Origin: Bdellovibrionota bacterium
GTDB taxonomy: Bacteria; Bdellovibrionota; Bdellovibrionia; Bdellovibrionales; JAEYZS01
Length of the DNA: 64,000 bases
Assembly: GCA_040386775.1 (NCBI GenBank)
Contig: JAZKEU010000007.1
Span: 19,459-83,458, forward strand
Direction of reading: 5' to 3'
Shown here: piece after piece, positions 1-64,000 of the stretch
Layout of the letters: each line of letters opens with the position of its first letter
Numbering within the stretch: the first letter of the stretch is position 1
The notes under the pieces: model-generated
Database searches by the model: none
Told to the model about the DNA's origin: nothing
The model's input: only the letters and a program-made list of their open reading frames with translations
Position numbers and translations under genes: made by a program

Positions 1-368
1 TTGATGATGTGAACAACTTGTGGAAGAGTGAAATATTGTTTTTCTTTTTTAAAGCGGTTAAGGGCCTGTCTTAAATTTTTTCCATCCACGTACTGCATGG
101 CCAGATAGAAAAGACCACTCTGTTCACCAAACTCATTGATCGATACAACATTGGAATGAGCGAGATGAATTGCGATCTTCGCTTCTTCTTTGAACATTTC
201 GATGAATTCGTTGTTTTGAGAATATTGGGGCAAAATTCTTTTGATAGCCAAGAACTTGGTAACGTTTTCCGCACCTGGTGCCTTCGCAAGATAAATCTCC
301 GCCATACCGCCGGTTGCGATTTTATCGAGCAAAATATATTTTCCAAAAATTTCTGTTTTTATATCCAT
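1..368 (-). CDS. Ser/Thr protein kinase, N-terminal part (gene continues past window start)
   Basis: Not in ORF track because it has no stop in the window. Manual reverse translation from ATG (368-366): MDIKTEIFGKYILLDKIATGGMAEIYLAKAPGAENVTKFLAIKRILP...YLAMQYVDG. This shows a Hanks-type Gly-loop and the subdomain II A-x-K lysine. Confidence 0.8.
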   Translation of the reverse strand, partial: MDIKTEIFGKYILLDKIATGGMAEIYLAKAPGAENVTKFLAIKRILPQYSQNNEFIEMFKEEAKIAIHLAHSNVVSINEFGEQSGLFYLAMQYVDGKNLRQALNRFKKEKQYFTLPQVVHII

Positions 369-495
369 CATTATCTCTAGAGTTTTATCGGTAAAATGTG
401 CTAATCTTTTAATGATTTAGAGGCCTTCTAAAAGAATACTGACTGTGGCAATCTTATCTTTGGTCTAGGCAAATGGAAATCACGTAGGAAGTCAT

Positions 496-1104
496 ATGAA
501 ATGGATCGGTTTAACAGGCGGAATGGGTACGGGAAAGTCGACAGTATCAATGATTATCCAGACCTTAGGCTATAATGTCTTAAATGCAGACAAGAGTGCC
601 CACGAAGCCTTAAAGAAAACTTCATCTATTTTTCCTGAGATCCTTAGAATTTTTAGCGACAAAATACTAGGTCCAGATGGTGAAATCGACCGTCGAAAGT
701 TGGGATCGATAGTTTTTGCAGATAAGTTTATGCTAGAAAAACTAGAGGCCATCACTCATCCATTCATTCAAGATCAAACTCAAAAAGAAAGAGAAGCTCT
801 TGCCGCCAAAGGTGTAGAGATGGCTTTTTATGACATTCCACTTTTGTTCGAAAAAAAATTGCAAAAGAGATTTGATAAAATTGTTGTAGTGACTTGCGGT
901 AAAGAAACTCAAATTCAAAGAGCTATGGAGCGTACAAAACTTTCCCGAGAAGAAATCAGACAAAGACTAGCTAATCAAATGGCAATGGAAACCAAAGCCA
1001 AAATGGCCAACTATGTAATTCGAAATGATGGATCCATGGAAGAATTAAAAATGAAAGTTCAAGATCTAATCCTCCAACTCAAACAAGATCTAAAACTCGT
1101 TTAA
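496..1104 (+). CDS. coaE: dephospho-CoA kinase
   Basis: 202 aa. N-terminal P-loop IGLTGGMGTGKST; length and layout typical of CoaE. Confidence 0.9.
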   Translation: MKWIGLTGGMGTGKSTVSMIIQTLGYNVLNADKSAHEALKKTSSIFPEILRIFSDKILGPDGEIDRRKLGSIVFADKFMLEKLEAITHPFIQDQTQKEREALAAKGVEMAFYDIPLLFEKKLQKRFDKIVVVTCGKETQIQRAMERTKLSREEIRQRLANQMAMETKAKMANYVIRNDGSMEELKMKVQDLILQLKQDLKLV

Positions 1105-1108
1105 GTCC

Positions 1109-1840
1109 CTAAAAAGCCCAGGACCAGCCGAGGCCTAGCATGGCTAGGAAATCTTCTTTTCCCCAATGAATATCTAGATCTAAGCGGAAAGAATGTGGGT
1201 CGCTCATGAGGTCTTCCAATCCCACACTACCGACTACGGAATAACTTTTAAAATCAAAAGGTGTTTCGAGGTGATCTCCGGGATCAAATCTTATGGCTGC
1301 GCCGATTTTATAATAAGGTCTTAATCCATCTGTGTGGTCGATGATGTATTTGTATCCGCCATTGATATAGAGGATGGATTCATTTCCAGATAACAAATCC
1401 AAACCATACTCTTGATGTTTTGAATTTTCACTCTTGAGCATATATTTAAATCCAAAAAGCACGGGAACTTTTTTATCGCCATTATCTTTATTGAGTTCTT
1501 TGAAATTTGCCGCCGCTCCAGTCCTCAGCGAGAGGGAGGACGGGTAAGAGAAAAAATATTTTTGCTTTTCTTCTTCGATAATATCCTCATCGTCTTCTGA
1601 AATTTTTGCTGGGCTTTGTGCTGGTGGTATTTTTGTGAATTTCTTTTCGTAATCGATCAATTTTCGTTGTTCTCTTTTATTCGGCTTATCTTCTGGTGCG
1701 GCAATTGCAAATGTGCTCAAGACCAAGGTCATTATTGCGACGGTACGGGATTGGAAAAAGTAATTTTTAAAGTAAACTAAGAATACATCAAAGGTTGTTA
1801 AATTTTTTTTATCCAAAGGGAATTCATGCTTAAGGTTCAT
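1109..1840 (-). CDS. hypothetical secreted/outer-membrane protein (start uncertain)
   Basis: ORF 1109..1888. The longest start overlaps the divergent gene at 1826, so ATG 1840 (MNLKHE..) or ATG 1732 (MTLVLSTFAIAA..) is more likely. Hydrophobic signal-like segment; beta-strand-like C-terminus ending GWSWAF. Confidence 0.45.
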   Translation of the reverse strand: MNLKHEFPLDKKNLTTFDVFLVYFKNYFFQSRTVAIMTLVLSTFAIAAPEDKPNKREQRKLIDYEKKFTKIPPAQSPAKISEDDEDIIEEEKQKYFFSYPSSLSLRTGAAANFKELNKDNGDKKVPVLFGFKYMLKSENSKHQEYGLDLLSGNESILYINGGYKYIIDHTDGLRPYYKIGAAIRFDPGDHLETPFDFKSYSVVGSVGLEDLMSDPHSFRLDLDIHWGKEDFLAMLGLGWSWAF

Positions 1841-2977
1841 TTTTTTCTTCTCATGTTGTTTGCAATGGCGTCTACCGCCTTTGCCCAAGAAACTTTAAAT
1901 TACGGCATTCATCAACATTATATTGCTCCAAGAGCGATGGGAATGGGAAATACTTTTTCAGGTATCGATGATTATAATGTGCTTTTTTATAATCCAGCAG
2001 GTCTTGCTCATCTTGAGGAAGGTCGCATGAATATTGGTATTGGTGGCGGCGTCTCCCAAGACTTTTTAGATTTTGGAAAAGAAGTCTCTGACCTCGCAGA
2101 TATCGATGAGAATGATCCAACAAAAATTCAACAGATTTCAGATTATCTCCAATCAAAGTACGGCGAAACTTATGCAGGCCGTATTCCTCGGATGAATTTC
2201 ATTTACGCACGTCCTAAATGGGGAATTGCTTTTATCCCCGTGGATCTTTCTGTGGTGATGATGCCACATCAATTGACGGGCCCGGCGCTGGATGTGACAG
2301 CTTACCAAGATTCTACCTTGGCATTTGGGTGGTCAAAGAGAACTAGCAACAAAAAATTTTCTTGGGGATTTTTGGGTAAGGCAATATATAGAGCAAACAT
2401 GGATAGGTCACTACTCGCAATTGATTTGGCAAGCGATGGCGATGTGGTTCGAGATGAAGATTTTAAAGAGGGCATGAGTGTAGATGCCGACGTTGGAATG
2501 ATGTGGAGTCCTTTCCTCGGAAAAAACAAAGGATTCTTTAAAAAATTAAAGCCGACATTCTCTGCGGTAGTAAGAAATATTGCGGATTATGGATTCACAA
2601 GTAATTTTGAAATTTTTAACGAAAATTCAACAGAGCCCGCAAAACTTCAAAGAAGAATTGATTTGGGTTCGAGATGGGATTTTCCGACATTCTCGGTTTT
2701 TGAACCGCGCTTGATGATCGATGTGAGAGATATTCTTCACGATTATTGGAGTTTGGAAAAAGGCCTTCACCTGGGGGCAGAATTAAAATACAAAGTGGGC
2801 AAAGGTCTTCATGGTTCTATTCAGGGCGGATTGAACCAAATGCTTTGGACCGCAGGCGTAGGCATTCAAACTTATTTCTTCAAAGTAGAATTAACCTCCT
2901 TTGCAGAAGAGTACGGTACAAAGAGTGCAAAGAAATCTGACAGAATGTACTTGGCTCAAATCAACTTTAACTTTTAG
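1826..2977 (+). CDS. outer-membrane beta-barrel protein, paralog 1 (GMG...NPAGL family; FadL/TraF/PorV-like motif)
   Basis: 383 aa. Signal peptide MLKVHFFLLMLFAMASTAFA/QE. N-terminal RAMGMGNTF..FYNPAGLA and C-terminal GLNQMLWTAGVG...INFNF (terminal Phe) are shared with the ORFs at 3799 and 5704. Confidence 0.7.
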   Translation: MLKVHFFLLMLFAMASTAFAQETLNYGIHQHYIAPRAMGMGNTFSGIDDYNVLFYNPAGLAHLEEGRMNIGIGGGVSQDFLDFGKEVSDLADIDENDPTKIQQISDYLQSKYGETYAGRIPRMNFIYARPKWGIAFIPVDLSVVMMPHQLTGPALDVTAYQDSTLAFGWSKRTSNKKFSWGFLGKAIYRANMDRSLLAIDLASDGDVVRDEDFKEGMSVDADVGMMWSPFLGKNKGFFKKLKPTFSAVVRNIADYGFTSNFEIFNENSTEPAKLQRRIDLGSRWDFPTFSVFEPRLMIDVRDILHDYWSLEKGLHLGAELKYKVGKGLHGSIQGGLNQMLWTAGVGIQTYFFKVELTSFAEEYGTKSAKKSDRMYLAQINFNF

Positions 2978-2985
2978 AGGATAGA

Positions 2986-3663
2986 ATGAAAAAATTATTA
3001 TTGAGTTTAGCTCTTATCACATCGGGTTTAGTTGGTTGCGAAGAAAAAGATGACGATAAAATCAGTAAAGCACAAAAATGTTTGGACGAAGCTTTAATTC
3101 CAGGAGATGCAGCCGCTTGCGAAGCAATAATCGTAGGAATCAACAATGAAAAAGCAAATCGCATCAGGTGCTCTCTAGCGGTTTTAGAAAGTGGAACAAC
3201 GCAATCTGAGATCATCAGCGCATTCCAAGCTATGGACACGGGAACAGAAGACCCCGTTGTCGAACTTGCGACAATATTAGGAGTTGGAGACCAGGATAGC
3301 AGCGGTACAGTGGATGCTGCGGATGAAGCAGTTGCTGAGAATATTAAAAACGTTTGCTATACATCTGAGTCCAAAGGATTAAGAACTGTAGCACAATTGA
3401 TTCTTTTTGGAACTAGAGCACAAGTAGCTGCAGAAGCTCTTGGAGATCCCGAAGACCCAGAAGATGTTGCAGATAATATTCTGTTGATGCCACCAGCAGA
3501 AGCCGGTGAATTTGCAAACGATGTGTTTGATCTTTACTGCGTTCCTGAATTTAGCAATACCGATATTTGTGAAACGTTGAGCTCAGCTGGTGCGGGATCT
3601 GGCGATAATGCTACAGTAGGAGCTGCACTTCAGGCTTGTATAGCTGCCAACAATTGCAATTAA
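2986..3663 (+). CDS. acidic Cys-rich lipoprotein (unknown function)
   Basis: 225 aa. Lipobox LALITSGLVG/C; RBS AGAGGA upstream of ATG 2986. Ten Cys in total, nine after the lipobox Cys, and Asp/Glu rich. Sits between two paralogous barrel genes. Confidence 0.7.
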   Translation: MKKLLLSLALITSGLVGCEEKDDDKISKAQKCLDEALIPGDAAACEAIIVGINNEKANRIRCSLAVLESGTTQSEIISAFQAMDTGTEDPVVELATILGVGDQDSSGTVDAADEAVAENIKNVCYTSESKGLRTVAQLILFGTRAQVAAEALGDPEDPEDVADNILLMPPAEAGEFANDVFDLYCVPEFSNTDICETLSSAGAGSGDNATVGAALQACIAANNCN

Positions 3664-3798
3664 ATTTTCATCAAAGGCGCGAGATTTCTTCTCGCGCGAA
3701 GTCCAGTCTAGTTTTTCTTCAATAATCTCATAGTGAGTCGTCTTTACTCCGAAACATTAACTAGAGAAATCTATTAATGGATTAAGGATAATTCTCAA

Positions 3799-4884
3799 AT
3801 GAAGAACAAGGATGTTTTAAATTATTTTTTGCTACTCTTATTTCTATCTGTGAATTCATTCGCAGCAGAGAGGTATGAGTTTTATACGGGTGCTCGTCAA
3901 ATGGGAATGGGCGGAGCCTCTATTGCCGTGGTGAACGACGAAACGGCATTGATTCAAAACCCCGCGGCTCTCGGAAAACTCAGAGAAAAATACCTAACAC
4001 TTGTGGACCCAGAAGTTCATATGGGTGAAACAACTGCGCAAATACTTAAAGACAAAGATTATGATTTAACCAAAACTATGGATCCTCAAGATCTTTTGGA
4101 TATTTTGAACGCAAATCCCGACAAGCACTTTCATTCTAAAGTTCAACTCTTCCCATCGTTGGTGTTCCCCAATTTTGGTATCGGGCTTCTCGCCAGTTAC
4201 AACTATGATGCGGAGGTGACGAGTGCAACAAGCGAATACAATTTGCGCTATAGAAATGATTATGGAGTTTTGCTTGGGTATAATTTCAGATTCTTTGATG
4301 GAATTATTAAGCTCGGTTTCAATGCAAAATACATTAACCGCGTCGAAATAGACGATCAGTATCCGACGACTTCCACAGGAATGGCTTGGAAAGACATCGT
4401 CAACGAAGGAACTGCAATTGGCTCTGATGTAGCATTGATGATGACGGGTCCATGGAAATATCTTCCGACGCTAGCGTTGGTATTAAAGGACGTCGGCGAT
4501 ACTAGCTACAGCCTCGGAGGCGGAATGTTTTATAGCGGACGTCCCGAGCCTACAAAAACGGATCAGACATTGGATGTGGGTTTCTCTCTTTCTCCTATAT
4601 TGGGTAAGTATTCCAGAATGCAGTTGGTGGCGGAGTACCGTGACGTGATGACGGATGATGACGATGAGGTGACTGCGCGTCGTTTGCATTATGGTCTGGA
4701 ATTTAACTTCTTCGACAAACTTTTCCTTCGCGGTGGTATGAACCAAGGCTATTGGACGGCAGGGGCGGAAGTGGCGAGTGAAAACATGCAATTTCAATTT
4801 GCAGCCTACGGAGAGGAAATAGGAACTAGGGATGCGGAAAGAGAAGATAGAAGATATATCTTCAAATTCGCGTTGAGGTTTTGA
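3799..4884 (+). CDS. outer-membrane beta-barrel protein, paralog 2 (GMG...NPA family)
   Basis: 361 aa. Signal peptide ..LFLSVNSFA/AE. Motifs ARQMGMGGASIA..IQNPAALG and GMNQGYWTAGAEV...EDRRYIFKFALRF (terminal Phe). Confidence 0.7.
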   Translation: MKNKDVLNYFLLLLFLSVNSFAAERYEFYTGARQMGMGGASIAVVNDETALIQNPAALGKLREKYLTLVDPEVHMGETTAQILKDKDYDLTKTMDPQDLLDILNANPDKHFHSKVQLFPSLVFPNFGIGLLASYNYDAEVTSATSEYNLRYRNDYGVLLGYNFRFFDGIIKLGFNAKYINRVEIDDQYPTTSTGMAWKDIVNEGTAIGSDVALMMTGPWKYLPTLALVLKDVGDTSYSLGGGMFYSGRPEPTKTDQTLDVGFSLSPILGKYSRMQLVAEYRDVMTDDDDEVTARRLHYGLEFNFFDKLFLRGGMNQGYWTAGAEVASENMQFQFAAYGEEIGTRDAEREDRRYIFKFALRF

Positions 4885-4886
4885 GA

Positions 4887-5714
4887 ATGAAAAGAATATT
4901 TTTATTTTTAACCATTTTATGTCTCTTGAGCACTTCTTGCAAAAATGCATTTGAAGAAATGTCTTCAAAAGATTCTGAAGCAGCAATTCTATATTCTGCG
5001 AGACAACATTTGTCGGCGGGGAGATGGACAGAGGCGCTTTCGGAATTTGAAAAATTGCCAGCAGCAACGCTAGCAGAAACTGAAGTCGTGGTGGATAGAG
5101 CTTCTGCATATTCGGGGAGATGCGGGCTGGACTTCTTGGGTCTTTCGGATTTGATTGAAAATATTGGAACAACTCCGCTTATGGAATTGTTAATGACGAA
5201 TTTTCCAGCAACTAGCGCCGCTAATTATGCAGACTGCAAATTGGCCGAAGATCTTTTAAAAACCGTAGCAGACACGAGCGGTGTGGTTTCGACGGAAGAC
5301 GGACGATTCCTGATGGCTTTCAATGCTCTTGCAAAAATCGGAGTAATTTTAAATTTTAGAGCAGATGCTGATGAAAATGATGCTGTCGATGCAGGTTGGG
5401 ATCCTTGTGACGGGAATGGAGCAACGGATCTTCCCGCTGCTGAAGTGAGTGAAGTAGGAACAGGGATTGTTTTATTCTACAAAAACTTACAAGGCTTTAG
5501 CTTTGGATCCGACATCACGTCAGAAATCGAGGCGATCTGTACAGATCCAATGGTGGATGGTTCGCCGGTGGATTTTTGTGACGAAGAAGATGCGACAGCT
5601 TATACGAATGCTTATAGACAACTTATTCGAGGATTTATCCGTGATGATACGGATGGGATCGGGCTAGCTATAGATGCAGGACAAGGAGTGGCCGTCAGTG
5701 CTTGTGAGCCGTAA
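4887..5714 (+). CDS. acidic Cys-rich lipoprotein (unknown function)
   Basis: The track ORF starts at TTG 4881, which overlaps the upstream stop. ATG 4887 gives MKRIFLFLTILCLLSTS/C, a lipobox. Acidic with multiple Cys. Same position relative to a barrel gene as ORF 2986. Confidence 0.65.
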   Translation: MKRIFLFLTILCLLSTSCKNAFEEMSSKDSEAAILYSARQHLSAGRWTEALSEFEKLPAATLAETEVVVDRASAYSGRCGLDFLGLSDLIENIGTTPLMELLMTNFPATSAANYADCKLAEDLLKTVADTSGVVSTEDGRFLMAFNALAKIGVILNFRADADENDAVDAGWDPCDGNGATDLPAAEVSEVGTGIVLFYKNLQGFSFGSDITSEIEAICTDPMVDGSPVDFCDEEDATAYTNAYRQLIRGFIRDDTDGIGLAIDAGQGVAVSACEP

Positions 5715-6843
5715 GGGTAAACAAACATTTTTATTTTCTATTCTGATGGGATTATTGCTCATCACTGGAAATTCTTACGCGCGTGAATTGTACAATCGCA
5801 ATATGTCAGTGCGTGCATTGGGAATGGGAAATGCTTTTACACCCATCGCCCGTGGAATGGACGCTTTATTTTTCAACCCTGCAGGTTTAGCAAAAACAAA
5901 AGAAATCACTCTTACAGCTTTAAAATTTAAAATCGGAGTCAATGGCATTGATGCTTATGAGGATGCGCAAGATTTCGATGGCGATAATTATGCGGATACG
6001 TTGAGACAATTCTATGGAGATAATTTATGGATCGGTGGCGGGGCCGTCTCAGGGATATCGACTCCTAATTTTGCAGCAGCAATTTATGACTCTTTCAATG
6101 TGAGTGCGGATTTATCAAATCCTGCGTTACCAAGTTTTGAAGTGGATTTTGTCAATGACTACGGTATCGCCACGGGATTCGGAATGGAATTGGCTCCAGG
6201 TTTAGCATTAGGATTTGTAGGAAAGAGAATCAATCGTGCGGGTTCGACAGTTGAGATTCCAGTATCCTCACTGGCTTCACTTGATAACGATGATCTCGAA
6301 GAGCAATTGGACAATAGAGGCTTGGGATATTCTTTGGATGTGGGTGCCATGATGACTTTCCCAACGCCAGTAAAGCCAACACTTTCTTTTGTAATGAGAG
6401 ATGTGGGAAATACTAAATTTTCGTTGGACACAGGAATTAGAAATCCACCCACAGACAAGAGCGAAATGATTGGCGCATTGTCTCTTGAATTGGATGTTCC
6501 AGGAGTAACGATCACTCCCGTATTGGAAATGAGGCACATTGGTTCTGACGAAGAGATTCATATTGGTAAAAAGCTTCACATGGGCGTGGAAGTGGATCTG
6601 CCGGGTATTGATTTGAGGGCCGGTCTCAATCAGGGCTACTACACAGCAGGAGTAGCTCTAAATCTAGGTATAATTATGCTCGATTTCGCAACGTATGGTG
6701 TTGAATTGGGAGAGTACCCTGGCCAGCACGAAGATCGCAGATATGTTCTAGAATTAACCATAGATTTTGGCTTTGACCCCGCAAATGGAGTCTTCCTAGG
6801 CCTCAACAAAGAAAACCGAAAAAGATTAAAACAAAGACGCTAA
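5704..6843 (+). CDS. outer-membrane beta-barrel protein, paralog 3 (GMG...NPAGL family)
   Basis: Track ORF 5674..6843. In-frame GTG 5704 gives (M)SRKGKQTFLFSILMGLLLITGNSYA/RE and overlaps the upstream stop. Motifs RALGMGNAF..FFNPAGLA and GLNQGYYTAGVAL..EDRRYVLELTIDF, followed by a basic 24-aa tail. Confidence 0.7.
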   Translation: MSRKGKQTFLFSILMGLLLITGNSYARELYNRNMSVRALGMGNAFTPIARGMDALFFNPAGLAKTKEITLTALKFKIGVNGIDAYEDAQDFDGDNYADTLRQFYGDNLWIGGGAVSGISTPNFAAAIYDSFNVSADLSNPALPSFEVDFVNDYGIATGFGMELAPGLALGFVGKRINRAGSTVEIPVSSLASLDNDDLEEQLDNRGLGYSLDVGAMMTFPTPVKPTLSFVMRDVGNTKFSLDTGIRNPPTDKSEMIGALSLELDVPGVTITPVLEMRHIGSDEEIHIGKKLHMGVEVDLPGIDLRAGLNQGYYTAGVALNLGIIMLDFATYGVELGEYPGQHEDRRYVLELTIDFGFDPANGVFLGLNKENRKRLKQRR

Positions 6844-6916
6844 AGGTGAGCCGCACCTTTTCCAAAGGTTAGCGTCATTTTGACGCAAGTCTTTGCAAAA
6901 GGTGCGGCTCACCTTT
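6842..6916. repeat. 75-nt palindromic extragenic element (two inverted ~36-38 nt units); right arm also a T-tailed terminator
   Basis: AAAGGTGAGCCGCACCTTTTCCAAAGGTTAGCGTCATT ... TGACGCAAGTCTTTGCAAAAGGTGCGGCTCACCTTT, then TATATTTTTTT. The left unit recurs 37/38 identical at 59539..59576. Confidence 0.75.
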
Positions 6917-6924
6917 ATATTTTT

Positions 6925-9657
6925 TTGGTGCTAAATCTTATTTTTGTAAAAAATCCTGAAGAGAAGAGACAATTGTTTTTGAAGTCAGATTTGACTCAAA
7001 AAACTTGGGTGGTATCGGATTTAACATCTAAAATTGCCTTTCAAAAAGAACTTTTTAAAACGCAAAAATTAATTCCAGATGAATCCCTATTGAGAGCGCA
7101 AGAATTGTGGATCAAGCTCACCAAAAGACTTCGTGGGGATTTAAGATTTATTTCTTCAGAAACGGCGCAGATGTTTACACAGCAGCTGTTATCCAATGCT
7201 GAAGAGGAATGGCAGAAGCGTCCTGGGGTCTCAAAACTTTTGCATTCCTACATGCAGATTTTGATGCCGCTCCTGAGTCATGAGCAAAATTTTGAAGCCA
7301 TGAAGGAATTTTTTAAGAATAGTGTCGAGAGTTTTCAGAAGTGGGGACATTGGTACTTGCTCTCACGTGAGATTTATAATTCTTTCTTAGATCAAAAGAT
7401 GATTTTGTCCACTTGGGCGTCATCGATTCTAGTGAATGAAACAGACTTTCAAGATGTATGGAATAGAAAACTTATTTTTGATTTGGGAGCGCAACTTCAA
7501 CCAATAGAAAGTGAACTTATACAGCATCTTTCTAAATTCTTAGATGTGGACGTCATCGTTCCGCATCCATCTTGGAAATCAGAATATTCAAAGGCCCTTA
7601 AAAGTTATGATTTGTTAATTTCTGGTAAGCCTCCGGTGACCGAAAAAATCGAGCATGGTCTATCTAGAAATTTTATGAAGTTTACAACTCAACTTGCAGA
7701 AGTGCAGAATTTGAGCTCTGAGTTGAGGAAGCAAATTTCCGCTGGAATTAAGCCGACGGAGATCGCTATCGTAGCTCCAGACATTGGAGTTTATTGGCCG
7801 GTGCTCTATGAATATCTCAAGATCGAAGGGATTCCGTACCAAAGAAAAATTCAAACTCCGTTAAAAACTTATCCAGAAATCATGTATTGGATTTCCAAAC
7901 TCAAAATTGAAGCTGGCGAGATTGAATATGCAGATCTAGAGATCAACACTTATTCAGAAGCTGAGACTCTGCCGTTGAAGTATGATGAATTCCAATCTCT
8001 CTACACTAATCTCTATGAAATTTCTGATCTCAAAAGAAATAGAAACATTGAAAAATTATTTTCTTTAAAAAACCAATCCAAATTCATGACGGTGAAAGAA
8101 TTTATCACTTGGGGCTTAACTCTCTGGAAAGAATCTTGGTCCCAAGAAAGAGTAAATATTCTGATCGAAAAGCTTTTAGCAGAAATTCCGATGCATTTGA
8201 AGTTTGATTCCAAACAATGGGTAAGACTTGTTGATAGTTTCGCTTCGAGACTTGAGATCACGACGGACGAAGGTTTCCCTGAAGGCGTGCATTGTGTAGA
8301 TTTAGTTTCTCTGAAAGATTTGGATCTCAAGCACGCCCACCTTATGGGATTGACGGATCAAGCACTGAGATCTATGACGACCACTTTGATTTCGGAATTT
8401 GATATTCAAAAGCTCAAGCAAGATTTTGGTTTTATGGTGGCAGAGCCCGAAAGAACAGAACTAGAATTTGAAGTGAAGTGGAACCTCGATAGCACAAAGA
8501 TTAATTTTTCCATGTCTTATCCTCAGACGGATTTTGATGGAAACCAGATGTCGCCTTCCATCGTTTGGTTGACGGGCGCAATCACGCAGCACGGAGATAA
8601 AATTCCATTAAAGATTCCGGAAACATCAAGGCTTTTACAGATTCAGCAATCCGATTACCAAACGATTTCAACTCTTCAAGGTTGGGTTGATGGCGATAAG
8701 AAGCTTGAAAGACTTAGGCAGGATCAGGGCGAAGACATTCAAGCTTGGAAACTACAAAATCATCTCGAAAAAGTTTCCGCTTCGCAAATTGAAGACTATT
8801 TGAAATGTCCATTCATCAATGCTTCCAAAAAAATCCTAAGTTTAAATGATCTACCAGATTTGGATCTAGATATTGATTACCAGACTCGAGGAAGACTTCT
8901 GCACGGAGTTGCAGAGCTGATCTATAAAAATCATTCTGACCTCAATGTCGATAATTCTACGGTTGCCCAATATTTTGATCAAGTTCGCCTGGAAATAGGA
9001 ACGCCGATCTTTGATGAGAATGTTTGGGCCGGACAAAAAAAGAAATACATGAAGATGATCGATAATTTTTTGGTGTTTGAGCGGGAATGGAAAAATAAAT
9101 TTCCCGAGATCAAAGAACAGTACCAAGAAAAGGATTTTGAAATTCATATTGATATAGCTACAGGGAATATTTCTAAAGAGGCCACAGCGGATTCCGTTCT
9201 TTTGAGAGGAAGAATTGATCGTATTGACATTGATCAAAGAGAGCAGATCTGCGTGGTCATTGACTATAAATTTGATTCTAGTGGCAAGAGCAACCATAAC
9301 CGATGGATCGACGAGAATGAACTGCAATTGGTTCTCTATGCCATGGCCATCGAAAAAGGTGCACTCAACAAGAAATTGGATGTGATCGGTGCGGTTTACT
9401 ATGGATTTAAAAAGATCGATCGTGAAAAAGGATTTTTAATCTTAGAGGCCGATGGATTTATGTTCACAGTGAACTCCAGAAAAGCCCACAAGATCAGTCA
9501 CGATAAAAAATTGGAACTTTACGGTAAGGCTCAAGAAATTATAAAAAACACTTTGGGTGGCATGAAAGCCGGAGAATACAACCCAAACCCAAGTGATGTG
9601 AGTCTATGTAAAACCTGTAACTGGAGAAATTTGTGTCGAGCCCCACATCTGAATTAA
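6925..9657 (+). CDS. addB: AddB/RexB-like PD-(D/E)XK nuclease subunit of helicase-nuclease complex (start uncertain)
   Basis: About 910 aa. C-terminal nuclease motif VVIDYKF plus a four-Cys pattern (CPFINA ... LCKTCNWRNLC) typical of the AddB Fe-S nuclease domain. Overlaps the downstream UvrD-like gene. The track start (TTG 6880) lies inside the terminator palindrome. Candidate starts: TTG 6925, GTG 6928, TTG 6973. Confidence 0.75.
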   Translation: MVLNLIFVKNPEEKRQLFLKSDLTQKTWVVSDLTSKIAFQKELFKTQKLIPDESLLRAQELWIKLTKRLRGDLRFISSETAQMFTQQLLSNAEEEWQKRPGVSKLLHSYMQILMPLLSHEQNFEAMKEFFKNSVESFQKWGHWYLLSREIYNSFLDQKMILSTWASSILVNETDFQDVWNRKLIFDLGAQLQPIESELIQHLSKFLDVDVIVPHPSWKSEYSKALKSYDLLISGKPPVTEKIEHGLSRNFMKFTTQLAEVQNLSSELRKQISAGIKPTEIAIVAPDIGVYWPVLYEYLKIEGIPYQRKIQTPLKTYPEIMYWISKLKIEAGEIEYADLEINTYSEAETLPLKYDEFQSLYTNLYEISDLKRNRNIEKLFSLKNQSKFMTVKEFITWGLTLWKESWSQERVNILIEKLLAEIPMHLKFDSKQWVRLVDSFASRLEITTDEGFPEGVHCVDLVSLKDLDLKHAHLMGLTDQALRSMTTTLISEFDIQKLKQDFGFMVAEPERTELEFEVKWNLDSTKINFSMSYPQTDFDGNQMSPSIVWLTGAITQHGDKIPLKIPETSRLLQIQQSDYQTISTLQGWVDGDKKLERLRQDQGEDIQAWKLQNHLEKVSASQIEDYLKCPFINASKKILSLNDLPDLDLDIDYQTRGRLLHGVAELIYKNHSDLNVDNSTVAQYFDQVRLEIGTPIFDENVWAGQKKKYMKMIDNFLVFEREWKNKFPEIKEQYQEKDFEIHIDIATGNISKEATADSVLLRGRIDRIDIDQREQICVVIDYKFDSSGKSNHNRWIDENELQLVLYAMAIEKGALNKKLDVIGAVYYGFKKIDREKGFLILEADGFMFTVNSRKAHKISHDKKLELYGKAQEIIKNTLGGMKAGEYNPNPSDVSLCKTCNWRNLCRAPHLN

Positions 9658-12614
9658 CATCATTCTTAAGTCAGACCAAAATCTTCAGGGCCGGCGCGGG
9701 CGCAGGAAAGACCACGCGCCTGGTGAAAGAGGTGCATGACTTCTATAAGGATTTTAAGGTTAAACACAATCGCAATCCTCGAGTTGTGTTGACAACATTC
9801 ACGAGGAAGGCCACGCAGGAACTTCGCGAAAGACTGATGCACGAAGCGCAGAAAAGAAAAGACTATGATTTCTTGAGCTTTGTGTTGTCTAAGAATCATC
9901 TCTTGATTTCGACAATTCATGGAACTTTACAGTTATTTTTAAAACAATACGCGCAAAAGATTGATCTCGATCCGGGATTTAGGCTTACAGATGAGAAAGA
10001 ACTTTTTAAGAGAGCAAAAATCATTCTTAAAAACCTTTTAAGTAGAAATACGACTTCGCAAGAACTTTTAGAGGAGTTCACGTTCAAGGGATTAACCTCT
10101 CTTATCATCACGCATGATAAAACCAAGAAAATTTCTCCAGGCGTGCAGTTCTTTAACAAAGAAGATTTTTTAAATTCCCAAGATCAAAAAATGAAATTTA
10201 TCGCGCAAAGCTTTTTAATGTATGCAGATAAAATTCTAAGTGCCACGGACAATCTCAAGTGGATAGAATATGGGAAGTTTTTAAAAGGTGTCGCAGATAG
10301 CTTCACCCAGGCCAAAAATCAAGTGGATATCGAAAGAGCCTTAAATCTTTACAACGAATATAAAAAACCACCTTATACCAAAAAGAACCCACCATTTTCC
10401 GAAGAGTTAAATGATTCCTTTGAAGAATTCAGAGATGAAGTCGATAAAGTGAATCCCGATCAGTTCAACCAAGAGCGCTGGGCTGAGTTCATTCGGTACT
10501 ATAAAATCTTTGATGATCTCTCCAGGGATTTTACAAGCGAATTTGATCACTGGAAGAAAAGCTCTGGCCAAATCAGCATGGCGGACTTGGAACTCTATTC
10601 CTATGAATTGATGAGAGAAAAGTCTGAAGAAATTCATTTCTTCTCAGAAAGCTTTGATTACTGGTTGATCGATGAATTTCAAGATACTTCACCGTTACAA
10701 GTTTCCTTGCTAAAGAAATTCATCAACGATCGTAAATACTTTGTTGTCGGAGATCCGCAGCAGAGTATTTACTTCTTTAGAGGCGCAAGGGTAAAAGTTT
10801 TTGAAGATATGGAAAAGCTCATTATCGGTGAGGGTGGTTTAGCTGAATCGCTGAACAAGAACTACAGATCCACTCAAAATACGATGAGCTTTATCAATCA
10901 TTTCTTCAAAAATTATTCGGATGATTTTAAATCTATGGAATTGGGTGGTCCACAATCAAAAACCAAAGATGTGGCCACGATGGCTCTAGCAAAAGATGTG
11001 GAGGCGCAAAACCTCGCGATCCTCAATCACATTCAAAAGATTCATGCCAGTGGTGATGAATTGGGCGAAATCTGTGTTCTAGGTCGCAAGAATGATCAAC
11101 TCAAAAAAATTGCCGAGATTCTCCATCAAAAAAAAATTCCGTATATTCTGCATTCAGCGAGTGGTTTTCAGGAGCGCCGAGAAATTCTTGATGCTTTAGC
11201 CATTTTAAAATTCTTAGTGAATCCTCATGATAACTTTAACTTGGTACAAATCCTTAGAAGTCCATGGTTCAAAGTTCAGGATTGTTATATTCATGAAATT
11301 GTAAAAAACAAGCCAGAGAGTTTTTGGATAGAATTTGTAAAGCATCAAGAAGGTGATTACGAAGCTATCGGAAGATTAAAAACCTACGTGACAGAGACCT
11401 TCAATCAAGGAATCACGCAGACCTTCCAAAAGATTTTGATGGATACAGGTTTCTTTGAGTTGAGTTATCAATACGATTCTTCAGGGAGAAGAGAATCAAA
11501 TCTTTGGAAGTTGTTGATACAACTTAAAACAGAAGATCACGCACCTGAATTCAATTACATCGACTTTATTGAAAATAGAAAAAGCTCTCTAGATCTAGAA
11601 GGTGGTTCGGAAGATTCCGATGCGGTCAGTAGCATTGAGCCCAATCGAGTGCAGTTGATGACGGTGCATATGTCGAAAGGTTTAGAATTCAAACACGTGA
11701 TTATTCCGTATATCGATGCTAAGCCTCAACTTACAAATTATCTCAGTTACGCCTTTGATCCCGATGCTGACAAGTACAGCCTGCACCTAAAGCTCGACGA
11801 AGAAAAAGGTCAGCAATCACTTCCCGCAGTGAGTTTCTTGGAGAAAATGAAAGAAGAGGAGCTCGCTGAATCAGATCGTCTACTTTATGTAGCGATGACC
11901 AGGGCCAAGGAAACTATTTTCATGTCGACATCTGGGGCAAGGCAAACGGGTGGGTCTTGGTTGAAAAAGATAAAATTGGATTTATCAAGTGGATTGCATG
12001 CAAAAGGTGAGTTTGCCTATAACGTAGATATTGGTGAATGGGAAAATATCAATTTTGATTCTAAGATCGTGCATGCCCAAGAAATTTATCAAAAACTCTA
12101 CGATTTAGATTTGATGGCAAAAAAAGAATCTACAAAGGTTACGGCTCAAATAGAATCTCAAGTCTCAAAGGGTAAGAATCAAAAATCATTGATCGGACTT
12201 TTGGAAAAAGCCAATTACGGAAGACTTGCCCATCAAGTTTTTGAATCCCTCAAGTACAATAAAGAAATCGCGATAGATGAGAATACAAAGAAGGCCACGG
12301 AATACATTCAGAATCTAAAAGAAATCCCGATGAAAGAGATTCTGAAGGATGGGTTTGCTGAATGGGGGTTTGTCCTAAACAGCGAAGGTCAAAGCATCTC
12401 CGGACAGATCGATCTCTGGGGACAAGTCGCCGATGAGTTATGGGTGATCGACTATAAGACGGGATCGTCATTCAATTCCGATGTAGCTTTCGAGCAACTA
12501 GCACGCTACGCCCAGGCTCTGCAAAGCTTCGTCAAAGTAGATAAAGTACCAACCAAAATCAACCTGGTCGCTCTCTATCCCTTTGAACAAAAATTCTATT
12601 TGAAAATTTTTTAG
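9633..12614 (+). CDS. addA: AddA/UvrD-family ATP-dependent helicase-nuclease subunit
   Basis: 993 aa, GTG start. Walker A AGAGAGKTT, motif II LIDEFQDTSPLQ, NYRS, and C-terminal RecB-type nuclease motif IDLWGQ..WVIDYKTG. Confidence 0.85.
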   Translation: MSSPTSELTSFLSQTKIFRAGAGAGKTTRLVKEVHDFYKDFKVKHNRNPRVVLTTFTRKATQELRERLMHEAQKRKDYDFLSFVLSKNHLLISTIHGTLQLFLKQYAQKIDLDPGFRLTDEKELFKRAKIILKNLLSRNTTSQELLEEFTFKGLTSLIITHDKTKKISPGVQFFNKEDFLNSQDQKMKFIAQSFLMYADKILSATDNLKWIEYGKFLKGVADSFTQAKNQVDIERALNLYNEYKKPPYTKKNPPFSEELNDSFEEFRDEVDKVNPDQFNQERWAEFIRYYKIFDDLSRDFTSEFDHWKKSSGQISMADLELYSYELMREKSEEIHFFSESFDYWLIDEFQDTSPLQVSLLKKFINDRKYFVVGDPQQSIYFFRGARVKVFEDMEKLIIGEGGLAESLNKNYRSTQNTMSFINHFFKNYSDDFKSMELGGPQSKTKDVATMALAKDVEAQNLAILNHIQKIHASGDELGEICVLGRKNDQLKKIAEILHQKKIPYILHSASGFQERREILDALAILKFLVNPHDNFNLVQILRSPWFKVQDCYIHEIVKNKPESFWIEFVKHQEGDYEAIGRLKTYVTETFNQGITQTFQKILMDTGFFELSYQYDSSGRRESNLWKLLIQLKTEDHAPEFNYIDFIENRKSSLDLEGGSEDSDAVSSIEPNRVQLMTVHMSKGLEFKHVIIPYIDAKPQLTNYLSYAFDPDADKYSLHLKLDEEKGQQSLPAVSFLEKMKEEELAESDRLLYVAMTRAKETIFMSTSGARQTGGSWLKKIKLDLSSGLHAKGEFAYNVDIGEWENINFDSKIVHAQEIYQKLYDLDLMAKKESTKVTAQIESQVSKGKNQKSLIGLLEKANYGRLAHQVFESLKYNKEIAIDENTKKATEYIQNLKEIPMKEILKDGFAEWGFVLNSEGQSISGQIDLWGQVADELWVIDYKTGSSFNSDVAFEQLARYAQALQSFVKVDKVPTKINLVALYPFEQKFYLKIF

Positions 12615-13522
12615 TTGTTTGCTTCGAAATTTCTCATTTCTATTTTAGATGCACTTTTCTTTTCAATTGCATTTGAAATAGCGCCAACAGTAGCTTCTTC
12701 AAGTATTACGGCTCCGGCAATACCCATGGTGATCAAACTGCCTTTTCCAGCTCTACGGTATAAACGCGCATTAGTACTTGCACGAGAACCAGGTAGCCTA
12801 AGATGAAGTTCTGAAACAATGTGGGCTAGATTCTTAGCGTAACGCTGGGGAACGAGAGAAATTTTTTGTACTTTTCCTCCGTCTTCAGAAATTTCATTTA
12901 AAAGCAAGCGTACGTCTGCCTCTCCCGCGTCGGTAATAACTTTTGTCAACCGAAGAGTAGGTGGAGCTTTTACTCCAGCTCTAATCGAATTAAGTTCTTT
13001 TTTTGCATGGAGAAACCACTCTTTATGATTTTTTATATTCATGCGATATTGATCAACATAATAAGAATTTTTATTTCCTTTTTTTAAAAGAACTTCGTTT
13101 TCATTTATCTCTTTGAGAGAAGATTTAAGGCTATCTTCGAGGGCTTTTATTGCGTATGCTCTGCTTTCTGTAACTCCAGCCTGATAATTAATTGTAACTT
13201 CATCGCCTAGCTTCACATGACTGGATAAAGCAGCTACTCTTCCTGGAGTTAAAGCTTCGAGAGTATCAATATCAAGTGATCTGCTATTATGGTTATATCT
13301 AGATAGAGCATGCCTATAGGCTGAAGAAAGCTCGCTATCATCTTCTATTTGAGAAATACGACGCTCATTGTGAGCAAATAATAACGCCAAAGAAGAAGCG
13401 CCGATAACCGCACATTTTATTTGTTTTTTATCTAGACAAACAATCTCCCCTTTGTCTTCTTGAGCAAATGAAGCGCTGGTGAAGCTAAGTAAACTCAGTA
13501 ATATTGCTAATTTTATTCTCAT
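12611..13522 (-). CDS. secreted hypothetical protein (tandem paralog A)
   Basis: 303 aa. Signal peptide ..SFTSASFA/QE. Shares its architecture (CxnC after the signal, GDEVTINYQ, C-terminal hydrophobic segment + KKSxSxIxMxxFE) with ORF 13553..14425. Confidence 0.6.
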   Translation of the reverse strand: MRIKLAILLSLLSFTSASFAQEDKGEIVCLDKKQIKCAVIGASSLALLFAHNERRISQIEDDSELSSAYRHALSRYNHNSRSLDIDTLEALTPGRVAALSSHVKLGDEVTINYQAGVTESRAYAIKALEDSLKSSLKEINENEVLLKKGNKNSYYVDQYRMNIKNHKEWFLHAKKELNSIRAGVKAPPTLRLTKVITDAGEADVRLLLNEISEDGGKVQKISLVPQRYAKNLAHIVSELHLRLPGSRASTNARLYRRAGKGSLITMGIAGAVILEEATVGAISNAIEKKSASKIEMRNFEANN

Positions 13523-13552
13523 AAATTATCCCTTCAAATATTAATATTTAAA

Positions 13553-14425
13553 TTACTTTGATCCTTCAAATTTTTTCATAGGAATTCTAGATTCACTTTT
13601 TTTGTCAATCTGATCAGCAATTAAACCATATAAACCTTCTTCTGCTGTGGCACCTAAAGCGATTATAGTTACTAGTCCAGCGCGATTTAGACTTTTAGTA
13701 AGCTGAGGACTTCTGACTAAGAATGATTTAAAGCGAAGAGCCGTGGCTTTTGGCGTTACAATTAAGGAAGAAACTTTTGAACCGGAGTTATGTTGTGCTG
13801 TCAAAAAACTTTCTATCTCTGCGCGGCTGGTGGCTTCAAAGGATTTAGTTATAAAAATTCTTTCTACTTTTCCATTTACAACATCCAATTTTGCACCTTT
13901 AAGTTGTTCTAATTTATCTTCTAATTGCGCAAGTTCAGCAGCGATTTCCTTTACGTGCGGGTGATTCCTAGTATTGTAACCTATGGTGGCAAGCTCAAGA
14001 TTCTTAGTCTGTAAATTAATTTCTGATTTTAAATGAGAAATTTCTTCAGTTAAACGATTAGAGTGAATGGCTCTGCTATCGCGTTCATTGAGTTGAACAG
14101 TGATTTCAACTGAGTCGCCGTCCCCAATATCTCTGGTTAAATCCTGTATGCGAGATCCACGTAGGGATTGAGGACGATCAGGTGTATTTAATATATGTCT
14201 GTTTCTTTCGTGTAATTCCGTCATTATCGCATTTTCTTCCATAGAACGAACGCGGTCTATAGCTCGCATATTTAAGAATGATAAAGCGGTGATGGCTCCG
14301 GCGCCGGTGGTGGTGTAACATTGAGTCTTGTTTTCATTTAAGCAGGCAATCTTAAGTTTTTCTTCAGCATGAACGGCATTGATAGTTAAAAAACTTGATG
14401 CGATTAAAATAGAATATTTAAACAT
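13553..14425 (-). CDS. secreted hypothetical protein (tandem paralog B)
   Basis: 290 aa. Signal peptide ..TINAVHA/EE. Collinear similarity to ORF 12611..13522 (IACLN..TQC, GDSVEITVQ, ..IDKKSESRIPMKKFE). Confidence 0.6.
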   Translation of the reverse strand: MFKYSILIASSFLTINAVHAEEKLKIACLNENKTQCYTTTGAGAITALSFLNMRAIDRVRSMEENAIMTELHERNRHILNTPDRPQSLRGSRIQDLTRDIGDGDSVEITVQLNERDSRAIHSNRLTEEISHLKSEINLQTKNLELATIGYNTRNHPHVKEIAAELAQLEDKLEQLKGAKLDVVNGKVERIFITKSFEATSRAEIESFLTAQHNSGSKVSSLIVTPKATALRFKSFLVRSPQLTKSLNRAGLVTIIALGATAEEGLYGLIADQIDKKSESRIPMKKFEGSK

Positions 14426-14645
14426 AAATTCTCCTTGATTTTTGTATTACACAGCTTATTAAAGCAAAGAGCTTGCCAGTCTCATTCTGAGAATTTTTTT
14501 TCTAAGCAATCATGTTGATTTAAAACGCATCAAAATGAATCTGTGGCAAAACTGGATGTCTAGGTTTTTGTCAGTTGTAAGTTATGAGTTGGCAGCTTGT
14601 TGAAATCACAAGAATTTTTCTACCTTCACCGATACAGATAATAGT

Positions 14646-15977
14646 ATGTTTTTAATATTGGTAAGTATCTTTTTAAGCATAGGCTCTTACGCAAAAGATG
14701 TGGCTTATCTTTTGGATTGTCCCATCGCAGATAGCCCTGTGCGGAAGCTAACTTCGCAAGAGTTGATATCCAATATCAACGATTATTTAGTACAAAAAGA
14801 AGTTTCGCCTTTTCCGTATGCTTGCCAAAAAAAAGGTGATTTAAAAAATATGTCGGCTACGGGAATTGGCCACAGAAACATTCCTAGCCAAGATTCCCAA
14901 GGAAATTTATCTCGAGATTTTTTTCTTATCCTTCTTACTAAAATTGAAAATTACATCAAAGACAATATCAACCTCACCTCCAATATTGAAGGCTGCTTGG
15001 GCAATTCAAAGAGCCACGCTGAGTGTAAAGAAATTTTGAATTGGGCGAAGAAAGTTGTTCCTCTCAAAGTTCAAGAAGCAAGATATCATCTGTCTTTAGG
15101 GACGGAAAGAGATGCCGCTACCGCAACACAGCTTTATTTCCCTAATACTAGGTTAGACACTTTAAGATCTTTTAAAGAAACTCCTTGGCAAAGACTTACA
15201 CCTAAGGAAATTCAATCTGCTAATGCTGCTTTAAAAGAATACATGGATAAGGGTAGGGCAATTACTCACCGGGAAATGAAAGGGGAAAATGTCGTAGAAA
15301 GAGTTGCTTTCTTGGACTCAAGAATTAGAGACATACGATTCGAACATATGACCGCATACAGGGCGTTGATAGGTGAGATGCCATTAATGAATTACATCAC
15401 ATCTGCAAACCCCAGTTTTACTGAAATTAAAAATGCGGCCCGAAAGACCCACGATAATGCGTTAAAAGAACTCGCAAAAATTCAAAAATTAAAAGCAGAG
15501 CTCAAAGCAAATCCTAGAGTTTTATATAATGATTTATTCTACGCCGTAAACTATTCCAATTTATATGAAGAAACTCTTCTAGAAAATCCAAGATTTTGTC
15601 CATTAGGCGCAGCCATATTTCGCACCAATGACAATCGTGTATTGGGAAATGCCATTGCCATTGGGGCTCCGCTGCTAGTTGCAAGTTTCTTAGCACCTCC
15701 GGCGGCCGCGGTGGTTGGGGGACTCGTAGCAGGCGCAGCTTTTGCGGCTCAGTCACAGCATCAGTACTCCCAAACAAAACAAAGAAATTTAGGCAAAGTG
15801 TTCAGTGAAAATGGTGAAGTCGAAAATGAAGAATTAAGACAAGATAAGAAATACCGAAATCTAGATCTGGTCATGTTTCCTTTATCCGGATTAGGTGCAG
15901 GTGCGATTTCTAAATATGGCCGCCCCTCAATACTTTCAAAATTTAAAAGTAAAAATTATTTTCCAAAAAATAATTAA
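14646..15977 (+). CDS. hypothetical protein with C-terminal Gly/Ala-rich hydrophobic segment
   Basis: 443 aa. N-terminal hydrophobic signal-like MFLILVSIFLSIGSYA/KD. Gly-zipper-like segment AIGAPLLVASFLAPPAAAVVGGLVAGAAFAA. Divergent from the paralog pair. No recognisable family. Confidence 0.55.
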   Translation: MFLILVSIFLSIGSYAKDVAYLLDCPIADSPVRKLTSQELISNINDYLVQKEVSPFPYACQKKGDLKNMSATGIGHRNIPSQDSQGNLSRDFFLILLTKIENYIKDNINLTSNIEGCLGNSKSHAECKEILNWAKKVVPLKVQEARYHLSLGTERDAATATQLYFPNTRLDTLRSFKETPWQRLTPKEIQSANAALKEYMDKGRAITHREMKGENVVERVAFLDSRIRDIRFEHMTAYRALIGEMPLMNYITSANPSFTEIKNAARKTHDNALKELAKIQKLKAELKANPRVLYNDLFYAVNYSNLYEETLLENPRFCPLGAAIFRTNDNRVLGNAIAIGAPLLVASFLAPPAAAVVGGLVAGAAFAAQSQHQYSQTKQRNLGKVFSENGEVENEELRQDKKYRNLDLVMFPLSGLGAGAISKYGRPSILSKFKSKNYFPKNN

Positions 15978-15989
15978 ACTCCTTAATAA

Positions 15990-16301
15990 TCAAGACGCCT
16001 TAACATCCACTATAAATTTCAATCCCGCATTATCCACAATAGCCTGCAGAGCCAGTTGTACAAATCTTTCTTGAGAATATCCTAACACCTTGGCAAATCT
16101 AGCGGCTCTCTCCGGGCTAACCGTTTTTCGTTCTTTCTCGATGTCATTAAGATGAGACTTGGATATTCCAAGTATTTTAGCAAACTCAGGTTGAGTCATT
16201 TCTTCTCCACGACGAATCGCCCATAGCAATCGACTAAAGCGAACAGGCCCACCGGTTCGATTTTCTAAAAATTTTATGGCATCGCTCTTTTTAGTACTCA
16301 T
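15990..16301 (-). CDS. XRE-family HTH antitoxin (HigA-like)
   Basis: ATG 16301 gives MSTKKSD.. and overlaps the upstream toxin stop by 11 nt. HTH segment MTQPEFAKILGISKSHLNDIEKERKTVS. Confidence 0.75.
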   Translation of the reverse strand: MSTKKSDAIKFLENRTGGPVRFSRLLWAIRRGEEMTQPEFAKILGISKSHLNDIEKERKTVSPERAARFAKVLGYSQERFVQLALQAIVDNAGLKFIVDVKAS

Positions 16302-16569
16302 GTTTATCAATCCTTTCAACCAACACGAATAAAATCCTATCGTGTATTATCCTATAATAAGCTCTATAGCCTTTATTTAATCGAATAGAGTAATAACCTT
16401 TTAACTTACCTTTTAATGGTTCATCGTGATATCCACGTATTTTTCTAACCATTTCAAGAGATTCTTTTTCAACGCTATCAATCCAGTCTTGAAGTTTATC
16501 TGCTATATAAACTGGAAGTTTTGCTAATTGTTTTTTAACAGTATTACTCAATACAACTTTTTTAATCAT
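16291..16569 (-). CDS. RelE/ParE-superfamily toxin (HigB-like, toxin-first order)
   Basis: 92 aa. ..GYHDEPLKGKLKGYYSIRLNKGYRAYYRI...VLVERIDKHEY is a typical RelE/ParE C-terminal pattern. Overlaps the HTH gene downstream. Confidence 0.75.
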   Translation of the reverse strand: MIKKVVLSNTVKKQLAKLPVYIADKLQDWIDSVEKESLEMVRKIRGYHDEPLKGKLKGYYSIRLNKGYRAYYRIIHDRILFVLVERIDKHEY

Positions 16570-16583
16570 ATACTTCTTTCTTC

Positions 16584-16612
16584 AAAAAGTACACCCAAAA
16601 GGTGTACTTTTT
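16584..16612. promoter_or_regulatory. perfect 12-bp-arm palindrome 15 nt upstream of toxin ATG (candidate TA operator or second terminator)
   Basis: AAAAAGTACACC CAAAA GGTGTACTTTTT read directly from the sequence. Confidence 0.4.
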
Positions 16613-16650
16613 AATATTCACAGAAATATATGCAAAACAAAAGAGAGACT

Positions 16651-16686
16651 AAAAACAAATATACGCGCATCTGGTGGCCAGATGCG
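16651..16686 (-). terminator. rho-independent terminator after TerC-family gene
   Basis: Stem CGCATCTGG / CCAGATGCG (16666-16674 / 16678-16686). On the minus strand it is followed by a T-rich run (TATATTTGTTTTT). Confidence 0.6.
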
Positions 16687-16755
16687 TACGTATCCTGAAT
16701 TCAATGTCGGAAATCGGTTTGGGTTTTCAGACTTAATATCAAACTTATGTCGAAT

Positions 16756-17499
16756 TTATGACTTAGTGAAAGGCTCGTTCAACTTCACTTTTTTCTGATT
16801 CTTCCTAAGCTTCAAGTTTAGAAGCTCAACTCCAAGTGAGAACGCCATAGAGAAGTAGATATAGCCTTTTGGAATGTGGTGACCTAATCCATCGGCAATC
16901 AAAGTTACGCCAATCAAAATCAAGAAGCTCAAAGCCAACATCTTAATTGTTGGATGATTATCTACAAAATCTGAAATTGTTTTTGCAGAAACAATCATGA
17001 CCGCCGTCGATGCAAGGATTGCCGCCACCATGATGGATTTTTGCTCTACCATGCCCACCGCCGTAATTACGGAATCCAATGAAAACACGATATCCAGTAG
17101 GAGAATCTGGAAAATCACTCTACCAAATGAAGCTACGATACGTTTGTTCTGTTCTCCATCTTCACCTTCCAGTTTGTGATGGATTTCAAAAGTACTTTTA
17201 CCAAGTAAGAAAAGCCCACCGATCAAAAGAATCAAATCTCTACCCGAGAATTCATTTCCAAGAACTGTAAAGAGTGGTTCTGTCAAACTCATGATCCAAG
17301 CCAACGACATCAAAAGAATGATTCTTGTGATGACCGCGAGTGCAAGTCCAAGCATACGAGCTTTACTTCTTTGTTCCGCTGGAAGCTTTCCGCAAAGAAT
17401 AGAAATAAACACGATATTGTCCACGCCAAGTACGAGTTCTAGAGCAAAGAGAGTTGCGAAGCTAATCCAAGCTTCAGGAGAAGATAAAAGTTCTAACAT
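16756..17499 (-). CDS. TerC-family integral membrane protein
   Basis: 247 aa, multi-TM. N-terminal ..WISFATLFALELVLGVDNIVFISIL and a second ..LLLDIVFSLDSVITAVG repeat are characteristic of TerC/YkoY-type proteins. Confidence 0.8.
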   Translation of the reverse strand: MLELLSSPEAWISFATLFALELVLGVDNIVFISILCGKLPAEQRSKARMLGLALAVITRIILLMSLAWIMSLTEPLFTVLGNEFSGRDLILLIGGLFLLGKSTFEIHHKLEGEDGEQNKRIVASFGRVIFQILLLDIVFSLDSVITAVGMVEQKSIMVAAILASTAVMIVSAKTISDFVDNHPTIKMLALSFLILIGVTLIADGLGHHIPKGYIYFSMAFSLGVELLNLKLRKNQKKVKLNEPFTKS

Positions 17500-17539
17500 A
17501 TGAGGTCATCCTTTGTTGTGCTAATTTTTTTCTTAAGGC

Positions 17540-18082
17540 TTAATTCCCGCCGCCGCCAGCTCCAAAGCGGTATTCGAAACCGAATCCAAAGAAAAGTATA
17601 GTACCTGGATGAAAATTGAAACGCATTTCCATTCTAAGAAATAGTGTGTCAGCAATATGAGCAAGAACACCGCCGGCAGTATGCACTCCGCCATAATATG
17701 TGTGTTCTGAAGAAGCCGGACCTTTTATTCTGATTAAATCTGCACCAAGGAGACCATATACAAAAAGATCTTGAAACGGTATGTCGCCTCTTAAGCTAAG
17801 ATGAAGATCCGAGTACTTTACGCCTTCCGAGTTAGAGCCCGTATAGCCAGCTTCTAAAAGCGTCGACTCAAATAACGGATATCCATATCTTACCCCAAAA
17901 CCGCTTAAAATTTCATCGGTTGCTGGAATAGAATTAGGAAGTAAGGGACCGGTATGAATGCTTACTGCATGACCAGTGGGCTTTGCTGTTCCGCCAGTAG
18001 CTTCTTGTGCCATAGCATTTTCAGGAAAACTGGAAAGCATAACCAAGAGACCGAGGGCAATAACAAGCTGTATAAATCTCAT
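17540..18082 (-). CDS. small outer-membrane beta-barrel protein (OmpA-barrel/OMP_b-brl-like)
   Basis: 180 aa. Signal peptide ..SSFPENAMA/QE. Alternating Gly/aromatic strands with C-terminal FGFGFEYRF. Confidence 0.6.
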   Translation of the reverse strand: MRFIQLVIALGLLVMLSSFPENAMAQEATGGTAKPTGHAVSIHTGPLLPNSIPATDEILSGFGVRYGYPLFESTLLEAGYTGSNSEGVKYSDLHLSLRGDIPFQDLFVYGLLGADLIRIKGPASSEHTYYGGVHTAGGVLAHIADTLFLRMEMRFNFHPGTILFFGFGFEYRFGAGGGGN

Positions 18083-18129
18083 CTGAAAACTCCGGGGTAA
18101 ATCCTTAAGCTGTAAATCTTTAAAACTAT

Positions 18130-19044
18130 ATGATACATGAGAAACCTCAGATACTCAAATCGTCACTTGACGATCGTAAGATTGGGATCCAAAATCCAAA
18201 CATGCTTAAAAGATCCGAAGGTTATTTCAGAGGCAAAGACGATTTCGAACTCTACTTCCAGGCATGGACTCCTGCAAAGCCCGTTGCGACTTTAGTCATA
18301 AACCATGGTCTTGGTGAACACACAGATTGTTATCAAAGATTAGTCGATGGCCTGAGCGATCAAAACATTCAGTTCATTGCTTGGGACATGAGGGGTCATG
18401 GTCGCTCTGAAGGAAAACGTGGCGTTGTAAAAAGACTTTCAGATTATTCAGCAGATCTTGTTATCTTGATTGATTTTATCCGAAATGAAATTTCAAAAAA
18501 ACCAATCGCGATGGTTGGTCACTCTTTAGGTGGATTGGTTACGCTCAATACAATCATCAGAAATCCAGAATTGGACATCAAATGCGCAGTTCTCAGTTCA
18601 CCACTTCTTGGAGTGCAGGTAGAAGTGCCAGAGCTGAAAAAAATTGGTGCAAAGTATTTGGCAGAGTATTTACCAAGTCTCACGATGTGGAATGAGCTTG
18701 ACGATAAAATTTTAACTCATGAGAAAAAAATTCTTACAGAGTTTGAGAAAGATCCATTGAGGCACGACCGCGTGAGCCCGAGACTTTACCTCGATATGGT
18801 AGGTTACTCGGAAAGAATTAGAAGAGAGGGCGGAAGCGTCCTTCTTCCAATTTTCTTCCAACTCTCAGGCCAAGACAAAGTTGTTAGCACAAAAGCAAGT
18901 TCTGCTTTTTATGAGACTGTAAAATCAAAAGACAAGGAATTAAAAATTTACGAAAACTCATATCACGAAATCTATAACGATGTAGAGCGTGAGGTGGCTT
19001 TTGCAGACATTAAAGCCTTCTTTAAAAAACATCTTATTGCCTAA
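18130..19044 (+). CDS. alpha/beta hydrolase (lysophospholipase/monoacylglycerol lipase-like)
   Basis: HGLGEH oxyanion motif, nucleophile elbow GHSLGG, C-terminal ..SYHEIYND. The start may be the internal Met (MLKRSEG). Confidence 0.75.
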   Translation: MIHEKPQILKSSLDDRKIGIQNPNMLKRSEGYFRGKDDFELYFQAWTPAKPVATLVINHGLGEHTDCYQRLVDGLSDQNIQFIAWDMRGHGRSEGKRGVVKRLSDYSADLVILIDFIRNEISKKPIAMVGHSLGGLVTLNTIIRNPELDIKCAVLSSPLLGVQVEVPELKKIGAKYLAEYLPSLTMWNELDDKILTHEKKILTEFEKDPLRHDRVSPRLYLDMVGYSERIRREGGSVLLPIFFQLSGQDKVVSTKASSAFYETVKSKDKELKIYENSYHEIYNDVEREVAFADIKAFFKKHLIA

Positions 19045-19087
19045 TCTCTCACCGAACCTCTACTTAACTTCTCTAAAGGAGAGAACA

Positions 19088-19666
19088 ATGCTCGAACTTA
19101 AAAGCTTAAGCCCAGATGTTCTGAAGAAAAAATTAATCGACCTTATCAGAGAAAAATCCTACGAGAAAAAAGAAATCACTCTTTCGTCAGGCCTTAAAAG
19201 CAATTTTTATATCGATATGAAGCAAACCATGCTTCACGCAGAAGGCATTTATCTGATCTCACGGTTGATGCTCGAGAAGCTACAATCTCTTGATGGCAAG
19301 ATCACAGGTGTTGGTGGGATGACTATGGGTGCAGATCCCATGACGTCGGTGGTGAGTTTGATGAGTTTGACGTGGAAAAACCCAATTCATGCATTTTATA
19401 TTCGCAAAGAACCCAAGGGACACGGGACCAACGAATGGGTAGAAGGATTAAAAAACTTCTCTAAAGGCGAAAGTGTTTTTATATTAGAAGATGTTGTCAC
19501 AACAGGTGGATCAAGTCTTAAAGCTGTGGAACGCGCAGAACAAGCGGGTTTAAAGGTTTTAGGAATTCTCACCTGTGTAGATCGTCAAGAGGGCGGTCGT
19601 GAAAAAATCGAAGCCAAGGGATTGCAATTTATAACCTTGGTCACCAAGCAGGAAATCGAATGTTGA
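19088..19666 (+). CDS. pyrE: orotate phosphoribosyltransferase
   Basis: ATG 19088 preceded by AAGGAGAG. PRPP-binding motif VFILEDVVTTGGS; ..FYIRKEPKGHG... Confidence 0.85.
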   Translation: MLELKSLSPDVLKKKLIDLIREKSYEKKEITLSSGLKSNFYIDMKQTMLHAEGIYLISRLMLEKLQSLDGKITGVGGMTMGADPMTSVVSLMSLTWKNPIHAFYIRKEPKGHGTNEWVEGLKNFSKGESVFILEDVVTTGGSSLKAVERAEQAGLKVLGILTCVDRQEGGREKIEAKGLQFITLVTKQEIEC

Positions 19667-20256
19667 GACTTTTAGGTATTATTCTTTGTGGCTCTTTGTA
19701 TCTTATTACAATGTTAGGTTGTACTTCTTTGGACAGATCTACTGTCGCAGACAACAATTATTATTCTCTTGTTAAGGATTACTCAGACAGAGCGGAGTTT
19801 TATTCTGGTTTCATGAACGTATTCCAAATTCATGCTACGATATTGAATCAAAAAGTTTTAGAAGCCCAAGTGGAAAAGAAAGCTTCAAGTTTCAACTGGT
19901 CAGACACTCAAAAATCAGAAGACATGGCTAAAATCACAAATAGTCTTCGCGGTGAAACAACAGTGTTTGTGAGTTTCTATACTCCAGAAAACAAATTGAA
20001 TAACTTGGATAGCCCAAGTTCAATCTGGAGAGTTTTCTTGGACGTGAATAACAAAAGATACGTAGGTTCGGTTTCGACTTATGTGGGTTTTGCCAATGAG
20101 GCGCAGCTTTTCTACCCTTACCATACGATATTTGGAAAAGGTTATCTCGTAAGATTCCCAGTTCCTATGATGAACATTCAGGATTACCCGATGTCACTCA
20201 CAGTCACTGGGACAATTGGATCTGATACAATCAAATTCCCGGCGATGAAGAATTAA
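19660..20256 (+). CDS. lipoprotein, unknown function
   Basis: 198 aa. Lipobox ITMLG/C. Start overlaps the pyrE stop. Confidence 0.55.
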   Translation: MLRLLGIILCGSLYLITMLGCTSLDRSTVADNNYYSLVKDYSDRAEFYSGFMNVFQIHATILNQKVLEAQVEKKASSFNWSDTQKSEDMAKITNSLRGETTVFVSFYTPENKLNNLDSPSSIWRVFLDVNNKRYVGSVSTYVGFANEAQLFYPYHTIFGKGYLVRFPVPMMNIQDYPMSLTVTGTIGSDTIKFPAMKN

Positions 20257-20642
20257 TCGTTTATAAAAGAAATAAATTCTTTTCCTTCGATTTCAAATTT
20301 TTCTAGATTTCCATTGGCTTTATACTCAGGAGCTGGGTCGCCACCATCGCAGTCAAACCATTCCATGGCTTCATATCTATCAACATGCACTTTGACTTGA
20401 GCATTTGCTGGTAGAGAAGGGCTATCAGTGATTTCTGAGTACAAGAATATTCTGGTCACTTTTTCAATGCCATCATAGTAAGAGCACGACTCGTATCCGT
20501 GTTCGTGCCTACAGCTTAAACGTCCTTCAGATTCTCTAGTAAAAATTTTTTGACCCACAACATATTCTGGGATCCACGCGCAGCCTGATGCCCATGTTTG
20601 TATTGGTAAAGCTAAAAAAGTCATTAATAATAGTTTTTTCAT
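20253..20642 (-). CDS. small secreted Cys-containing protein, unknown function
   Basis: 129 aa. Signal peptide MKKLLLMTFLALPIQTWA/SG. RBS GGGAGGA upstream. Divergent from the LysR gene. Confidence 0.55.
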   Translation of the reverse strand: MKKLLLMTFLALPIQTWASGCAWIPEYVVGQKIFTRESEGRLSCRHEHGYESCSYYDGIEKVTRIFLYSEITDSPSLPANAQVKVHVDRYEAMEWFDCDGGDPAPEYKANGNLEKFEIEGKEFISFIND

Positions 20643-20729
20643 AAATCCTCCCTTTGAGAAGGATGTAACAAAGATTGAAAGATTAAAAAAATATATAATT
20701 TGAATACTATCTATGCTTTAAAGGCATAT

Positions 20730-21590
20730 ATGAATTTGCATCACTTAAGATACTTTTATGTCGTAGCTCAAGAAGGGGGATTCTCCAAAGCCTCAAAACT
20801 CTTAAGGATTCAACAGCCAGCCATCAGCAGAATGGTCGGTATGCTCGAAGAGGATATGGGGTTTAAGCTCTTTGAAAGGGTAGGAAGAAATGTACGACTA
20901 ACTCGCCAAGGTGAGGATGTCTTTGAAACCTGCAAGAATATTTTTGGCGAAGTGGATAAGCTCAAAGCGTCCATTGGCCAAATGAATGAGGAATGCCAAG
21001 GACCATTGGTGATTGCCGCTTCAGAACCTATTGCGAGCCATTATATTCCTCGTGTTTTGAATCCTTATCTTCGTGCCCATCCCAAAGTTTACCCACAAAT
21101 TTTCTCAGGACCAGCCTCCATGCTTTTTGAAAAACTTCTCAATGGAGATATTGAGTTTGGTTGTTTTTTTCATATTCCAGAATTGCCAGAGAGATTGGAA
21201 ATTTTTGAAAAGAAAAATATTCGATACCATCTTGTTATTAGGAAAGATTTAAAGAAAGATCAGGAAGTGATTTCATCCTTTATAGGTTCAAGAGAAATTG
21301 ATGACACATCCACGAGACGTTTTCCGACGCTAGAGCGATTGCGAAAAGACTATCCACTAGCCACAATCAAAATTTCTAGCAACAACTTGACGGCGCACAG
21401 AGGAATGGTTCTTCAGGGTTTAGGAGTTTCGATACTGCCGGATTTTTTGGTGGTAGAAGATATTAGAAATGGCTTACTTACAGATATTTATCCTAAAGAG
21501 AATTTTATATTTCAGTTGAAGTACATCAAGCGAAAGACATCTTTACTCTCAAAGAATGCACAAACATTTATAGATTTATCCCTAAAATAA
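20730..21590 (+). CDS. LysR-family transcriptional regulator
   Basis: ATG 20730 gives MNLHHLRYFYVVAQEGGFSKASKLLRIQQPAISRMVGMLEEDMGFKLFER, a canonical LysR wHTH, followed by a substrate-binding domain. Confidence 0.85.
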   Translation: MNLHHLRYFYVVAQEGGFSKASKLLRIQQPAISRMVGMLEEDMGFKLFERVGRNVRLTRQGEDVFETCKNIFGEVDKLKASIGQMNEECQGPLVIAASEPIASHYIPRVLNPYLRAHPKVYPQIFSGPASMLFEKLLNGDIEFGCFFHIPELPERLEIFEKKNIRYHLVIRKDLKKDQEVISSFIGSREIDDTSTRRFPTLERLRKDYPLATIKISSNNLTAHRGMVLQGLGVSILPDFLVVEDIRNGLLTDIYPKENFIFQLKYIKRKTSLLSKNAQTFIDLSLK

Positions 21591-21630
21591 AAAATGTCAG
21601 CCCTCATGGCTAGCATTTGAAATTTATAGA

Positions 21631-22215
21631 TTAGAATAGGTTGCTGCAGTTTAAAGGCAATGGTGTAAAACCGAGGATTTCTCCTCCGAGGGTAGTGCCG
21701 ACTTTGGAGTTAGTGATGCGATCAATTTCTAACGCTACTTGAATATCAGAAAGTTCTTGCTGTTTTGCTGCGTACTCCGGAATGATCGGAAATTTGTGGC
21801 GTTTAAAAGTATAAATAGTTTCCACTCTCATTTTTGGATATGAAGATAAGACTTTCATGCGACTATTGTGTTTAAACCCTTTCATAACAATAAATTCCGT
21901 GAATAGTCTTGGTCGATCCAATCCAGCTTTAAGGACCCACTCTACGCCACGCACATCGTGTATCACTCCATTTTCAATAAAGCGCCCTTTTTCCATGATC
22001 AAGGGAATGGATTCCATATCGGATAAAGATCTTTGATCGGGATCAATCACCACTCTGCCGTAATGAAAGACAATGCCGGTGAATTGTTTTTCGGCATAAT
22101 CATATTTGGAGCTTGTGAGCTGGTGTAAAAGAAATTTTCGCAAAGGCATATCTTCGGCATGAGAAGCAGATGACGTTGAAATGATTATAGCTAAAGCAAA
22201 TAAAAATCTATACAC
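21631..22215 (-). CDS. secreted hypothetical protein (194-aa tandem paralog 1)
   Basis: Signal peptide ..STSSASHA/ED. Collinear with ORF 22232..22816 (PL+xFxLxQLTSSK.., ..LDRP..F.., C-terminal CSNLF). Confidence 0.55.
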   Translation of the reverse strand: MYRFLFALAIIISTSSASHAEDMPLRKFLLHQLTSSKYDYAEKQFTGIVFHYGRVVIDPDQRSLSDMESIPLIMEKGRFIENGVIHDVRGVEWVLKAGLDRPRLFTEFIVMKGFKHNSRMKVLSSYPKMRVETIYTFKRHKFPIIPEYAAKQQELSDIQVALEIDRITNSKVGTTLGGEILGFTPLPLNCSNLF

Positions 22216-22231
22216 GTATCCTCTCTCTCTC

Positions 22232-22816
22232 TTAAAATAAACTACTGCAACTTGGTGCGGGTAAAAGTAATTGTTTGTTAGTGGGTATAACGAATTGAAG
22301 ATTTCTTCCTACAATTCTACGAAGATCATTGGTGGCTATTATTTTTGCTTTTTCAAATTCTTGTTTTTCATAGTCGTGAACAAGTGGGAAATTTCTTCTT
22401 TCAAGAATGTAAGAATTTTTATTTATCACTCCATGTTTAGAGTAAATGCTATGCCCCTCCAGCGTGGTGAAGAATTCATTCGTAAAATTCATAAAATAGG
22501 TAGGGCGGTCAAGACTTGGTAGAAATCTCCAAGAAACTTCCATGAGATCATGAATAAGATTTCTTTCGGTAATCTGTCCCTTTTTGATGATATCCATAAG
22601 TGAGGCGGCTTCTGCGGAGGTGAGGCGATCTAGATCGATGCTCACTTCTCCATAATAAGAAAGAATCCTTGAAGATTTTTTTTCATTATAAGTATGTTTG
22701 GAACTTGTAAGCTGAGGCAGAATAAATTCTTTCAGAGGTAAGGATTGCGCATGAGAAGTAGGCGATAACAAAACGAGCAATGATAAAACTAATAAAAATT
22801 TACCCACGACACCCAA
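22232..22816 (-). CDS. secreted hypothetical protein (194-aa tandem paralog 2)
   Basis: Signal peptide ..LSPTSHA/QS. Same length and motif order as ORF 21631..22215. C-terminal CSSLF. Confidence 0.55.
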   Translation of the reverse strand: MGVVGKFLLVLSLLVLLSPTSHAQSLPLKEFILPQLTSSKHTYNEKKSSRILSYYGEVSIDLDRLTSAEAASLMDIIKKGQITERNLIHDLMEVSWRFLPSLDRPTYFMNFTNEFFTTLEGHSIYSKHGVINKNSYILERRNFPLVHDYEKQEFEKAKIIATNDLRRIVGRNLQFVIPTNKQLLLPAPSCSSLF

Positions 22817-22979
22817 AACATATACCCCATAAAACCTATATTATTACCCAAACGCATTTGCCCTAAAGATTTATACATGTCATTTTCATAACTTACGATG
22901 CATTTTTGCTTCTATGAAAAAAAGATAGGAAATAAGTTAAGCGACAGAGCTCTGGAAAAAGTGATGTCGATCGTACCTT

Positions 22980-24563
22980 TTAGATAATTGTATCTTTAGC
23001 TTTACTTTGTTGCTTTGGATAATCCAGATTGTAGTGAACGCCTCTTGATTCTTTGCGTTTCAGAGCGGATTTAACGGTTAAACTTGCAACCAAGGCAAGG
23101 TTTCTAAGCTCCAAAATATCCGTATGCATTTTAAAGTTCCAGTAATATTCCTTCACTTCACTCATCAGATTATCAAGGCGATGCTCGGCTCTTTCGAGAC
23201 GCTTATTGGATCTTACAATTCCCACGTAATTCCACATGAGTCGTCTAATCTCTTCCCACATGTGCGTGATCATCACCATTTCATCTTTGTCTTCGTTGTG
23301 AGAATCTTTCCAATCTGCAGGCTCAAGTTCAGTCATGGGAAATTCATCCTTATGACTAATTATGTACTCACTCGAGTTGTGAGCGAAGGCCAAGCATTCT
23401 AGCAATGAATTAGAAGCCAAACGGTTTGCTCCATGAAGTCCGCTGCAGGAAGTTTCTCCGATAGCAAATAGCGCATTCAAATCTGTTTTTCCGTGTCGAT
23501 CGATATGAACGCCACCGCAGAGATAGTGAGCAGCGGGCACCACCGGAATGGGATCCTTATCCATAAAGATTCCGTACTCAGCGCACTTTTGATAAATCAC
23601 GGGGAATCTTTCCATCAAATATTCTTTTGGCTTATGAGTGATGTCGATATACACGCACTCTCGGCCCGACAATTTAATTTCGCTATCTATAGCGAGTGCT
23701 ACGGCGTCTCTCGGAGCAAGAGATCCAAGTTTATGATATTTGGTCATAAACTTTTCACCTTTGTGCGTGATGAGTTCTCCGCCTTCACCACGAATTGCTT
23801 CGGTGATTAGAAAGTTTCTCGCGTCGGGGTGATAGAGGCACGTCGGATGGAATTGCATCATCTCTAAATTTGTAACTCTGCAACCTGCTCTATAAGCCAT
23901 GGCGATTCCATCGCCCGTAGCGCCTTCCCAGTTGGAAGTGTAGAGATAAGTTTTTCCTGCCCCGCCAGAAGCCAAGCAAGTGGCCTTTGCAAGAATTTGT
24001 AGGACTTGCTTTTTATCATTATCAAAAATATAGGCGCCGATGCAGCGAGGAGGAGTGGTGAGGAGAGGATTTGTTTTTCGATCGACTAGAAGATCAATGG
24101 CAAAATGATTTTCTAAAATTTTAATGTTGGGATGTTTAGAAATTGTGTGCAGTAAAGATTTTTGAATCGCAGCCCCGGTGTAGTCCTTCACGTGCAGAAT
24201 TCTTCTCTTGGAATGTCCGCCTTCGCGGGTTAGGTCGATGGATTTGTGATCTTCTTGGAGATCAAATTTTACGCCCCAGTCGATGAGATCTTGAATTCTC
24301 TCGGGAGCTTGTTCGATCACATTTCTTACGATGTCTTCACGGCAGAGTCCGCCGCCGGCATCGAGCGTGTCTTGAATGTGTTTATCAAAACTATCGCTCT
24401 CATCAAACACCGCTGCGATTCCACCTTGGGCCCAATTTGTATTGGTCTGATCGCTTTTTGTTTTCGAAAGAATTGTCACGTCACCATGCTTTGCCATTTT
24501 CAAAGCAAAGGCCAAACCTGCGAGGCCGGTTCCAACTACAAGGTAATCTGTTTTGATCGTCAT
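22980..24563 (-). CDS. nadB: L-aspartate oxidase
   Basis: 527 aa. FAD-binding YLVVGTGLAGLAFAL; succinate dehydrogenase/fumarate reductase flavoprotein-like core (..HPTC.., ..RGEGG.., ..GLHGANRLASNSLLE..). Confidence 0.88.
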   Translation of the reverse strand: MTIKTDYLVVGTGLAGLAFALKMAKHGDVTILSKTKSDQTNTNWAQGGIAAVFDESDSFDKHIQDTLDAGGGLCREDIVRNVIEQAPERIQDLIDWGVKFDLQEDHKSIDLTREGGHSKRRILHVKDYTGAAIQKSLLHTISKHPNIKILENHFAIDLLVDRKTNPLLTTPPRCIGAYIFDNDKKQVLQILAKATCLASGGAGKTYLYTSNWEGATGDGIAMAYRAGCRVTNLEMMQFHPTCLYHPDARNFLITEAIRGEGGELITHKGEKFMTKYHKLGSLAPRDAVALAIDSEIKLSGRECVYIDITHKPKEYLMERFPVIYQKCAEYGIFMDKDPIPVVPAAHYLCGGVHIDRHGKTDLNALFAIGETSCSGLHGANRLASNSLLECLAFAHNSSEYIISHKDEFPMTELEPADWKDSHNEDKDEMVMITHMWEEIRRLMWNYVGIVRSNKRLERAEHRLDNLMSEVKEYYWNFKMHTDILELRNLALVASLTVKSALKRKESRGVHYNLDYPKQQSKAKDTII

Positions 24564-24609
24564 AGCTCTGGGATAATGAGTCTTCTTGGGTGGATTATCA
24601 AATGAAAAA

Positions 24610-25578
24610 TTACTTAATTTCTGAAATTTTCTGAGAATCTAAAGAAAATTGATAAGTCGCGCTTTTTGTTGATAACGATATATAATTTTTAATGGTGAGA
24701 CCAGATTTTTGAAAATAGAAACAATACCTGCGAAAAGCGCACAAAGAGGTATGTTTGTCTTTAAGCTCTGCTAATAAATCCTTAGTGGGCGAGAAGCTAG
24801 AGTCTAAAAAGAATAGATTGTATTTTGCTAAGTAGGAATCATTTAAAAGGACGGCGAAGGAAAAGTGTGTCCATATAGAATCGAAGGTTAAAAAATTCGG
24901 TTCAATGCTCGAAGAATTTCTTTTTTTATAAGAGAGAGTTGCAGCTTCAATATTTTTTGATCCAGATTCACTGCTTGTGGCAATGTCGTGGATGAAGAGC
25001 TCTCGACCAAAGTGAGCGTACAAGTAATACATAAAGAAATATGAGACCAAATATCCTTGGGAATGGATTTGATAGTCTTCAATGTCGTTTGAAAGATGGT
25101 AGAACTTTAAATTCCTAAATTGGTTTTCAAAGCCTTCCGGCCATTGTCCGGCATATAGAGTTTGTATGAGATTTGCGAGGCCTTCTTGAATCCAGCGTTC
25201 TTCGTTGGGTTGATAAGCGTTTCGTAAAATGTGCGTGAGTTCGTGAATAAGAACAAGTTGGTACTCTACAGCGGATTTCATGTTGTCATGAACTTTGATG
25301 GTTTGATTTTCGTTATCGGTGTGATGAACAAAACCCAAATAGTTTTCAAGAGGTGTTAATTCGATCTTTATGGGATAGAGATTTCTATCAATAGGATCAG
25401 GGATGTATTTTGTTAGAAAGTTATATGCTCTTTGAGTTTTTTCTTCGAGGTCAGCTTTATTTACAAAGTATTTTGGCAGTGAAGCATAACTATAGTTAAA
25501 ATCTCTAGCCTCAGAATGAGCTAGAGATTTTAACATGATTAAGGATACTAAAAAAAAATAGCTTCGAGCTTTAAGCAT
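24610..25578 (-). CDS. secreted gluzincin-like metallopeptidase (HExxH ... EG)
   Basis: 322 aa, signal peptide. LVLIHELTHILRNAYQPNEERWIQEGLA resembles the M1-type HExxH-x(n)-E zinc site (WLNEGFA-like). Confidence 0.5.
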   Translation of the reverse strand: MLKARSYFFLVSLIMLKSLAHSEARDFNYSYASLPKYFVNKADLEEKTQRAYNFLTKYIPDPIDRNLYPIKIELTPLENYLGFVHHTDNENQTIKVHDNMKSAVEYQLVLIHELTHILRNAYQPNEERWIQEGLANLIQTLYAGQWPEGFENQFRNLKFYHLSNDIEDYQIHSQGYLVSYFFMYYLYAHFGRELFIHDIATSSESGSKNIEAATLSYKKRNSSSIEPNFLTFDSIWTHFSFAVLLNDSYLAKYNLFFLDSSFSPTKDLLAELKDKHTSLCAFRRYCFYFQKSGLTIKNYISLSTKSATYQFSLDSQKISEIK

Positions 25579-25584
25579 TTTTTA

Positions 25585-26298
25585 TTATCTTTTTACATAA
25601 ACTAAAGTGATGTCGCAGACATTTGGAAGATGATAGTTTTTTCTTTTTCCACCCCATTCTGTAGGTTTTTTTTCTGACCAAGGGCAATGTCCAGGAAGTC
25701 CATCTTTTTGCTGCGTGAATAAAACACCAGACAAAACACCAGGCGCAATTTCTCGATATTCATAATGGTAGCCATCGGTAGTGTCTATTCTGTCCGCACT
25801 GCCAGCATAACTTGTGATCATAGTACCGGTGTTCGATTGCGAAGGCAGATAGAATGAATTATTTAGGTCAACTCTGGGATAATATATTCCCTTATCATCA
25901 TGATTATGGCATTGGATAATGTTCATATAGTTTTCATCAAAGTCATATGGAGTGCCCCAGGACGCAGCTGTAGTCATTTGTGGCTTAAGCATTATGTCCA
26001 ATGCTTTCTGTGCGCTGAAGTGTTGAAAGTAAATGAGTGCAGTAGAATAAAGAATTGCATTTTCTGAATTGATTATCCTTAAGCCTGCATAGCAGCCGGT
26101 GTAATTTTGCAGTGGAACTCTTCTTCCTTCGGCCTCTTGCCAGCGTTGATAGATCCTTTCTTCGACGCTAAGGTTGTCGTTTTTATTAGACAGTATTTCT
26201 TGCACAGCAAGCGTCACGGTACCGTTCCCGGTGTTTTCTGCTTGAGCTCCTTGAGCAATAAGCAATACTGCCAAAGTAAGGTTAAATAGTTTGTTCAT
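25585..26298 (-). CDS. secreted hypothetical protein
   Basis: 237 aa. Signal peptide ..LIAQGAQA/EN. Overlaps the upstream regulator gene by 17 nt, suggesting an operon. Confidence 0.5.
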   Translation of the reverse strand: MNKLFNLTLAVLLIAQGAQAENTGNGTVTLAVQEILSNKNDNLSVEERIYQRWQEAEGRRVPLQNYTGCYAGLRIINSENAILYSTALIYFQHFSAQKALDIMLKPQMTTAASWGTPYDFDENYMNIIQCHNHDDKGIYYPRVDLNNSFYLPSQSNTGTMITSYAGSADRIDTTDGYHYEYREIAPGVLSGVLFTQQKDGLPGHCPWSEKKPTEWGGKRKNYHLPNVCDITLVYVKR

Positions 26299-27178
26299 TA
26301 AAATCCTCCGATTTTTTAGAACCTTTCTGACTCAAAACGCTTTCGCTTTGGATAAAAGATTTGGTTATAGGTACTAAATTTAAATTTAAAGCATAAATTT
26401 TTTCATTTGTCTTACGGTGCTTAGAAAACATATCGTTGATCTCGTACATAAAGTTGCGAATCTTTGTTCTCAAGAAATCATACTCTTCTTTGCCGAGTGC
26501 TATGATGTTGGATTGGAACTCTCTTTCTTCGATAGGGAGCTGAAGGGCGCTGATGGATTTTTCGAGCACATCTTTGTGGTAGTTTTGAATGGCGAGGCTC
26601 CGAACATGAGTTGTAGTTTTGATAATTATTTCTGATGCCGAATAAGTCTGATCACCCAATTGAGTGACAAAACCCAAATCTACTAAGTTTTTAAGACACT
26701 CTTGAATGAGTTCTTTTTTTACTTCCAAGGTATTTGCAATCGAATCTACGTCTTTTTTAATGTGCCTCTGTCTCAGGAGCACCATCAATACCGGATGAAT
26801 GTACTGACTGATGTATTTATACTCATCGATGATGCGCTCAAGTTTTTCGTTTTTAGGTTGAAGCTGAATGAAGGTTTCCCAATAATATTTTTTTGAATCC
26901 GTAGTCGTCGCCTGATTAAAAGCCACGAGGGTCGTAAAGGCTTGCGCTTCCAATTTGTTGAGCTCAAGTCCGTGAATAAAGCGCACGATCGCATCACTCG
27001 AAAGATTTCTTTTTCCAGTCAACGCCAATCGAAGATAACTGCGAGATTTAAAACCCGCTCGCTCCGCAAACGTCGCATGAGAAAAAGATCCTTGGGATTT
27101 TTTCCATGTGTAGAATTCTTTGAGGTACTCTCGAAAATCTATATATTTGAATATCGAGGGCTTATTGTTTTCTTCCAT
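26282..27178 (-). CDS. TIGR02147-type (DUF4423) putative HTH regulator
   Basis: N-terminus ..YIDFREYLKEFYTWKKSQGSFSHATFAERAGFKSRSYLRLALTGKRNLS matches the family signature I recall from Bdellovibrio/Fibrobacter paralog families. Confidence 0.65.
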   Translation of the reverse strand: MEENNKPSIFKYIDFREYLKEFYTWKKSQGSFSHATFAERAGFKSRSYLRLALTGKRNLSSDAIVRFIHGLELNKLEAQAFTTLVAFNQATTTDSKKYYWETFIQLQPKNEKLERIIDEYKYISQYIHPVLMVLLRQRHIKKDVDSIANTLEVKKELIQECLKNLVDLGFVTQLGDQTYSASEIIIKTTTHVRSLAIQNYHKDVLEKSISALQLPIEEREFQSNIIALGKEEYDFLRTKIRNFMYEINDMFSKHRKTNEKIYALNLNLVPITKSFIQSESVLSQKGSKKSEDFNEQTI

Positions 27179-27484
27179 GAACGTTTTCTAAACAATTTCT
27201 TAAAATCACACAATGGCTAATTATGGAAACATTAGAAAACATTTAAACTTTAATAAATTTAAATACTTAAGATCAAAATAGAAAACACAAAATGCTGTAA
27301 AAAAGCCACTATAAGAAAACAAAAAGCCAAAATGCCCCTTTTGGTCTTCGATATTGTTAAAATTTCTTTCTCTCACTCCTCACGACTCAATAGATTCCAT
27401 TTGGACGGGGCACCTGGTTTGCTTTATGTAGCGTTGGGTGTGGAGGTTGCTAAAGCAGGAGTGTTTTGGCGCTAGGAGATTGAT

Positions 27485-27907
27485 ATGGGAAGCAAATTAT
27501 ATTTTTGGATGTTGTTGGTAATCTTTCTTTCGTTAGGTTTTCTAATTCAAATACAAAAAGCTCATGCAATGACGGCAGCAGAAATTGAGCCGGGTATAGT
27601 AGAAATCTCGACGACAAATATTTATGGCTTTGAGGTTACAGATGTCTCTGAGAAAAAAATCAAAGACAAAACTTGGGTTTACTTCTGTATGGCGGAAAAA
27701 AAGCCTCGCAAAGCTCAGAAGAGCAAATGCTTCTATGGTCAAAAGCAGGACTTTGGTGATGTAAAAATTGGTCTTGTCCTCAATGGAATACAATATGGAT
27801 TAAAAAATAGAATTCTAAATGCAAAGGGACTCGCCCCTTTTAGAAAGAATGCCTATTTCTACGCCGTAAAAGTCCTTCGCCCCCAGTACATCTCCGTAGC
27901 AAAATAA
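27485..27907 (+). CDS. small secreted hypothetical protein
   Basis: 140 aa. N-terminal hydrophobic signal ..FLIQIQKAHA/MT. Followed by a terminator hairpin. Confidence 0.5.
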   Translation: MGSKLYFWMLLVIFLSLGFLIQIQKAHAMTAAEIEPGIVEISTTNIYGFEVTDVSEKKIKDKTWVYFCMAEKKPRKAQKSKCFYGQKQDFGDVKIGLVLNGIQYGLKNRILNAKGLAPFRKNAYFYAVKVLRPQYISVAK

Positions 27908-27927
27908 AAGGTGCTCCGCACCTTTTT
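27907..27927 (+). terminator. rho-independent terminator (related to the AAAGGTG..CACCTTT hairpin family)
   Basis: AAAGGTGC TCC GCACCTTT + TT, immediately after the stop at 27905-27907. Confidence 0.65.
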
Positions 27928-28047
27928 GTGGCTATGATGCGTTATAGAACTGGACCATGTAATGATCATGCAAGCTTGCCTCCGGTAAATCCTTAAAAGT
28001 AGAATAATATTGGGGATTTAATCAGCTTTTAAGGAAGAGGGCTTCTA

Positions 28048-30279
28048 ATGACCAATCCACTTAAAAATCAGTCAATTCGTCTAAAGATGTTCATCTTGGT
28101 CACGGCCGTGCTTTTGGGCTCAATCTTTGCCGTGCTTTGGAAAACTCGTCAGATTTTTTTTGAAGATAAATATGATTTCATCAGACAACTATCCAGTAAG
28201 CTTTCCTCTACGTCAGGAAGACTAGCGCAAGAAAGATTGAACGAACTTCAAAACAAGATGGCGCTTTTTGTTTCTACAAGAGAATCTCTTCAGAGAGTAA
28301 ATTCAAAAGACTCCAATGTTCTCTTTGAGAGATTCGGTGAATTTTTAACCATGTCCGTGCAAAAACAATTGCCATCAAAAAATTGGGGTTCCCAGTGGAC
28401 ACTGACAAACAATCAGTCAAACTCAAAAAGTGACAAGCAATTCACCGAATCTTTTGCGGAAACAATTTTAAGAAGCATCAGTTATCAAACTCTGGGGACA
28501 GGGCAAATTAATTTGAGTAGATTCGAAGATCCAGATGGAAATCCTTTCTTTGCAGTATACTTCCTTGCAGATCTTAAGGAAGAAGGCAGTAAAGGTTCTG
28601 AACTCACAAGCTTAGTCGCTTTTATGAGGCCAACTTTTTTAAATGATATTGTTTTAGAATACAAAGGGGATTTGAACACTGTATTTCTCGTGGACCATAA
28701 AGGTTATATTTTTGCTCACCCCAATGAAGAGTTGATTGGACAATCACTCACAGATCATCCTGTGATTCGAGACATCGAGGGCGGAAGAGATACAGGGTCA
28801 GGTCAATTCGAAATGAAAGATGGCGAAGACATCATAGCGAACTACGGACCCATCGCTGGAACCAACCTTTATATCGTTGTGACGACGCCCGAAAAGCAAG
28901 CCTTTGTCGCGGCAAGAGACTTATTGATCACGGTTTTAACTTTCGGTATTGGCTTCTTGATTATAGGGTCCGTACTTTCATTCGCTCTTGCTTCAAGAAT
29001 TACCAAGCCACTCAATGAATTAAAAGACATCACGAGCCTAATTGGTTCGGGAGATTTCAAAGTTCCGGTGAATGTAAAGTCCAACGACGAAGTCGGCGCT
29101 CTTGCGGCCAATATCGATAAGATGAGAAGTTCTCTGCTCGAGCGTGATGAACAGATCGAACATTCTAAGATGGCTCTCGTGCAAAGTGAAAAGATGTCGG
29201 CCTTTGGTCAGTTGAGTGCAGGTATTGCTCATGAAGTGAAGAACCCACTGGCAGGTATTTTGGGTCACGCTCAGTTGGGAAAATCGAAGAGTAAAGATCC
29301 TGATGTGACAAAGCATTTAGACATGATCGAGCGTGAAACAAGAAGAACAAAAGAAATTATCGAAAATCTTATGAAGTTCGCTAGAGCCGAAAAACCAGAT
29401 CTTACTTCAACGGATCTTCATGAGTCTGTGAGCAGAGCTGTGGATCTTGCGGATCACCAAGTTTCTCTTCAAGGTGTAAAGATTGTAAAAGATTTCAGAC
29501 CAGTTTCGCCAGTGAATGCCAATTCCAACCAGATTCAGCAAGTTCTTTTGAATTTAATGATGAATGCAACCCACGCGATGGAAACTTCAAAGGTAAAAAC
29601 TCTTACCGTGAGCGTAGAAGATAAAAACGATATCGTGCAAATCAGAATCAAAGATTCTGGAGCGGGAATGAGCCCTGAAGTGCAAAAGAGAATCTTTGAG
29701 CCGTTCTTTACCACTAAACCTGCCGGCAAGGGAACGGGGCTTGGACTTTCCGTTTCCATCGGTATCGTTCAAGACCACAAGGGAAAAATCTACGTTGAAT
29801 CTAAAGTAGGAGAAGGCACAACATTCTTTATTGATATTCCAAAGATGGGTTCAGCCGCTGCGAATGCGCCGGCAACTCAAGCGCCACAAAAAGTAACGCC
29901 TTCACCAATGGTAAGGGCATCATCTGCATCTGGTCCGAAATTCCCAGAGTTTTCAACAAAAATTGAAAATCCTCTCGATAGCCAAGTTCAAAGAGATTAT
30001 TTGAAAGAATCTTCAAGCTCAAGAGAAACGGGAAGGTCGATCGCTGACTTAAAGCGTGAGGCCTCTGAGATTCTTCGCCAAGAATCAGAAATCATTCAGC
30101 CAGCAGAAGCCAAGTTAGAACAAAGTAAAACAGAACAGGGCAAGCTACAGCAGAAAATAGAAAATATGAAAAAAGATATTTTAAATACTGAAACGGAAAT
30201 TAAAAACAATTTTAACTCTTCGGAGAAAAAGGGTGATGATTTTCAGGTCAGTATTAGGAAACCAAAACTTAAGGCATAA
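28048..30279 (+). CDS. sensor histidine kinase (periplasmic sensor, HAMP, HisKA, HATPase) with ~150-aa low-complexity C-terminal tail
   Basis: 743 aa. TM1 FILVTAVLLGSIFAVLW, TM2 VLTFGIGFLIIGSVLSFALA, HAMP, H-box SAGIAHEVKNPL, N/G boxes ..LLNLMMNA.., GTGLGLSV. The tail is rich in S/E/K/Q. Confidence 0.85.
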   Translation: MTNPLKNQSIRLKMFILVTAVLLGSIFAVLWKTRQIFFEDKYDFIRQLSSKLSSTSGRLAQERLNELQNKMALFVSTRESLQRVNSKDSNVLFERFGEFLTMSVQKQLPSKNWGSQWTLTNNQSNSKSDKQFTESFAETILRSISYQTLGTGQINLSRFEDPDGNPFFAVYFLADLKEEGSKGSELTSLVAFMRPTFLNDIVLEYKGDLNTVFLVDHKGYIFAHPNEELIGQSLTDHPVIRDIEGGRDTGSGQFEMKDGEDIIANYGPIAGTNLYIVVTTPEKQAFVAARDLLITVLTFGIGFLIIGSVLSFALASRITKPLNELKDITSLIGSGDFKVPVNVKSNDEVGALAANIDKMRSSLLERDEQIEHSKMALVQSEKMSAFGQLSAGIAHEVKNPLAGILGHAQLGKSKSKDPDVTKHLDMIERETRRTKEIIENLMKFARAEKPDLTSTDLHESVSRAVDLADHQVSLQGVKIVKDFRPVSPVNANSNQIQQVLLNLMMNATHAMETSKVKTLTVSVEDKNDIVQIRIKDSGAGMSPEVQKRIFEPFFTTKPAGKGTGLGLSVSIGIVQDHKGKIYVESKVGEGTTFFIDIPKMGSAAANAPATQAPQKVTPSPMVRASSASGPKFPEFSTKIENPLDSQVQRDYLKESSSSRETGRSIADLKREASEILRQESEIIQPAEAKLEQSKTEQGKLQQKIENMKKDILNTETEIKNNFNSSEKKGDDFQVSIRKPKLKA

Positions 30280-30310
30280 GTAAAAGCATACTACATTAGG
30301 ACACGACACC

Positions 30311-31834
30311 TTGGAAATTGCTAAGTACAGAAAAGATTTTTTAATCTACGTCGTCGATGACGAGATCAGTATCACAGAGGTTCTCAATGAGGCTCTCAAG
30401 GATGCTGGATATCAGGTGGAAACATTTCCATCTGCCGATGCTGCCTTTGCAAGAGTGAAAGAAAATCCTCCTCATGTCGTAATCAGTGATATTCGTATGC
30501 CCGGAATGACTGGAATCGAACTTTTGGAAAACATTAGAAAGATTTCTCAAGATATCCAATTCATCATCATGACCTCTCATGCCTCTTTGGAAACTGCGCT
30601 CGATGCGATGAGGTTGGGTGCATACGATTATATCCATAAGCCTTTTGAGCAATTGGATGACGTGATCAAGACCATTGATAGAACTGTAGAAAAACTTTTC
30701 CTCCAGTATCAAAACGAACAATTACTAGAAGAGCTTGCGGAAAAAAATAAAACTCTCTCTGGCATGAACATAAAAATTTCTCAAGAAAAAGAAGAGGTCA
30801 TTAAGATCAATAGTCTTATGACCCAGATGTCCAGATCCAAAGATTTAGACAATGTGATTCAAAATTATTTGGATCACGTATCAGGACTTATAAATAATAA
30901 GCCTGCGATTTTTTTGACACTTGTTTCTTCACATATGTCGTTGGTAGTTACGCAAAGTGCGCAGATCAATAAAGATACGCTTAAGAATATTGGCATTCCT
31001 TTAAAAGATTTAGACTCAAAAGTTTATTTAGAAAAGTTAATGAATCCAATGTCCCTTGATGGCTTGCACATCATGATGAAAGATTTTTTTAAGGTCTCAG
31101 AATACTTTGCTATTCCTATAGAAGATGAAGCCACCGTGGGCGGAGTGGTGGTTGTTTTTGATGCGATGAAAGATGCTTCCGTGCGTAGACTTTTTGATAG
31201 CTTCACACAAATTTTTAAAGTTTCTTACATGAATACAAAAATGCAAAAGCGCATTCACGATATGGCCATCAAAGATCCTCTGACTGGATTATTTAACCGT
31301 AGATATTTTAATGAGAAACTTGAAGAAGAATTAAGCAGATCAAGAAGAACACAGATGCCTGTGTCACTCATCTATATGGACATCGATCATTTTAAAAAGT
31401 ACAACGATCAAAACGGTCATCCTATGGGGGACGTTTTGCTCAAAATGTATGCGCAAGTTTTGCGCCAAACAAGTCGTAAGAATGATATTGTTTGTCGTAT
31501 CGGTGGCGAAGAATTTGTAATTATTCTTCCGCATACAGATAAAATAGGTGCGGCGATCAAAGCCGAGAAACTGAGAAGAGTGGTGGAGTCGACCCCATTT
31601 CCTCATGGGGAAAAACAACCCTTAGGAAAAGTTTCAGCAAGTATGGGAGTTTCAGAGTATCCTGCCCATGCCCATGACGGCGAAGGGCTTGTAAAAGCTG
31701 CCGATGAAGCACTCTATCAAGTGAAGAGCACATCGCGGAACAAAGTATGTTTGGCAACGGTGCCGGCAGATTTTGTACAGGATTTTGAGCCAATTAAAGT
31801 TCAACCATTTGAAGCAAAAAAGCAAAGACCATGA
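30311..31834 (+). CDS. response regulator-diguanylate cyclase (REC + middle domain + GGDEF)
   Basis: TTG start. REC: VVDDE, SDIRMPGMTG, ..KPF. GGDEF: DPLTGLFNRRYF, active site RIGGEEF with I-site RKND five residues upstream. Confidence 0.85.
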   Translation: MEIAKYRKDFLIYVVDDEISITEVLNEALKDAGYQVETFPSADAAFARVKENPPHVVISDIRMPGMTGIELLENIRKISQDIQFIIMTSHASLETALDAMRLGAYDYIHKPFEQLDDVIKTIDRTVEKLFLQYQNEQLLEELAEKNKTLSGMNIKISQEKEEVIKINSLMTQMSRSKDLDNVIQNYLDHVSGLINNKPAIFLTLVSSHMSLVVTQSAQINKDTLKNIGIPLKDLDSKVYLEKLMNPMSLDGLHIMMKDFFKVSEYFAIPIEDEATVGGVVVVFDAMKDASVRRLFDSFTQIFKVSYMNTKMQKRIHDMAIKDPLTGLFNRRYFNEKLEEELSRSRRTQMPVSLIYMDIDHFKKYNDQNGHPMGDVLLKMYAQVLRQTSRKNDIVCRIGGEEFVIILPHTDKIGAAIKAEKLRRVVESTPFPHGEKQPLGKVSASMGVSEYPAHAHDGEGLVKAADEALYQVKSTSRNKVCLATVPADFVQDFEPIKVQPFEAKKQRP

Positions 31835-31838
31835 GGCT

Positions 31839-32972
31839 ATGAGACCAACTAGAGCAGAAATAAATTTAAATGTACTCAGAGAAAATGTAAGAACCCTTAA
31901 AAAAGTTCATAAAGGGCGAGGCTTCTTTTGTCCAATGGTTAAGGCCAATGCCTATGGCCATGGTGATGTGGAAGTGACAAACGCTCTGGTCAAAGAAGGT
32001 ATAGAGAGAGTGGGCGTAATTCTTACGGAAGAAGGAATTCGTTTAAGAGAAAAAAATGCTGGCGAAGGAAAGAGTCCGCAAATCTTAGTGTTTGGTTTTT
32101 TTGATCAACCATCGCTCAAAGAATGTTTCAATCATGATTTAACTCCAGTGATTGGAAATTTTGATTCTCTTGGTCATTTACCGAAAGATAGAAAAATCAA
32201 GATTCATTTGAAATTCAATACAGGCATGGCAAGGCTGGGATTTTCAGCAAGCGATGCTGCTAAAGTTTTGGACTTTGTTAATTCTCATAAAAATATCGAG
32301 CTCGAAGGAATTTGTACACACTTTGCGAATGGCGACGATGCCATCTCTCCAGATGGAATGACCCAAGCTCAAATGAGAATTTTTTCTGGCATTGAGAAAA
32401 TGTTCGAAGGAAAATTTAAATATTCTCATTGTTTAAATAGTGGTGCGCTAATTTCTAATTTCCAAGGTTTAGAAGACTATCATAAAAATAAAAATTACCT
32501 CGGAGCAAGACCAGGTATTGCTCTCTACGGATATCCTCCAAAAATTTCAGATATGGCCGATGATATTCGACCGGTGATGAGTGTTCATACTTCCATCGTG
32601 CAGGTGAGAAATATCAATAAAGGAGAAACAGTTTCTTACGGTGGAACTTGGAAAGCGCAAAGAGATTCTTTGGTGGCCACACTTTGCATCGGTTATGGAG
32701 ACGGGTATCCCAGACATTTTTCTAATAACTCTTCTATGCTTTTCAGAGGAGAAAGAGTTCCTGTGATCGGAAGAGTTTGCATGGACTATACAATCATTGA
32801 TCTCACGGAATTCAAAAATAAACCTGAAATTAAAATGGGTGAAGAAGTTACCGTTTGGGGTTATCAAGGCAAGCAAAAATTAAGTGCTGAAGAACTTGCC
32901 CAGAACATCAATACTATTTCCTACGAGCTCATCACGAGATTGGGCCCACGAGTACCGAGGGTCTATGTCTGA
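31839..32972 (+). CDS. alr: alanine racemase
   Basis: ATG 31839 gives MRPTRAEINLNVLRENV... PLP-lysine motif PMVKANAYGHG; ..CMDY.. Confidence 0.88.
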   Translation: MRPTRAEINLNVLRENVRTLKKVHKGRGFFCPMVKANAYGHGDVEVTNALVKEGIERVGVILTEEGIRLREKNAGEGKSPQILVFGFFDQPSLKECFNHDLTPVIGNFDSLGHLPKDRKIKIHLKFNTGMARLGFSASDAAKVLDFVNSHKNIELEGICTHFANGDDAISPDGMTQAQMRIFSGIEKMFEGKFKYSHCLNSGALISNFQGLEDYHKNKNYLGARPGIALYGYPPKISDMADDIRPVMSVHTSIVQVRNINKGETVSYGGTWKAQRDSLVATLCIGYGDGYPRHFSNNSSMLFRGERVPVIGRVCMDYTIIDLTEFKNKPEIKMGEEVTVWGYQGKQKLSAEELAQNINTISYELITRLGPRVPRVYV

Positions 32973-33789
32973 AGAAATGTATTCTGAACTTCGTAAGAGC
33001 AGATTGCAAAGGATGATGTATTCTTTTCTGGACACTTATGTTTTGGAAATGGGAAGAATCGGTTTGTACTTTGGACAATCTGTGAGCTGGTGGTTCAAGC
33101 GGCCCTTTCGTTTCACAGAATTATTTCAGCACATAGAATTTGTTGGAAACAAATCTTTGGTTATTATTTTCTTAACAGGATTATTTACCGGTCTCGTATT
33201 TGCTTTTCAAGCTTGGGTGGGTTTGTCGATTGTCAATGCAGACAATTTGATTGGTCCCATGACAGGATTAGCGGTGACAAGAGAATTGGGTCCGGTACTT
33301 ACGGGCTTGATCATTTCGGCACGAGCAGGTGGCGCTATGGCAGCTCGCCTGGGCACCATGAGAGTGACAGAGCAGATTGATGCGCTTGAAGTGATGGGAG
33401 TGGATGCAAAAAACTATTTGGTTGCTCCTAGAATTTTGGCTTCACTGATTTCAACCCCACTGCTTTGTGCATTTTTTGATTTTGTAGCATTAATTGGTGG
33501 GTATGTGTTGGCAGTTTATATTTTGAATTTAGACGCAGCCATTTTTATTGAGAAAACAAGATTTTTTGTAGATCCAAGAGACATCAATGAAGGTTTGGTT
33601 AAGGCTGCAGTTTTTGGAATTTTCTTCTCTACGATTTGCACTTACAAAGGTTACAATACCAAAGGTGGCGCAAAAGGTGTGGGCGATGCCACGAACCACG
33701 GTGTAGTGACAAGTATGGTATCTATCATTATCTTGGATTATTTTTTAACAAAAATGATGACGATGATCTTGGGGATGAATCCAGTATGA
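32965..33789 (+). CDS. mlaE: MlaE-type ABC permease (phospholipid/lipid-asymmetry transporter family)
   Basis: ATG 32965 overlaps the alr stop (ATGTCTGA). ..RELGPVLTGLIISARAGGAMAARLGTMRVTEQIDALEVMGVD.. is the MlaE/YrbE signature. Confidence 0.85.
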   Translation: MSEEMYSELRKSRLQRMMYSFLDTYVLEMGRIGLYFGQSVSWWFKRPFRFTELFQHIEFVGNKSLVIIFLTGLFTGLVFAFQAWVGLSIVNADNLIGPMTGLAVTRELGPVLTGLIISARAGGAMAARLGTMRVTEQIDALEVMGVDAKNYLVAPRILASLISTPLLCAFFDFVALIGGYVLAVYILNLDAAIFIEKTRFFVDPRDINEGLVKAAVFGIFFSTICTYKGYNTKGGAKGVGDATNHGVVTSMVSIIILDYFLTKMMTMILGMNPV

Positions 33790-34562
33790 GTCGCAGTCAA
33801 TTTAGAGGAGAGAATGCCATCCGCGTAAAAAAATTAGTGAAAAGTTTTGATGGAAAAGAAGAAGTTCTAAAAGGAATTGATCTTGATATTCCTCGAGGGA
33901 AAATCACTTTCATCATCGGATTCTCAGGAACAGGAAAAAGCGTTCTTCTGAAACATCTTTTGGGTGTGTTCAAGCCTTCGAGCGGAAGTGTAGAGGTTTT
34001 AGGCAAAGATCTTGCGGAGCTCTCTCATGATCAAACCATTGAAGTGAGAAAAAACTTTGGTGTACTTTTTCAAGGCGCAGCACTCTTTGATGATCAAACA
34101 GTTTTAGAAAATGTTCGCTTTCCTCTCGATGAACATCGAAGAGATTTAAAAAAGCCAGAGAGACAAGAACTTGCCGCCACTCGACTTAAGTTGGTGGGAA
34201 TTGAAGAAAAACATTTTCATAAACTGCCAGGACAGATCAGTGGTGGAATGCAAAAACGTGTGGGATTGGCTAGAGCCATAGCCCTAAATCCAGAAATCTT
34301 ATTATACGATGAACCTACGACAGGTTTAGACCCAATTTTGACAGAAATGGTGGATAATCTCATTATAGAGACGCACAAATACCAAGAGGGCGTAACCAGT
34401 ATTATTGTGTCTCACGATTTGACCGCTGCATTCCGATTAGCTGATTATATCGCGATGTTAGATAGCGGTAAGGTGTTATTATTTGGGACTCCACAAGTGT
34501 TCCTGGATTCAGATAATAAATTGGTGAGAAAGTTTGTCGACAAAGGGATTCATCGTAAGTGA
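33786..34562 (+). CDS. mlaF: MlaF-type ABC ATPase
   Basis: ATG 33786 overlaps the mlaE stop (ATGA). Walker A GFSGTGKS, signature ISGGMQKRVGLAR, Walker B LLYDEPTTGLD. Confidence 0.85.
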   Translation: MSRSQFRGENAIRVKKLVKSFDGKEEVLKGIDLDIPRGKITFIIGFSGTGKSVLLKHLLGVFKPSSGSVEVLGKDLAELSHDQTIEVRKNFGVLFQGAALFDDQTVLENVRFPLDEHRRDLKKPERQELAATRLKLVGIEEKHFHKLPGQISGGMQKRVGLARAIALNPEILLYDEPTTGLDPILTEMVDNLIIETHKYQEGVTSIIVSHDLTAAFRLADYIAMLDSGKVLLFGTPQVFLDSDNKLVRKFVDKGIHRK

Positions 34563-35950
34563 ACTTGCTCAAAACAGCAGAATTTAAAGTTGGCCTACTT
34601 GTGATAGGCATCCTCGGACTGATTGGTTACATGACCATCGGTGTGAGCGAAGATCCATCGTATCTTGGAAGATCTAAGACCCATTGGTTTTTGATCGACA
34701 ATGCTTCGGGTCTTATCAAAAATAGCGCTGTCAAAATGGCCGGCATTAACGTGGGCGTCATCAAAGATATCAAATTGCAAGCGGGCAAGGCGCGTTTAGA
34801 TATCACTATCGATCCCGAAGTTGTTCTTACAGAAAAAGCAAAAATTGAAATCAGAGCTCAAGGTATTTTGGGAGACAGATACGTAGAAATCGTAATGGAT
34901 ACGAGTGGTGCACCAGAGCTTGCAGACGGTGGGCAGATTATGGAAGTGATCGACAAAGGTTCTCTCGATGCCGTGATGAATCAGGTGAGCACTTTGACAA
35001 GTTCACTGAGCACAATTTCAGAAACACTCAAAGAAGCAATGACTGGCGATGGAGATGATAAATCTCCAGTAGGCAGAATCATTTCTAATCTTGAAACCTT
35101 AACTGGCGATATCGCAGAAATTACAAGCGAGAAAAAAGACGAAGTAAAAGACGTGATCGATAATCTTCATGATGTGACTGGAGAGATCAAAGCTTTGATC
35201 GACGATCCATCGGAGGAAGGTTTCAAGGCCTCATTTGCAAAACTTAACCGTGGCTTGGCAAGAGTAGATACCATCACCAAAAACTTTGAAGAAGTGAGCG
35301 ATAAATTAAATTCTGGCAAAGGAACTCTTGGTAAACTCATTAACGATGAAAAAACGGTGGATGAGTTGAATACGGCGATAGCTGGTGTGAATGAGTTTAT
35401 AGGAACGGCAAGTAAAACTCAGATGAGCTTTGATTTTCATACAGAATATCTCTCTGACGCTGAAGCGGCAAAAACCTACGTTGGGGTGAGAATCCAACCC
35501 GGCCTAGATCGTTTTTATGAGCTCGGAGTGATTGATGATCCTAAAGGTAAGATTGAACGTGAAATTCGCGACACATCAAATAACGGTGGCCCAGTCAACT
35601 CTGAGGACATGACAATTACATATAAAAATAAAGTGAAATTTACTGCATTGTTTGCTAAAAACTTCTATGACTTTACCGTGAAAGCCGGTCTCATGGAAAA
35701 CACTGGCGGCGTTGGTTTTGAGTACAACCTCATTCCTAGAAAACTCAGACTCTCGTTTGATGTTTTTGATTTTGCTGCGGAACAGCCTCATTTGAGAGCG
35801 GGTTTAAGATATAATATACTTCACGGTATATACGTCGTTGCCGGTGGTGATGACTTCGCCGATTCAGACGAAGCATCAGGTTACCTCGGCGCAGGTATTG
35901 ACCTGACTAACGATGATTTAAAACTTTTACTTTCAAAGGTGTCTTTCTAA
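34559..35950 (+). CDS. MCE/MlaD-domain protein with long C-terminal extension
   Basis: GTG start overlapping the mlaF stop. N-terminal TM, MCE domain (..SAVKMAGINVGVIKDI..), then a ~300-aa coiled-coil plus beta-rich region ending ..LLLSKVSF. Confidence 0.75.
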   Translation: MNLLKTAEFKVGLLVIGILGLIGYMTIGVSEDPSYLGRSKTHWFLIDNASGLIKNSAVKMAGINVGVIKDIKLQAGKARLDITIDPEVVLTEKAKIEIRAQGILGDRYVEIVMDTSGAPELADGGQIMEVIDKGSLDAVMNQVSTLTSSLSTISETLKEAMTGDGDDKSPVGRIISNLETLTGDIAEITSEKKDEVKDVIDNLHDVTGEIKALIDDPSEEGFKASFAKLNRGLARVDTITKNFEEVSDKLNSGKGTLGKLINDEKTVDELNTAIAGVNEFIGTASKTQMSFDFHTEYLSDAEAAKTYVGVRIQPGLDRFYELGVIDDPKGKIEREIRDTSNNGGPVNSEDMTITYKNKVKFTALFAKNFYDFTVKAGLMENTGGVGFEYNLIPRKLRLSFDVFDFAAEQPHLRAGLRYNILHGIYVVAGGDDFADSDEASGYLGAGIDLTNDDLKLLLSKVSF

Positions 35951-35979
35951 AAACCATAACTAGAAAGACAGTATAAATT

Positions 35980-37497
35980 ATGTTCAAAAATGCTCTTGTC
36001 AGTGTTTCGGATAAAACCGGATTGAAGGAATTTTTAAAGCCACTCGTGGATCTTGGTTTGCGAGTTGTCTCTACAGGCGGCACGGCCAAATATCTCAAAG
36101 AAAATGGAATCAAAGTCACCGAAGTGAGTGAGCAGACGGGATTTCCGGAAGTGATGGACGGAAGAGTGAGAACTCTTCATCCGAAAATTCATATGGCTTT
36201 GCTGGCTAGACAAGAAAATGCAGAAGATATGAATTTACTCAAAGAATATTCTCTTGAGCCCTTCGATCTTGTTATTGGCAATTTGTATCCTTTTTCTCAG
36301 CATAAAGATTTGGATTTATCAGAGAGAGAATTGTCAGAGTACATTGATATCGGAGGCCCAGCTTTATTGAGAGCTGCTGCGAAAAACTATGAACACACAA
36401 CGGTGATTTGCGATACGAACGATTACAAATGGATTTCGGCTCAAGGAAACACCAATCGCGATCAAAGGAAAATTCTCGCCAGTAAACTCTTTAGCCATAT
36501 CTCTGGATATGATTCTATGGTGGCAAATCATTTGGCTGCGGATTCATTCTCATTCGATGAAACCACATTCTCAGCACAGCTCGTGCAAAAGCTCAGATAC
36601 GGGGAAAATCCACAACAGCAAGCTCTCTGGTTAAAGATGAAGGATGCGAAATACGGTCTTCACAATTCCAAGATCCTTCAAGGAAAAGAGCTTTCGTACA
36701 ATAATCTTTTAGATTTGGATGCGACTCTGGATTTGGCTGTTCTATTTGATAGGCCAACATGTATAGCTGTGAAACATAATAATCCTTGTGGAGTTTCTTC
36801 AGGTACAAATATCCTTGAGGCGACACAAAAAGCCTTGAAAGCAGATCCTATCAGTGTGTTTGGGGGAATTATTGCCCTTAATGAAACTGTAAATGAAGCG
36901 ACAGCGCATGAGCTTTCAAAAATATTTCTAGAGTGCGTGATCGCGCCGAAGTTTGATTCACAAGCTTTAAAAATTCTAGAAACAAAGAAAAACTTAAGAC
37001 TTTTAGAATACGATTTTAATCTTCACAAAAAAGAATCACTCATAAGATCTGTCTCTGGTGGATTCCTTCTTCAATCTCCTGATATCGTGAGTCTAGAGTG
37101 GGATAAAAATTGGCGAATTTATGGTGAAGAGCCTTCACAAGATATCAAAAAAGATTTACTATTTGCTTGGAAGGTTTGTTCGGCATTGAAAAGTAATGCC
37201 ATTGCGATAGTGGAAAATGAACTGAGCTTAGGTCTGGGCATGGGGCAAGTGAGTCGAATTGATAGTGTTCATCATGCGATTGATAGAATGAAGGAATACC
37301 ATTCTTCTCACAAAAGACCGGTGTTGGCGTCAGATGCATTTTTTCCGTTTGAAGATTCCATTCAAATCGCAGCACAAAATGGAATCCACTGGGTGATACA
37401 ACCTGGTGGTTCTGTTAAAGACGAACAGGTCATTGAAGCGGCAAAAAAGCTCGGAGTGAATATGATATTCACGGGAGTAAGACACTTTAGACATTAA
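35980..37497 (+). CDS. purH: bifunctional AICAR transformylase / IMP cyclohydrolase
   Basis: 505 aa. MFKNALVSVSDKTGL.. MGS-like N-domain, ..RTLHPKIH.., ..KHNNPCG.., ..GMGQVSRID.. Confidence 0.9.
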   Translation: MFKNALVSVSDKTGLKEFLKPLVDLGLRVVSTGGTAKYLKENGIKVTEVSEQTGFPEVMDGRVRTLHPKIHMALLARQENAEDMNLLKEYSLEPFDLVIGNLYPFSQHKDLDLSERELSEYIDIGGPALLRAAAKNYEHTTVICDTNDYKWISAQGNTNRDQRKILASKLFSHISGYDSMVANHLAADSFSFDETTFSAQLVQKLRYGENPQQQALWLKMKDAKYGLHNSKILQGKELSYNNLLDLDATLDLAVLFDRPTCIAVKHNNPCGVSSGTNILEATQKALKADPISVFGGIIALNETVNEATAHELSKIFLECVIAPKFDSQALKILETKKNLRLLEYDFNLHKKESLIRSVSGGFLLQSPDIVSLEWDKNWRIYGEEPSQDIKKDLLFAWKVCSALKSNAIAIVENELSLGLGMGQVSRIDSVHHAIDRMKEYHSSHKRPVLASDAFFPFEDSIQIAAQNGIHWVIQPGGSVKDEQVIEAAKKLGVNMIFTGVRHFRH

Positions 37498-37526
37498 AGT
37501 TAGGCGACAAAAGCTCTAAGGAATGA

Positions 37527-39278
37527 ATGCAAGGAAGCAACAATAGAGAATGGCTCATCAAGTCTTCGGGTGAAATCAAAGGGCCATATACATTCGAAGA
37601 AGTCGCACGTGGAATTATTTCTAAGGAATTTATTCTAGTTGATGAAATTTCAAAAAGCTTCAATCGTTGGAAATACCTCAGAGAAGAAGAAGAGTTTGAA
37701 AGAGTCATCACCGAACACAAGAATAAAGAATATCTAAAGAATGAAAAAACTTTCACCAATAGTGAAACAGATTCATTGACTGAGGATCTCAGTAAACAGG
37801 TATTGAATTTTGGAGGAGAAAAAATTCTTTCCAATGTGACTGAACATCTAAAAGATAATGAAGAGGCAAGGATTACTCAGCTTAAGGCAAAAGAAACAGA
37901 AAAGAAATTTGAAGAAATCCATGTTAAAAATTATGCATTGGAAGAAGATCTTAGAAAACAGGCTTCGGACAAAAGTTCTTTTTTCAGAATCTTTATTCTT
38001 CTTTTGGTGATTGGTTCAGGGGCAGCATTTTACTATCTCAATAAAAAAGAAAAGGTTCTAAGCTACGATGACCTAAAGAAAATGGCCTACGATAATATGA
38101 GTTACGGAAATTTTGAAGATGCAAAATTTTATCTAGAAAAAGCCTTAGCCGTGAACAGCACCAACGAAGAGTTAAAGTATTTACTCTCTTATGTGAGTGT
38201 GGAGTTAGACGACACAGTCACGGCACAAAGATTGGTTTCGGATTTGAGTAATACAGTAAAAGATAAAAAAATGAAATCTCAGATTTTTAATCTCTCAGGT
38301 ATTATGCAACTCAAAAATTTTAATCTCGAAGAGGCTAAAAAAAACTTTGATACATCTCTTAACAACAATCCAAAATTTGCCGCTGCTTTTTTCAATAAAG
38401 GCGTAGCTTTTTATCTAGACAATAAATTTGATCTTGCCTACCAAAATTTTACACAAAGCTTAGTAAATGGTGGCTTGGACGGCAGTATTCTTTTGAGCAT
38501 GGCAGAGATGAGTGCAAAAAACGGAACCGAAGCTAAATCCAACGCTGCCATAAAAAAACAAGTAGAAGACATCATAAATTTAGTGACAAGGCAGAGTCAG
38601 AATCTCTTTGCATACAAACAGGAACTAAAAATAGCGGCAGCTTATCTCCATTTTATTATGGAGGAGAAGCAGTCTATGGAAAAACTTTTAGAGGACGCTG
38701 TAAATGTGGATCCCTTCTTAACATCAGATCATGTCCTTGATGTGGCCTTCTATAAAGGCTTGGTGACTTGGGATCGCATGGTGATGTGGATTAAAAAAAT
38801 GAAAGATGCATATCCTAAGAATGAAAATTTAAGATCTCTTTATGGATACGCTCTCTTCAAAGGTTCGGAGAAACTCAAAGGAAAGGATATCCTTGAGGGA
38901 CTTCTCAAATCCGATTATTCAAATACATCGAATCAAATTCTTTTGTCTTATGCTCTTATGACCTTAAAAAGAGACGATGATGCAAAGGCAACTCTTGCGC
39001 CAATAATGCACCATCGTGATAAAAGTCTTTCGTTTGTTCTCATGGGAAGAATATGTCTGATCAAGAAAGATTTTCCCTGTGCAGACTTGAATTATAGTGA
39101 AGCCTTAAGAATTGATAAGGACAGTCTTCCTGCGATGGCCGGACTTGCGCAGACCTACTACGAGCTTAAGGACCTAAATAAATCAAGAAATTTAGCTGCA
39201 CGAGCTTACAAGATGTCGCCGGTATACAAACCCATTTTGAGCCTAAAAAGAAAACTAGAAATAGCCAGCAAAGAATAA
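37527..39278 (+). CDS. GYF_2-like N-terminal domain / TM / TPR-repeat protein
   Basis: 583 aa. ..WLIKSSGEIKGPYTFEEVARGI.. (GYF_2-like), one TM (FFRIFILLLVIGSGAAFYYL), and multiple TPR-like repeats (..NPKFAAAFFNKGVAFY..). Confidence 0.55.
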   Translation: MQGSNNREWLIKSSGEIKGPYTFEEVARGIISKEFILVDEISKSFNRWKYLREEEEFERVITEHKNKEYLKNEKTFTNSETDSLTEDLSKQVLNFGGEKILSNVTEHLKDNEEARITQLKAKETEKKFEEIHVKNYALEEDLRKQASDKSSFFRIFILLLVIGSGAAFYYLNKKEKVLSYDDLKKMAYDNMSYGNFEDAKFYLEKALAVNSTNEELKYLLSYVSVELDDTVTAQRLVSDLSNTVKDKKMKSQIFNLSGIMQLKNFNLEEAKKNFDTSLNNNPKFAAAFFNKGVAFYLDNKFDLAYQNFTQSLVNGGLDGSILLSMAEMSAKNGTEAKSNAAIKKQVEDIINLVTRQSQNLFAYKQELKIAAAYLHFIMEEKQSMEKLLEDAVNVDPFLTSDHVLDVAFYKGLVTWDRMVMWIKKMKDAYPKNENLRSLYGYALFKGSEKLKGKDILEGLLKSDYSNTSNQILLSYALMTLKRDDDAKATLAPIMHHRDKSLSFVLMGRICLIKKDFPCADLNYSEALRIDKDSLPAMAGLAQTYYELKDLNKSRNLAARAYKMSPVYKPILSLKRKLEIASKE

Positions 39279-39287
39279 GAGGAAAGT

Positions 39288-39953
39288 ATGAAAATCTTAA
39301 AAATAGTGAGTTTGGGTTTTTTCTTGTTGTTCTCTATTTCTTGTGAAAAAGAAAAAGCTCAAAAGAAAAGTGATTTTGAAATTGTAAATCAAACGGATGC
39401 AAAGTTTGATATCGTTTTTACGCAAGAACTTTGGGATGAGATTTTAAGGAAAGCTCCTCTTACGGTGGATACGAAAAAAAACACTTATGAGTTATTTGAA
39501 TCTTTGTCTACACAAGTTGAAGTTGTGGATGGCCCGAAAGAAGTTTTAAACGGGAAAAACTATCGTTTTGACTTCAAAGATTTTGGCGGTGAAATCAACT
39601 GGAACAATTACCTCAATCGCGAGGCGGTTGGTAATTTTAAAATCTACTTTAATTTTCCAGCTCTCAGCGAAGAAAGCGATATGCGGGTTTATTATATGAG
39701 CTGGTCTAAGCAGAGTTCAAAAGATGATGAAGTTTTTGGAAACGGATGTGGTTATTTCTATGACGTTACTGGCTATTTTAAGAAGGAAGTATTTAAAAAA
39801 GGCTTACTGCTTCATACAAGCAATTACAGGTATTTAGATTTAGCTGCGGGTCGTTTTTATTTTGTTAATTACACAAAAGAAAAAATTCAACTTGCCCAAG
39901 TTACCCTCACAGATTCAAGCTTAGACAACAGATTATGCGCTGACCGTTTATAG
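39288..39953 (+). CDS. lipoprotein, unknown function
   Basis: 221 aa. Lipobox LLFSIS/C. RBS AGAGGAAAG upstream. Confidence 0.55.
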   Translation: MKILKIVSLGFFLLFSISCEKEKAQKKSDFEIVNQTDAKFDIVFTQELWDEILRKAPLTVDTKKNTYELFESLSTQVEVVDGPKEVLNGKNYRFDFKDFGGEINWNNYLNREAVGNFKIYFNFPALSEESDMRVYYMSWSKQSSKDDEVFGNGCGYFYDVTGYFKKEVFKKGLLLHTSNYRYLDLAAGRFYFVNYTKEKIQLAQVTLTDSSLDNRLCADRL

Positions 39954-39969
39954 ATACCCGGGAGAAAAT

Positions 39970-40860
39970 ATGAAAGAATTAGTTGCCGTGAATGGTGAGA
40001 TTTATAAACCTGGTGATGCTAAGATCAGTGTTTTTGATAGAGGCTTTTTATTTGGTGATGCCATATACGAAGTGACGAGATCTTATGGAAGAATTTTTTT
40101 TCAAATTGAAGCTCATATTGAAAGACTCTACCGATCTGCCAAGTGGATCGATATGGATCTTGCTAAAACCCAAAGCGAAATGATCAGGCACATCTACGAT
40201 ATCTACAAAAAAATAGATTGCGAAGATGTATACATGAGAATCCAAATCTCTCGCGGTGATGGGCCTATTGGCATGAGCAAGAATATGGTGAAAAAACCCA
40301 ATGAGGTGATCATTATTTATCCCTTTGTACAAATTGATAAAAAGTATTTTGATGAAGGCGCAAAGATTTTTGTTACCGAAAGATTAAGAAATGCCAAGAA
40401 AGCCCTCGATCCAAACATTAAATCTGGGAATTATTTGAACAATGTGTTGGCCTACAATGAAGGTGAAAAAGAAGGTGCTTTCGAAACTTTTATGGTGAAT
40501 TCGCAAGGTCATGTGACGGAAGGTACAACTTCCAATATTTTTATGGTGAAAAACAATACGCTCATTACGCCACCTGCAAATTACGACATTTTGGTGGGAA
40601 TTACCCGCGGAATTGTTATGGAAATAGCTGAGAACATTGGCCTAAAGGTAGAAGAAAAGGGATTTGATCTTAAAACTCTCCAAAGCGCAGACGAAGTATT
40701 CCTGACCTCTTCGACTAGAGAAATAGTTCCAGTCAAAGATGTGAATGGCAAAACTTTCAAAGTAGGGCAATTTGAGAAGACAAGAAAGCTAATTGAAGGT
40801 TATAAGGCCTATACAAGTCGATATTTGGAAAACGCGAAAAAAGAACATCCCTGGAGATAA
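39970..40860 (+). CDS. class IV (fold type IV) aminotransferase (IlvE/Dat family)
   Basis: 296 aa. ..DRGFLFGDAIYEV.., ..EGTTSNIF.., ..GITRG.., ..EVFLTSSTREIVPV.. Confidence 0.8.
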   Translation: MKELVAVNGEIYKPGDAKISVFDRGFLFGDAIYEVTRSYGRIFFQIEAHIERLYRSAKWIDMDLAKTQSEMIRHIYDIYKKIDCEDVYMRIQISRGDGPIGMSKNMVKKPNEVIIIYPFVQIDKKYFDEGAKIFVTERLRNAKKALDPNIKSGNYLNNVLAYNEGEKEGAFETFMVNSQGHVTEGTTSNIFMVKNNTLITPPANYDILVGITRGIVMEIAENIGLKVEEKGFDLKTLQSADEVFLTSSTREIVPVKDVNGKTFKVGQFEKTRKLIEGYKAYTSRYLENAKKEHPWR

Positions 40861-40863
40861 TTT

Positions 40864-41850
40864 TTGGAAAAAATTTACGTCAAAGATTTAAAACCTTCAC
40901 AAGCTATTAAATGTACATTTTTAGTGAAGGATAAGAACTTAGGAACAGACAAGAAAGGCCATTCTTTTTTAAGTCTAGTGCTTTCAGATAAAACTGGCCA
41001 AGTGGACGCAAGAGTTTTTGGTCAAGCAGAAGAAATGAATGAACTGTTTGAAGTGGATGATTTTGTTTTTGTAAAGGCTACAGTTCAAAAATTTCAAAAT
41101 CGTAATCAACTTGTCATTCAGAATATCGAAGCGATGAGCCCAACCTCGGTACAGATTGCCGATTTTTTGCCCACTACCAAAAACAACATCGAAGAAATGT
41201 TCTCGGACCTTATCAAGATTTCCCAAGAGGTTAGAAACCCATTCATCAAAGATCTAATTTTAAACACTCTAAACGATTCTGAAATTCAGCCACTCATCAA
41301 AAAGTGCCCGGCAGCAAAATCTGTGCATCACGCCTACATTGGAGGATTGCTAGAGCATACTCTTTCAATTTGTAATGTGATGAAATTGATATCGCAGAAT
41401 TATAAAGAACTGGATTTAGATCTTTTGATTTTTGGAGCTATCTTTCATGACATTGGGAAGGTGTGGGAGCTTTCGTTTGATACGTACATTGGTTACACGG
41501 ACGTAGGAAGATTGGTTGGCCATATTCCTCTCGGCAGCGAGCTTGTCGAGAGAAAGGCAAAAGAAATTCCTAATTTCCCTGTGGAATTAAAAAATGTATG
41601 CAAGCATCTAGTGCTCACTCACCATGGTAAATTAGAATATGGATCCCCTAAGAGACCAAAATTCTTAGAGGCTATGGTGGTGGGTATGATTGACGAGTTG
41701 GACAGCCGTATCAATTCGATGATGACCTACATGAACGCTCAAATGAGTGAGAGCAACCCCGAGCAAAAATGGTCCAGCTACAATTCCATGTATGATCGCT
41801 ACTTTTATCTTGATGTGCTTAAGCAGCAAAAGGCTAAAGTCGAAAAATGA
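40864..41850 (+). CDS. OB-fold + HD-domain phosphohydrolase (YhaM-like 3'-5' exoribonuclease)
   Basis: TTG start. N-terminal OB fold (..DKTGQVDARVF..), HD domain HHAYIGGLLEHTL ... FHDIGK ... HHGKLEYGSP. Confidence 0.7.
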   Translation: MEKIYVKDLKPSQAIKCTFLVKDKNLGTDKKGHSFLSLVLSDKTGQVDARVFGQAEEMNELFEVDDFVFVKATVQKFQNRNQLVIQNIEAMSPTSVQIADFLPTTKNNIEEMFSDLIKISQEVRNPFIKDLILNTLNDSEIQPLIKKCPAAKSVHHAYIGGLLEHTLSICNVMKLISQNYKELDLDLLIFGAIFHDIGKVWELSFDTYIGYTDVGRLVGHIPLGSELVERKAKEIPNFPVELKNVCKHLVLTHHGKLEYGSPKRPKFLEAMVVGMIDELDSRINSMMTYMNAQMSESNPEQKWSSYNSMYDRYFYLDVLKQQKAKVEK

Positions 41851-42656
41851 AATTTTTAAAAGACTTCGCCAAATCAATATGGAAGAAGTCCAACGAAGAT
41901 CTTCTCTTCACGCATGCGGCAGCGTTGACTTATTATTCGTTTATTTATTTTGTACCGATCTTGGCTCTTTTCTATTTTTTCTTTGATTACTTCAATGGAT
42001 TTGAACAGATTAAAGCTTCGATACAAAGTTTCGTAGGAGTCTATCTCGCGCCTCAACTTGCAGAGACGATTTTGTCATACGTGCAAACAATTCAAGATAG
42101 AGTTTCGGTAGAGGCCATTGGTATTTTTGGATTGATCGGTTTTTTAGTTTCGAGTTTTTTGATGCTCTATCAAATTGAATTTTCTTTCAATGCCATGTTG
42201 GGTAGCAATCATCCTGAGCATAGAATTAAAAGGATGATTAAATATGTGATTCTAATGACTTTAGGACCAATTTTTATTGGTCTTTCTATTCTTGCACAGC
42301 GATCGGTTTATAAAATCACGGACGGCCACGTTGAGATCACGGCACTTTCAGTTCTTGTTTCTATTTTACCTTTGGTAACAACATTGATTTTTATTACGAC
42401 AATGTACAGGTGGGTTTCTGCAATTCGATTGACTTGGAAGACCTGCATGAAGGCAGGTGCATTTGCTGGAATTGGGATTGAAGTTGTTAAGCAACTTTAC
42501 GCCTATTACGTCGTATACTCTTTGAAGGGTAGTCCCTACGGTGCAATGGCTGTGCTGCCACTATTTTTAATTTGGATCAATACCATTTGGACAATCACTT
42601 TGCTTGGGGGGCAGATCTGTTGTTATTTGAATGCTAGGGAATCAAAGGTTTTTTAA
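41847..42656 (+). CDS. YihY/BrkB-family membrane protein
   Basis: 269 aa, about 6 TM. ..[19 protein letters not shown].. signature. Confidence 0.7.
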
Positions 42657-43153
42657 TCTACTTTTAGTGTTGCAGGGATTCCTGTAACAATCACACCACT
42701 AGGAACATCACGAGTCACTACAGAGTTTGCGCCCACGACAGAGCTGTCACCGATCGTAATATTTCCTAAAATTTTTGCGCCTGCTCCGATAATCACTTTG
42801 TTTCCGATAGTTGGGTGTCTCTTTTTATCTTCAAAATTTTTTCCACCGAGAGTAACTCCGTGAAAGATCAAGCAATCATCACCGACGATTGCGGTTTCGC
42901 CAATCACAACGCCCATGCCATGATCGATCACGACTCTTTTGCCTAGGCGAGCGCCTGGATGAATTTCGATCCCTGTTAAGAGTCTTCCGATTTCTGAAAC
43001 GAGCCTTGCCAGGATATAAAGTTTAGCCTGATATAGTGGATGAGCAATTCTATGAAAGCCTATAGCTTTTACGCCAGGATAACAAATAAACACTTCGAGC
43101 AAGGATTTGGCTGCGGGGTCATAATTTTTGTACGCTCTTAAGAACTCAAACAT
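42653..43153 (-). CDS. cysE: serine O-acetyltransferase
   Basis: 166 aa. ..[14 protein letters not shown].., hexapeptide repeats [41 protein letters not shown]. Confidence 0.85.
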
Positions 43154-43267
43154 GGGCCTAAGTTATAGAAATATTATCTAAAGATCAACGAATTAGCTTG
43201 AGTCTTATATTCTTTTTGAACCCGAATATATTGATCTTTGTTTGCTGAATGTGCTAACTAAGTGTCT

Positions 43268-44110
43268 ATGTTAGAGACTCAAACGAAAACCCCTAAAAAT
43301 AATGCCACGGTGGATAGTGATAAATCAAATCTAGAGAAGCTGGAGAAGCGTATCTTTAGAAAGGTCGGCACAGCTATATCTGATTTCAATATGATCGAAG
43401 AGGGTGACCGCATTTTGGTGGCAGTTTCGGGTGGTAAAGATTCGTGGGTTTTGCTTCATGTTTTAAATGAACTGAAGAAAAGAGCTCCTATTCATTTTGA
43501 TTTGATTGTCGTAAACATTGACCAAGGCTATGCAGGATTCAGGCAAGATCTTATCGATGATTTCTTGGAAACTAAGGACATCAAGAGAGACATGCAGTAT
43601 TTTGATATTGCAACTCTACTTGATGAAAAAATGAAGGATGGATCTGTTCCATGTTCTCTTTGCGCAAGATTAAGAAGAGGCGCACTTTCTGGAGCTGCTA
43701 AAAAATTAGAATGCAATAAAATTGCTCTTGGTCATCATTTGGATGATTTTATTGAGACCTTGCTTTTGAACGAATTTTTCTCTGGTCGGGTAGCAACTAT
43801 GGCTCCAGTTCTTCAGCCAGAAGAAAGTCCAGAGCGTGTAATTCGTCCTCTGGTCTATGTGCCCGAGAGCGACATTATTGAATTTGCAAAGTCTGAAGGA
43901 TTTCCGATTGTGTGCTGTCAATGTCCACTGATGTGTGGGGAGAACACGCATATTGATCATAAGAGACGTTACATCAAGACGCTGCTAAAGACCTTGCAGA
44001 AAGATATTCCAGAAATCAAGAATTCACTCATCGCCTCCATGGGCCGCGTACAACCTAGCCATATGTTAGATAGAGATATTTGGGATTTCACAAAAATGGA
44101 GAAGAAGTAA
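43268..44110 (+). CDS. ttcA: tRNA 2-thiocytidine biosynthesis protein TtcA (PP-loop ATPase)
   Basis: PP-loop VAVSGGKDS, CSLCARLRRG, LGHHLDDFIETLLLN, C-terminal CCQCP. The start is GTG 43262 or ATG 43268. Confidence 0.8.
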   Translation: MLETQTKTPKNNATVDSDKSNLEKLEKRIFRKVGTAISDFNMIEEGDRILVAVSGGKDSWVLLHVLNELKKRAPIHFDLIVVNIDQGYAGFRQDLIDDFLETKDIKRDMQYFDIATLLDEKMKDGSVPCSLCARLRRGALSGAAKKLECNKIALGHHLDDFIETLLLNEFFSGRVATMAPVLQPEESPERVIRPLVYVPESDIIEFAKSEGFPIVCCQCPLMCGENTHIDHKRRYIKTLLKTLQKDIPEIKNSLIASMGRVQPSHMLDRDIWDFTKMEKK

Positions 44111-44766
44111 TGCTATATGTAGTTGCTCTTCCCATCGGAAATCTCGAGGATATCACATTGAGGGCTCTCAAGCTCTTGCGAGAGGCCGACGTGATCATCG
44201 GGGAAGAACGCAAAGAACTCATTCCCATGCTAAAACATTTCGAAGTAGATTTTCATTCTAAGACTTTAGAGTTCTTAAATGAGCATTCGGATAAAGAAGA
44301 CCTTCAGCATTTGAAAGGTCTTTGCAAAGATAAGAATGTCGTTCTGGTTTCAGATTGTGGAACACCGGTGTTTTGTGATCCCGGCGCTCACTTGATTTCA
44401 CTTTGCAGAAAAGAAAAGATTTCAGTGATTTCTGCACCTGGTGCTTCAAGTTTGATGACTCTTTTGAGTTTGTCTTCAGAAAAACTTTTAAAATTTCAAT
44501 TTGTTGGATTCTTGCCTCGCGAAAAAGAAGATCGCCAAAGAGAAATTGCAAAACTTAAAAATATCAAAGAAAGCTTTATCGTGATGGATACGCCTTATCG
44601 CTTAAAGGCCACCATCGATCAATTGGCTCAAGCGATGTCTGGTCGTAGAGCGCTTTTGGGTTGCGATCTCACTCAAAGCAACGAGCTTGTAATTGAAGAC
44701 ACGCTCTCCAAAATCAACGCTCAGCTTGGTGACGAAAAAAGAGAGTTTATTCTTTTAGTTTACTGA
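44110..44766 (+). CDS. rsmI: tetrapyrrole-methylase-fold SAM methyltransferase (RsmI-like 16S rRNA 2'-O-methyltransferase)
   Basis: ATG 44110 overlaps the ttcA stop. MLYVVALPIGNLEDITLRALKLLREADVIIGEE is the RsmI N-terminal pattern. Shorter than typical RsmI. Confidence 0.65.
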   Translation: MLYVVALPIGNLEDITLRALKLLREADVIIGEERKELIPMLKHFEVDFHSKTLEFLNEHSDKEDLQHLKGLCKDKNVVLVSDCGTPVFCDPGAHLISLCRKEKISVISAPGASSLMTLLSLSSEKLLKFQFVGFLPREKEDRQREIAKLKNIKESFIVMDTPYRLKATIDQLAQAMSGRRALLGCDLTQSNELVIEDTLSKINAQLGDEKREFILLVY

Positions 44767-44983
44767 TCTTATTTAAAATATCTATTTTAATTTTATCAGT
44801 AGCAGATTTATTGAATTTAGAATTCATTAAATGCTTAAAACTATTTTGTAATGTGATTATATGCTTGTAATATCTTTGACACATTTTACACAAAGCCAAG
44901 TGAAGTTTTATTTCTATTTTCTTTATAATTCCAATATCTTCAGATGAACTAATTTTTTTTGTTACTTCTCGACAAGTCATCAT
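44747..44983 (-). CDS. zf-HC2 anti-sigma factor (short, no TM)
   Basis: 78 aa. MMTCREV...LHLALCKMCQ matches the H-x3-C-x2-C anti-sigma zinc motif. ATGA overlap with the upstream ECF sigma stop. Confidence 0.65.
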   Translation of the reverse strand: MMTCREVTKKISSSEDIGIIKKIEIKLHLALCKMCQRYYKHIITLQNSFKHLMNSKFNKSATDKIKIDILNKISKLKE

Positions 44984-45564
44984 ATTACTACTGCCTTTTT
45001 TTCAATGCACTCTCGGAGTCTATTTCTGGCTCTATACAAGAGTACATTTAGGTTAGTCTCAGTAATCTCTAAAATCTTACAAATATCCTTAGAGCATTCT
45101 TCATCAATTTCTCTCATAGCAAAAGCCATACGCTGAATGTCCGGAAGCTTTTCTAAGCAATTCTCGATTTCTTCTTTAGTATTGGCTGTGAGAAGAAAAC
45201 TTTCAGGGTCAATTGGTGATTGAATCCAATGGCCAGTATTATCGAACCTATTGTTCATGTGATTATCAATTGGGTCGTTTTTATCCATTTTTTGTTTATT
45301 TCTAAATTGATCGTGAATTTTATTGTATAAAATTCCAAATAGATAAGTTTGTACTTTAGATCGAGCTTCAAACTTATGAGCAACATCGAGAAATGTTAAC
45401 CATGTGGATTGTGTACAGTCGGCTGCGGCCTCTTCATTGAGTCCCATGCCCAGGCAGCATCGATAGAGTTTGTCTGTATAAGCTTCTACCAGTTGGCTTA
45501 GAGCTAAAGGATCTTTAGCTCTAATTTTTAAAATAAAAATTTCGGTAGAAAATACATCTGACAT
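44980..45564 (-). CDS. ECF-type sigma-70 family RNA polymerase sigma factor
   Basis: 194 aa. Region 2 (..LVEAYTDKLYRCCLGM..STWLTF..) and region 4 HTH (..IQRMAFAMREIDEECSKDICKILEITETNLNVLLYRARNRLRE). Confidence 0.8.
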   Translation of the reverse strand: MSDVFSTEIFILKIRAKDPLALSQLVEAYTDKLYRCCLGMGLNEEAAADCTQSTWLTFLDVAHKFEARSKVQTYLFGILYNKIHDQFRNKQKMDKNDPIDNHMNNRFDNTGHWIQSPIDPESFLLTANTKEEIENCLEKLPDIQRMAFAMREIDEECSKDICKILEITETNLNVLLYRARNRLRECIEKKAVVI

Positions 45565-45567
45565 TAT

Positions 45568-46008
45568 TTATTTTTTTCGAAAAAGAATTTGATCTAAAGA
45601 AAAAGCTCCGGAACCCAATGTAAATACACAGAGGATAATGACGGCATACAATGCTGGACTAAGTTCTGATAATGCATAAATCGAAGTCACGTCCTCTTTA
45701 TGTGCAGTGAGAACGGCAACAACCATAATACAAAAAAGTGGTATGCAAGATAATCTCGTAAAAAAACCTACAAGAACAAAAATTCCAAAAATAACTTCAC
45801 TGAAGGCGGCCAGGGGAGCTTGAATTGTTGCTAATGGAATATTGAGAGATTTAAAGTATTCAATCGTTTTGCCTAAGTTTTGCAATTTGCCCCACCCTGC
45901 AGGGATAAATACCGTAGCGATGAAAAGGCGTGGAATTAATTTTAAAACTGGATCTAATATAAAAGATAAGCTTTGGACTTTACTATCAACTCTACTAAAA
46001 AAACCCAC
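45568..46008 (-). CDS. DoxX-family membrane protein
   Basis: 146 aa, 4 TM. ..RLFIATVFIPAGWGKL.. pattern. Lies 3 nt upstream of the sigma gene. Confidence 0.75.
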   Translation of the reverse strand: MGFFSRVDSKVQSLSFILDPVLKLIPRLFIATVFIPAGWGKLQNLGKTIEYFKSLNIPLATIQAPLAAFSEVIFGIFVLVGFFTRLSCIPLFCIMVVAVLTAHKEDVTSIYALSELSPALYAVIILCVFTLGSGAFSLDQILFRKK

Positions 46009-46049
46009 AGATATCTCCTCGTATATTTAATTGCTCCACAGAGTGAGCG

Positions 46050-46739
46050 TTATTTTTGAATGCCGACAATCAATCCACGACTGGAGAGCATTGCGAATAT
46101 CCTAAATAATTCTTCTGGACTACTAATCCTTTCAACAATTTTAGAAATATTCAAGCCTTCAAGTATCATATCTATAATTTTATAACTATTGAGATCAATT
46201 TTATCAGTAGTCACTTCGCTATCTGCGCGATATAGAAGGTAGAGGTGATCACCCTTTATGGCCAACTGTACTGCTGGATGGAGTTCCATTTTTAAAGTTA
46301 GTATCTCTTCTTCTGAATATTGCGACAATGTGGATATATCAACAGGAATTTTGTGATGGGCGGCAAATGTAATGCATTTCTTCCATTCAAAATTTGCAGA
46401 CTCATAAAGGTCCCTTTCATTTTTAACATCAAAAAAGAGGGGGAAGCTCTGGCTGTATTCACCGAGATTATTGAATTTTGAAGGATTTTCTTTAAGGAAT
46501 TTTCTAAGCTGACTTCTTAGGTCTCCCTTAGTTTTTTTAATCAATTCAAAAGTTTCAGGAAAATCTTCTTCAAGAGACTCTTCGATGCGCAGGAAGTAAG
46601 CATTTTGATAAACTTTCAACCTTTGAAGTTTAGAGAACTGTGCTGTCTCTCTAAGAGGTAGAGAGTTTAAAAACTCAGGCTCAAAATTTTTAGTAATGGC
46701 TTCTTTAAATTGAAGCTGTAATTTTTTTAGTGAATTCAC
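46050..46739 (-). CDS. DUF2063-family protein (partner/chaperone of MNIO enzymes; BufC/HvfC-like)
   Basis: 229 aa. N-terminal ..LKKLQLQFKEAI.. pattern. Overlaps the DUF692 gene by 35 nt, the canonical DUF692-DUF2063 pairing. Confidence 0.7.
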   Translation of the reverse strand: MNSLKKLQLQFKEAITKNFEPEFLNSLPLRETAQFSKLQRLKVYQNAYFLRIEESLEEDFPETFELIKKTKGDLRSQLRKFLKENPSKFNNLGEYSQSFPLFFDVKNERDLYESANFEWKKCITFAAHHKIPVDISTLSQYSEEEILTLKMELHPAVQLAIKGDHLYLLYRADSEVTTDKIDLNSYKIIDMILEGLNISKIVERISSPEELFRIFAMLSSRGLIVGIQK

Positions 46740-47544
46740 TTTTTACTCCGTTACGAATTTCATGAGCTCTGAGAATTTCTTTTTCTAGTTCTTGCCAGTT
46801 TGGAATAGCCCCATCTCTTTCTATCATTGATGTGAAGAAACCTAAATTCTGTTCTGTCCATTGAAATAGCTTCCAAACCTCTTCACACACGGGCTGGTCA
46901 TGTGTATCTATGAGATAACCGTCTTTGACGGAATGACCAGCAAGATGAATTTGTCCAACCCTCTCTAAGGGCATGGATTTTAAAAAATCTATGGGATTAA
47001 AACTATGATTTACTGAGCTGACATATATATTGTTAATGTCTAATAAAATACCGCAGTCAGCTTTCTCAGTTAATTCTTTTATAAATTGCCATTCTGTCAT
47101 TTCTGTATTTGTATATTCAAAATAACTAGATACATTTTCTATTAAAATTCTTTGGCCAAGAAAATCTTGTATCTTTAAAATTTTATCTGAAAGATATTTC
47201 AAATTCTCTTTGGTGAAAGGAACAGGTATTAGATCATGAATATTTTCACCATCAACACCTGTCCAGCAGAGATGATCTGAAATCCAAATAGGGTCAATGC
47301 TGTTTGCAAGTTCTTTTAAGCGCTTAAGATAATTCGCATCTATTGGATCAGCAGATCCAATATTCATAGAAACTCCATGAAGAGCAATAGGCAGCCTCTC
47401 TCTTATTTTTTCTAAATTAGAAAATGCTTTTGGTTTTAAACCATTTTGCCAATTCATGTAGTTTTCAGAGACGACTTCGCCCCATTGAATGCTTTTTGGT
47501 AGTTCGTTGAGAAATTGCATTACATGAGGACTCCTGATTCCCAC
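46705..47544 (-). CDS. DUF692 / MNIO (multinuclear non-heme iron oxidative) RiPP maturase, BufB/HvfB/MbnB-like
   Basis: 279 aa from GTG 47544. ..WGEVVSENYM.., ..LHGVSMNIGS.., ..WISDHLCW.., ..ILIENVSSYF.., ..GILLDINNIYVS.., ..QIHLAGH..LIDTH.. follow the DUF692 TIM-barrel metal-ligand pattern. An upstream ATG at 47580 is in frame but separated by a TAG (see findings). Confidence 0.88.
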   Translation of the reverse strand: MGIRSPHVMQFLNELPKSIQWGEVVSENYMNWQNGLKPKAFSNLEKIRERLPIALHGVSMNIGSADPIDANYLKRLKELANSIDPIWISDHLCWTGVDGENIHDLIPVPFTKENLKYLSDKILKIQDFLGQRILIENVSSYFEYTNTEMTEWQFIKELTEKADCGILLDINNIYVSSVNHSFNPIDFLKSMPLERVGQIHLAGHSVKDGYLIDTHDQPVCEEVWKLFQWTEQNLGFFTSMIERDGAIPNWQELEKEILRAHEIRNGVKSEFTKKITASI

Positions 47545-47589
47545 GCCGATACCCTAGTTTTTGAAAAGCTTTTGTTTCATATTTACCTT

Positions 47590-47614
47590 AAATTAAAGGG
47601 GGAGTTTATCCCCC
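47590..47614 (-). terminator. intercistronic stem-loop/attenuator between precursor and MNIO gene
   Basis: Minus strand reads GGGGGA TAAAC TCCCCC followed by TTTAATTT, then AAGG and the ATG at 47580. Confidence 0.55.
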
Positions 47615-47636
47615 ATGATATTAAAGAGTAACTAAG

Positions 47637-47876
47637 TTATTTAGCTTCTTCTTTAGCAGCGCAGTGGTCAGCACCTTTGCAATGATTTTTATCATTTTTG
47701 TTATCTTTGCCTTTACATGATGCTTTATCTTTAGCGCCGCAGCCCTCTTTACCTTTGCATGACGCTTTTTCAGCTCCAGCTTTTGGTTTTTCGTGATCAT
47801 TAGCTAAAGCTGCGCTTCCAGTTGCTAAACCAGAGATAAGAGCTGCTGCTAGTATCATTTTTGTATTGCGATTCAT
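47637..47876 (-). CDS. RiPP precursor peptide, Sec-signal + Cys/Lys/His-rich core (bufferin/HvfA-like)
   Basis: ATG 47876 preceded by GGAGGA. MNRNTKMILAAALISGLATGSAALA/NDHEKPKAGAEKASCKGKEGCGAKDKASCKGKDNKNDKNHCKGADHCAAKEEAK. Lies immediately upstream of the DUF692-DUF2063 pair. Confidence 0.75.
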   Translation of the reverse strand: MNRNTKMILAAALISGLATGSAALANDHEKPKAGAEKASCKGKEGCGAKDKASCKGKDNKNDKNHCKGADHCAAKEEAK

Positions 47877-48108
47877 TGAATCCTCCATCTTTTCGTAGCC
47901 GGAATTGGCTATCGATACATTAGGCCCATGGCACTACAGTATTAGTGTTTTAAGCTCATCCTTTATTACATAATTTTTTAGATTATATTTGTGGGATAGT
48001 TGATTCTGATTGAATCGCCTTATTTTGAGAAGTCTCGTTACTATAAAATTCATTTCTTAACATTAGCTTAAGACTTTAGGCTTGAGATTTATAAAGAGAT
48101 TTTTATTT

Positions 48109-48411
48109 TCAGCTCGATATTTTTTTACCAGATAACTTACTGTATAGCCACATAGCAAAAACACCAAAGAGCCACCAAAATGCAAATTGGATAAAGAAAG
48201 GCCAAATAGTGTTTTGGAGTTTATAGTTCAATGAAAATGGATAGAGGAGAAAGCAAGTGGCCAACACAAAACGATCAAAAATCGTTGAGAGAATATTTGT
48301 AGGCTCACTATTGGAGTAGAAAATAATATGTATAATTAGTAAAAAAAGCCAAACCCATGCAAAGATCATGGATTCAAAGACTTTCTTAAAGGTGGGCACG
48401 AGATGATACAT
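48109..48411 (-). CDS. small membrane protein, unknown function
   Basis: 100 aa with about 3 hydrophobic helices. Lies 15 nt downstream of the transglycosylase gene. Confidence 0.45.
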   Translation of the reverse strand: MYHLVPTFKKVFESMIFAWVWLFLLIIHIIFYSNSEPTNILSTIFDRFVLATCFLLYPFSLNYKLQNTIWPFFIQFAFWWLFGVFAMWLYSKLSGKKISS

Positions 48412-48426
48412 GCCTAAAATTGTATA

Positions 48427-49863
48427 TTAAATTTCTCTTGAGGCAACTGAAATAGCAGAGCCTCTCAAGGCTGCATGCCAGTGGTCGGTGAATCCTTTTT
48501 GAGAATCCTCTCCAGTTCCGCGCCCTAAGATTGCATCCACGTAGGCTACGTTACTAGTTTCCCACTTTGTCATTCTGGATTTGTTCTTTCCTACATAACC
48601 ATTGGCTCTTAATTTATGTCTGAACATAAACAAGCGAACCGTTTCCCAGTCATTATTAAGGGCGATATCAAATTTATCTTTAGCAAAGGCAATATCGCTT
48701 TTTGAAATCTGAACCCAGCCCTCTCCGCCATTGTAGGCAGCAAGAGCTTTTCTAAAATTATCTTTTTCTGTAAGGCTCATGGTTGCCCAAGAGCTTGATG
48801 TGGGTTGAGCGCCATTATTTACGATGCTGTATTTATTGAGAAGCACCTTCATTCCGCCTTCAAGATTTACCGCAGGGTTTTGTAGGCATCTTAGAGATGA
48901 ATCACTGGCCATTTGATCAATGGTTTTTCCTTTCAAAGACTGAAGCTGCTGTGGAGTGCAAGAATCGACATTGGTTACGGTCCTTGTATTCAACTGAAAT
49001 AATCCCACGCTCTTTGATCTGGATTTTTTGTCTCCAACGGCATGGCAAACACCAGCAGATTCTTGTGTTAAAATTCCTAGCATCACTTCTGCTGGAATAT
49101 TTTGTTTGGGAGCAACTTCTTTTACATAGTTAGCAAAATCATCAAACTTTAATCCAAAGCAAGTTCTTTCAAAATTTCTCGCGATGGCATCAAAGCTTCC
49201 GCCAATTCTTTTTGACCTCATCATAGCGTTTGTGTGATTTTTTACTTTTGTTAATTCACTTTGTAAGTCAGCGCGAATTCTTTTTTGTAATGAATTTTCG
49301 TCATCGCAGTCAGCAATGCAAGTTTTTGCTTCTGTCGTCTCATGGCGGCCTCCATTTGCATAAATGGAAGGTTTAGAATTTTTAATTTTAAACTCTCTTG
49401 AATCTACAAGATTTGTTTTATGAGTAGTTTCTAGCTTAAGACCACCGCGCTCTGCAATGTGTTTAAGAGCTACAAAACCGTGTTGTCCATTCATGGATTT
49501 ATTGTCAGGCATGCTCACGATTTTGACTGGAAAGAAATGTTCGTAACTAGGTCTACCTCTCTTATCAAAGCGAGTCTGTTTGATATTGCTTTGGATCATC
49601 CAATTGTTGAGAGTTTTATTGATATCAACTTTATTATCTGTCTTAATAACGAATTCATCTGGAACCTCTAGCACTGTACCTTTAGGCATAACTGTTAAAG
49701 CCTTAAGAGTTGGTGTTTCTGTAGAGTCAATGCCTTCCACTCTAAAATTTACAGCTGTATCGAGTTCTATATTGGCTGCAAATACCGAAGAGGGAAAAAT
49801 CATATTTATAATAATAAGAGCTGACAATATACTCTGAGAAAATTGTTTTAGTTTGTTTTTCAT
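48427..49863 (-). CDS. secreted protein with C-terminal SLT-type lytic transglycosylase domain
   Basis: 478 aa, signal peptide ..FPSSVFA/AN. SLT motifs ..GILTQESAG.., ..VGLFQLN.., ..AAYNGGEGW.. Confidence 0.7.
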   Translation of the reverse strand: MKNKLKQFSQSILSALIIINMIFPSSVFAANIELDTAVNFRVEGIDSTETPTLKALTVMPKGTVLEVPDEFVIKTDNKVDINKTLNNWMIQSNIKQTRFDKRGRPSYEHFFPVKIVSMPDNKSMNGQHGFVALKHIAERGGLKLETTHKTNLVDSREFKIKNSKPSIYANGGRHETTEAKTCIADCDDENSLQKRIRADLQSELTKVKNHTNAMMRSKRIGGSFDAIARNFERTCFGLKFDDFANYVKEVAPKQNIPAEVMLGILTQESAGVCHAVGDKKSRSKSVGLFQLNTRTVTNVDSCTPQQLQSLKGKTIDQMASDSSLRCLQNPAVNLEGGMKVLLNKYSIVNNGAQPTSSSWATMSLTEKDNFRKALAAYNGGEGWVQISKSDIAFAKDKFDIALNNDWETVRLFMFRHKLRANGYVGKNKSRMTKWETSNVAYVDAILGRGTGEDSQKGFTDHWHAALRGSAISVASREI

Positions 49864-50119
49864 ATATTACGTCCTTAAAAGAAGTTCGGAAGCCTAATAC
49901 CTACTAGAGCAGAGAGTATGCCATGTGAACTCTTATAAAATCGCTTTGATGTACATTTTTTGATCAGGTAGTTTTGAAGTGTCGAACAATTTTTGTCAAA
50001 ATGGGGAAATTATCGTAAAATTTGTCCAATTGCCTTTTTTATAAATCGAGAGACTAAATATTTTGGTGTTTAAAAGAAGTCTTGCAACAATTTAGAAATG
50101 TCGTCTACGCTATTAATCA

Positions 50120-50674
50120 ATGAGTAAGATTGAGCCTTGGAAAACATTAGAATCTGAAGAGTTAGCAAAGTACGGATACTTTCGTATGCGCAAGGACAAG
50201 TGCGAGCTTCCAGACGGAAGAATCATGCCTGGCTATTACACCATTGAATTTGCTGATTGGGTGAACGTGATTCCAGTGACAAAAGACAAGAAGATTGTAC
50301 TCATCAATCAATATAGGCACTCTGTGGAGCAGGTCACGATTGAAATTCCTGGCGGCTCAACTCATCCCAAAGAAAACGAACCTGTCGAAAAAGCAGCGAG
50401 AAGAGAGATGGAAGAGGAAACTGGTTATACCTCAACAAATCTAGAATTCGTTGGTTTTCAATATCCCAATCCCGCGCTTTTATCCAACAAGATGCACACG
50501 TTCATTGCTTGGGATGCGGTAAAAACAAAAGAGCAAGAATTAGATCCTTACGAAGACATTGAAACTTTTGAGGTCACTTTTACAGAATTAAGAAAACTCA
50601 TTGAAACAGGCAAGATCCCACACTCGATTATATTAGGCTCTTTTCTATTGGCTCAAAAGAAATTAAACTTCTAA
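50120..50674 (+). CDS. NUDIX hydrolase (ADP-ribose pyrophosphatase-like)
   Basis: 184 aa. Nudix box GGSTHPKENEPVEKAARREMEEETGY. Confidence 0.8.
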   Translation: MSKIEPWKTLESEELAKYGYFRMRKDKCELPDGRIMPGYYTIEFADWVNVIPVTKDKKIVLINQYRHSVEQVTIEIPGGSTHPKENEPVEKAARREMEEETGYTSTNLEFVGFQYPNPALLSNKMHTFIAWDAVKTKEQELDPYEDIETFEVTFTELRKLIETGKIPHSIILGSFLLAQKKLNF

Positions 50675-50746
50675 ACATATGTACGCAGAGCGGCGGTTGT
50701 CGCTCAAAATGAGGAACCAGCTCTAACTGATTTAGGAAGAAATAAT

Positions 50747-51178
50747 TTAATCGTCGCAGCAGTTCATATTGATAACTACTTCTTTAACCTTTTTGTCTTT
50801 GCCAGGAAGAATAACCAATTGCCAAGTGTCCTTATTTTCTTTCCAGCCTTCATTCAGTATGTAAGTTGGGGTACTATCACTAAGGAAATAACCAGTATTT
50901 TCGCCTAGTAAGAATTTAATTTCCTTGATGTCAGTTCCTGCTAATTGATTTTTTTTAAGAAGGCTTACTGCCATTTTCGATCTAGTGATTAAATTTGCTT
51001 TTTTGAATTCGGCTGCATTGAACTCTTGCTCACCAAAAAGAGATTTGGCTGATTTATAATTCAAGGTTATGCCATATATTTCTTTTTTTAATTCCGCTAA
51101 ACTAAAAATTCCAACAAATAAAATAAGAAAAACTATAGGAATATATATTAAAAATTTATTTTTCATTTTTTCTTCCAT
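50747..51178 (-). CDS. membrane-anchored hypothetical protein
   Basis: 143 aa. N-terminal TM FLIYIPIVFLILFVGIFSL. Ends ..NMNCCDD. Overlaps the upstream ORF by 16 nt. Confidence 0.45.
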   Translation of the reverse strand: MEEKMKNKFLIYIPIVFLILFVGIFSLAELKKEIYGITLNYKSAKSLFGEQEFNAAEFKKANLITRSKMAVSLLKKNQLAGTDIKEIKFLLGENTGYFLSDSTPTYILNEGWKENKDTWQLVILPGKDKKVKEVVINMNCCDD

Positions 51179-51822
51179 ATACCTTCTCTCGGTTTAAGAA
51201 CAGTAGCTTTATTAGATTTTATTGCCTTAATTGCCTCTTTTTCAATATTCTCTTCGTTTAATTTCTTGTCTTTTTTAAGTTTAGCATAAATCTCATGGCC
51301 AAGTTTGTTATTTTTTAAATCCATAAGTTTTCCAGGATCGTTATCTGGTAACCCAGATTCATGCGCATTTAAAAATTTAGAGGATAGCTCTATCCCAATT
51401 TCATCGGCTGTTATGGCCGCCCAAGTAATATGCCTAAAAGCATCGCTCTCACTGTCAGGTAAATCCACTCGAAAGTTATTAGTGACCATGCTTTGAACAC
51501 TATTTTTGGCGAAGTAAACGTCTGATGCTGCTTCCAGATTTTGAGCTGAAAGTTTTAGCTCGTCATATGTTAAGCCAAATACATACAAAATGTGGTTTAA
51601 ATTTCTGTAGGCATATTCTTCTGGAGTAAAGCAATATTCTTCACAATGTCCTAAACATGAATAATCGTTATATTCGTAAGTTGTTGTCCAGCACTTATCG
51701 TAACAAGAAGGAGTGAAGCGTTCTATTTTTAAATCCTTATTCCAATCAATGCATTTCTTTGGCACCTCTGCAAAGACCAAAGCGGAATTAAAAATCAATG
51801 TGAAAAAGAAAAGAGCAGGCAT
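51163..51822 (-). CDS. secreted Cys-rich protein with DAFRH..W / HE / MDLxNNxxG motif domain
   Basis: 219 aa, signal peptide ..NSALVFA/EV. N-terminal 8-Cys region, then SDAFRHITWAA...NAHESG...LMDLKNNKLGHEI. This resembles a DUF family (DUF6973-like, from memory). Confidence 0.5.
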   Translation of the reverse strand: MPALFFFTLIFNSALVFAEVPKKCIDWNKDLKIERFTPSCYDKCWTTTYEYNDYSCLGHCEEYCFTPEEYAYRNLNHILYVFGLTYDELKLSAQNLEAASDVYFAKNSVQSMVTNNFRVDLPDSESDAFRHITWAAITADEIGIELSSKFLNAHESGLPDNDPGKLMDLKNNKLGHEIYAKLKKDKKLNEENIEKEAIKAIKSNKATVLKPREGIWKKK

Positions 51823-51995
51823 TGCTAAAAAATATAATAAATTTTATTTAAAATATACTGTTATCTAACTTATAAGAATAAAGTATCAGATCATTCCGAA
51901 TATCGGACCCCAAGTTTGAATTTCTTTTACAACGCAGGGCTTCGACGGCGCCGCAAGTGATTGCTTTTACTCTTTAAACTTCACAAAATGAATAC

Positions 51996-52880
51996 ATGGC
52001 AAATGTATTAGAAGTTAAAAATTTAACGAAGTCTTTTAAGCGCAATCCGTGGTCAAAGCCCAAAGAAGTGTTACATAATATTTCTTTTTCTTTATCTCAA
52101 GGCGTGATGACTGGTTTTTTAGGAATCAACGGGTCTGGAAAAACAACAACGATCAAGTGTGTACTCGATTTGATCACTCCTGAAAAAGGTGAAATCAAAT
52201 TTTTCGGTGAAAAGATTTCTAGAAATATCAAAAAGCGCATTGGTTATTTACCAGAAAAGCCTCAGCTCTATGATCACTTGTCTGGCGGAGAGTTTTTAGA
52301 TTTTGCCATCAAGCTTTCTAGAAATAATATTTCTACCTCCAACGTAGAGTCAGAAAAAAAGATCGATGAAATTCTTGAACTCGTTGATTTGAAACATGCT
52401 AAAGAGGCAAGACTCAGAGAATATTCTAAAGGTATGTATCAAAGAATGGGGTTAGCCCAAGCGATCATCAGAAACCCAGAATTAGTTATCCTAGATGAAC
52501 CGATGTCGGATCTAGATCCTGCAGGAAGATCTTTAGTAAAAGATATCCTTAAGAGAATTCAGTCTGAGAAAAAAGTTTCGATCTTTATTAGTAGTCACTT
52601 ATTGCAAGATATCGAAGATCTTTGCCCGGAAATTGTGATTCTCAATCAGGGCGAGATGAAATACACCGGAAAAACTTTAAGCTTTATCAATAAGCTCAAT
52701 CCAAAATTTGATATCACTTTTGAAGATAAAAATAATTTCAAAACTGTGTCCGTAGATTCTGAAGAAAGTCTCCAAGCAGAAATCGACAAGTTGAGAAGCC
52801 AAAAAACGAATATCATCACAATCCAAAATCAAAAATCTTTAGAAGAAGCCTTTAAGAGCTTCATTGGGAAGGATTTTTAA
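51996..52880 (+). CDS. ABC transporter ATP-binding protein (PilH-like position)
   Basis: 294 aa. Walker A GINGSGKTT, degenerate signature YSKGMYQRMGLAQA, Walker B LVILDEPMSDLD. Confidence 0.8.
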   Translation: MANVLEVKNLTKSFKRNPWSKPKEVLHNISFSLSQGVMTGFLGINGSGKTTTIKCVLDLITPEKGEIKFFGEKISRNIKKRIGYLPEKPQLYDHLSGGEFLDFAIKLSRNNISTSNVESEKKIDEILELVDLKHAKEARLREYSKGMYQRMGLAQAIIRNPELVILDEPMSDLDPAGRSLVKDILKRIQSEKKVSIFISSHLLQDIEDLCPEIVILNQGEMKYTGKTLSFINKLNPKFDITFEDKNNFKTVSVDSEESLQAEIDKLRSQKTNIITIQNQKSLEEAFKSFIGKDF

Positions 52881-52882
52881 TT

Positions 52883-53650
52883 ATGAATCAAATTTTAACA
52901 ATCGCTCAAAATACCTATAAAGAATTGATCAGAGATAAAGCTCTCTTTATTTTAATTTTCTTTGCCATGGGATTGCTGGCCTTAAGTATTTTACTTTCTC
53001 AGCTTTCAATTCATGAGAACTTAAGACTTACAATCGACTTTGGGTTCTCTGGAATTTTCTTAGCAATCGTTGCCATGACTTTATTTGTAGGCAGTACACT
53101 TGTATTCAGAGAGATTGATAAGAAAACAATTTTATTCTTGATGTCTTATCCTTTAAGTCGCAGCCAATTCATCATGGGCAAGTTCTTTGGATTCACAATG
53201 ATGCTTTGTACATTGATGTTGGGGTTGGGAATTGCTTTGGCCACACTTCTTTTTGTTATTCAGTGGGAGCCAACAGTATCTTTCTTGATCGCCTTCTATG
53301 GAATTTTTCTTGAGATTCTTGTACTGCTAAGTATGACACTTCTTTTTGGAGTCATTATTCGTCCAATCCTCGTAGTTGGTGCAGTTGTTGGACTATTCCT
53401 TATCGGGCATGGAATGAATGGTTTTGCGGAAATCGTTGCTCGCGGCCAGAATGAATTCTTAAAAACTTTAAGCCAAATTTTAAAATGGTCACTTCCTAAT
53501 CTAGAAAACATGAATTGGATGAATCAAGTTGTATATGCGGAGATCATTCCAGGCAGAACAATGTTATTTGCGTCGGTTTATACATTGGGTTGGGTTATTT
53601 TTTTCTTAAGCCTTGCGATCGTATTATTCAGGAGGCGTGATTTTGTTTGA
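52883..53650 (+). CDS. ABC-2-type transporter permease (PilI-like position)
   Basis: 255 aa, about 6 TM. Lies 2 nt after the ATPase gene. Confidence 0.65.
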   Translation: MNQILTIAQNTYKELIRDKALFILIFFAMGLLALSILLSQLSIHENLRLTIDFGFSGIFLAIVAMTLFVGSTLVFREIDKKTILFLMSYPLSRSQFIMGKFFGFTMMLCTLMLGLGIALATLLFVIQWEPTVSFLIAFYGIFLEILVLLSMTLLFGVIIRPILVVGAVVGLFLIGHGMNGFAEIVARGQNEFLKTLSQILKWSLPNLENMNWMNQVVYAEIIPGRTMLFASVYTLGWVIFFLSLAIVLFRRRDFV

Positions 53651-53657
53651 TGAAATC

Positions 53658-54461
53658 ATGAATCCTTACATGAATTTTTATTGGACGGGTGCCTTTTTTA
53701 TTTTAGGAGCTCTCTTCGGCAGTTTTGCTAACGTTGCCATATATAGAATTCCCAAGGAAGAAAGCGTCGTTACTACTGGCAGTCACTGTTATGGTTGCAA
53801 AAATCCTGTAAAATTTTATGACAATATTCCTATTTTATCTTGGCTGATTCTCAGAGGTAAATGTCGAAACTGTGGCGCAAAATTTTCTTTTAGATACTGC
53901 TTAGTCGAAATCATCACTGCATTTTTATTTGCAGGAACTTTTATGAAATTAGGCTGGAGCTTTTTTCTTCTAGAAGTTCTGGTTTTAATTCTAGGGCTAG
54001 TGATAGTTTCATTTATCGATATAGATCATTTTATTATTCCAGATAAAATATCATTGCCAGGAATAGTTATAGGTTTAGTAGGTGGGCTTCTCAATCCAGA
54101 GAGAACTTTTGTGGATTCACTCTTGGGAATGCTTTTGGGTGGAGGATTTCTCTGGGCCGTGGCTTATGTTTATTTTCTTTTAAAAAAAGAAGAAGGTATG
54201 GGCGGCGGCGACATCAAGCTTCTTGCTTGGATCGGTGCAATTCTTGGTTGGATGAGTATTCCATTTATAATTTTAGGTTCATCTATTCTTGGAAGTATTG
54301 TTGGACTGCTCATCATTTGGAAATCCAAAGACACTAACTCTTCAGGAATGAAAACCGTAATTCCATTCGGACCTTACATCGCATTCGCGGCAATCTTGTA
54401 CATTTTTGGCGGCGAAGCCATCGGAAAATGGTACATCAATCTTTTTATGCCAGGACTCTGA
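53658..54461 (+). CDS. pilD: prepilin peptidase / N-methyltransferase (A24 family)
   Basis: Zn-finger-like CYGCKNP...CRNCGA, catalytic Asp motifs IDIDHFIIPD and GGGDIKLLA. The start is ATG 53658 or GTG 53637. Confidence 0.88.
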   Translation: MNPYMNFYWTGAFFILGALFGSFANVAIYRIPKEESVVTTGSHCYGCKNPVKFYDNIPILSWLILRGKCRNCGAKFSFRYCLVEIITAFLFAGTFMKLGWSFFLLEVLVLILGLVIVSFIDIDHFIIPDKISLPGIVIGLVGGLLNPERTFVDSLLGMLLGGGFLWAVAYVYFLLKKEEGMGGGDIKLLAWIGAILGWMSIPFIILGSSILGSIVGLLIIWKSKDTNSSGMKTVIPFGPYIAFAAILYIFGGEAIGKWYINLFMPGL

Positions 54462-54657
54462 GTGCGTACTGAACTCTTATAATTGAGTTACCGGTACCTA
54501 AGGTCCTAAGACCTAAGTCACAAAGATGTGTGTCTAGCTGGTGCTAGACCTCCACCAATTTGACTAATAGTCCAAATCCGCGATTTAATTAAGAATGTAG
54601 TGTATCTACCGGTCAAAGAATGACCAGTACGGCAAGATGTAAGTTGGGACAACACGG

Positions 54658-55713
54658 ATGTTTTTTGATTCAAATAAAGTCATCGGACTCGACATTGGAA
54701 CGAGCTCAATAAAAATCGTTGAGTTGGATGTAGGCCAACGCAAGACGACAGTCATGGCTTTTGGCGTAGCTCCTACTCCTGCGGGCACAATTGCAGGAGG
54801 AGAAATCATTGATCCCATCACTCTTTCTCAAGCAATCAAATCTCTCATTGAAAAAATAAATACAAAAAGAAAGCACGCTAGCGTAGGAATTTGGGGAACA
54901 GCCGTGATCGTAAAGCGTGTTGGCCTTCCAAAGATGGATCTTCAGTTGCTCGATGAGCAAATTCGTTGGGAAGCAGAACAATATATTCCATTCGATATTC
55001 AGGAAATCAATTTGGAATATCATGTTTTAAATTCTTCTCAAGCAAGTGCTGACACCATGGATATTCTTCTTGTGGCTGCCAAAAAAGATTTAATCATGAA
55101 CTATTTAGAAACGGTAGAGAGTGCTGGTATTTCTTGTTCAGTTTTAGACGTAAGTAGTTTTGCTCTAGCAAATTGTTTTATGAAAAATCACCCAGAGTTC
55201 AATAATGACACGATTGCTGTTTTTGATATCGGCAGTGGCATTACAAATTTTGTTGTTGTTGAGAATGGCGAAGTTGTTTTTGCCAGAGACATTCCGATGG
55301 GTGGATTCAATTACACTTCAGACATTCAAAAAGGAATGGGCGTAAGTGTAGAAGAAGCTGAAGGATTAAAGTTGGATATCTCTCTCGGCAGACCTGCTCC
55401 AGAAGAACTTAAGACTATTGTGCAATCTTCGCATGAAAATTTCTGTGATGAACTGAATCGCAGTTTGGATTTTTTTACATCAACTTCGAATCAAGGAAAA
55501 ATCCAAAGAATTTATCTTACAGGCGGCGGCAGTTTAATGATTGGCCTTAAAGAATCATTAGCCAATCTGTCGCAGTTGCCTGTGGAAATGTTTAATCCTT
55601 TCCACAGCATTCAAGTGGATAAGAATGCGATTGCGTCAGAATATATTTCTCAAATTGCACCTCTTGCAGCAGTTGCGGTTGGATTGGGTTTACGTAAAGC
55701 GGGTGACAGATGA
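54658..55713 (+). CDS. pilM: type IV pilus assembly protein PilM (actin-like ATPase fold)
   Basis: 351 aa. ..VIGLDIGTSSIKIVEL.., ..VFDIGSGITNF... Followed by pilNOPQ. Confidence 0.88.
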   Translation: MFFDSNKVIGLDIGTSSIKIVELDVGQRKTTVMAFGVAPTPAGTIAGGEIIDPITLSQAIKSLIEKINTKRKHASVGIWGTAVIVKRVGLPKMDLQLLDEQIRWEAEQYIPFDIQEINLEYHVLNSSQASADTMDILLVAAKKDLIMNYLETVESAGISCSVLDVSSFALANCFMKNHPEFNNDTIAVFDIGSGITNFVVVENGEVVFARDIPMGGFNYTSDIQKGMGVSVEEAEGLKLDISLGRPAPEELKTIVQSSHENFCDELNRSLDFFTSTSNQGKIQRIYLTGGGSLMIGLKESLANLSQLPVEMFNPFHSIQVDKNAIASEYISQIAPLAAVAVGLGLRKAGDR

Positions 55714-56321
55714 TTAAGGTCAATTTACTTAAGGACGCCGGAAAAAAACAAAAGAAAGGTGGGGACTCTACCATTCTTGATTCTGATTTTCGAAATGCAG
55801 TTGGAGGTGCCGTTGGTGAAAACAATGCCATCATCAAGAGAGTTGCATTCTTGATAATTCCCATTATCGTGGTTTTTGCTTACACCTGGCACGTAGAAAG
55901 TGGGTTGAAATCTGACGTAGAGAAATTAAATAAGCAAGCGGTAGTTTTGGATGGTCAATTGGAAGCCTTAAAGCCTGAGCTGAATACTATTGAGCAATTG
56001 AAAGGTGAAAAAAACAAACTTTCAACAGAGTTAGGCGCAATCAAAGAACTTTCTAAGAAAAGATACACTTACGTTAAGATTCTAGATTCTCTCCAAAGCT
56101 TAATCCCAGAAAAAGCATGGGTCACAAAGCTAACTATAAAAGACCAAATCATTTCTATAGAGGGAAGAGCTATCGAAGATGCGATCATCTCGTCTTTCAT
56201 GCAAAATCTAGAAGAAAGTGCCTATTTTTCGAATGTAACATGGGTGAATTCAGCAGAAGTGAATGAGCCTCAAGGATTAGTGAAGTCATTCAGTATTCGA
56301 CTCGACTTGGAGAATATCTAA
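55710..56321 (+). CDS. pilN: type IV pilus assembly protein PilN
   Basis: 203 aa. N-terminal MIKVNLL, single TM, coiled coil. ATGA overlap with pilM. Position in the operon. Confidence 0.8.
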   Translation: MIKVNLLKDAGKKQKKGGDSTILDSDFRNAVGGAVGENNAIIKRVAFLIIPIIVVFAYTWHVESGLKSDVEKLNKQAVVLDGQLEALKPELNTIEQLKGEKNKLSTELGAIKELSKKRYTYVKILDSLQSLIPEKAWVTKLTIKDQIISIEGRAIEDAIISSFMQNLEESAYFSNVTWVNSAEVNEPQGLVKSFSIRLDLENI

Positions 56322-56884
56322 TGAAAGAAAAATTAGAAAACATGCCCATTCTAGTGTTTCTTTTGGTAGGCGTAGCCTTTGCGGGATACAATTACATGGG
56401 AAGTCTCTCGATTAACGAAACTCTACAAAATCAAATTGCTCAGTTGAACTCTCAGCTTCAAGAGAAAAAAGTAGGCCTAACAAAAGCCCAAAACTCAAGC
56501 TCTGAAATTCCTATGATGAAAGAGGAAATCACAAAGCTCAGCCAATCTTTAAGCAAGGCCACAGAATTGATCCCGGCAAGTGGTACGACGAGAGATGTTG
56601 TTATGGTGGTATCTGAAGAAGCTAAAAATGCCGGAATCAGAGTGACTCAGGCTCGTCCCACAGATGGTCAGACAAAAAACTATTTTGATGAATTACCAAT
56701 GGAAGTTGAATTTGAAGGTTCATTCTCTCAGCTTACACTTTTCATGTATCAACTCTCTAAGCGTCAATTGATTATCCATCCAACAGATATGAATCTATCA
56801 ACAAAAGAAATTGTTGATGGCCAAACAAATCTCAAGATGGCAGGTAAGCTCGTAGGATTTAAATACAAGGAGACTAAACGATGA
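56321..56884 (+). CDS. pilO: type IV pilus assembly protein PilO
   Basis: 187 aa. N-terminal TM plus coiled coil. Start overlaps the pilN stop. Called from operon position. Confidence 0.75.
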   Translation: MKEKLENMPILVFLLVGVAFAGYNYMGSLSINETLQNQIAQLNSQLQEKKVGLTKAQNSSSEIPMMKEEITKLSQSLSKATELIPASGTTRDVVMVVSEEAKNAGIRVTQARPTDGQTKNYFDELPMEVEFEGSFSQLTLFMYQLSKRQLIIHPTDMNLSTKEIVDGQTNLKMAGKLVGFKYKETKR

Positions 56885-57450
56885 AAAAGTTTACTCTCTT
56901 GGGAATCATTTTTACAGGCTTATTGGCTGTGGGACTAAAATCTTTCGCTCAAAACTATCAAGAACCAACGGCTCCATCTTCTTTAGAAGATATGCAGGAG
57001 ATTCCCGATCAAACAGTTGCTCCAACAAATGTGGTAGCACCATCTCTTTCACCACAAATAACAGATCCATTCTTAGAAGGTTTTTTTGAGGACATTGGTT
57101 ACACACCAACGGACCGTAGAGATCCATTCTTACCGTACTTAAGTCCAACAGTAAAACTGACTCAGTCTCCGAGTATTCCTCTGGAGCCGTTACAAAAATT
57201 TGCCTTAACACAATTGAAGTTAGTAGGAATCATTTGGGATGTGGGACGACCTAAGGCACTCGTGGAAGATCCTTCGGGCAGAAGTCATATCATCATTGAG
57301 AATACGAAATTGGGCCAAGAGATGGGTTATGTAGCAGCTATCCGCGAAGGTGAAATCATCGTGGTAGAGCAGTTGGTCAATGCTGAAGGAAGAAAATCAT
57401 TTCAAACAAAGATACTTAAGCTTTCTAGCGTAAAAGGGGTTGGGCAATGA
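56881..57450 (+). CDS. pilP: type IV pilus assembly protein PilP
   Basis: 189 aa, signal peptide. ..DPF.. motif and C-terminal beta domain (..LKLVGIIWD..PKALVEDPSG..). Position between pilO and the secretin gene. Confidence 0.7.
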   Translation: MKKFTLLGIIFTGLLAVGLKSFAQNYQEPTAPSSLEDMQEIPDQTVAPTNVVAPSLSPQITDPFLEGFFEDIGYTPTDRRDPFLPYLSPTVKLTQSPSIPLEPLQKFALTQLKLVGIIWDVGRPKALVEDPSGRSHIIIENTKLGQEMGYVAAIREGEIIVVEQLVNAEGRKSFQTKILKLSSVKGVGQ

Positions 57451-59540
57451 AAAAAATAATAACAAGGTCAGATCTAATGAAAAGACTACTAGCAATGATG
57501 ATGGTTTCCATCATGACAATTTCTCAATTGAGCTGTACGTCATCTTTTTCAGATGGAGAAGAAGGCGATGAAGTAGCACAGGAAACGGCACAGCTAGAGA
57601 AAGATTCAGAGCAACCGGATGCTGAACAACCAAATGCAGATAACAACGCGGAAGCTTCCGAAGAAGAAGTTGATCTCAACGAATCAGAAGTGGCTGCACA
57701 AGAAACTGTACAACAACCTGCAACAGATTTTGCTGACGAAGAAAATTTAGATGAAGCTTTTCAAGCTGAAAATCAATCGGAACAAGTTCCTGAACCAGAA
57801 ATTTCAGAAACTCCGGCTTACGAAGACGAATTGTCAGCCGTGGATTCAAATGTACGCGTGACAGGTTTAGATTACAAAGCAAACGAGAACGGCGGAACCA
57901 TCGTCATTCAAACAAGTGGGCCAGCGAAGTACACGACTCAAGAGAATGGTGCAAATAACCAATACATCGTTGAAATTGATAACGCTGAACTTCCTTCTCA
58001 ATTCCAAAGACCATACAATACAAAAGAATTTTCCGGCGTCGTGGGCATGATCAATGCTTATCAAAGACCTGGAACAAATAAAGTTAGAATTATTGTTCAG
58101 TTAAAAAAGCCAACGCCTGTCTCTGTAGTGCAAGAAGGAAACTCTTTAGTGGTGGTTCCCGGTGCTGCTGTAGCGGCAACCCCGACTCCAGAAATTTCAG
58201 CGGAAGCTTCCTCGGGCGCTTCGCAATCCTCAATGGGTGGTCAAGAAGTAGCTGTAGCAGAAGATGATGGTCAAGCAGGTGAGAGACCAACAGCATTGAA
58301 TTCTAAAACTTTAGATGAATTCCTAATGGGCGAAACAAAGTTTTACGGAAAAAAGATTTCAATTGAAATCATCGACGGAGAAATCAGAGACGTTATCACT
58401 TTTATCTCGGAAGAGAGTGGTGTGAACTTAGTTCTTTCAGATGAGATCAAAGGAAAAATTTCTGTAAAACTAAGACAAATTCCTTGGGACCAAGCTTTGG
58501 TTGTGATCATGCAAACCAAACAACTGGGTTACATCCGCCAAGGAAATATCCTAAGAATTTCAACACTGACAAGTATCCGCGCCGAAACAGATTCTGCAAA
58601 ACAACTCCTAGATGCGCAAAAACAATTGGAACCTTTAAAGGTAAAGGTATTCCCAATTTCTTATGCAAAAGCAAAAGATCTTGAGCCCCAAGCAATGGGT
58701 TTCTTGAGCACAAGAGGTTCTGCAAAAGCAGATGAAAGAACAAACAACCTTGTCGTGAGAGACATTGCCGAGAACGTAAATAAAATCGAAAAACTATTAA
58801 CAAGATTAGATACGCAAACTCCGCAAGTTTACATCGAGGGTAAAATTGTAGAGAGTAAAACCTCAAACGCGAGAGAAATTGGTATCAGCTGGACAGACAA
58901 CAGTGCAGGTGCAGTGGGTCTTAATTTAGCGACAGGAAATGTGATCAACACAGGTAATATTTCTTTATCAGCAAAACTCGCGTTATTGGAATCAGACGAC
59001 AAAGTTAAAATTCTTTCTTCGCCAAGAATTGTAACTCTGGATAATCAACCCGCAAATATAGAGCAGTCGACCCAATTCCCGACATATATCACTACCATCG
59101 ATGAAGAAACAAATGAGAAGACAACAACAGTAGAATACAAAACTGTAAAGCTTAGCCTCAACGTAACTCCCCAAATCACAGCGGATGGTGGTGTGATCTT
59201 AAAGACAGAAATCCTAAGAGAATTTGCAGGTGCCGTGGATACAAGAGCGCCAGACACAGGAGCTCGTTCCCTCAACTCAAGAAGTGCTAAGTCTACAATC
59301 CTCGTGGATAACGGAAGCACAGCCGTCCTCGGTGGTATCTATTCAACGGACAACACCGAAGGCAACGCTGGTATCCCATTGTTAAGAAAAATCCCAATCA
59401 TCGGTTGGTTGTTTGGTCAGGACAAAATGACCTACGACAAAAACGAATTATTAATTTTCTTAACTCCAAGAGTAATCAATAAAGACAAAGCTTTCAATAT
59501 GATGAGCGAAGACACCGACGCCGGCTCCGACACCCTATAA
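57447..59540 (+). CDS. pilQ: type IV pilus secretin PilQ (acidic linker + AMIN + N0/N1 + secretin)
   Basis: 697 aa. About 110-aa D/E/Q-rich linker, AMIN-like VRVTGLDYKANENGGTIVIQTSG.., secretin core ..SPRIVTLDNQPA.. and ..GIPLLRKIPIIGWLF..ELLIFLTPRVI. Confidence 0.88.
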   Translation: MKKIITRSDLMKRLLAMMMVSIMTISQLSCTSSFSDGEEGDEVAQETAQLEKDSEQPDAEQPNADNNAEASEEEVDLNESEVAAQETVQQPATDFADEENLDEAFQAENQSEQVPEPEISETPAYEDELSAVDSNVRVTGLDYKANENGGTIVIQTSGPAKYTTQENGANNQYIVEIDNAELPSQFQRPYNTKEFSGVVGMINAYQRPGTNKVRIIVQLKKPTPVSVVQEGNSLVVVPGAAVAATPTPEISAEASSGASQSSMGGQEVAVAEDDGQAGERPTALNSKTLDEFLMGETKFYGKKISIEIIDGEIRDVITFISEESGVNLVLSDEIKGKISVKLRQIPWDQALVVIMQTKQLGYIRQGNILRISTLTSIRAETDSAKQLLDAQKQLEPLKVKVFPISYAKAKDLEPQAMGFLSTRGSAKADERTNNLVVRDIAENVNKIEKLLTRLDTQTPQVYIEGKIVESKTSNAREIGISWTDNSAGAVGLNLATGNVINTGNISLSAKLALLESDDKVKILSSPRIVTLDNQPANIEQSTQFPTYITTIDEETNEKTTTVEYKTVKLSLNVTPQITADGGVILKTEILREFAGAVDTRAPDTGARSLNSRSAKSTILVDNGSTAVLGGIYSTDNTEGNAGIPLLRKIPIIGWLFGQDKMTYDKNELLIFLTPRVINKDKAFNMMSEDTDAGSDTL

Positions 59541-59576
59541 AGGTGAGCCGCACCTTTTCCAAAGGTTTGCGTCATT
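59539..59576 (+). repeat. solo copy of the 38-nt extragenic unit; first 20 nt form a terminator hairpin after pilQ
   Basis: AAAGGTGAGCCGCACCTTTTCCAAAGGTTTGCGTCATT is 37/38 identical to 6842..6879. Hairpin AAAGGTG AGCCG CACCTTT+T. Confidence 0.75.
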
Positions 59577-59615
59577 AACTTGAATTTTTGAGGTCCATAG
59601 CTTACAAAGGCAGCC

Positions 59616-60923
59616 ATGGATCTTTTCTCTCAAAACGAACAATTTGATACGGATAGACCGCTCGCAGAACGTTTGCGTCCCAAGGCTTTAGAGCAAATCG
59701 TTGGCCAAGAAGATGTACTCAAAAAAGACAGCTGGCTGAGAAAAAGTCTAGAGTCCGATCAATTTCCAAGTTTAATTCTATGGGGTCCTCCAGGTACGGG
59801 GAAAACAACATTCGCAAAAATCATTGCCACGCACACCCAAAAACAATTCATCGCCCTCAACGCAATTGCAACTGGAGCAAAAGAAATCCGAGAAATTTGC
59901 GAGTCAGCAAAAAATAACAAGCGAATGTATCAGCGTGGAACAGTTTTGTTTATCGATGAGATTCATAGATTAAACAAAGCTCAACAAGATGTTTTTTTAC
60001 CTTACGTCGAAAGTGGCGATATCATTTTAGTTGGCGCAACAACTGAAAATCCAAGTTTCGAAGTGAACTCGGCCCTTCTCAGTAGATCCAGAGTCGTAGT
60101 TTTTAAAAGGCATGTAGATGAATCTCTCTTAAAAATCCTAAATAGTGCTTTTGAAGAATATGAACTTTCCATCGATGACATTTTCCAAGAGGATTCTCTC
60201 CAGTACATTCTTCAATTGGCAGATGGAGACGCAAGACGCCTTCTCAATCGCGCAGAAGAAATCATAATTTATTACCAAAATCTCACGGCCAAATCGGCAT
60301 TCCCGGTGGATGTAGAAAAACTCAAAGATCTTTTGGGTTCAAAAACTCTTTATCACGACAAATCTGGAGAATCACACTACGACACCATCTCCGCTTTCAT
60401 AAAAAGCTTAAGAGGATCAGATCCCGATGCCGCTCTTTATTATTTAGCAAGATTACTCGAGGGTGGTGAAGATCCAAAATTCATCGCAAGAAGACTTGTG
60501 ATTTTAGCTTCAGAGGATGTGGGCAACGCAGATCCAAAAGCTCTAGAAATCGCAACCAGTGGATTTCATGCAGTAGAGATGATTGGCCTTCCCGAATGCG
60601 GAATCAACCTCGCGCAAGTGGTTGTTTATTTGGCTTCAGCACCAAAATCCAATTCTTCATACATGGGATTAAAGCGCGCTCAAGCAGAAGTTCAAAAGTC
60701 AGGACAACTTCCCATCCCACTCTCTATTCGTAACGCTCCAACAAAGTTTATGAAAGAACAGGGTTACGGCAAAGATTATAACTATGCACATGAGGGCGAC
60801 AAAGGCTGGCAAGAACAGCAGTTCTTACCAGACGATATTAAGGACAAAAAATTCTACGAATCCAAAGGTTTGGGTTTCGAAAAAAAAATGAACGAATATC
60901 TCAGCTGGTTAAAAAACCGTTAA
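59616..60923 (+). CDS. rarA: replication-associated recombination protein A (AAA+ ATPase)
   Basis: 435 aa. ..RPKALEQIVGQE.., Walker A LWGPPGTGKTT, Walker B LFIDEIHRLNKAQQD, C-terminal MgsA domain ..HYD.ISAFIKS.RGSDPDAALYYLARL.. Confidence 0.9.
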   Translation: MDLFSQNEQFDTDRPLAERLRPKALEQIVGQEDVLKKDSWLRKSLESDQFPSLILWGPPGTGKTTFAKIIATHTQKQFIALNAIATGAKEIREICESAKNNKRMYQRGTVLFIDEIHRLNKAQQDVFLPYVESGDIILVGATTENPSFEVNSALLSRSRVVVFKRHVDESLLKILNSAFEEYELSIDDIFQEDSLQYILQLADGDARRLLNRAEEIIIYYQNLTAKSAFPVDVEKLKDLLGSKTLYHDKSGESHYDTISAFIKSLRGSDPDAALYYLARLLEGGEDPKFIARRLVILASEDVGNADPKALEIATSGFHAVEMIGLPECGINLAQVVVYLASAPKSNSSYMGLKRAQAEVQKSGQLPIPLSIRNAPTKFMKEQGYGKDYNYAHEGDKGWQEQQFLPDDIKDKKFYESKGLGFEKKMNEYLSWLKNR

Positions 60924-61666
60924 CAACCAGTCTCTTCTTCCAAGATAGATTGAAGTAAATCCAGCTCCATTCTGTTATTTCCACAACCGTTTCCTGGTGC
61001 AGGTGGATCTTGCGCCACACAGCGGGGACTTCCTGGAGGACAAGTAATACGCACATGCATATGGTCATCATGCAAGGATGCAGGTCTCATGATTCTCAAA
61101 GCCTGTTGAGCGATTGGATCTCGGTTGTTCACATGAATTGCGCAAAGAGCTCTTTTAATACCAATATCAACAAAAACACGCTCTACTTGAGGAAAGGACG
61201 CAAGTTTTGTCAAAAGCTGCCAATTTCTCTCAGCATCAAAATTTTCCGTGGGTTTGCCTTTTTTTACAAACTTCTCAACATAGTTGCCAGCCCAAAAGGG
61301 ATCTTGCTCTTTATTGTTCTTACGATAGTAAACGATATCAGCGTCTAGACCGTTGCGATGACTTTTGTGTTGTCCAATGGTCCCACCTTTAGCGTTAGCT
61401 ACATCTCCAATTTGGAGGCGATCCCTGCCAGGATACTTTTGAGCCACCTCATGGGCGATAGTCTCAATCATGGTGGCCAATTCGTGAGTGCTGTATGTGC
61501 GATCCTTGGTTCTTCGGATCTTAACTAACCCTGGTGCCTCTGGCGGTAAAGTAGTTGGGTTAACTAAGTTACCATTGGTGTAGTACCGGATTGATTGTTC
61601 GATCCCTGCATATGAAAGCGATGCACAGATCACGGATGTGATGACGATCAAGATGTGTGTTTTCAT
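60920..61666 (-). CDS. mepA: penicillin-insensitive murein endopeptidase (M74)
   Basis: 248 aa, signal peptide. ..GGTIGQHKSHRNGLDADIV.. and ..DDHMHVRITCP.. match the MepA zinc/His motifs. Confidence 0.75.
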   Translation of the reverse strand: MKTHILIVITSVICASLSYAGIEQSIRYYTNGNLVNPTTLPPEAPGLVKIRRTKDRTYSTHELATMIETIAHEVAQKYPGRDRLQIGDVANAKGGTIGQHKSHRNGLDADIVYYRKNNKEQDPFWAGNYVEKFVKKGKPTENFDAERNWQLLTKLASFPQVERVFVDIGIKRALCAIHVNNRDPIAQQALRIMRPASLHDDHMHVRITCPPGSPRCVAQDPPAPGNGCGNNRMELDLLQSILEEETGC

Positions 61667-61678
61667 ACATAAATGGTA

Positions 61679-61987
61679 TTAAAGAGGAGGTCTTTGGGCA
61701 ATAACACAAAGACAATCGCCCTGACCATGTGCGCCATACTGATGACGTGTATTGGACGGAATTTCGATACGATCACCAGCGCGAAGTAACAACTGATTTC
61801 CAGAAACGTTGACCAGTAATTCACCATCAACGACCATTCTGATTTCATCAAATGGATGACGATGTTCTTTAATTTTTGATTCGCGCGGAAAAAGCTCTTC
61901 GATGGGCTCGAGACCTTCGTTCACAAAAATCATTTTGATCTGTTCGATCGACGGAATAATCGGCGCTTGCCAACGTGTAACAACCAT
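61679..61987 (-). CDS. cupin-domain protein
   Basis: 102 aa. ..HRHPFDEIRMVVDGEL...GDRIEIPSNTRH.. fits the two-motif cupin pattern. Confidence 0.65.
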   Translation of the reverse strand: MVVTRWQAPIIPSIEQIKMIFVNEGLEPIEELFPRESKIKEHRHPFDEIRMVVDGELLVNVSGNQLLLRAGDRIEIPSNTRHQYGAHGQGDCLCVIAQRPPL

Positions 61988-62217
61988 AGGTGAGTATTTA
62001 ACTAGAAAAACTGTTCTTTGTCATCAATGTTTGCGGAATGGTTGCGTCACTCATCAAGTTGTTCTCTTTTGAGATATTTCCCTCTGTAATCAGACAAAAG
62101 TGTCTAAAATCCTGACCGATCTGGAGACTAGATTTCGTGTTTAAAATACAAATAGTTTAAGTCTCAAGATTACGACGTCGAATAGTTTCATGTAAGATAA
62201 ATACAAGGAATGAAAAC

Positions 62218-62703
62218 ATGATAGAGAAGAATAAGCATAAAGAAGTCATCATCAGTTTTGTAGCTCAGGCTCATGGTCTAGAAACAAAACACGATCAGCA
62301 GCAAATTGAAATTCTACAAACAGTGGATAGAAAGAAACTGTGTTTTCAATTCAATCAAATTGAAGATGTCTTAATACGAGACGACTCACAGGAAAAACCT
62401 TTCTTGCAGTTGAATTTTTCAAGCGGTGACAAGATTTTAATCACCGACGAACTCATCGGATTCAAACCCATTCCATTCCAAGGATTTGATATTCACAAGC
62501 TTCCAAAAGTAGTGACGACATCAGATTTAGTGAGTGTATTTGAAGCAGCAGAAGAGGCTTTAAGTACAGGAAAAGTAGAGGAAGTGGATGTATTGAGACA
62601 AGTTTTCAATTCTATCTTGATGGGTGGCGAAATTGTAGGCTTCGATCTAAAAAACGAGAAGAGTTGGTTCGCAAATCTAATTTCAAAAATCGCTTCTGCT
62701 TAA
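62218..62703 (+). CDS. hypothetical protein
   Basis: 161 aa ORF preceded by AAGGAA and followed by a terminator hairpin. No family recognised. Confidence 0.45.
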   Translation: MIEKNKHKEVIISFVAQAHGLETKHDQQQIEILQTVDRKKLCFQFNQIEDVLIRDDSQEKPFLQLNFSSGDKILITDELIGFKPIPFQGFDIHKLPKVVTTSDLVSVFEAAEEALSTGKVEEVDVLRQVFNSILMGGEIVGFDLKNEKSWFANLISKIASA

Positions 62704-62736
62704 GATCTGGGCATCAAATCGAATAAGGTTACAGAA

Positions 62737-62766
62737 GAAGATCCTTCAGGGATCTTCTTTCTTTTT
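62737..62766 (+). terminator. rho-independent terminator
   Basis: GAAGATCC TTCAG GGATCTTC followed by TTTCTTTTT. Confidence 0.7.
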
Positions 62767-62831
62767 ATAGTTTAAAAAAGACTATTGACGAATTTCACAA
62801 AAAATCCTACAAAGTTTATTCCCAATTATTT

Positions 62832-62907
62832 GGGGGTGTAGCTCAGTTGGTAGAGCGCCAGCTTTGCAAGCTGGATGTCGCAGGTTCGATCCCTGTCACC
62901 TCCACCA
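62832..62907 (+). tRNA. tRNA-Ala (anticodon TGC), CCA encoded
   Basis: 76 nt: GGGGGTG TA GCTC AGTTGGTA GAGC G CCAGC TTTGCAA GCTGG ATGTC GCAGG TTCGATC CCTGT CACCTCC A CCA. Cloverleaf folds by hand. G3:U70 Ala identity pair present. Confidence 0.93.
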
Positions 62908-63210
62908 TTCTTGAAACCAGGAATGAGTTCTAAGTTATTAATTCCATTACATTCTGATTTAAGTGATAGGTAAAGCCAGGTTCCGTGGTTTTATATGGGA
63001 TCAATAAATTAGAACTACTTCTAAAAACAGGGGAGACTTTATCAAAAATTTAATTCCACCCTTGCCAGAGGATGGATCAAAGAAGCAGGTATATTTAATT
63101 TTCAGCCTAACTCAAAATCTTACGTATCATCAGAAACTCTACTTATTCCTATATCTGAAATTCGACCACCCCTTCGCAAAGAAGGAGTTGAATGGTTTGA
63201 GCGGGATCGT

Positions 63211-63462
63211 ATGGTTGAGATCTTGAAAGGCTTCGGAACAGAAGCTAGCATTCCAGCAATTGAAGTATATACGAAAGAATCGACAGAATATCGATATGAG
63301 GTACGCAATGGCTTTCACAGATTCTACGCGTCTTTAGTTGTAGGATTTAAATATATTCCCGTGGTTATTAAGCCATATTTTAATTGGAATGATTTCTATA
63401 ACAAAAATGATAAAAAATCAGTTTTAAGCGTTTTAATTTTTTTGATCTTTGCCATTCAATAA
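63211..63462 (+). CDS. ParB/Srx-like domain ORF, probably 5'-truncated or start-less (open frame from 63100)
   Basis: The frame is open from 63100: ..LLIPISEIRPPLRKEGVEWFERDRMVEILKGFGTEASIPAIEVYTKESTEYRYEVRNGFHRFYASLVVGFKYIPVV fits the ParB N-terminal pattern (I.P..., DG.HR..A, IPV). The first ATG/GTG/TTG is at 63211, inside the domain. Confidence 0.45.
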   Translation: MVEILKGFGTEASIPAIEVYTKESTEYRYEVRNGFHRFYASLVVGFKYIPVVIKPYFNWNDFYNKNDKKSVLSVLIFLIFAIQ

Positions 63463-63517
63463 AATTCTGGAGAAATATTTTTTCGGGTTTTAAAATCATT
63501 TATGTATAGGATTTCCA

Positions 63518-63537
63518 TGTGGCACCGTGGTGCCACA
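63518..63537 (+). terminator. hairpin with T-rich tail
   Basis: TGTGGCACC GT GGTGCCACA followed by CTCTATTTTT. Confidence 0.45.
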
Positions 63538-63605
63538 CTCTATTTTTAATAAGCTTTATTTTTCTCCATGTTCACCGTTAATAGTGATTAACAAAGGAGA
63601 GAGAA

Positions 63606-64000
63606 ATGAAAATTCTTTTAAGTATACTGATTTTATTATCTGTAATAAATGTTCAAGCTGGCGATGTTGAGCTGAGCTGGGGTGAATCTATAACTATAGG
63701 TTCTACTCAAGTGACTTGTGGACCATCTAACACCAATTCTTGTTCTGATGATGAGAATCCTTATGTCGTATGCATTAATAAAGGTTATCAACCATCGACT
63801 TGTGCAGTATTAACTAACGGTTGTGATTCTGGCCAAGTAGCCTGCTTGAATAAAGGCTATCAACCCAGCACGTGCGCAAATGGATCTGGTGAAGATGACT
63901 CCGGTAATCAATCTTGCGAAGACAGCAATAATCCTTATATCGTATGCATTGATAAAGGTTATCAACCATCGACTTGTGCAGTATTAACTAACGGTTGTGA
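63606..64000 (+). CDS. secreted Cys-rich repeat protein (partial, continues past window end)
   Basis: Not in track because it has no stop in the window. RBS AAAGGAGAG. MKILLSILILLSVINVQA/GD.., then three C[IL][ND]KGYQPSTC motifs. A 71-nt segment repeats almost exactly at a 174-nt period. Confidence 0.65.
   Translation, partial: MKILLSILILLSVINVQAGDVELSWGESITIGSTQVTCGPSNTNSCSDDENPYVVCINKGYQPSTCAVLTNGCDSGQVACLNKGYQPSTCANGSGEDDSGNQSCEDSNNPYIVCIDKGYQPSTCAVLTNGC

Follow-up and report, generated by a model that had tools for sequence, protein, structure and literature searches.

Several described systems pair an MNIO, an iron enzyme that turns cysteines of a secreted Cys-rich peptide into metal-binding rings, with a DUF2063 partner (PME1). 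The MNIO-PME1 enzymes of four of them all install 5-thiooxazoles, and a "Cys-Lys" group of precursors, with 1172 BGCs, has been defined (PMC13097082, Tables S1 and S2); according to the same tables, 8.6% of MNIO-PME1 BGCs have TIGR02943-type sigma factors. The published core of bufferin BGCs has the order precursor, MNIO, partner and DoxX (PMC12452194). Bufferin 2 of Caulobacter vibrioides (bufA2B2C2; PMC11626156, PMC13097082) has a Cys-rich precursor that is exported by Sec and contains Cys-Lys dyads and a folded six-Cys domain, a BufB-family MNIO and a DUF2063 partner, with 5-thiooxazole as the expected chemistry; it lacks a DoxX gene and is under the control of SigF/NrsF encoded elsewhere. 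In bufferin 1 and gig (Caulobacter buf1ABCD, Cupriavidus gigPABT, Legionella GIG), the four-gene order includes DoxX, the precursor is a DUF2282 domain that yields a periplasmic copper-stress peptide, and the regulators are an ECF sigma factor and the membrane anti-sigma NrsF. The Haemophilus influenzae hvf (oxazolin) operon (PMC11252979, PMC7907618, PMC13097082) consists of the same four core genes, with a precursor of EGKCG (Lys-Cys) repeats. The oxazolone/thioamide products once given for Hvf, and repeated in a preliminary description of the present locus, have since been reassigned to 5-thiooxazole (PMC13097082). This hvf (doxX) operon is controlled by the ECF factor RpoE2 and the 67-aa cytoplasmic ZAS anti-sigma HrsE, responding to HOCl and H2O2, from a separate locus adjoining msrAB; the Neisseria counterpart (SigE regulon) likewise has an ECF sigma and a small cytoplasmic ZAS anti-sigma (PMC7907618). 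Fontiphorin (Fontimonas thermophila fonABC, PMC13097082) combines an MNIO-PME1 pair with a repeat-type Lys/Cys-rich precursor, also of EGKCG type, and its 5-thiooxazole formation was shown biochemically.

The window, i.e., the whole 64,000-nt stretch of DNA analysed here, contains six tightly packed minus-strand genes (Table 1). From precursor to anti-sigma, successive genes are spaced by +92, -35, +41, +3 and -4 nt, in line with the preliminary description, which gave -35 to +92 nt. Its assignment of these genes to a bufferin/Hvf/gig-type operon is backed by the curated models, by the order of the genes and by the comparative context, and the profile searches that it had proposed, with DUF692 (PF05114), DUF2063 (PF09836) and DoxX (PF07681), all match these ORFs. 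The six genes very probably constitute a RiPP operon of the bufferin/captophorin type (bufABCD-like) that carries a regulator pair of its own at the 3' end.

Table 1. Features of the MNIO operon and its leader in the window.
Feature	Position	Strand	Remarks
Conserved 17-mer CAATTCCGGCTACGAAA	47891..47907	minus	5' leader or promoter-proximal, just upstream of the precursor ribosome-binding site
Precursor ORF	47637-47888	minus	ORF listing as first read (upstream ATG 47888)
Precursor gene, 79 aa	47637..47876	minus	Favoured start, second ATG 47876
GC-rich hairpin GGGGGATAAACTCCCCC, then T-rich tract TTTAATTT	47598..47614	minus	Between precursor and MNIO
Ancestral MNIO start, ATG 47580 + 8 codons (MKQKLFKN) + in-frame TAG	47554..47580	minus	AAGG ribosome-binding site
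MNIO (DUF692) ORF	46705-47544	minus	279-aa reading from GTG 47544
DUF2063 partner (PME1/BufC/HvfC type)	46050-46739	minus	PF09836
DoxX-family membrane protein (BufD/HvfX type)	45568-46008	minus	PF07681
ECF sigma factor	44980-45564	minus	Sigma70_r2 + r4_2
ZAS anti-sigma factor, 78 aa, soluble	44747-44983	minus	C4/H28/C32/C35, small size

The second ATG of the precursor ORF, not the first, is the most likely start of translation, as it lies 5 nt after a GGAGGA ribosome-binding site; the product is then 79 aa long instead of 83. Its Sec signal peptide, MNRNTKMILAAALISGLATGSAALA, has an AxA cleavage site and precedes a core of 54 aa, NDHEKPKAGAEKASCKGKEGCGAKDKASCKGKDNKNDKNHCKGADHCAAKEEAK, with a pI of 8.9. 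The core holds 14 Lys, 3 His and 5 Cys, and three of the Cys stand in a C-K-G context. An internal DNA repeat (47644-47681 and 47722-47759) corresponds to a duplicated CKGxxxCxAK unit. The signal peptide and the Cys/Lys/His-rich core had been recognised correctly before, as had the lack of EGKCG repeats and of DUF2282, which profile searches confirm. Searches of Pfam and NCBIfam reached no family for the precursor (not BufA1, HvfA, nor BufA2 at E below 0.1), whereas its relatives give sub-threshold matches to NCBIfam BufA2 (best 36.7 bits, E=3.7e-9). The peptide conforms to the Cys-Lys group of MNIO-PME1 precursors ("captophorin"/bufferin) defined in the literature, but it is a short peptide of CKGxxxC units and not a folded domain like bufferin 2. 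FonBC failed on substrates in which Cys is followed by a charged residue, e.g., NACKG, which is the context found in the window (PMC13097082). We found 16 precursor homologues (loci L001/L004, L002, L003, L005-L015, L019 and L023) in four phyla: Bdellovibrionota, Verrucomicrobiota, Ignavibacteriales and a Rickettsiales MAG.

Among curated models, the MNIO exceeds the threshold of the equivalog NF050167 MNIO_BufB (328.7 bits, cut-off 310) and stays below the HvfB model (250.4, cut-off 360); it matches PF05114 at E=1.4e-97, PDB 3BWW at E=1.3e-43 and MbnB at E=3e-13. All ligand positions (H56, H91, E136, D169, N172, H200, D213, H215 and E243) and the catalytic Asp of the ERD motif are kept. The residue after this Asp is Gly (ERDG), whereas Asp is reported for Cys-Lys MNIOs, including that of bufferin 2, and Phe for Lys-Cys MNIOs (PMC13097082), as in Hvf (3BWW: ERDF). 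Because ERDG is neither, the choice of modified Cys is not predictable.

DNA alignment showed that codon 9 of the conserved MNIO frame is TAG (47556-47554), in a position where L001 and L002 have TAT (Tyr). A [YL]G[IFM]G[VLI]G[ILF]R motif is kept in the 13 of 14 aligned homologues that have an intact 5' end, the other (L013) being degraded there, and L019 also bears the N-terminal GxGxGxR. All 14 intact-5'-end homologues start upstream of this motif, in the two closest 12 codons upstream, and part of the motif precedes the GTG of the window. By this alignment, the listed MNIO ORF covers only a shortened version of the frame. With the TAG at codon 9, the 279-aa protein can therefore arise only if translation restarts at the GTG that lies 10 nt behind the stop, and it then lacks the first 12 ancestral residues. 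These 12 residues include part of the first barrel strand. The preliminary description was thus right about the metal ligands but not about a full enzyme, the stop codon having gone unnoticed. Since the frame is interrupted, production of an active MNIO in this strain is uncertain: the TAG may mean re-initiation at the GTG without the 12 N-terminal residues, a just-inactivated cluster, or a sequencing error.

The partner ORF overlaps the MNIO gene by 35 nt. Its N-domain matches PF09836 (44.8 bits, cut-off 27.2), and the protein scores only 17.8 against NCBIfam HvfC (cut-off 142). In an AlphaFold model, the C-terminal strand/helix domain matches the RiPP recognition elements (RREs) TbiB1, lasso B1 and ThcOx (prob 0.85-1.0, E 0.02-0.2; TM 0.6-0.7 for the two of these that are free-standing RRE proteins), suggesting that it may be RRE-like, at a low model confidence (pLDDT 63) and a best fold-match E of only 0.02. 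The DoxX protein has hydrophobic segments, matches PF07681 (76.6 bits, cut-off 23.6) and falls just under the cut-off of NCBIfam HvfX (77.0, cut-off 80).

The ECF sigma gene starts 3 nt past the DoxX stop codon. Its product matches Sigma70_r2 and r4_2 above cut-off and TIGR02937 with 87.6 (cut-off 42.9); its best specific model is TIGR02943, at 110 bits below the cut-off of 162. The anti-sigma gene overlaps the sigma stop codon with its start (ATGA) and the convergent rsmI by 20 nt at its 3' end. It had been called a zf-HC2 protein; the Pfam zf-HC2 threshold was not reached, but a zinc-type anti-sigma it is, with the motif C4...H28xxxC32xxC35, a sub-threshold match to NCBIfam antisigmaE (38.4 bits, cut-off 50) and a match to RsrA (E=7e-4). 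In an alignment of 41 homologues, 75-93 aa long, none of the four zinc ligands varies, and a Kyte-Doolittle scan found no hydrophobic segment (maximum over 19 residues 1.05). The protein resembles the very small cytoplasmic regulator of Haemophilus, but sigma and anti-sigma are here the last two operon genes, unlike in hvf or bufferin 2. NrsF is absent from the window and present in the relatives L011 and L015, and the ECF and mini-ZAS pair also flanks the MNIO clusters of L002, L019 and L023. The precursor and regulator traits previously cast as unusual, namely Cys-Lys precursors, TIGR02943 sigmas and ECF plus ZAS control, have already been catalogued (PMC13097082, PMC7907618).

The 17-mer of the leader occurs once in the window and shows no variation between the window, L001 and L002, while the upstream sequence around it diverges. 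No convincing ECF or sigma-70 promoter candidate could be assigned upstream of the precursor. The hairpin between precursor and MNIO has a folding energy of -14.5 kcal/mol; at the corresponding place, L001 has a hairpin of -13.2 and L002 one of -15.8 (z = -3.0) that differs in sequence. The hairpin of the window is likely a partial terminator (attenuator) setting an excess of precursor over enzyme.

The GC content of the cluster is 0.344, compared with 0.389 in the whole window. This places it at the 0.1st percentile among stretches of equal length, and no other 3.1 kb of the window is as AT-rich. The anti-sigma gene is extreme (0.224), the sigma gene unremarkable (0.354) and the precursor gene at 0.40. 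The AT-richness noted earlier is therefore real, but it extends to five of the six genes and is not confined to the 3' half. A recent acquisition, as might be read from it, is not supported by the comparison: L001 and L002 carry the cluster between the same neighbours, despite only 78% MNIO identity between L002 and the window, and all cluster genes are, by their dN/dS (about 0.08-0.10 against L001 for each), under purifying selection.

The interrupted frame raises the possibility, somewhat doubtful in our view, that the bufferin-type cluster is non-functional here, the TAG being a genuine nonsense mutation of recent origin that destroys or impairs the MNIO, with the precursor exported unmodified or the operon decaying. 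The TAT of L001 and L002 at this codon and the GxG part of GxGxGxR, kept in 13 intact-5' homologues and L019 but upstream of the only restart codon here, argue for this reading. Since the genome retains the ancestral ATG together with its ribosome-binding site, translation would begin at that ATG and end after 8 codons; the anti-sigma gene of the close relative L001 is frameshifted, i.e., damage within the cluster occurs elsewhere too. However, the other 279 MNIO codons are intact, with all ligands, and the MNIO dN/dS of 0.076 against L001 gives no sign of relaxed selection. Termination-reinitiation is plausible with a GTG so close behind the stop, and the TAG may be a single-base assembly error.

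It is rather unlikely that the peptide is made and modified but serves mainly in oxidative or chlorine stress, or with other thiophilic metals (Hg, Au, Cd), instead of in copper buffering. ZAS anti-sigma factors are thiol/redox sensors, which would suit such a role, and the L023 cluster of the same type adjoins CMD (carboxymuconolactone decarboxylase/peroxidase-like) genes and merR-merT-HMA. MerC-bufferin fusions (PMC12452194) and the response of RpoE2/HrsE, which drives hvf/doxX, to HOCl, H2O2 and paraquat (PMC7907618) point the same way. Yet all characterised members (bufferins, oxazolin, fontiphorin and bulbicupramide) bind copper, and the Caulobacter buf operons are induced by Cu and not by Fe, Zn or Mn (PMC11626156). 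That the small ORF is not the substrate at all, but an unrelated Lys-rich secreted peptide or a spurious ORF, with the MNIO acting on something else, is highly improbable. Its low-complexity composition, the missing curated family match and a word-index search that gave only 3 homologues in 5.8 billion proteins would allow this, but the ORF is preceded by a strong ribosome-binding site, its signal peptide is canonical, AxA site included, its homologues lie directly upstream of an MNIO gene in 16/16 loci, and one of them (L015) has the same Cys-Lys repeats fused to a bona fide DUF2282 (BufA1) bufferin domain (85.4 bits). Moreover, its Cys positions are conserved, and the precursor dN/dS is 0.09 against L001 and 0.13 against L002.

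For the favoured bufferin-type operon, the protein families, gene order, ligands, signal peptide, ZAS motif, hairpin and stop codon are observed in the sequence, and we infer the promoter, inducer, chemistry and metal binding as follows, with metal specificity and inducer borrowed from other organisms. The soluble ZAS anti-sigma would retain the ECF sigma in the cytoplasm until thiol-reactive stress (oxidants such as HOCl or H2O2; possibly thiophilic metals) hits its Cys/His zinc site and frees the sigma. The freed factor would then act on a promoter that precedes the precursor gene and transcribe the operon. As this unit ends with the genes for sigma and anti-sigma themselves, induction would feed itself, and the hairpin would let precursor mRNA outnumber enzyme mRNA. 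In the cytoplasm, the MNIO, complexed with a DUF2063 partner whose RRE-like domain would hold the precursor, would oxidise Cys of the Lys-rich core, probably to 5-thiooxazoles (-4 Da each), as expected from bufferin 2; modification is likeliest at the three Cys that stand in a C-K-G context. The modified peptide would be exported via its Sec signal, cleaved after ALA to a 54-aa basic periplasmic peptide, and buffer Cu(I)/Cu(II), sharing with bufferin 1 and gig both ECF-sigma regulation and a role in copper stress. DoxX, dispensable for modification in Caulobacter, would be an accessory membrane protein. The locus is an operon of an already described kind and, except for the stop codon at the ninth codon of its enzyme, an ordinary member of it.

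The six tightly packed minus-strand ORFs that the preliminary description had read as a bufferin/Hvf-like operon were present exactly where it had placed them, with gene spacings of +92, -35, +41, +3 and -4 nt. Bufferin biosynthetic gene clusters (BGCs) have a core of precursor, MNIO, DUF2063 and DoxX genes (Antoine et al. 2025, PMC12452194). All four were found here together with a sigma/anti-sigma pair, and the enzyme passed the BufB model, confirming the identification of the operon. Operons of this kind are already well catalogued. The products of MNIO-PME1 pairs (an MNIO enzyme and its DUF2063 partner) have been named captophorins, with 5-thiooxazoles in fontiphorin, oxazolin and gonophorin (PMC13097082, 2026). 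The same study divides the precursors into DUF2282, Lys-Cys (EGKCG) and Cys-Lys groups and lists 1172 Cys-Lys repeat BGCs, 358 DUF2282-plus-Cys-Lys precursors and 17 BGCs from Bdellovibrionota; DoxX occurs in 67.8%, NrsF in 14.1% and a TIGR02943 sigma factor in 8.6% of the BGCs. The window therefore holds a member from a little-sampled phylum, with a precursor outside the curated models, a compact regulatory layout and an enzyme gene that is interrupted in this genome.

Coordinates of the cluster, its surroundings and selected features of related loci (window positions unless a locus is named)
Feature	Position	Strand	Remarks
Whole cluster	44747-47888	-
Precursor	47637-47876	-	second ATG at 47876
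Hairpin and T-rich tail	47614-47598		between precursor and MNIO genes
MNIO, conserved start ATG	47580	-	AAGG site kept
MNIO, codon 9 (TAG)	47556-47554	-
MNIO, 279-aa ORF	46705-47544	-	GTG start at 47544
DUF2063 partner	46050-46739	-
DoxX	45568-46008	-
ECF sigma	44980-45564	-
Anti-sigma	44747-44983	-	78 aa
One flank			PP-loop ATPase (ttcA-like) and TP_methylase (rsmI-like) genes
Other flank			small membrane ORF and SLT-domain protein
Interval compared for dS	43262-47876
Spacer	43153-43262		108 nt
Hydrophobic ORF	48109-48411	-	100 aa, no Pfam match
Small ORF	16291-16569	-	GC 0.287
Small ORF	50747-51178	-	GC 0.303, no Pfam match, precedes DUF6973 protein
Anti-sigma pieces	L001:4129-4361		4129-4194 and 4188-4361
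Toxin-antitoxin pair	L001:5889-6473
WCHWCH proteins	L010:9775-11571; L011:5737-7578
Rickettsiales locus	L015:4415-7791		MAG CAXRIF010000002.1
mer-linked locus	L023:101-5246		Logan SRR7637881

With a GGAGGA site 5 nt ahead of it, the second ATG of the small ORF gives a 79-aa precursor, whose Sec signal peptide (MNRNTKMILAAALISGLATGSAALA) is canonical and whose core is 54 aa long. The core contains 5 Cys, 14 Lys and 3 His (pI 8.9). Its Cys residues stand in the contexts SCKG, GCGA, SCKG, HCKG and HCAA, i.e., three of the five are followed by Lys-Gly, and a DNA repeat within the gene corresponds to a duplicated CKGxxxCxAK unit. The signal peptide, the Cys-containing core, a dN/dS of 0.09-0.13 and the MNIO-adjacent homologues indicate that the small ORF is a real gene under selection and the presumptive substrate of the MNIO enzyme.

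No Pfam or NCBIfam model matched the precursor, including DUF2282, BufA2 and any HvfA-type model in the library. In agreement with the preliminary description, the peptide has neither an EGKCG motif nor a match to DUF2282 (PF10048), which places it outside BufA1; the precursor of L015, a Rickettsiales locus, served as positive control for PF10048 and scored 85.4 bits. The BufA2 (Buf_6/12Cys) model NF050166 (cut-off 60) gave no match with E up to 10 requested, a setting at which the HMMER filters still remove most matches with E above about 0.1. The precursors of the relatives scored 13-37 bits with this model, all under the cut-off (best 36.7 bits, E=3.7e-9). The lack of EGKCG, the ERDG sequence of the MNIO enzyme and its HvfB score of 250 bits (cut-off 360) also set the peptide apart from the HvfA/oxazolin (Buf_EGKCG, Lys-Cys) group. 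The multiple Cys-Lys dyads beside an MNIO-PME1 pair agree with a Cys-Lys captophorin precursor, and a Sec-signal, Cys-containing peptide encoded directly before an MNIO gene is as expected of bufferin/captophorin precursors in general. Small signal-peptide ORFs that precede MNIO genes, contain 1-18 Cys and fall into no class have been reported in the hundreds (PMC12452194); the portion of the supplementary text of that study that was searched contained no CKGK-type peptides.

Because the word-index search yielded just three precursor, three DUF2063 partner and one anti-sigma homologues, a pattern scan and an exhaustive HMMER search were needed instead. The scan, covering one genome per GTDB species, found 12 precursor loci, one of them being the MAG contig of L001 itself (the closest relative, GCA_031374125.1, JANMFM010000312.1). 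These loci all come from MAGs, belonging to Bdellovibrionales, Bacteriovoracaceae/-ales, Opitutaceae and other Verrucomicrobiota, Ignavibacteriales and one Rickettsiales. Two more loci (L019 and L023) were reached through the anti-sigma factor. In all 16 homologous loci the precursor gene was directly upstream of the MNIO gene. The repeat unit of the relatives is SCKGK(E/D)GCKAK(E/D) or KNSCKGK, in 3 to 10 copies. In L015, where the gene order is sigma, NrsF-like, precursor, MNIO and DUF2063, such repeats, here of the C(E/K)GK form, are appended at the C-terminus to a bona fide DUF2282 (BufA1) domain, so that one protein bridges two precursor classes. In two distant relatives, L010 and L011, the cluster is followed by the gene of a large WCHWCH-motif protein (about 600 aa), possibly of the thioredoxin-like DUF255 type.

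The 279-aa MNIO ORF matched Pfam MbnB_TglH_ChrH (PF05114; E=1.4e-97) and NCBIfam NF050167 MNIO_BufB (328.7 bits, cut-off 310), placing it in the BufB/HvfB clade; among solved structures it matched 3BWW (E=1.3e-43) and also MbnB. The DUF2063 ORF likewise matched its proposed family (PF09836; 44.8 bits, cut-off 27.2). The NCBIfam Hvf models were not passed: HvfB, HvfC (17.8 with the DUF2063 ORF, far under the cut-off of 142) and HvfX (77 with the DoxX ORF, just short of 80) each stayed under the cut-off. The iron ligands H, H, E, D, N, H, D, H and E and the Asp of ERD align with 3BWW, MbnB and 14 homologues. The preliminary description had proposed an enzyme with the full metal-ligand pattern; all ligand positions are indeed kept, but the reading frame is interrupted at codon 9. 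In L001 and in L002, a relative whose MNIO is 78% identical, the enzyme starts at an ATG 12 codons upstream, reading MKQKLFKNYGIGVGIR. The window retains this ATG with its ribosome-binding site, but codon 9 is TAG instead of the TAT of L001 and L002, and the frame reopens only at the GTG. The motif [YL]G[IFM]G[VLI]G[ILF]R is kept in 13 aligned homologues with an intact 5' end and in L019, and the GxG part of this GxGxGxR motif lies upstream of the GTG restart. Therefore, the 279-aa ORF is a truncated reading of a nonsense-bearing gene. An exact database look-up of the window MNIO returned no record because the truncated ORF differs from called genes.

Considering that the rest of the gene is intact, with a dN/dS of 0.076 against L001, the TAG may have arisen very recently, may be tolerated because translation re-initiates at the GTG 10 nt downstream, or may reflect an error in base calling. 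Reading it as a recoded sense codon was rejected, as the relatives have TAT and no sign of an altered genetic code was seen. In Cys-Lys MNIOs the residue after the catalytic Asp is Asp, and in Lys-Cys MNIOs it is Phe (PMC13097082). The HvfB-type 3BWW has ERDF, whereas the window MNIO has ERDG, as do L001, L002 and L019; ERDD occurs in L023, and EWDD in the relatives from Opitutaceae and other Verrucomicrobiota. With Gly at the position of BufB2 Asp251 and Cys-Lys dyads in its precursor, the window fits the Cys-Lys group by precursor, not by enzyme residue.

The 35-nt overlap within the cluster joins the MNIO and DUF2063 genes. The AlphaFold model of the DUF2063 protein was of modest quality (pLDDT 63), with a better-defined C-terminal domain. 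The best PDB matches of this domain were the RREs of TbiB1, lasso peptide B1 and ThcOx (prob 0.85-1.0, E 0.02-0.2), and the free-standing RRE proteins TbiB1 and lasso B1 reached prob 0.99-1.0 and TM 0.6-0.7. A predicted RRE-like C-domain after MNIO is as expected of a PME1/BufC partner. The fold search recovered this domain only, not the DUF2063 N-domain, and the sequence search against the PDB gave nothing significant and did not recover 3DEE. The DoxX ORF scored 76.6 bits with the DoxX model (cut-off 23.6). The hairpin between the precursor and MNIO genes is GC-rich; a hairpin also stands at this position in L001 and, differing in sequence, in L002, which fits partial termination that would keep the precursor in excess. 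A sigma-70 promoter scan gave 16 sites against 13.7 in shuffled sequence, i.e., no excess, inspection of the sequence ahead of the cluster in the window, L001, L002 and L019 showed no fixed-spacing motif pair, and an Rfam search of the cluster found no RNA family.

The ECF sigma ORF matched the r2, r4_2 and TIGR02937 models, with TIGR02943 as best specific model, and its gene begins 3 nt past DoxX. The anti-sigma start overlaps the sigma stop as ATGA. The anti-sigma ORF carries C4...H28xxxC32xxC35 and has no hydrophobic segment. Its proposed identity was upheld by this Cys/His motif and by sub-threshold matches to antisigmaE (38.4, cut-off 50) and RsrA (19.7, cut-off 62.5; E=7e-4), but no curated cut-off was reached. 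The pair thus resembles an ECF factor with a small cytoplasmic RsrA/HrsE-like ZAS protein with a predicted zinc site. In Haemophilus influenzae, the ECF factor RpoE2 and the 67-aa cytoplasmic ZAS anti-sigma HrsE control the HOCl- and H2O2-responsive doxX (hvf) operon (PMC7907618); the sole difference is that in the window the pair comes last in the biosynthetic operon, at its 3' end. This placement implies positive autoregulation. Sigma and NrsF genes have been reported in Buf1 BGCs (PMC12452194); the present cluster has no NrsF-like (DUF1109) ORF, which does not fit SigF-NrsF regulation. The more distant precursor relatives have other regulators, identified from the ORF translations rather than by profile search: L011 and L015 encode an NrsF-like membrane protein beside a sigma factor, and L009 and L014 a histidine kinase.

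An exhaustive HMMER search with the anti-sigma returned 106 related representative clusters, nearly all of 74-104 aa. Across 41 aligned homologues the sole invariant residues were C4, H28, C32 and C35, and the homologues form a family of mini-ZAS proteins. The mini-ZAS gene followed the sigma gene in all seven homologue loci inspected, one of which (L024) is a 943-bp contig showing the pair alone. Three of the six loci with readable surroundings were attached to an MNIO cluster: L002 is arranged like the window, L019 keeps all six genes in unchanged order but adjoining dapB, and in L023 the pair is divergent from the precursor-MNIO-DUF2063-DoxX cluster, with two CMD-family genes and merR-merT-HMA coming after that cluster. 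The context in L023 suggests a possible connection with mercury or peroxide stress. L016, L020 and L022 have no adjacent MNIO cluster. In L001 the anti-sigma matches as two pieces in different frames with no gene called, which suggests either a frameshift or a misassembly of the MAG.

The preliminary description had also suspected acquisition from an AT-rich 3' half. The compositional shift is real, with a GC of 0.344 for the cluster against 0.389 for the window, the lowest among stretches of the same length (0.1st percentile), but it is not limited to the 3' half: GC is 0.224 in the anti-sigma gene, 0.40 in the precursor gene and 0.34-0.36 in the remaining genes. The shift is also seen in L001 (0.347 versus 0.392) and, more weakly, in L002 (0.353 versus 0.372). 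The anti-sigma gene and the convergent rsmI-like gene share 20 nt, and the cluster has the same rsmI/ttcA neighbours in L001 and in L002, whose MNIO is just 78% identical. Recent horizontal acquisition was rejected in view of conserved synteny and purifying selection; any acquisition must be older than that divergence. The same cassette at a different site in L019 is compatible with older mobility of the unit. Against L001, dS is lower in the cluster (0.15-0.32) than in the flanking rsmI-like (0.43) and ttcA-like (0.79) genes, which could reflect codon bias in AT-rich genes or later exchange of the cluster between lineages. L001 also carries a PIN-domain/MazE-type toxin-antitoxin pair between its ttcA-like and hexapeptide transferase genes, where the window has only a spacer. 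Immediately upstream of the cluster, the C-terminal end of the hydrophobic ORF is apparently conserved at the start of L002; the ORF is missing from the L019 cassette and hence probably lies outside the operon. Two other small ORFs in the window have unusually low GC.

From the gene families and their order, the metal ligands, signal peptide, ZAS motif, hairpin and stop codon observed here, a working scheme can be drawn by analogy with characterised relatives. Thiol-reactive stress would cause the anti-sigma to free the sigma factor, which would transcribe the operon with feedback. Within the cytoplasm the MNIO/DUF2063 complex would turn core Cys into 5-thiooxazoles, with the Cys of C-K-G contexts as the most probable targets, and after Sec export the 54-aa product may buffer copper in the periplasm. 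DoxX, which is dispensable for modification in Caulobacter (PMC11626156), would be accessory. A wider reading, which we regard as possible but rather unlikely in its entirety, is that the SCKGK(E/D)GC/KNSCKG peptides form a distinct unnamed bufferin-type sub-family of Bdellovibrionota, Verrucomicrobiota and Ignavibacteriales, that the MNIO selectivity residue differs in the clade of the window (ERDG), and that the genes form a self-inducing six-gene cassette with a redox-sensing ECF/mini-ZAS pair that has moved between sites (rsmI here, dapB in L019).

The operon adds a Bdellovibrionota example to a very large, recently defined RiPP class, and a precursor type missed by every curated model could still be placed from gene context. 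The compact layout, the Gly residue and the nonsense variant leave the understanding of this class unchanged. With its ECF/ZAS switch inside the operon, the six-gene version lends itself to heterologous study as a self-contained unit. The published selectivity rule could be tested on a Cys-Lys-type MNIO that has Gly at the residue proposed to govern selectivity, and the natural codon-9 variant could show whether the MNIO N-terminal strand is dispensable. If the wider reading is true, the cassette could provide predatory bacteria with a periplasmic shield that oxidants or copper would trigger.

Follow-up and report, generated by a model that had tools for sequence, protein, structure and literature searches.

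The question raised by this locus is whether a short reading frame rich in cysteine and lysine, beside an MNIO (DUF692) gene, is a real gene and, if so, what its product belongs to. The locus lies in a 64,000-nt stretch of DNA, all of which was analyzed and which we call the window. The original prediction had taken the frame (47637-47876) for the precursor of a bufferin-type system, with a Sec signal, a five-Cys core and possibly the standing of a new precursor subclass.

The ORF is a real gene, conserved and under selection. It is read on the minus strand from an ATG at 47876 to a stop codon at 47639-47637 and encodes 79 amino acids. A strong ribosome-binding site (GGAGGA, 47881..47886, minus strand) stands 4 nt before the ATG and is kept in two related loci, L001 and L022; a longer reading of 83 amino acids from 47888 would have its start within this site. 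The gene holds a conserved position in both related loci, and its dN/dS was 0.088 against L001 and 0.127 against L022 (0.080 and 0.101, respectively, for the adjoining bufB). Residues 1 to 25 (MNRNTKMILAAALISGLATGSAALA; 47802..47876, minus strand) form a predicted Sec-type signal peptide, with a basic n-region (MNRNTK), a hydrophobic stretch of 18 to 19 residues, and A-x-A at positions -3 and -1. The predicted cleavage site, ALA|ND, is without a lipobox Cys and agrees with the signal peptidase site (SAALA/ND) originally proposed, as does the helix spanning residues 4 to 24 in an AlphaFold model of the precursor. The prediction of an ORF with a Sec signal and a 54-residue core was thus borne out.

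The core and its stop codon occupy 47637..47801 (minus strand). The core consists of three degenerate [E-K-A-S-C-K-G-K-x-G-C] units, the second of which has lost one Cys, leaving five at core positions 15, 21, 29, 41, and 47 (spacings of 6, 8, 12, and 6 residues). Its composition (14 Lys, or 25.9%; 5 Cys; 3 His; no aromatic residues) is as first described, and so are the Cys contexts: CKGK, CGAK, CKGK, CKGA, and CAAK, preceded by S, G, S, H, and H. In 200,000 shuffles of the core, none placed all five Cys in C-x-[GA]-[KA], and 0.08% placed all five in C-x-[GA]. SCKGK and ASCKG each occur twice, Cys makes up 5 of the 79 residues of the precursor (6.3%), and the unmodified core has a monoisotopic mass of 5666.66 Da. 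In the AlphaFold model, residues 31 to 79 are without secondary structure and the core has a pLDDT below 50. The alignment behind the model was heterogeneous, the true degree of structure may be higher, and low model confidence speaks only weakly for disorder; with these limits, the core is probably disordered. No other ORF rich in C-x-[GA]-K was found in the 64-kb window. The five-Cys arrangement, which had been put forward as a defining signature, did not hold up as one: the closest relatives carry 5, 7, 6, 4, and 4 Cys in differing arrangements, and since relatives at 63% identity already have 7 Cys, "five Cys" is no signature.

The precursor gene opens an operon of six; after it come, in order, genes for an MNIO maturase, a DUF2063/RRE partner, DoxX, an ECF sigma factor, and a zinc-type anti-sigma factor, all on the minus strand. 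The maturase gene, bufB, begins 92 nt past the precursor as a readable ORF from a GTG (46705..47544). Its product scored 328.7 bits against NCBIfam NF050167 (MNIO_BufB; cutoff, 310), matched Pfam PF05114 (E = 1.4e-97) and PDB 3BWW (E = 1e-43), and keeps every invariant His, Asp, Glu, and Asn column of the family alignment, including E242 and D244. The partner gene, bufC (46050..46739), overlaps bufB by 35 nt, and residues 7 to 102 of its product match Pfam PF09836 (44.8 bits; cutoff, 27.2). The C-terminal part of BufC is predicted to be RRE-like (PME1 type): in the AlphaFold model, its beta-strands and three helices found their best fold match in the RRE proteins TbiB1 (5v1u/5v1v; probability, 1.00; E = 0.02 to 0.12) and also matched 6jx3, with TM scores by target of 0.62 to 0.72. 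This model has a mean pLDDT of 63 and was built on a shallow alignment, as the homologue search yielded 3 proteins. By sequence, no PDB chain matched BufC significantly, and 3DEE was absent from the fold-search matches, probably due to the poor N-terminal half of the model.

Next in the operon is the gene for a DoxX/HvfX-like membrane protein (45568..46008; PF07681, 76.6 bits; NF050144 of the HvfX family, 77 bits against a cutoff of 80). The ECF sigma gene (44980..45564; TIGR02937, 87.6 bits against a cutoff of 42.9; Sigma70_r2 and r4_2 domains) starts 3 nt past doxX, an arrangement also found in L022, L033, L034, and L029. It is overlapped by 4 nt by the last gene (44747..44983), for a putative small soluble, zinc-type (ZAS-like) anti-sigma factor of 78 amino acids. 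This protein lacks a hydrophobic segment and has an H-x3-C-x2-C motif (HLALCKMC) as well as an N-terminal Cys; it scored 38.4 bits against NF052368 (cutoff, 50), its match to RsrA was weak, and L022, L034, and L029 encode orthologues. Among the neighboring genes scanned (SLT, NUDIX, DUF6973, BrkB, prepilin peptidase, and PilM), none was a copper-homeostasis gene. Judged by its gene content, the locus is an MNIO-PME1 cluster: a BufB-type MNIO and a DUF2063-RRE partner, with a Cys-containing precursor bearing a predicted signal upstream. The assignment to a bufferin-type system had therefore been well placed, given the adjacent BufB, DUF2063, and DoxX genes.

Comparison with existing precursor models, which the original prediction had named as a check, placed the peptide outside all of them. 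The NCBIfam BufA2 model NF050166 (cutoff, 60 bits) matched neither the full peptide nor the core even at E ≤ 10 (a positive control, the canonical BufA2 of L004, scored 87.4 bits), and a Pfam scan of the precursor at E ≤ 1 gave no match, including to DUF2282. A match to TIGR02953 ("pentapeptide MXKDX repeat"; 14 bits, cutoff 41) was rejected as due to the signal peptide and a K/D-rich composition. Pfam DUF7640 was also rejected as a classifier: canonical BufA2 itself scored 17.7 against its cutoff of 28.1, so DUF7640 is not a BufA2 model and supports no classification.

An exhaustive profile search returned 352 cluster representatives at E ≤ 1e-3, built of [S/G]-C-x-G-K-x-G-C units (C-x5-C). 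The best 150 of these 352 matches are all Lys-rich Cys peptides bearing signal peptides, and 37 of the 150 gave weak matches to DUF7640. The family consensus is [G/S]-C-[K/S/N]-G-K, and the Cys-to-Cys spacing is 6 in 458 of 761 gaps. Aligned with the three-unit repeat group by hhalign, the window core matched over 49 columns (probability, 98.4%; E = 1e-14). By profile comparison, the core is a three-unit member of a large repeat family covered by no curated model. The small Cys-rich ORF is kept beside the MNIO gene in relatives, as had been anticipated: an MNIO gene lies directly downstream in 6 of 6 sampled members with a readable downstream gene (P0002, P0003, P0008, P0012, P0022, and P0043). 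Homologous peptides and operons extend beyond Bdellovibrionota to Chthoniobacterales, Melainabacteria, and one high-GC organism, among others. In the bufferin/captophorin literature, we found no characterized member of the [S/G]-C-x-G-K-x-G-C repeat type. Such peptides are nevertheless already covered in bulk by surveys, which have binned a "Cys-Lys" repeat group of 1172 BGCs (PMC13097082, Table S2) and described hundreds of small ORFs with 1 to 18 Cys preceding MNIO genes (PMC12452194). The idea of a new precursor subclass thus stands insofar as the peptide lies outside every curated precursor HMM, but not as a find of its own, the peptide being one of 352 representatives of a type that surveys had already taken in.

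The known system with which the locus has to be compared most closely is bufferin 2 (BufA2 of Caulobacter vibrioides, with BufB2-BufC2). The two share a Sec signal in place of a leader, the order precursor-MNIO-DUF2063, and Cys in C-K-G contexts at C-x5-C spacing; C-K-G and C-x5-C are hallmarks of BufA2 as well. The window enzyme, too, is nearest to BufA2-associated MNIOs (49 to 54% identity) and passes the BufB equivalog cutoff; in a crude neighbor-joining tree, it clusters with BufBs paired to canonical six-Cys BufA2 (bootstrap, 77%), one of them from an uncultured Bdellovibrionales genome. The peptide might then be merely a diverged BufA2 (Buf_6/12Cys), that is, a small folded domain with its terminal Cys in a disulfide and its central Cys modified. 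A local hhalign match to BufA2 (probability, 90.5%; 19 columns), the resemblance of its C-terminal HCAAKEEAK to the BufA2 Cys-VI context DCAAAKAKAK, and weak BufA2 HMM matches in 93 of the best 150 family members are consistent with this. We nevertheless consider such an origin of the peptide's features rather unlikely. The window peptide scored 20.5 bits on a home-made HMM of canonical BufA2, compared to 95 to 127 for members, and NF050166 matched none of the window peptide, P0001, and P0002. Five Cys at the spacings found here fall outside the BufA2 frame of six or twelve Cys (C-x5-C-x5-C-x6-C-x5-C-x12-C), there is no apparent Cys-I/Cys-VI disulfide scaffold and no G-F/Y-x-E segment, and no structure is predicted for the core. 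The full-length profile match goes to the repeat group instead of BufA2, and Cys number in the repeat architecture varies among close relatives. The window operon differs from Buf2 in having DoxX and an ECF sigma/ZAS pair; in a landscape survey, sigma and anti-sigma genes were present in Buf1 clusters and not in Buf2 clusters (PMC12452194). We note that the 6/12-Cys cores which the original prediction called DUF2282 are in fact those of Buf2, whereas DUF2282 is Buf1, with 4 Cys (PMC12452194).

We favor membership in the repeat family. Among the remaining systems, bufferin 1 (BufA1; DUF2282, PF10048) has in common with the window locus the enzyme subfamily, Sec export, and, in Caulobacter, sigma/anti-sigma control of the cluster. 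However, Buf1 is a folded four-Cys domain, and its anti-sigma factor is the membrane protein NrsF rather than a small soluble protein of ZAS type. The Lys-Cys group (Buf_EGKCG/oxazolin, fontiphorin, and gonophorin) shares a signal peptide, low-complexity repeats, many modifiable Cys, an MNIO-PME1-DoxX operon, and proposed stochastic multisite copper binding. In that group, the motif is E-G-K-C-G, with Lys before Cys and C-x4-C spacing, whereas the window core has no K-C dipeptide, so the two motifs are distinct, as originally claimed. The closest Cys pairs of the window core are C-x5-C and never C-x4-C, which also places it outside the CxxxxC family (PMC12452194). Lys-Cys enzymes carry Phe after the catalytic Asp (ERDF in HvfB), whereas the window enzyme has Gly (ERDG). 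As a general discriminator this residue was discarded: Phe sets Lys-Cys enzymes apart, but D, G, A, and E vary among BufA2-type and repeat-type enzymes, so the window enzyme cannot be placed within the Cys-Lys group by it. FonBC left C-K substrates unprocessed (PMC13097082).

The Cys-Lys group itself is defined operationally, as an ORF of an MNIO-PME1 cluster that has two or more Cys, a Cys content of 2.5% or higher, and "CK" in its top repeated Cys-containing 5-mer (PMC13097082). The window precursor belongs to this group by its Cys content and its two copies of SCKGK; like other members it is a Cys-rich ORF within such a cluster, and its enzyme is without the Phe that marks Lys-Cys systems. 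The group differs in being an operational bin on RefSeq data whose characterized member is the folded six-Cys BufA2; [S/G]-C-x-G-K-x-G-C tandem-unit peptides are not individually described, modeled, or tested in that study.

The original prediction had also suggested a role in the prey periplasm. The peptide could in principle be a secreted cationic effector or antimicrobial for predation, with a function apart from metal handling: its secretion is predicted, it has a net charge of about +4 and a pI of 8.9, the genome belongs to a Bdellovibrionales lineage, and a lytic transglycosylase gene lies close by. However, the peptide is neither hydrophobic nor amphipathic (GRAVY, -1.67; no aromatics and no aliphatic residue other than Ala), its gene is closely tied to the MNIO/DUF2063/DoxX operon, and the many other lineages with homologous peptides and operons include those named above. 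The analysis gave no support to a role in the prey periplasm, and we regard a predatory effector of this sort as highly improbable.

Taken together, the gene and its operon make it likely that the ORF is a bufA-like precursor gene of a bufferin/captophorin-type RiPP operon, its product being almost certainly acted on by the adjacent MNIO, an iron enzyme. For this operon we propose a scheme of maturation, export, copper chelation, and ECF control. Chemistry, export, and metal binding, the steps beyond gene and operon, are drawn by analogy with relatives, in which 5-thiooxazoles, 2N2S copper binding, and induction by copper have been described (PMC11626156; PMC13097082; bioRxiv 10.64898/2025.12.15.693703). 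In the cytoplasm, BufB and BufC would oxidize Cys to 5-thiooxazoles (-4.03 Da each), as homology to the Buf1/Buf2, fontiphorin, and oxazolin systems suggests. The likeliest sites would be the three C-K-G Cys, and modification at C-G-A and at the C-terminal C-A-A is less sure. Sec would then export the modified peptide, with cleavage following ALA, and the mature cationic peptide would chelate periplasmic copper, thiooxazole pairs six residues apart serving as 2N2S sites, possibly assisted by the His before the last two Cys (HCKGADHC). The system is not of a new kind; in chemistry and role it should resemble those already described.

Bufferin/captophorin clusters rank among the most numerous bacterial RiPP clusters, and those characterized to date are the folded Buf1/Buf2 and the E-G-K-C-G peptides only. 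The window locus is a clean, compact case of a third architecture, Cys-Lys tandem units predicted to be disordered. Tentatively, and with more doubt than confidence, we suggest that tandem-unit peptides form a distinct sub-class of disordered thiooxazole metallophores. In it, the C-x5-C pair would be the functional unit (one 2N2S copper site), and evolution would be free to alter the unit count, even from one species to a close relative, around a conserved maturase; in several lineages, the cluster would have its own ECF sigma/soluble zinc-type anti-sigma switch, acting in Bdellovibrionota at a TGTAAK-N17-CACT promoter. If true, this would be a periplasmic copper sponge of tunable capacity tied to a cytoplasmic thiol/metal sensor, in contrast to the fixed stoichiometry of a folded bufferin. 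The repeat family would also provide a natural series for studying which Cys an MNIO selects for modification and the dependence of copper capacity on site number. Because annotation models miss the repeat peptides, their genes are listed as hypothetical proteins or left uncalled; a published table gives Bdellovibrio bacteriovorus HD100 an MNIO and a DUF2063 gene with no recognized precursor. With a family model, the precursors recovered would number from several hundred to thousands.

The bufB gene of this genome carries an apparent lesion. Upstream of its GTG, a remnant of the ancestral start (47554..47580, minus strand) runs from an ATG at 47580 into an in-frame TAG at 47556-47554, reading MKQKLFKN, the stop, and then GIGVGIR. 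The codon at this position is TAT (Tyr) in L001 and L022. The TAG falls in the conserved N-terminal motif (D/N)(L/Y)G(V/I)GVG(L/I)R, in which, across the 113 close homologues that were scored, G at -4 is kept in 112 and G at -2 in all 113. The maturase may thus be impaired in this genome, owing to the TAG within GxGVGxR. The system could accordingly be decaying or inactive here, with the peptide made unmodified as a plain Cys/His/Lys periplasmic metal binder or the operon on its way to being lost. The TAG replaces a conserved Tyr/Leu codon, a restart at the GTG drops the near-invariant G-I-G, and the database gene call is shortened to 271 amino acids (P0152), against 279 for the GTG-started ORF. 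We judge decay to be quite improbable, however: what remains of bufB, like the precursor, is under strong purifying selection (dN/dS of 0.08 to 0.09 against L001) with no further lesions, the other operon genes are all intact, and the TAG could equally well be a single-base assembly error or be bypassed by reinitiation at the GTG four codons further on.

The noncoding sequence suggests how expression of the operon might be controlled. Between the precursor and bufB lies a terminator-like hairpin (GGGGGA-TAAAC-TCCCCC followed by TTTAATTT; 47590..47614, minus strand). L001 and L022 have hairpins at the corresponding site, also ahead of a T-run but built from other stem sequences, and the element is a probable attenuator; it would leave precursor transcript in excess of enzyme transcript. 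In the 5' UTR, an invariant 17-mer (CAATTCCGGCTACGAAA; 47891..47907, minus strand) is the same in the window, L001, and L022 despite differing flanks. The intergenic regions contained no known RNA when scanned with Rfam, a consensus fold of the 5' UTR yielded no covariation-supported hairpin, and matches in a sigma-70 promoter scan were no more frequent than in shuffles. Farther upstream, TGTAAT-N17-CACT (47944..47970, minus strand) is a candidate ECF-type promoter of the operon, resembling -35 and -10 elements. Its geometry is similar to that of the Caulobacter sigmaF site GTAACC-N16-CGAA (PMC3511200). The operon's own ECF sigma factor would turn it on at this site once the anti-sigma factor is inactivated, and the self-contained ECF/anti-sigma module with its candidate promoter constitutes a testable regulatory circuit. 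The pattern TGTAAK-N17-CACT has this sole match in the 64-kb window (0.15 expected), and among 34 loci it occurs only in L001, L022, L033, and L034, always upstream of the precursor in a Bdellovibrionota operon that encodes an ECF sigma factor.

The small ORF on the minus strand (ATG at 47876, stop at 47639-47637) encodes a 79-aa peptide, and the sequence GGAGGA, a ribosome-binding site, lies 4 nt upstream of its ATG. The start of a longer, 83-aa reading falls within this site. The frame is under purifying selection: dN/dS was 0.088 against the 94%-identical relative at locus L001 and 0.127 against the 63%-identical relative at locus L022, compared with 0.080 and 0.101, respectively, for the maturase gene bufB. 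This selection and the ribosome-binding site indicate that the ORF is a real feature, as the original prediction had claimed. The N terminus (MNRNTK, a hydrophobic stretch of ∼19 residues, and then A-L-A) looks like a predicted Sec/SPase I-type signal, and residues 4 to 24 form a helix in an AlphaFold model. The 54-aa core that follows agrees exactly with the one first quoted (14 Lys, 5 Cys, 3 His, and no aromatic residues) and has a net charge of about +4. The C-x-[G/A]-[K/A] context proposed for its cysteines holds for all five, which none of 200,000 shuffles of the core achieved. Residues 31 to 79 of the 79-aa peptide showed no secondary structure and had a pLDDT of <50 (AlphaFold, 150-sequence alignment). 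The models reported for Buf1 and Buf2 are of small folded domains (PMC11626156). The prediction hints at, but does not prove, an unstructured core.

The precursor ORF is the first gene of a compact six-gene operon, all on the minus strand. It is followed, after a 92-nt spacer, by bufB, the MNIO (DUF692) gene (PF05114, E = 1.4e-97; NCBIfam MNIO_BufB, 328.7 bits, cutoff 310), by a DUF2063 partner gene, bufC, which overlaps bufB by 35 nt (PF09836, 44.8 bits, cutoff 27.2), by a gene for a DoxX/HvfX-like membrane protein (77 bits, cutoff 80), and by an ECF sigma factor gene. The last gene (44747-44983) encodes the anti-sigma partner, which is 78 aa long and bears an H-x3-C-x2-C zinc-anti-sigma (ZAS) motif. 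It has no membrane segment and is small, soluble, and ZAS/RsrA-like, whereas the membrane protein NrsF is the anti-sigma factor reported for Buf1 clusters; sigma/anti-sigma genes have been reported in Buf1, not Buf2, clusters (PMC12452194). At L029, a locus from a distant lineage that is high in GC and has a precursor of the repeat type, the sigma gene is likewise followed by one for a ZAS-type protein (4142-4510). The invariant His/Asp/Glu/Asn columns of the MNIO family alignment are all kept in the window enzyme, among them the Glu-x-Asp with the catalytic base; this enzyme matches the solved MNIO 3BWW (E = 1e-43). For the C-terminal domain of the DUF2063 protein, in a model of moderate confidence, the best structural matches were RiPP recognition elements (TbiB1; TM by target, 0.62 to 0.72). 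The full operon and its flanks, rsmI and ttcA, are syntenic at L022, and other Bdellovibrionota contigs also carry precursor, MNIO, DUF2063, and DoxX genes; the small Cys-containing ORF is kept beside the DUF692 gene in relatives.

The window peptide matched none of the curated precursor models in NCBIfam and Pfam. NCBIfam BufA2, the model for the Buf2 precursor, gave no match even at E ≤ 10; a canonical BufA2 encoded at a related locus scored 87.4 bits in that scan. Against a BufA2 HMM that we built from ten canonical six-Cys sequences, the peptide reached 20.5 bits unfiltered, compared with 95 to 127 for the training members. The expectation that it would lie outside curated precursor models was borne out. 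The E-G-K-C-G type was ruled out by the absence of a K-C dipeptide, and neither the BufA2 frame nor C-x4-C fits the Cys spacings of the core (6, 8, 12, and 6). The ORF is a genuine precursor that the curated family models do not cover, and its system is of a kind already known.

The peptide does not stand alone. Only five relatives came from a word-indexed search, and an exhaustive profile search across 1.84 billion representatives yielded 352 (E ≤ 1e-3). The best 150 of these 352 are all small proteins that combine a signal peptide with a Lys-rich region, and carry 2 to 13 Cys each in the context [G/S]-C-[K/S/N]-G-K; 458 of their 761 successive Cys-to-Cys gaps are six residues long. Clean tandem repeats occur in many relatives, such as the protein P0003 (three copies of A-E-K-A-S-C-K-G-K-E-G-C-K-A-A-D). 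In profile-profile comparison, the entire window core aligned to three-unit peptides (probability, 98.4%; E = 1e-14; 49 columns), so that it can be read as three degenerate units, the second without its second Cys; against canonical BufA2, only a 19-column C-K-G segment aligned (probability, 90.5%). An MNIO gene lies directly downstream in all six sampled family members with a readable downstream gene, and at L029 to L031, from one distant lineage, the full arrangement is repeated, including the ECF sigma factor and ZAS-type protein. Weak BufA2 matches in 93 of the best 150 relatives (best E, 4.8e-16) indicate that the repeat family shades into BufA2 and is not unrelated to it.

Previously described precursor types are Buf1, Buf2, Buf_EGKCG, and CxxxxC, with hundreds more small signal-peptide ORFs (1 to 18 Cys) before MNIO genes left unclassified; Bdellovibrio bacteriovorus HD100 is listed in that study's genome table as having genes for an MNIO and a DUF2063 protein and no recognized precursor (PMC12452194). 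A second survey places 1172 repeat-containing BGCs in a Cys-Lys group and includes 17 Bdellovibrionota BGCs (PMC13097082); the window peptide falls under that survey's operational criteria for "Cys-Lys." Public records leave repeat-family proteins unnamed or as "hypothetical protein," and the unit sequences were not found in the literature searched for them. The branch of tandem Cys-Lys units to which the window peptide belongs is sizeable and, in the literature consulted, recognized in bulk only and uncharacterized.

The five-Cys pattern proved unstable as a signature. In the 63%-identical orthologue there are seven Cys, each within C-x-[G/A]-K. The precursors of Bdellovibrionota operons whose MNIO is 58 to 65% identical to that of the window contain 6, 4, and 4 Cys, arranged very differently; one of them combines K-C-G-G and H-C-K-G-A-D-H-C. 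In a neighbor-joining tree, the window MNIO did not group with the enzymes of the repeat peptides nearest to the window core but clustered (bootstrap, 77%) with the L002 and L006 enzymes, whose partner is canonical BufA2; L006, from an uncultured Bdellovibrionales genome, encodes the six-Cys form. The tree and the varied precursors together indicate a conserved enzyme with a plastic substrate, and convergence toward a low-complexity solution may account in part for the likeness of the repeat peptides to one another. Features conserved across precursors are the signal peptide, a composition rich in Lys, Asp, Glu, and Gly, the context of the Cys, and C-x5-C pairs; the closest clade also keeps an H-C-x4-H-C element toward the C terminus. 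At L032, a related Bdellovibrionota precursor (2610-2909) holds Lys-Cys units (KCGGDKAKCGG) and a Cys-Lys element (HCKGADHC) in one peptide, and its operon has a Y1 transposase in place of DoxX and the sigma gene.

By homology, BufB and BufC would oxidize precursor Cys to 5-thiooxazoles, and the modified peptide would be exported by Sec to bind copper in the periplasm. Buf1 forms a 2N2S copper site from two thiooxazoles (1:1 stoichiometry), Buf2 is modified at its four central C-K Cys with the outer two in a disulfide, and for E-G-K-C-G peptides stochastic copper binding at many sites has been proposed (PMC11626156, PMC13097082, bioRxiv 10.64898/2025.12.15.693703). By analogy, the most secure predicted modification sites are the three C-K-G Cys, and the two C-x5-C pairs, the last adjoined by His, would provide two copper sites. 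Nothing was found in favor of the suggested role in predation.

The ancestral start of bufB is kept (ATG at 47580, minus strand), and codon 9 is TAG (MKQKLFKN*GIGVGIR, 47554-47580); it is TAT in L001 and L022. The stop sits within the near-invariant N-terminal motif (D/N)(L/Y)G(V/I)GVG(L/I)R, whose Gly at -4 and -2 occur in 112 and 113, respectively, of the 113 close homologues scored. Translation could thus start only at GTG 47544, which loses the G-I-G of the motif, or at a later ATG, as in the public gene call (271 aa). The TAG could reflect a recent nonsense mutation or an error in the assembly, or re-initiation downstream of it could be tolerated.

A candidate promoter, TGTAAT-N17-CACT, lies 68 nt upstream of the precursor start codon (47944-47970, minus strand). 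TGTAAK-N17-CACT matches once in the 64-kb window (0.15 expected) and, among 34 loci, occurs only in L001 (1135-1161), L022 (375-401), L033 (2639-2665), and L034 (2668-2694), at these positions upstream of the precursor in a Bdellovibrionota operon that encodes an ECF sigma factor. L033 has a second copy within the 3′ end of its sigma gene (5459-5485). The motif resembles, in geometry and GTAA half-site, the Caulobacter sigmaF site GTAACC-N16-CGAA; sigmaF controls buf1 and buf2 (PMC11626156). Between the precursor stop codon and bufB, a G+C-rich terminator-like hairpin precedes a T-run (47590-47614, minus strand); L001 and L022 retain this hairpin with changed stem sequences. Judged from sequence, it is likely an attenuator setting the precursor-to-enzyme ratio, at which partial termination would favor the precursor transcript. 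Just before the ribosome-binding site, the 17-mer CAATTCCGGCTACGAAA (47891-47907, minus strand) is identical in the window, L001, and L022, with differing flanking bases; it had no Rfam match and no supported hairpin.

Neighboring genes (48427-49863 and 53613-55713) include those for a 478-aa SLT-domain lytic transglycosylase and a prepilin peptidase, and pilM; together with a GC content of 38.9%, the neighborhood fits a Bdellovibrionales-like genome. The ten neighboring ORFs scanned included no copper-homeostasis genes. Between the lytic transglycosylase gene and the precursor lies a 100-aa hydrophobic ORF (48109-48411, minus strand; …FIQFAFWWLFGVFAMWLY…) with no Pfam match. L001, L022, and L032 have a related ORF, or a coding remnant, upstream of their precursors, and the contig of the protein P0155 has a similarly sized ORF in this position.
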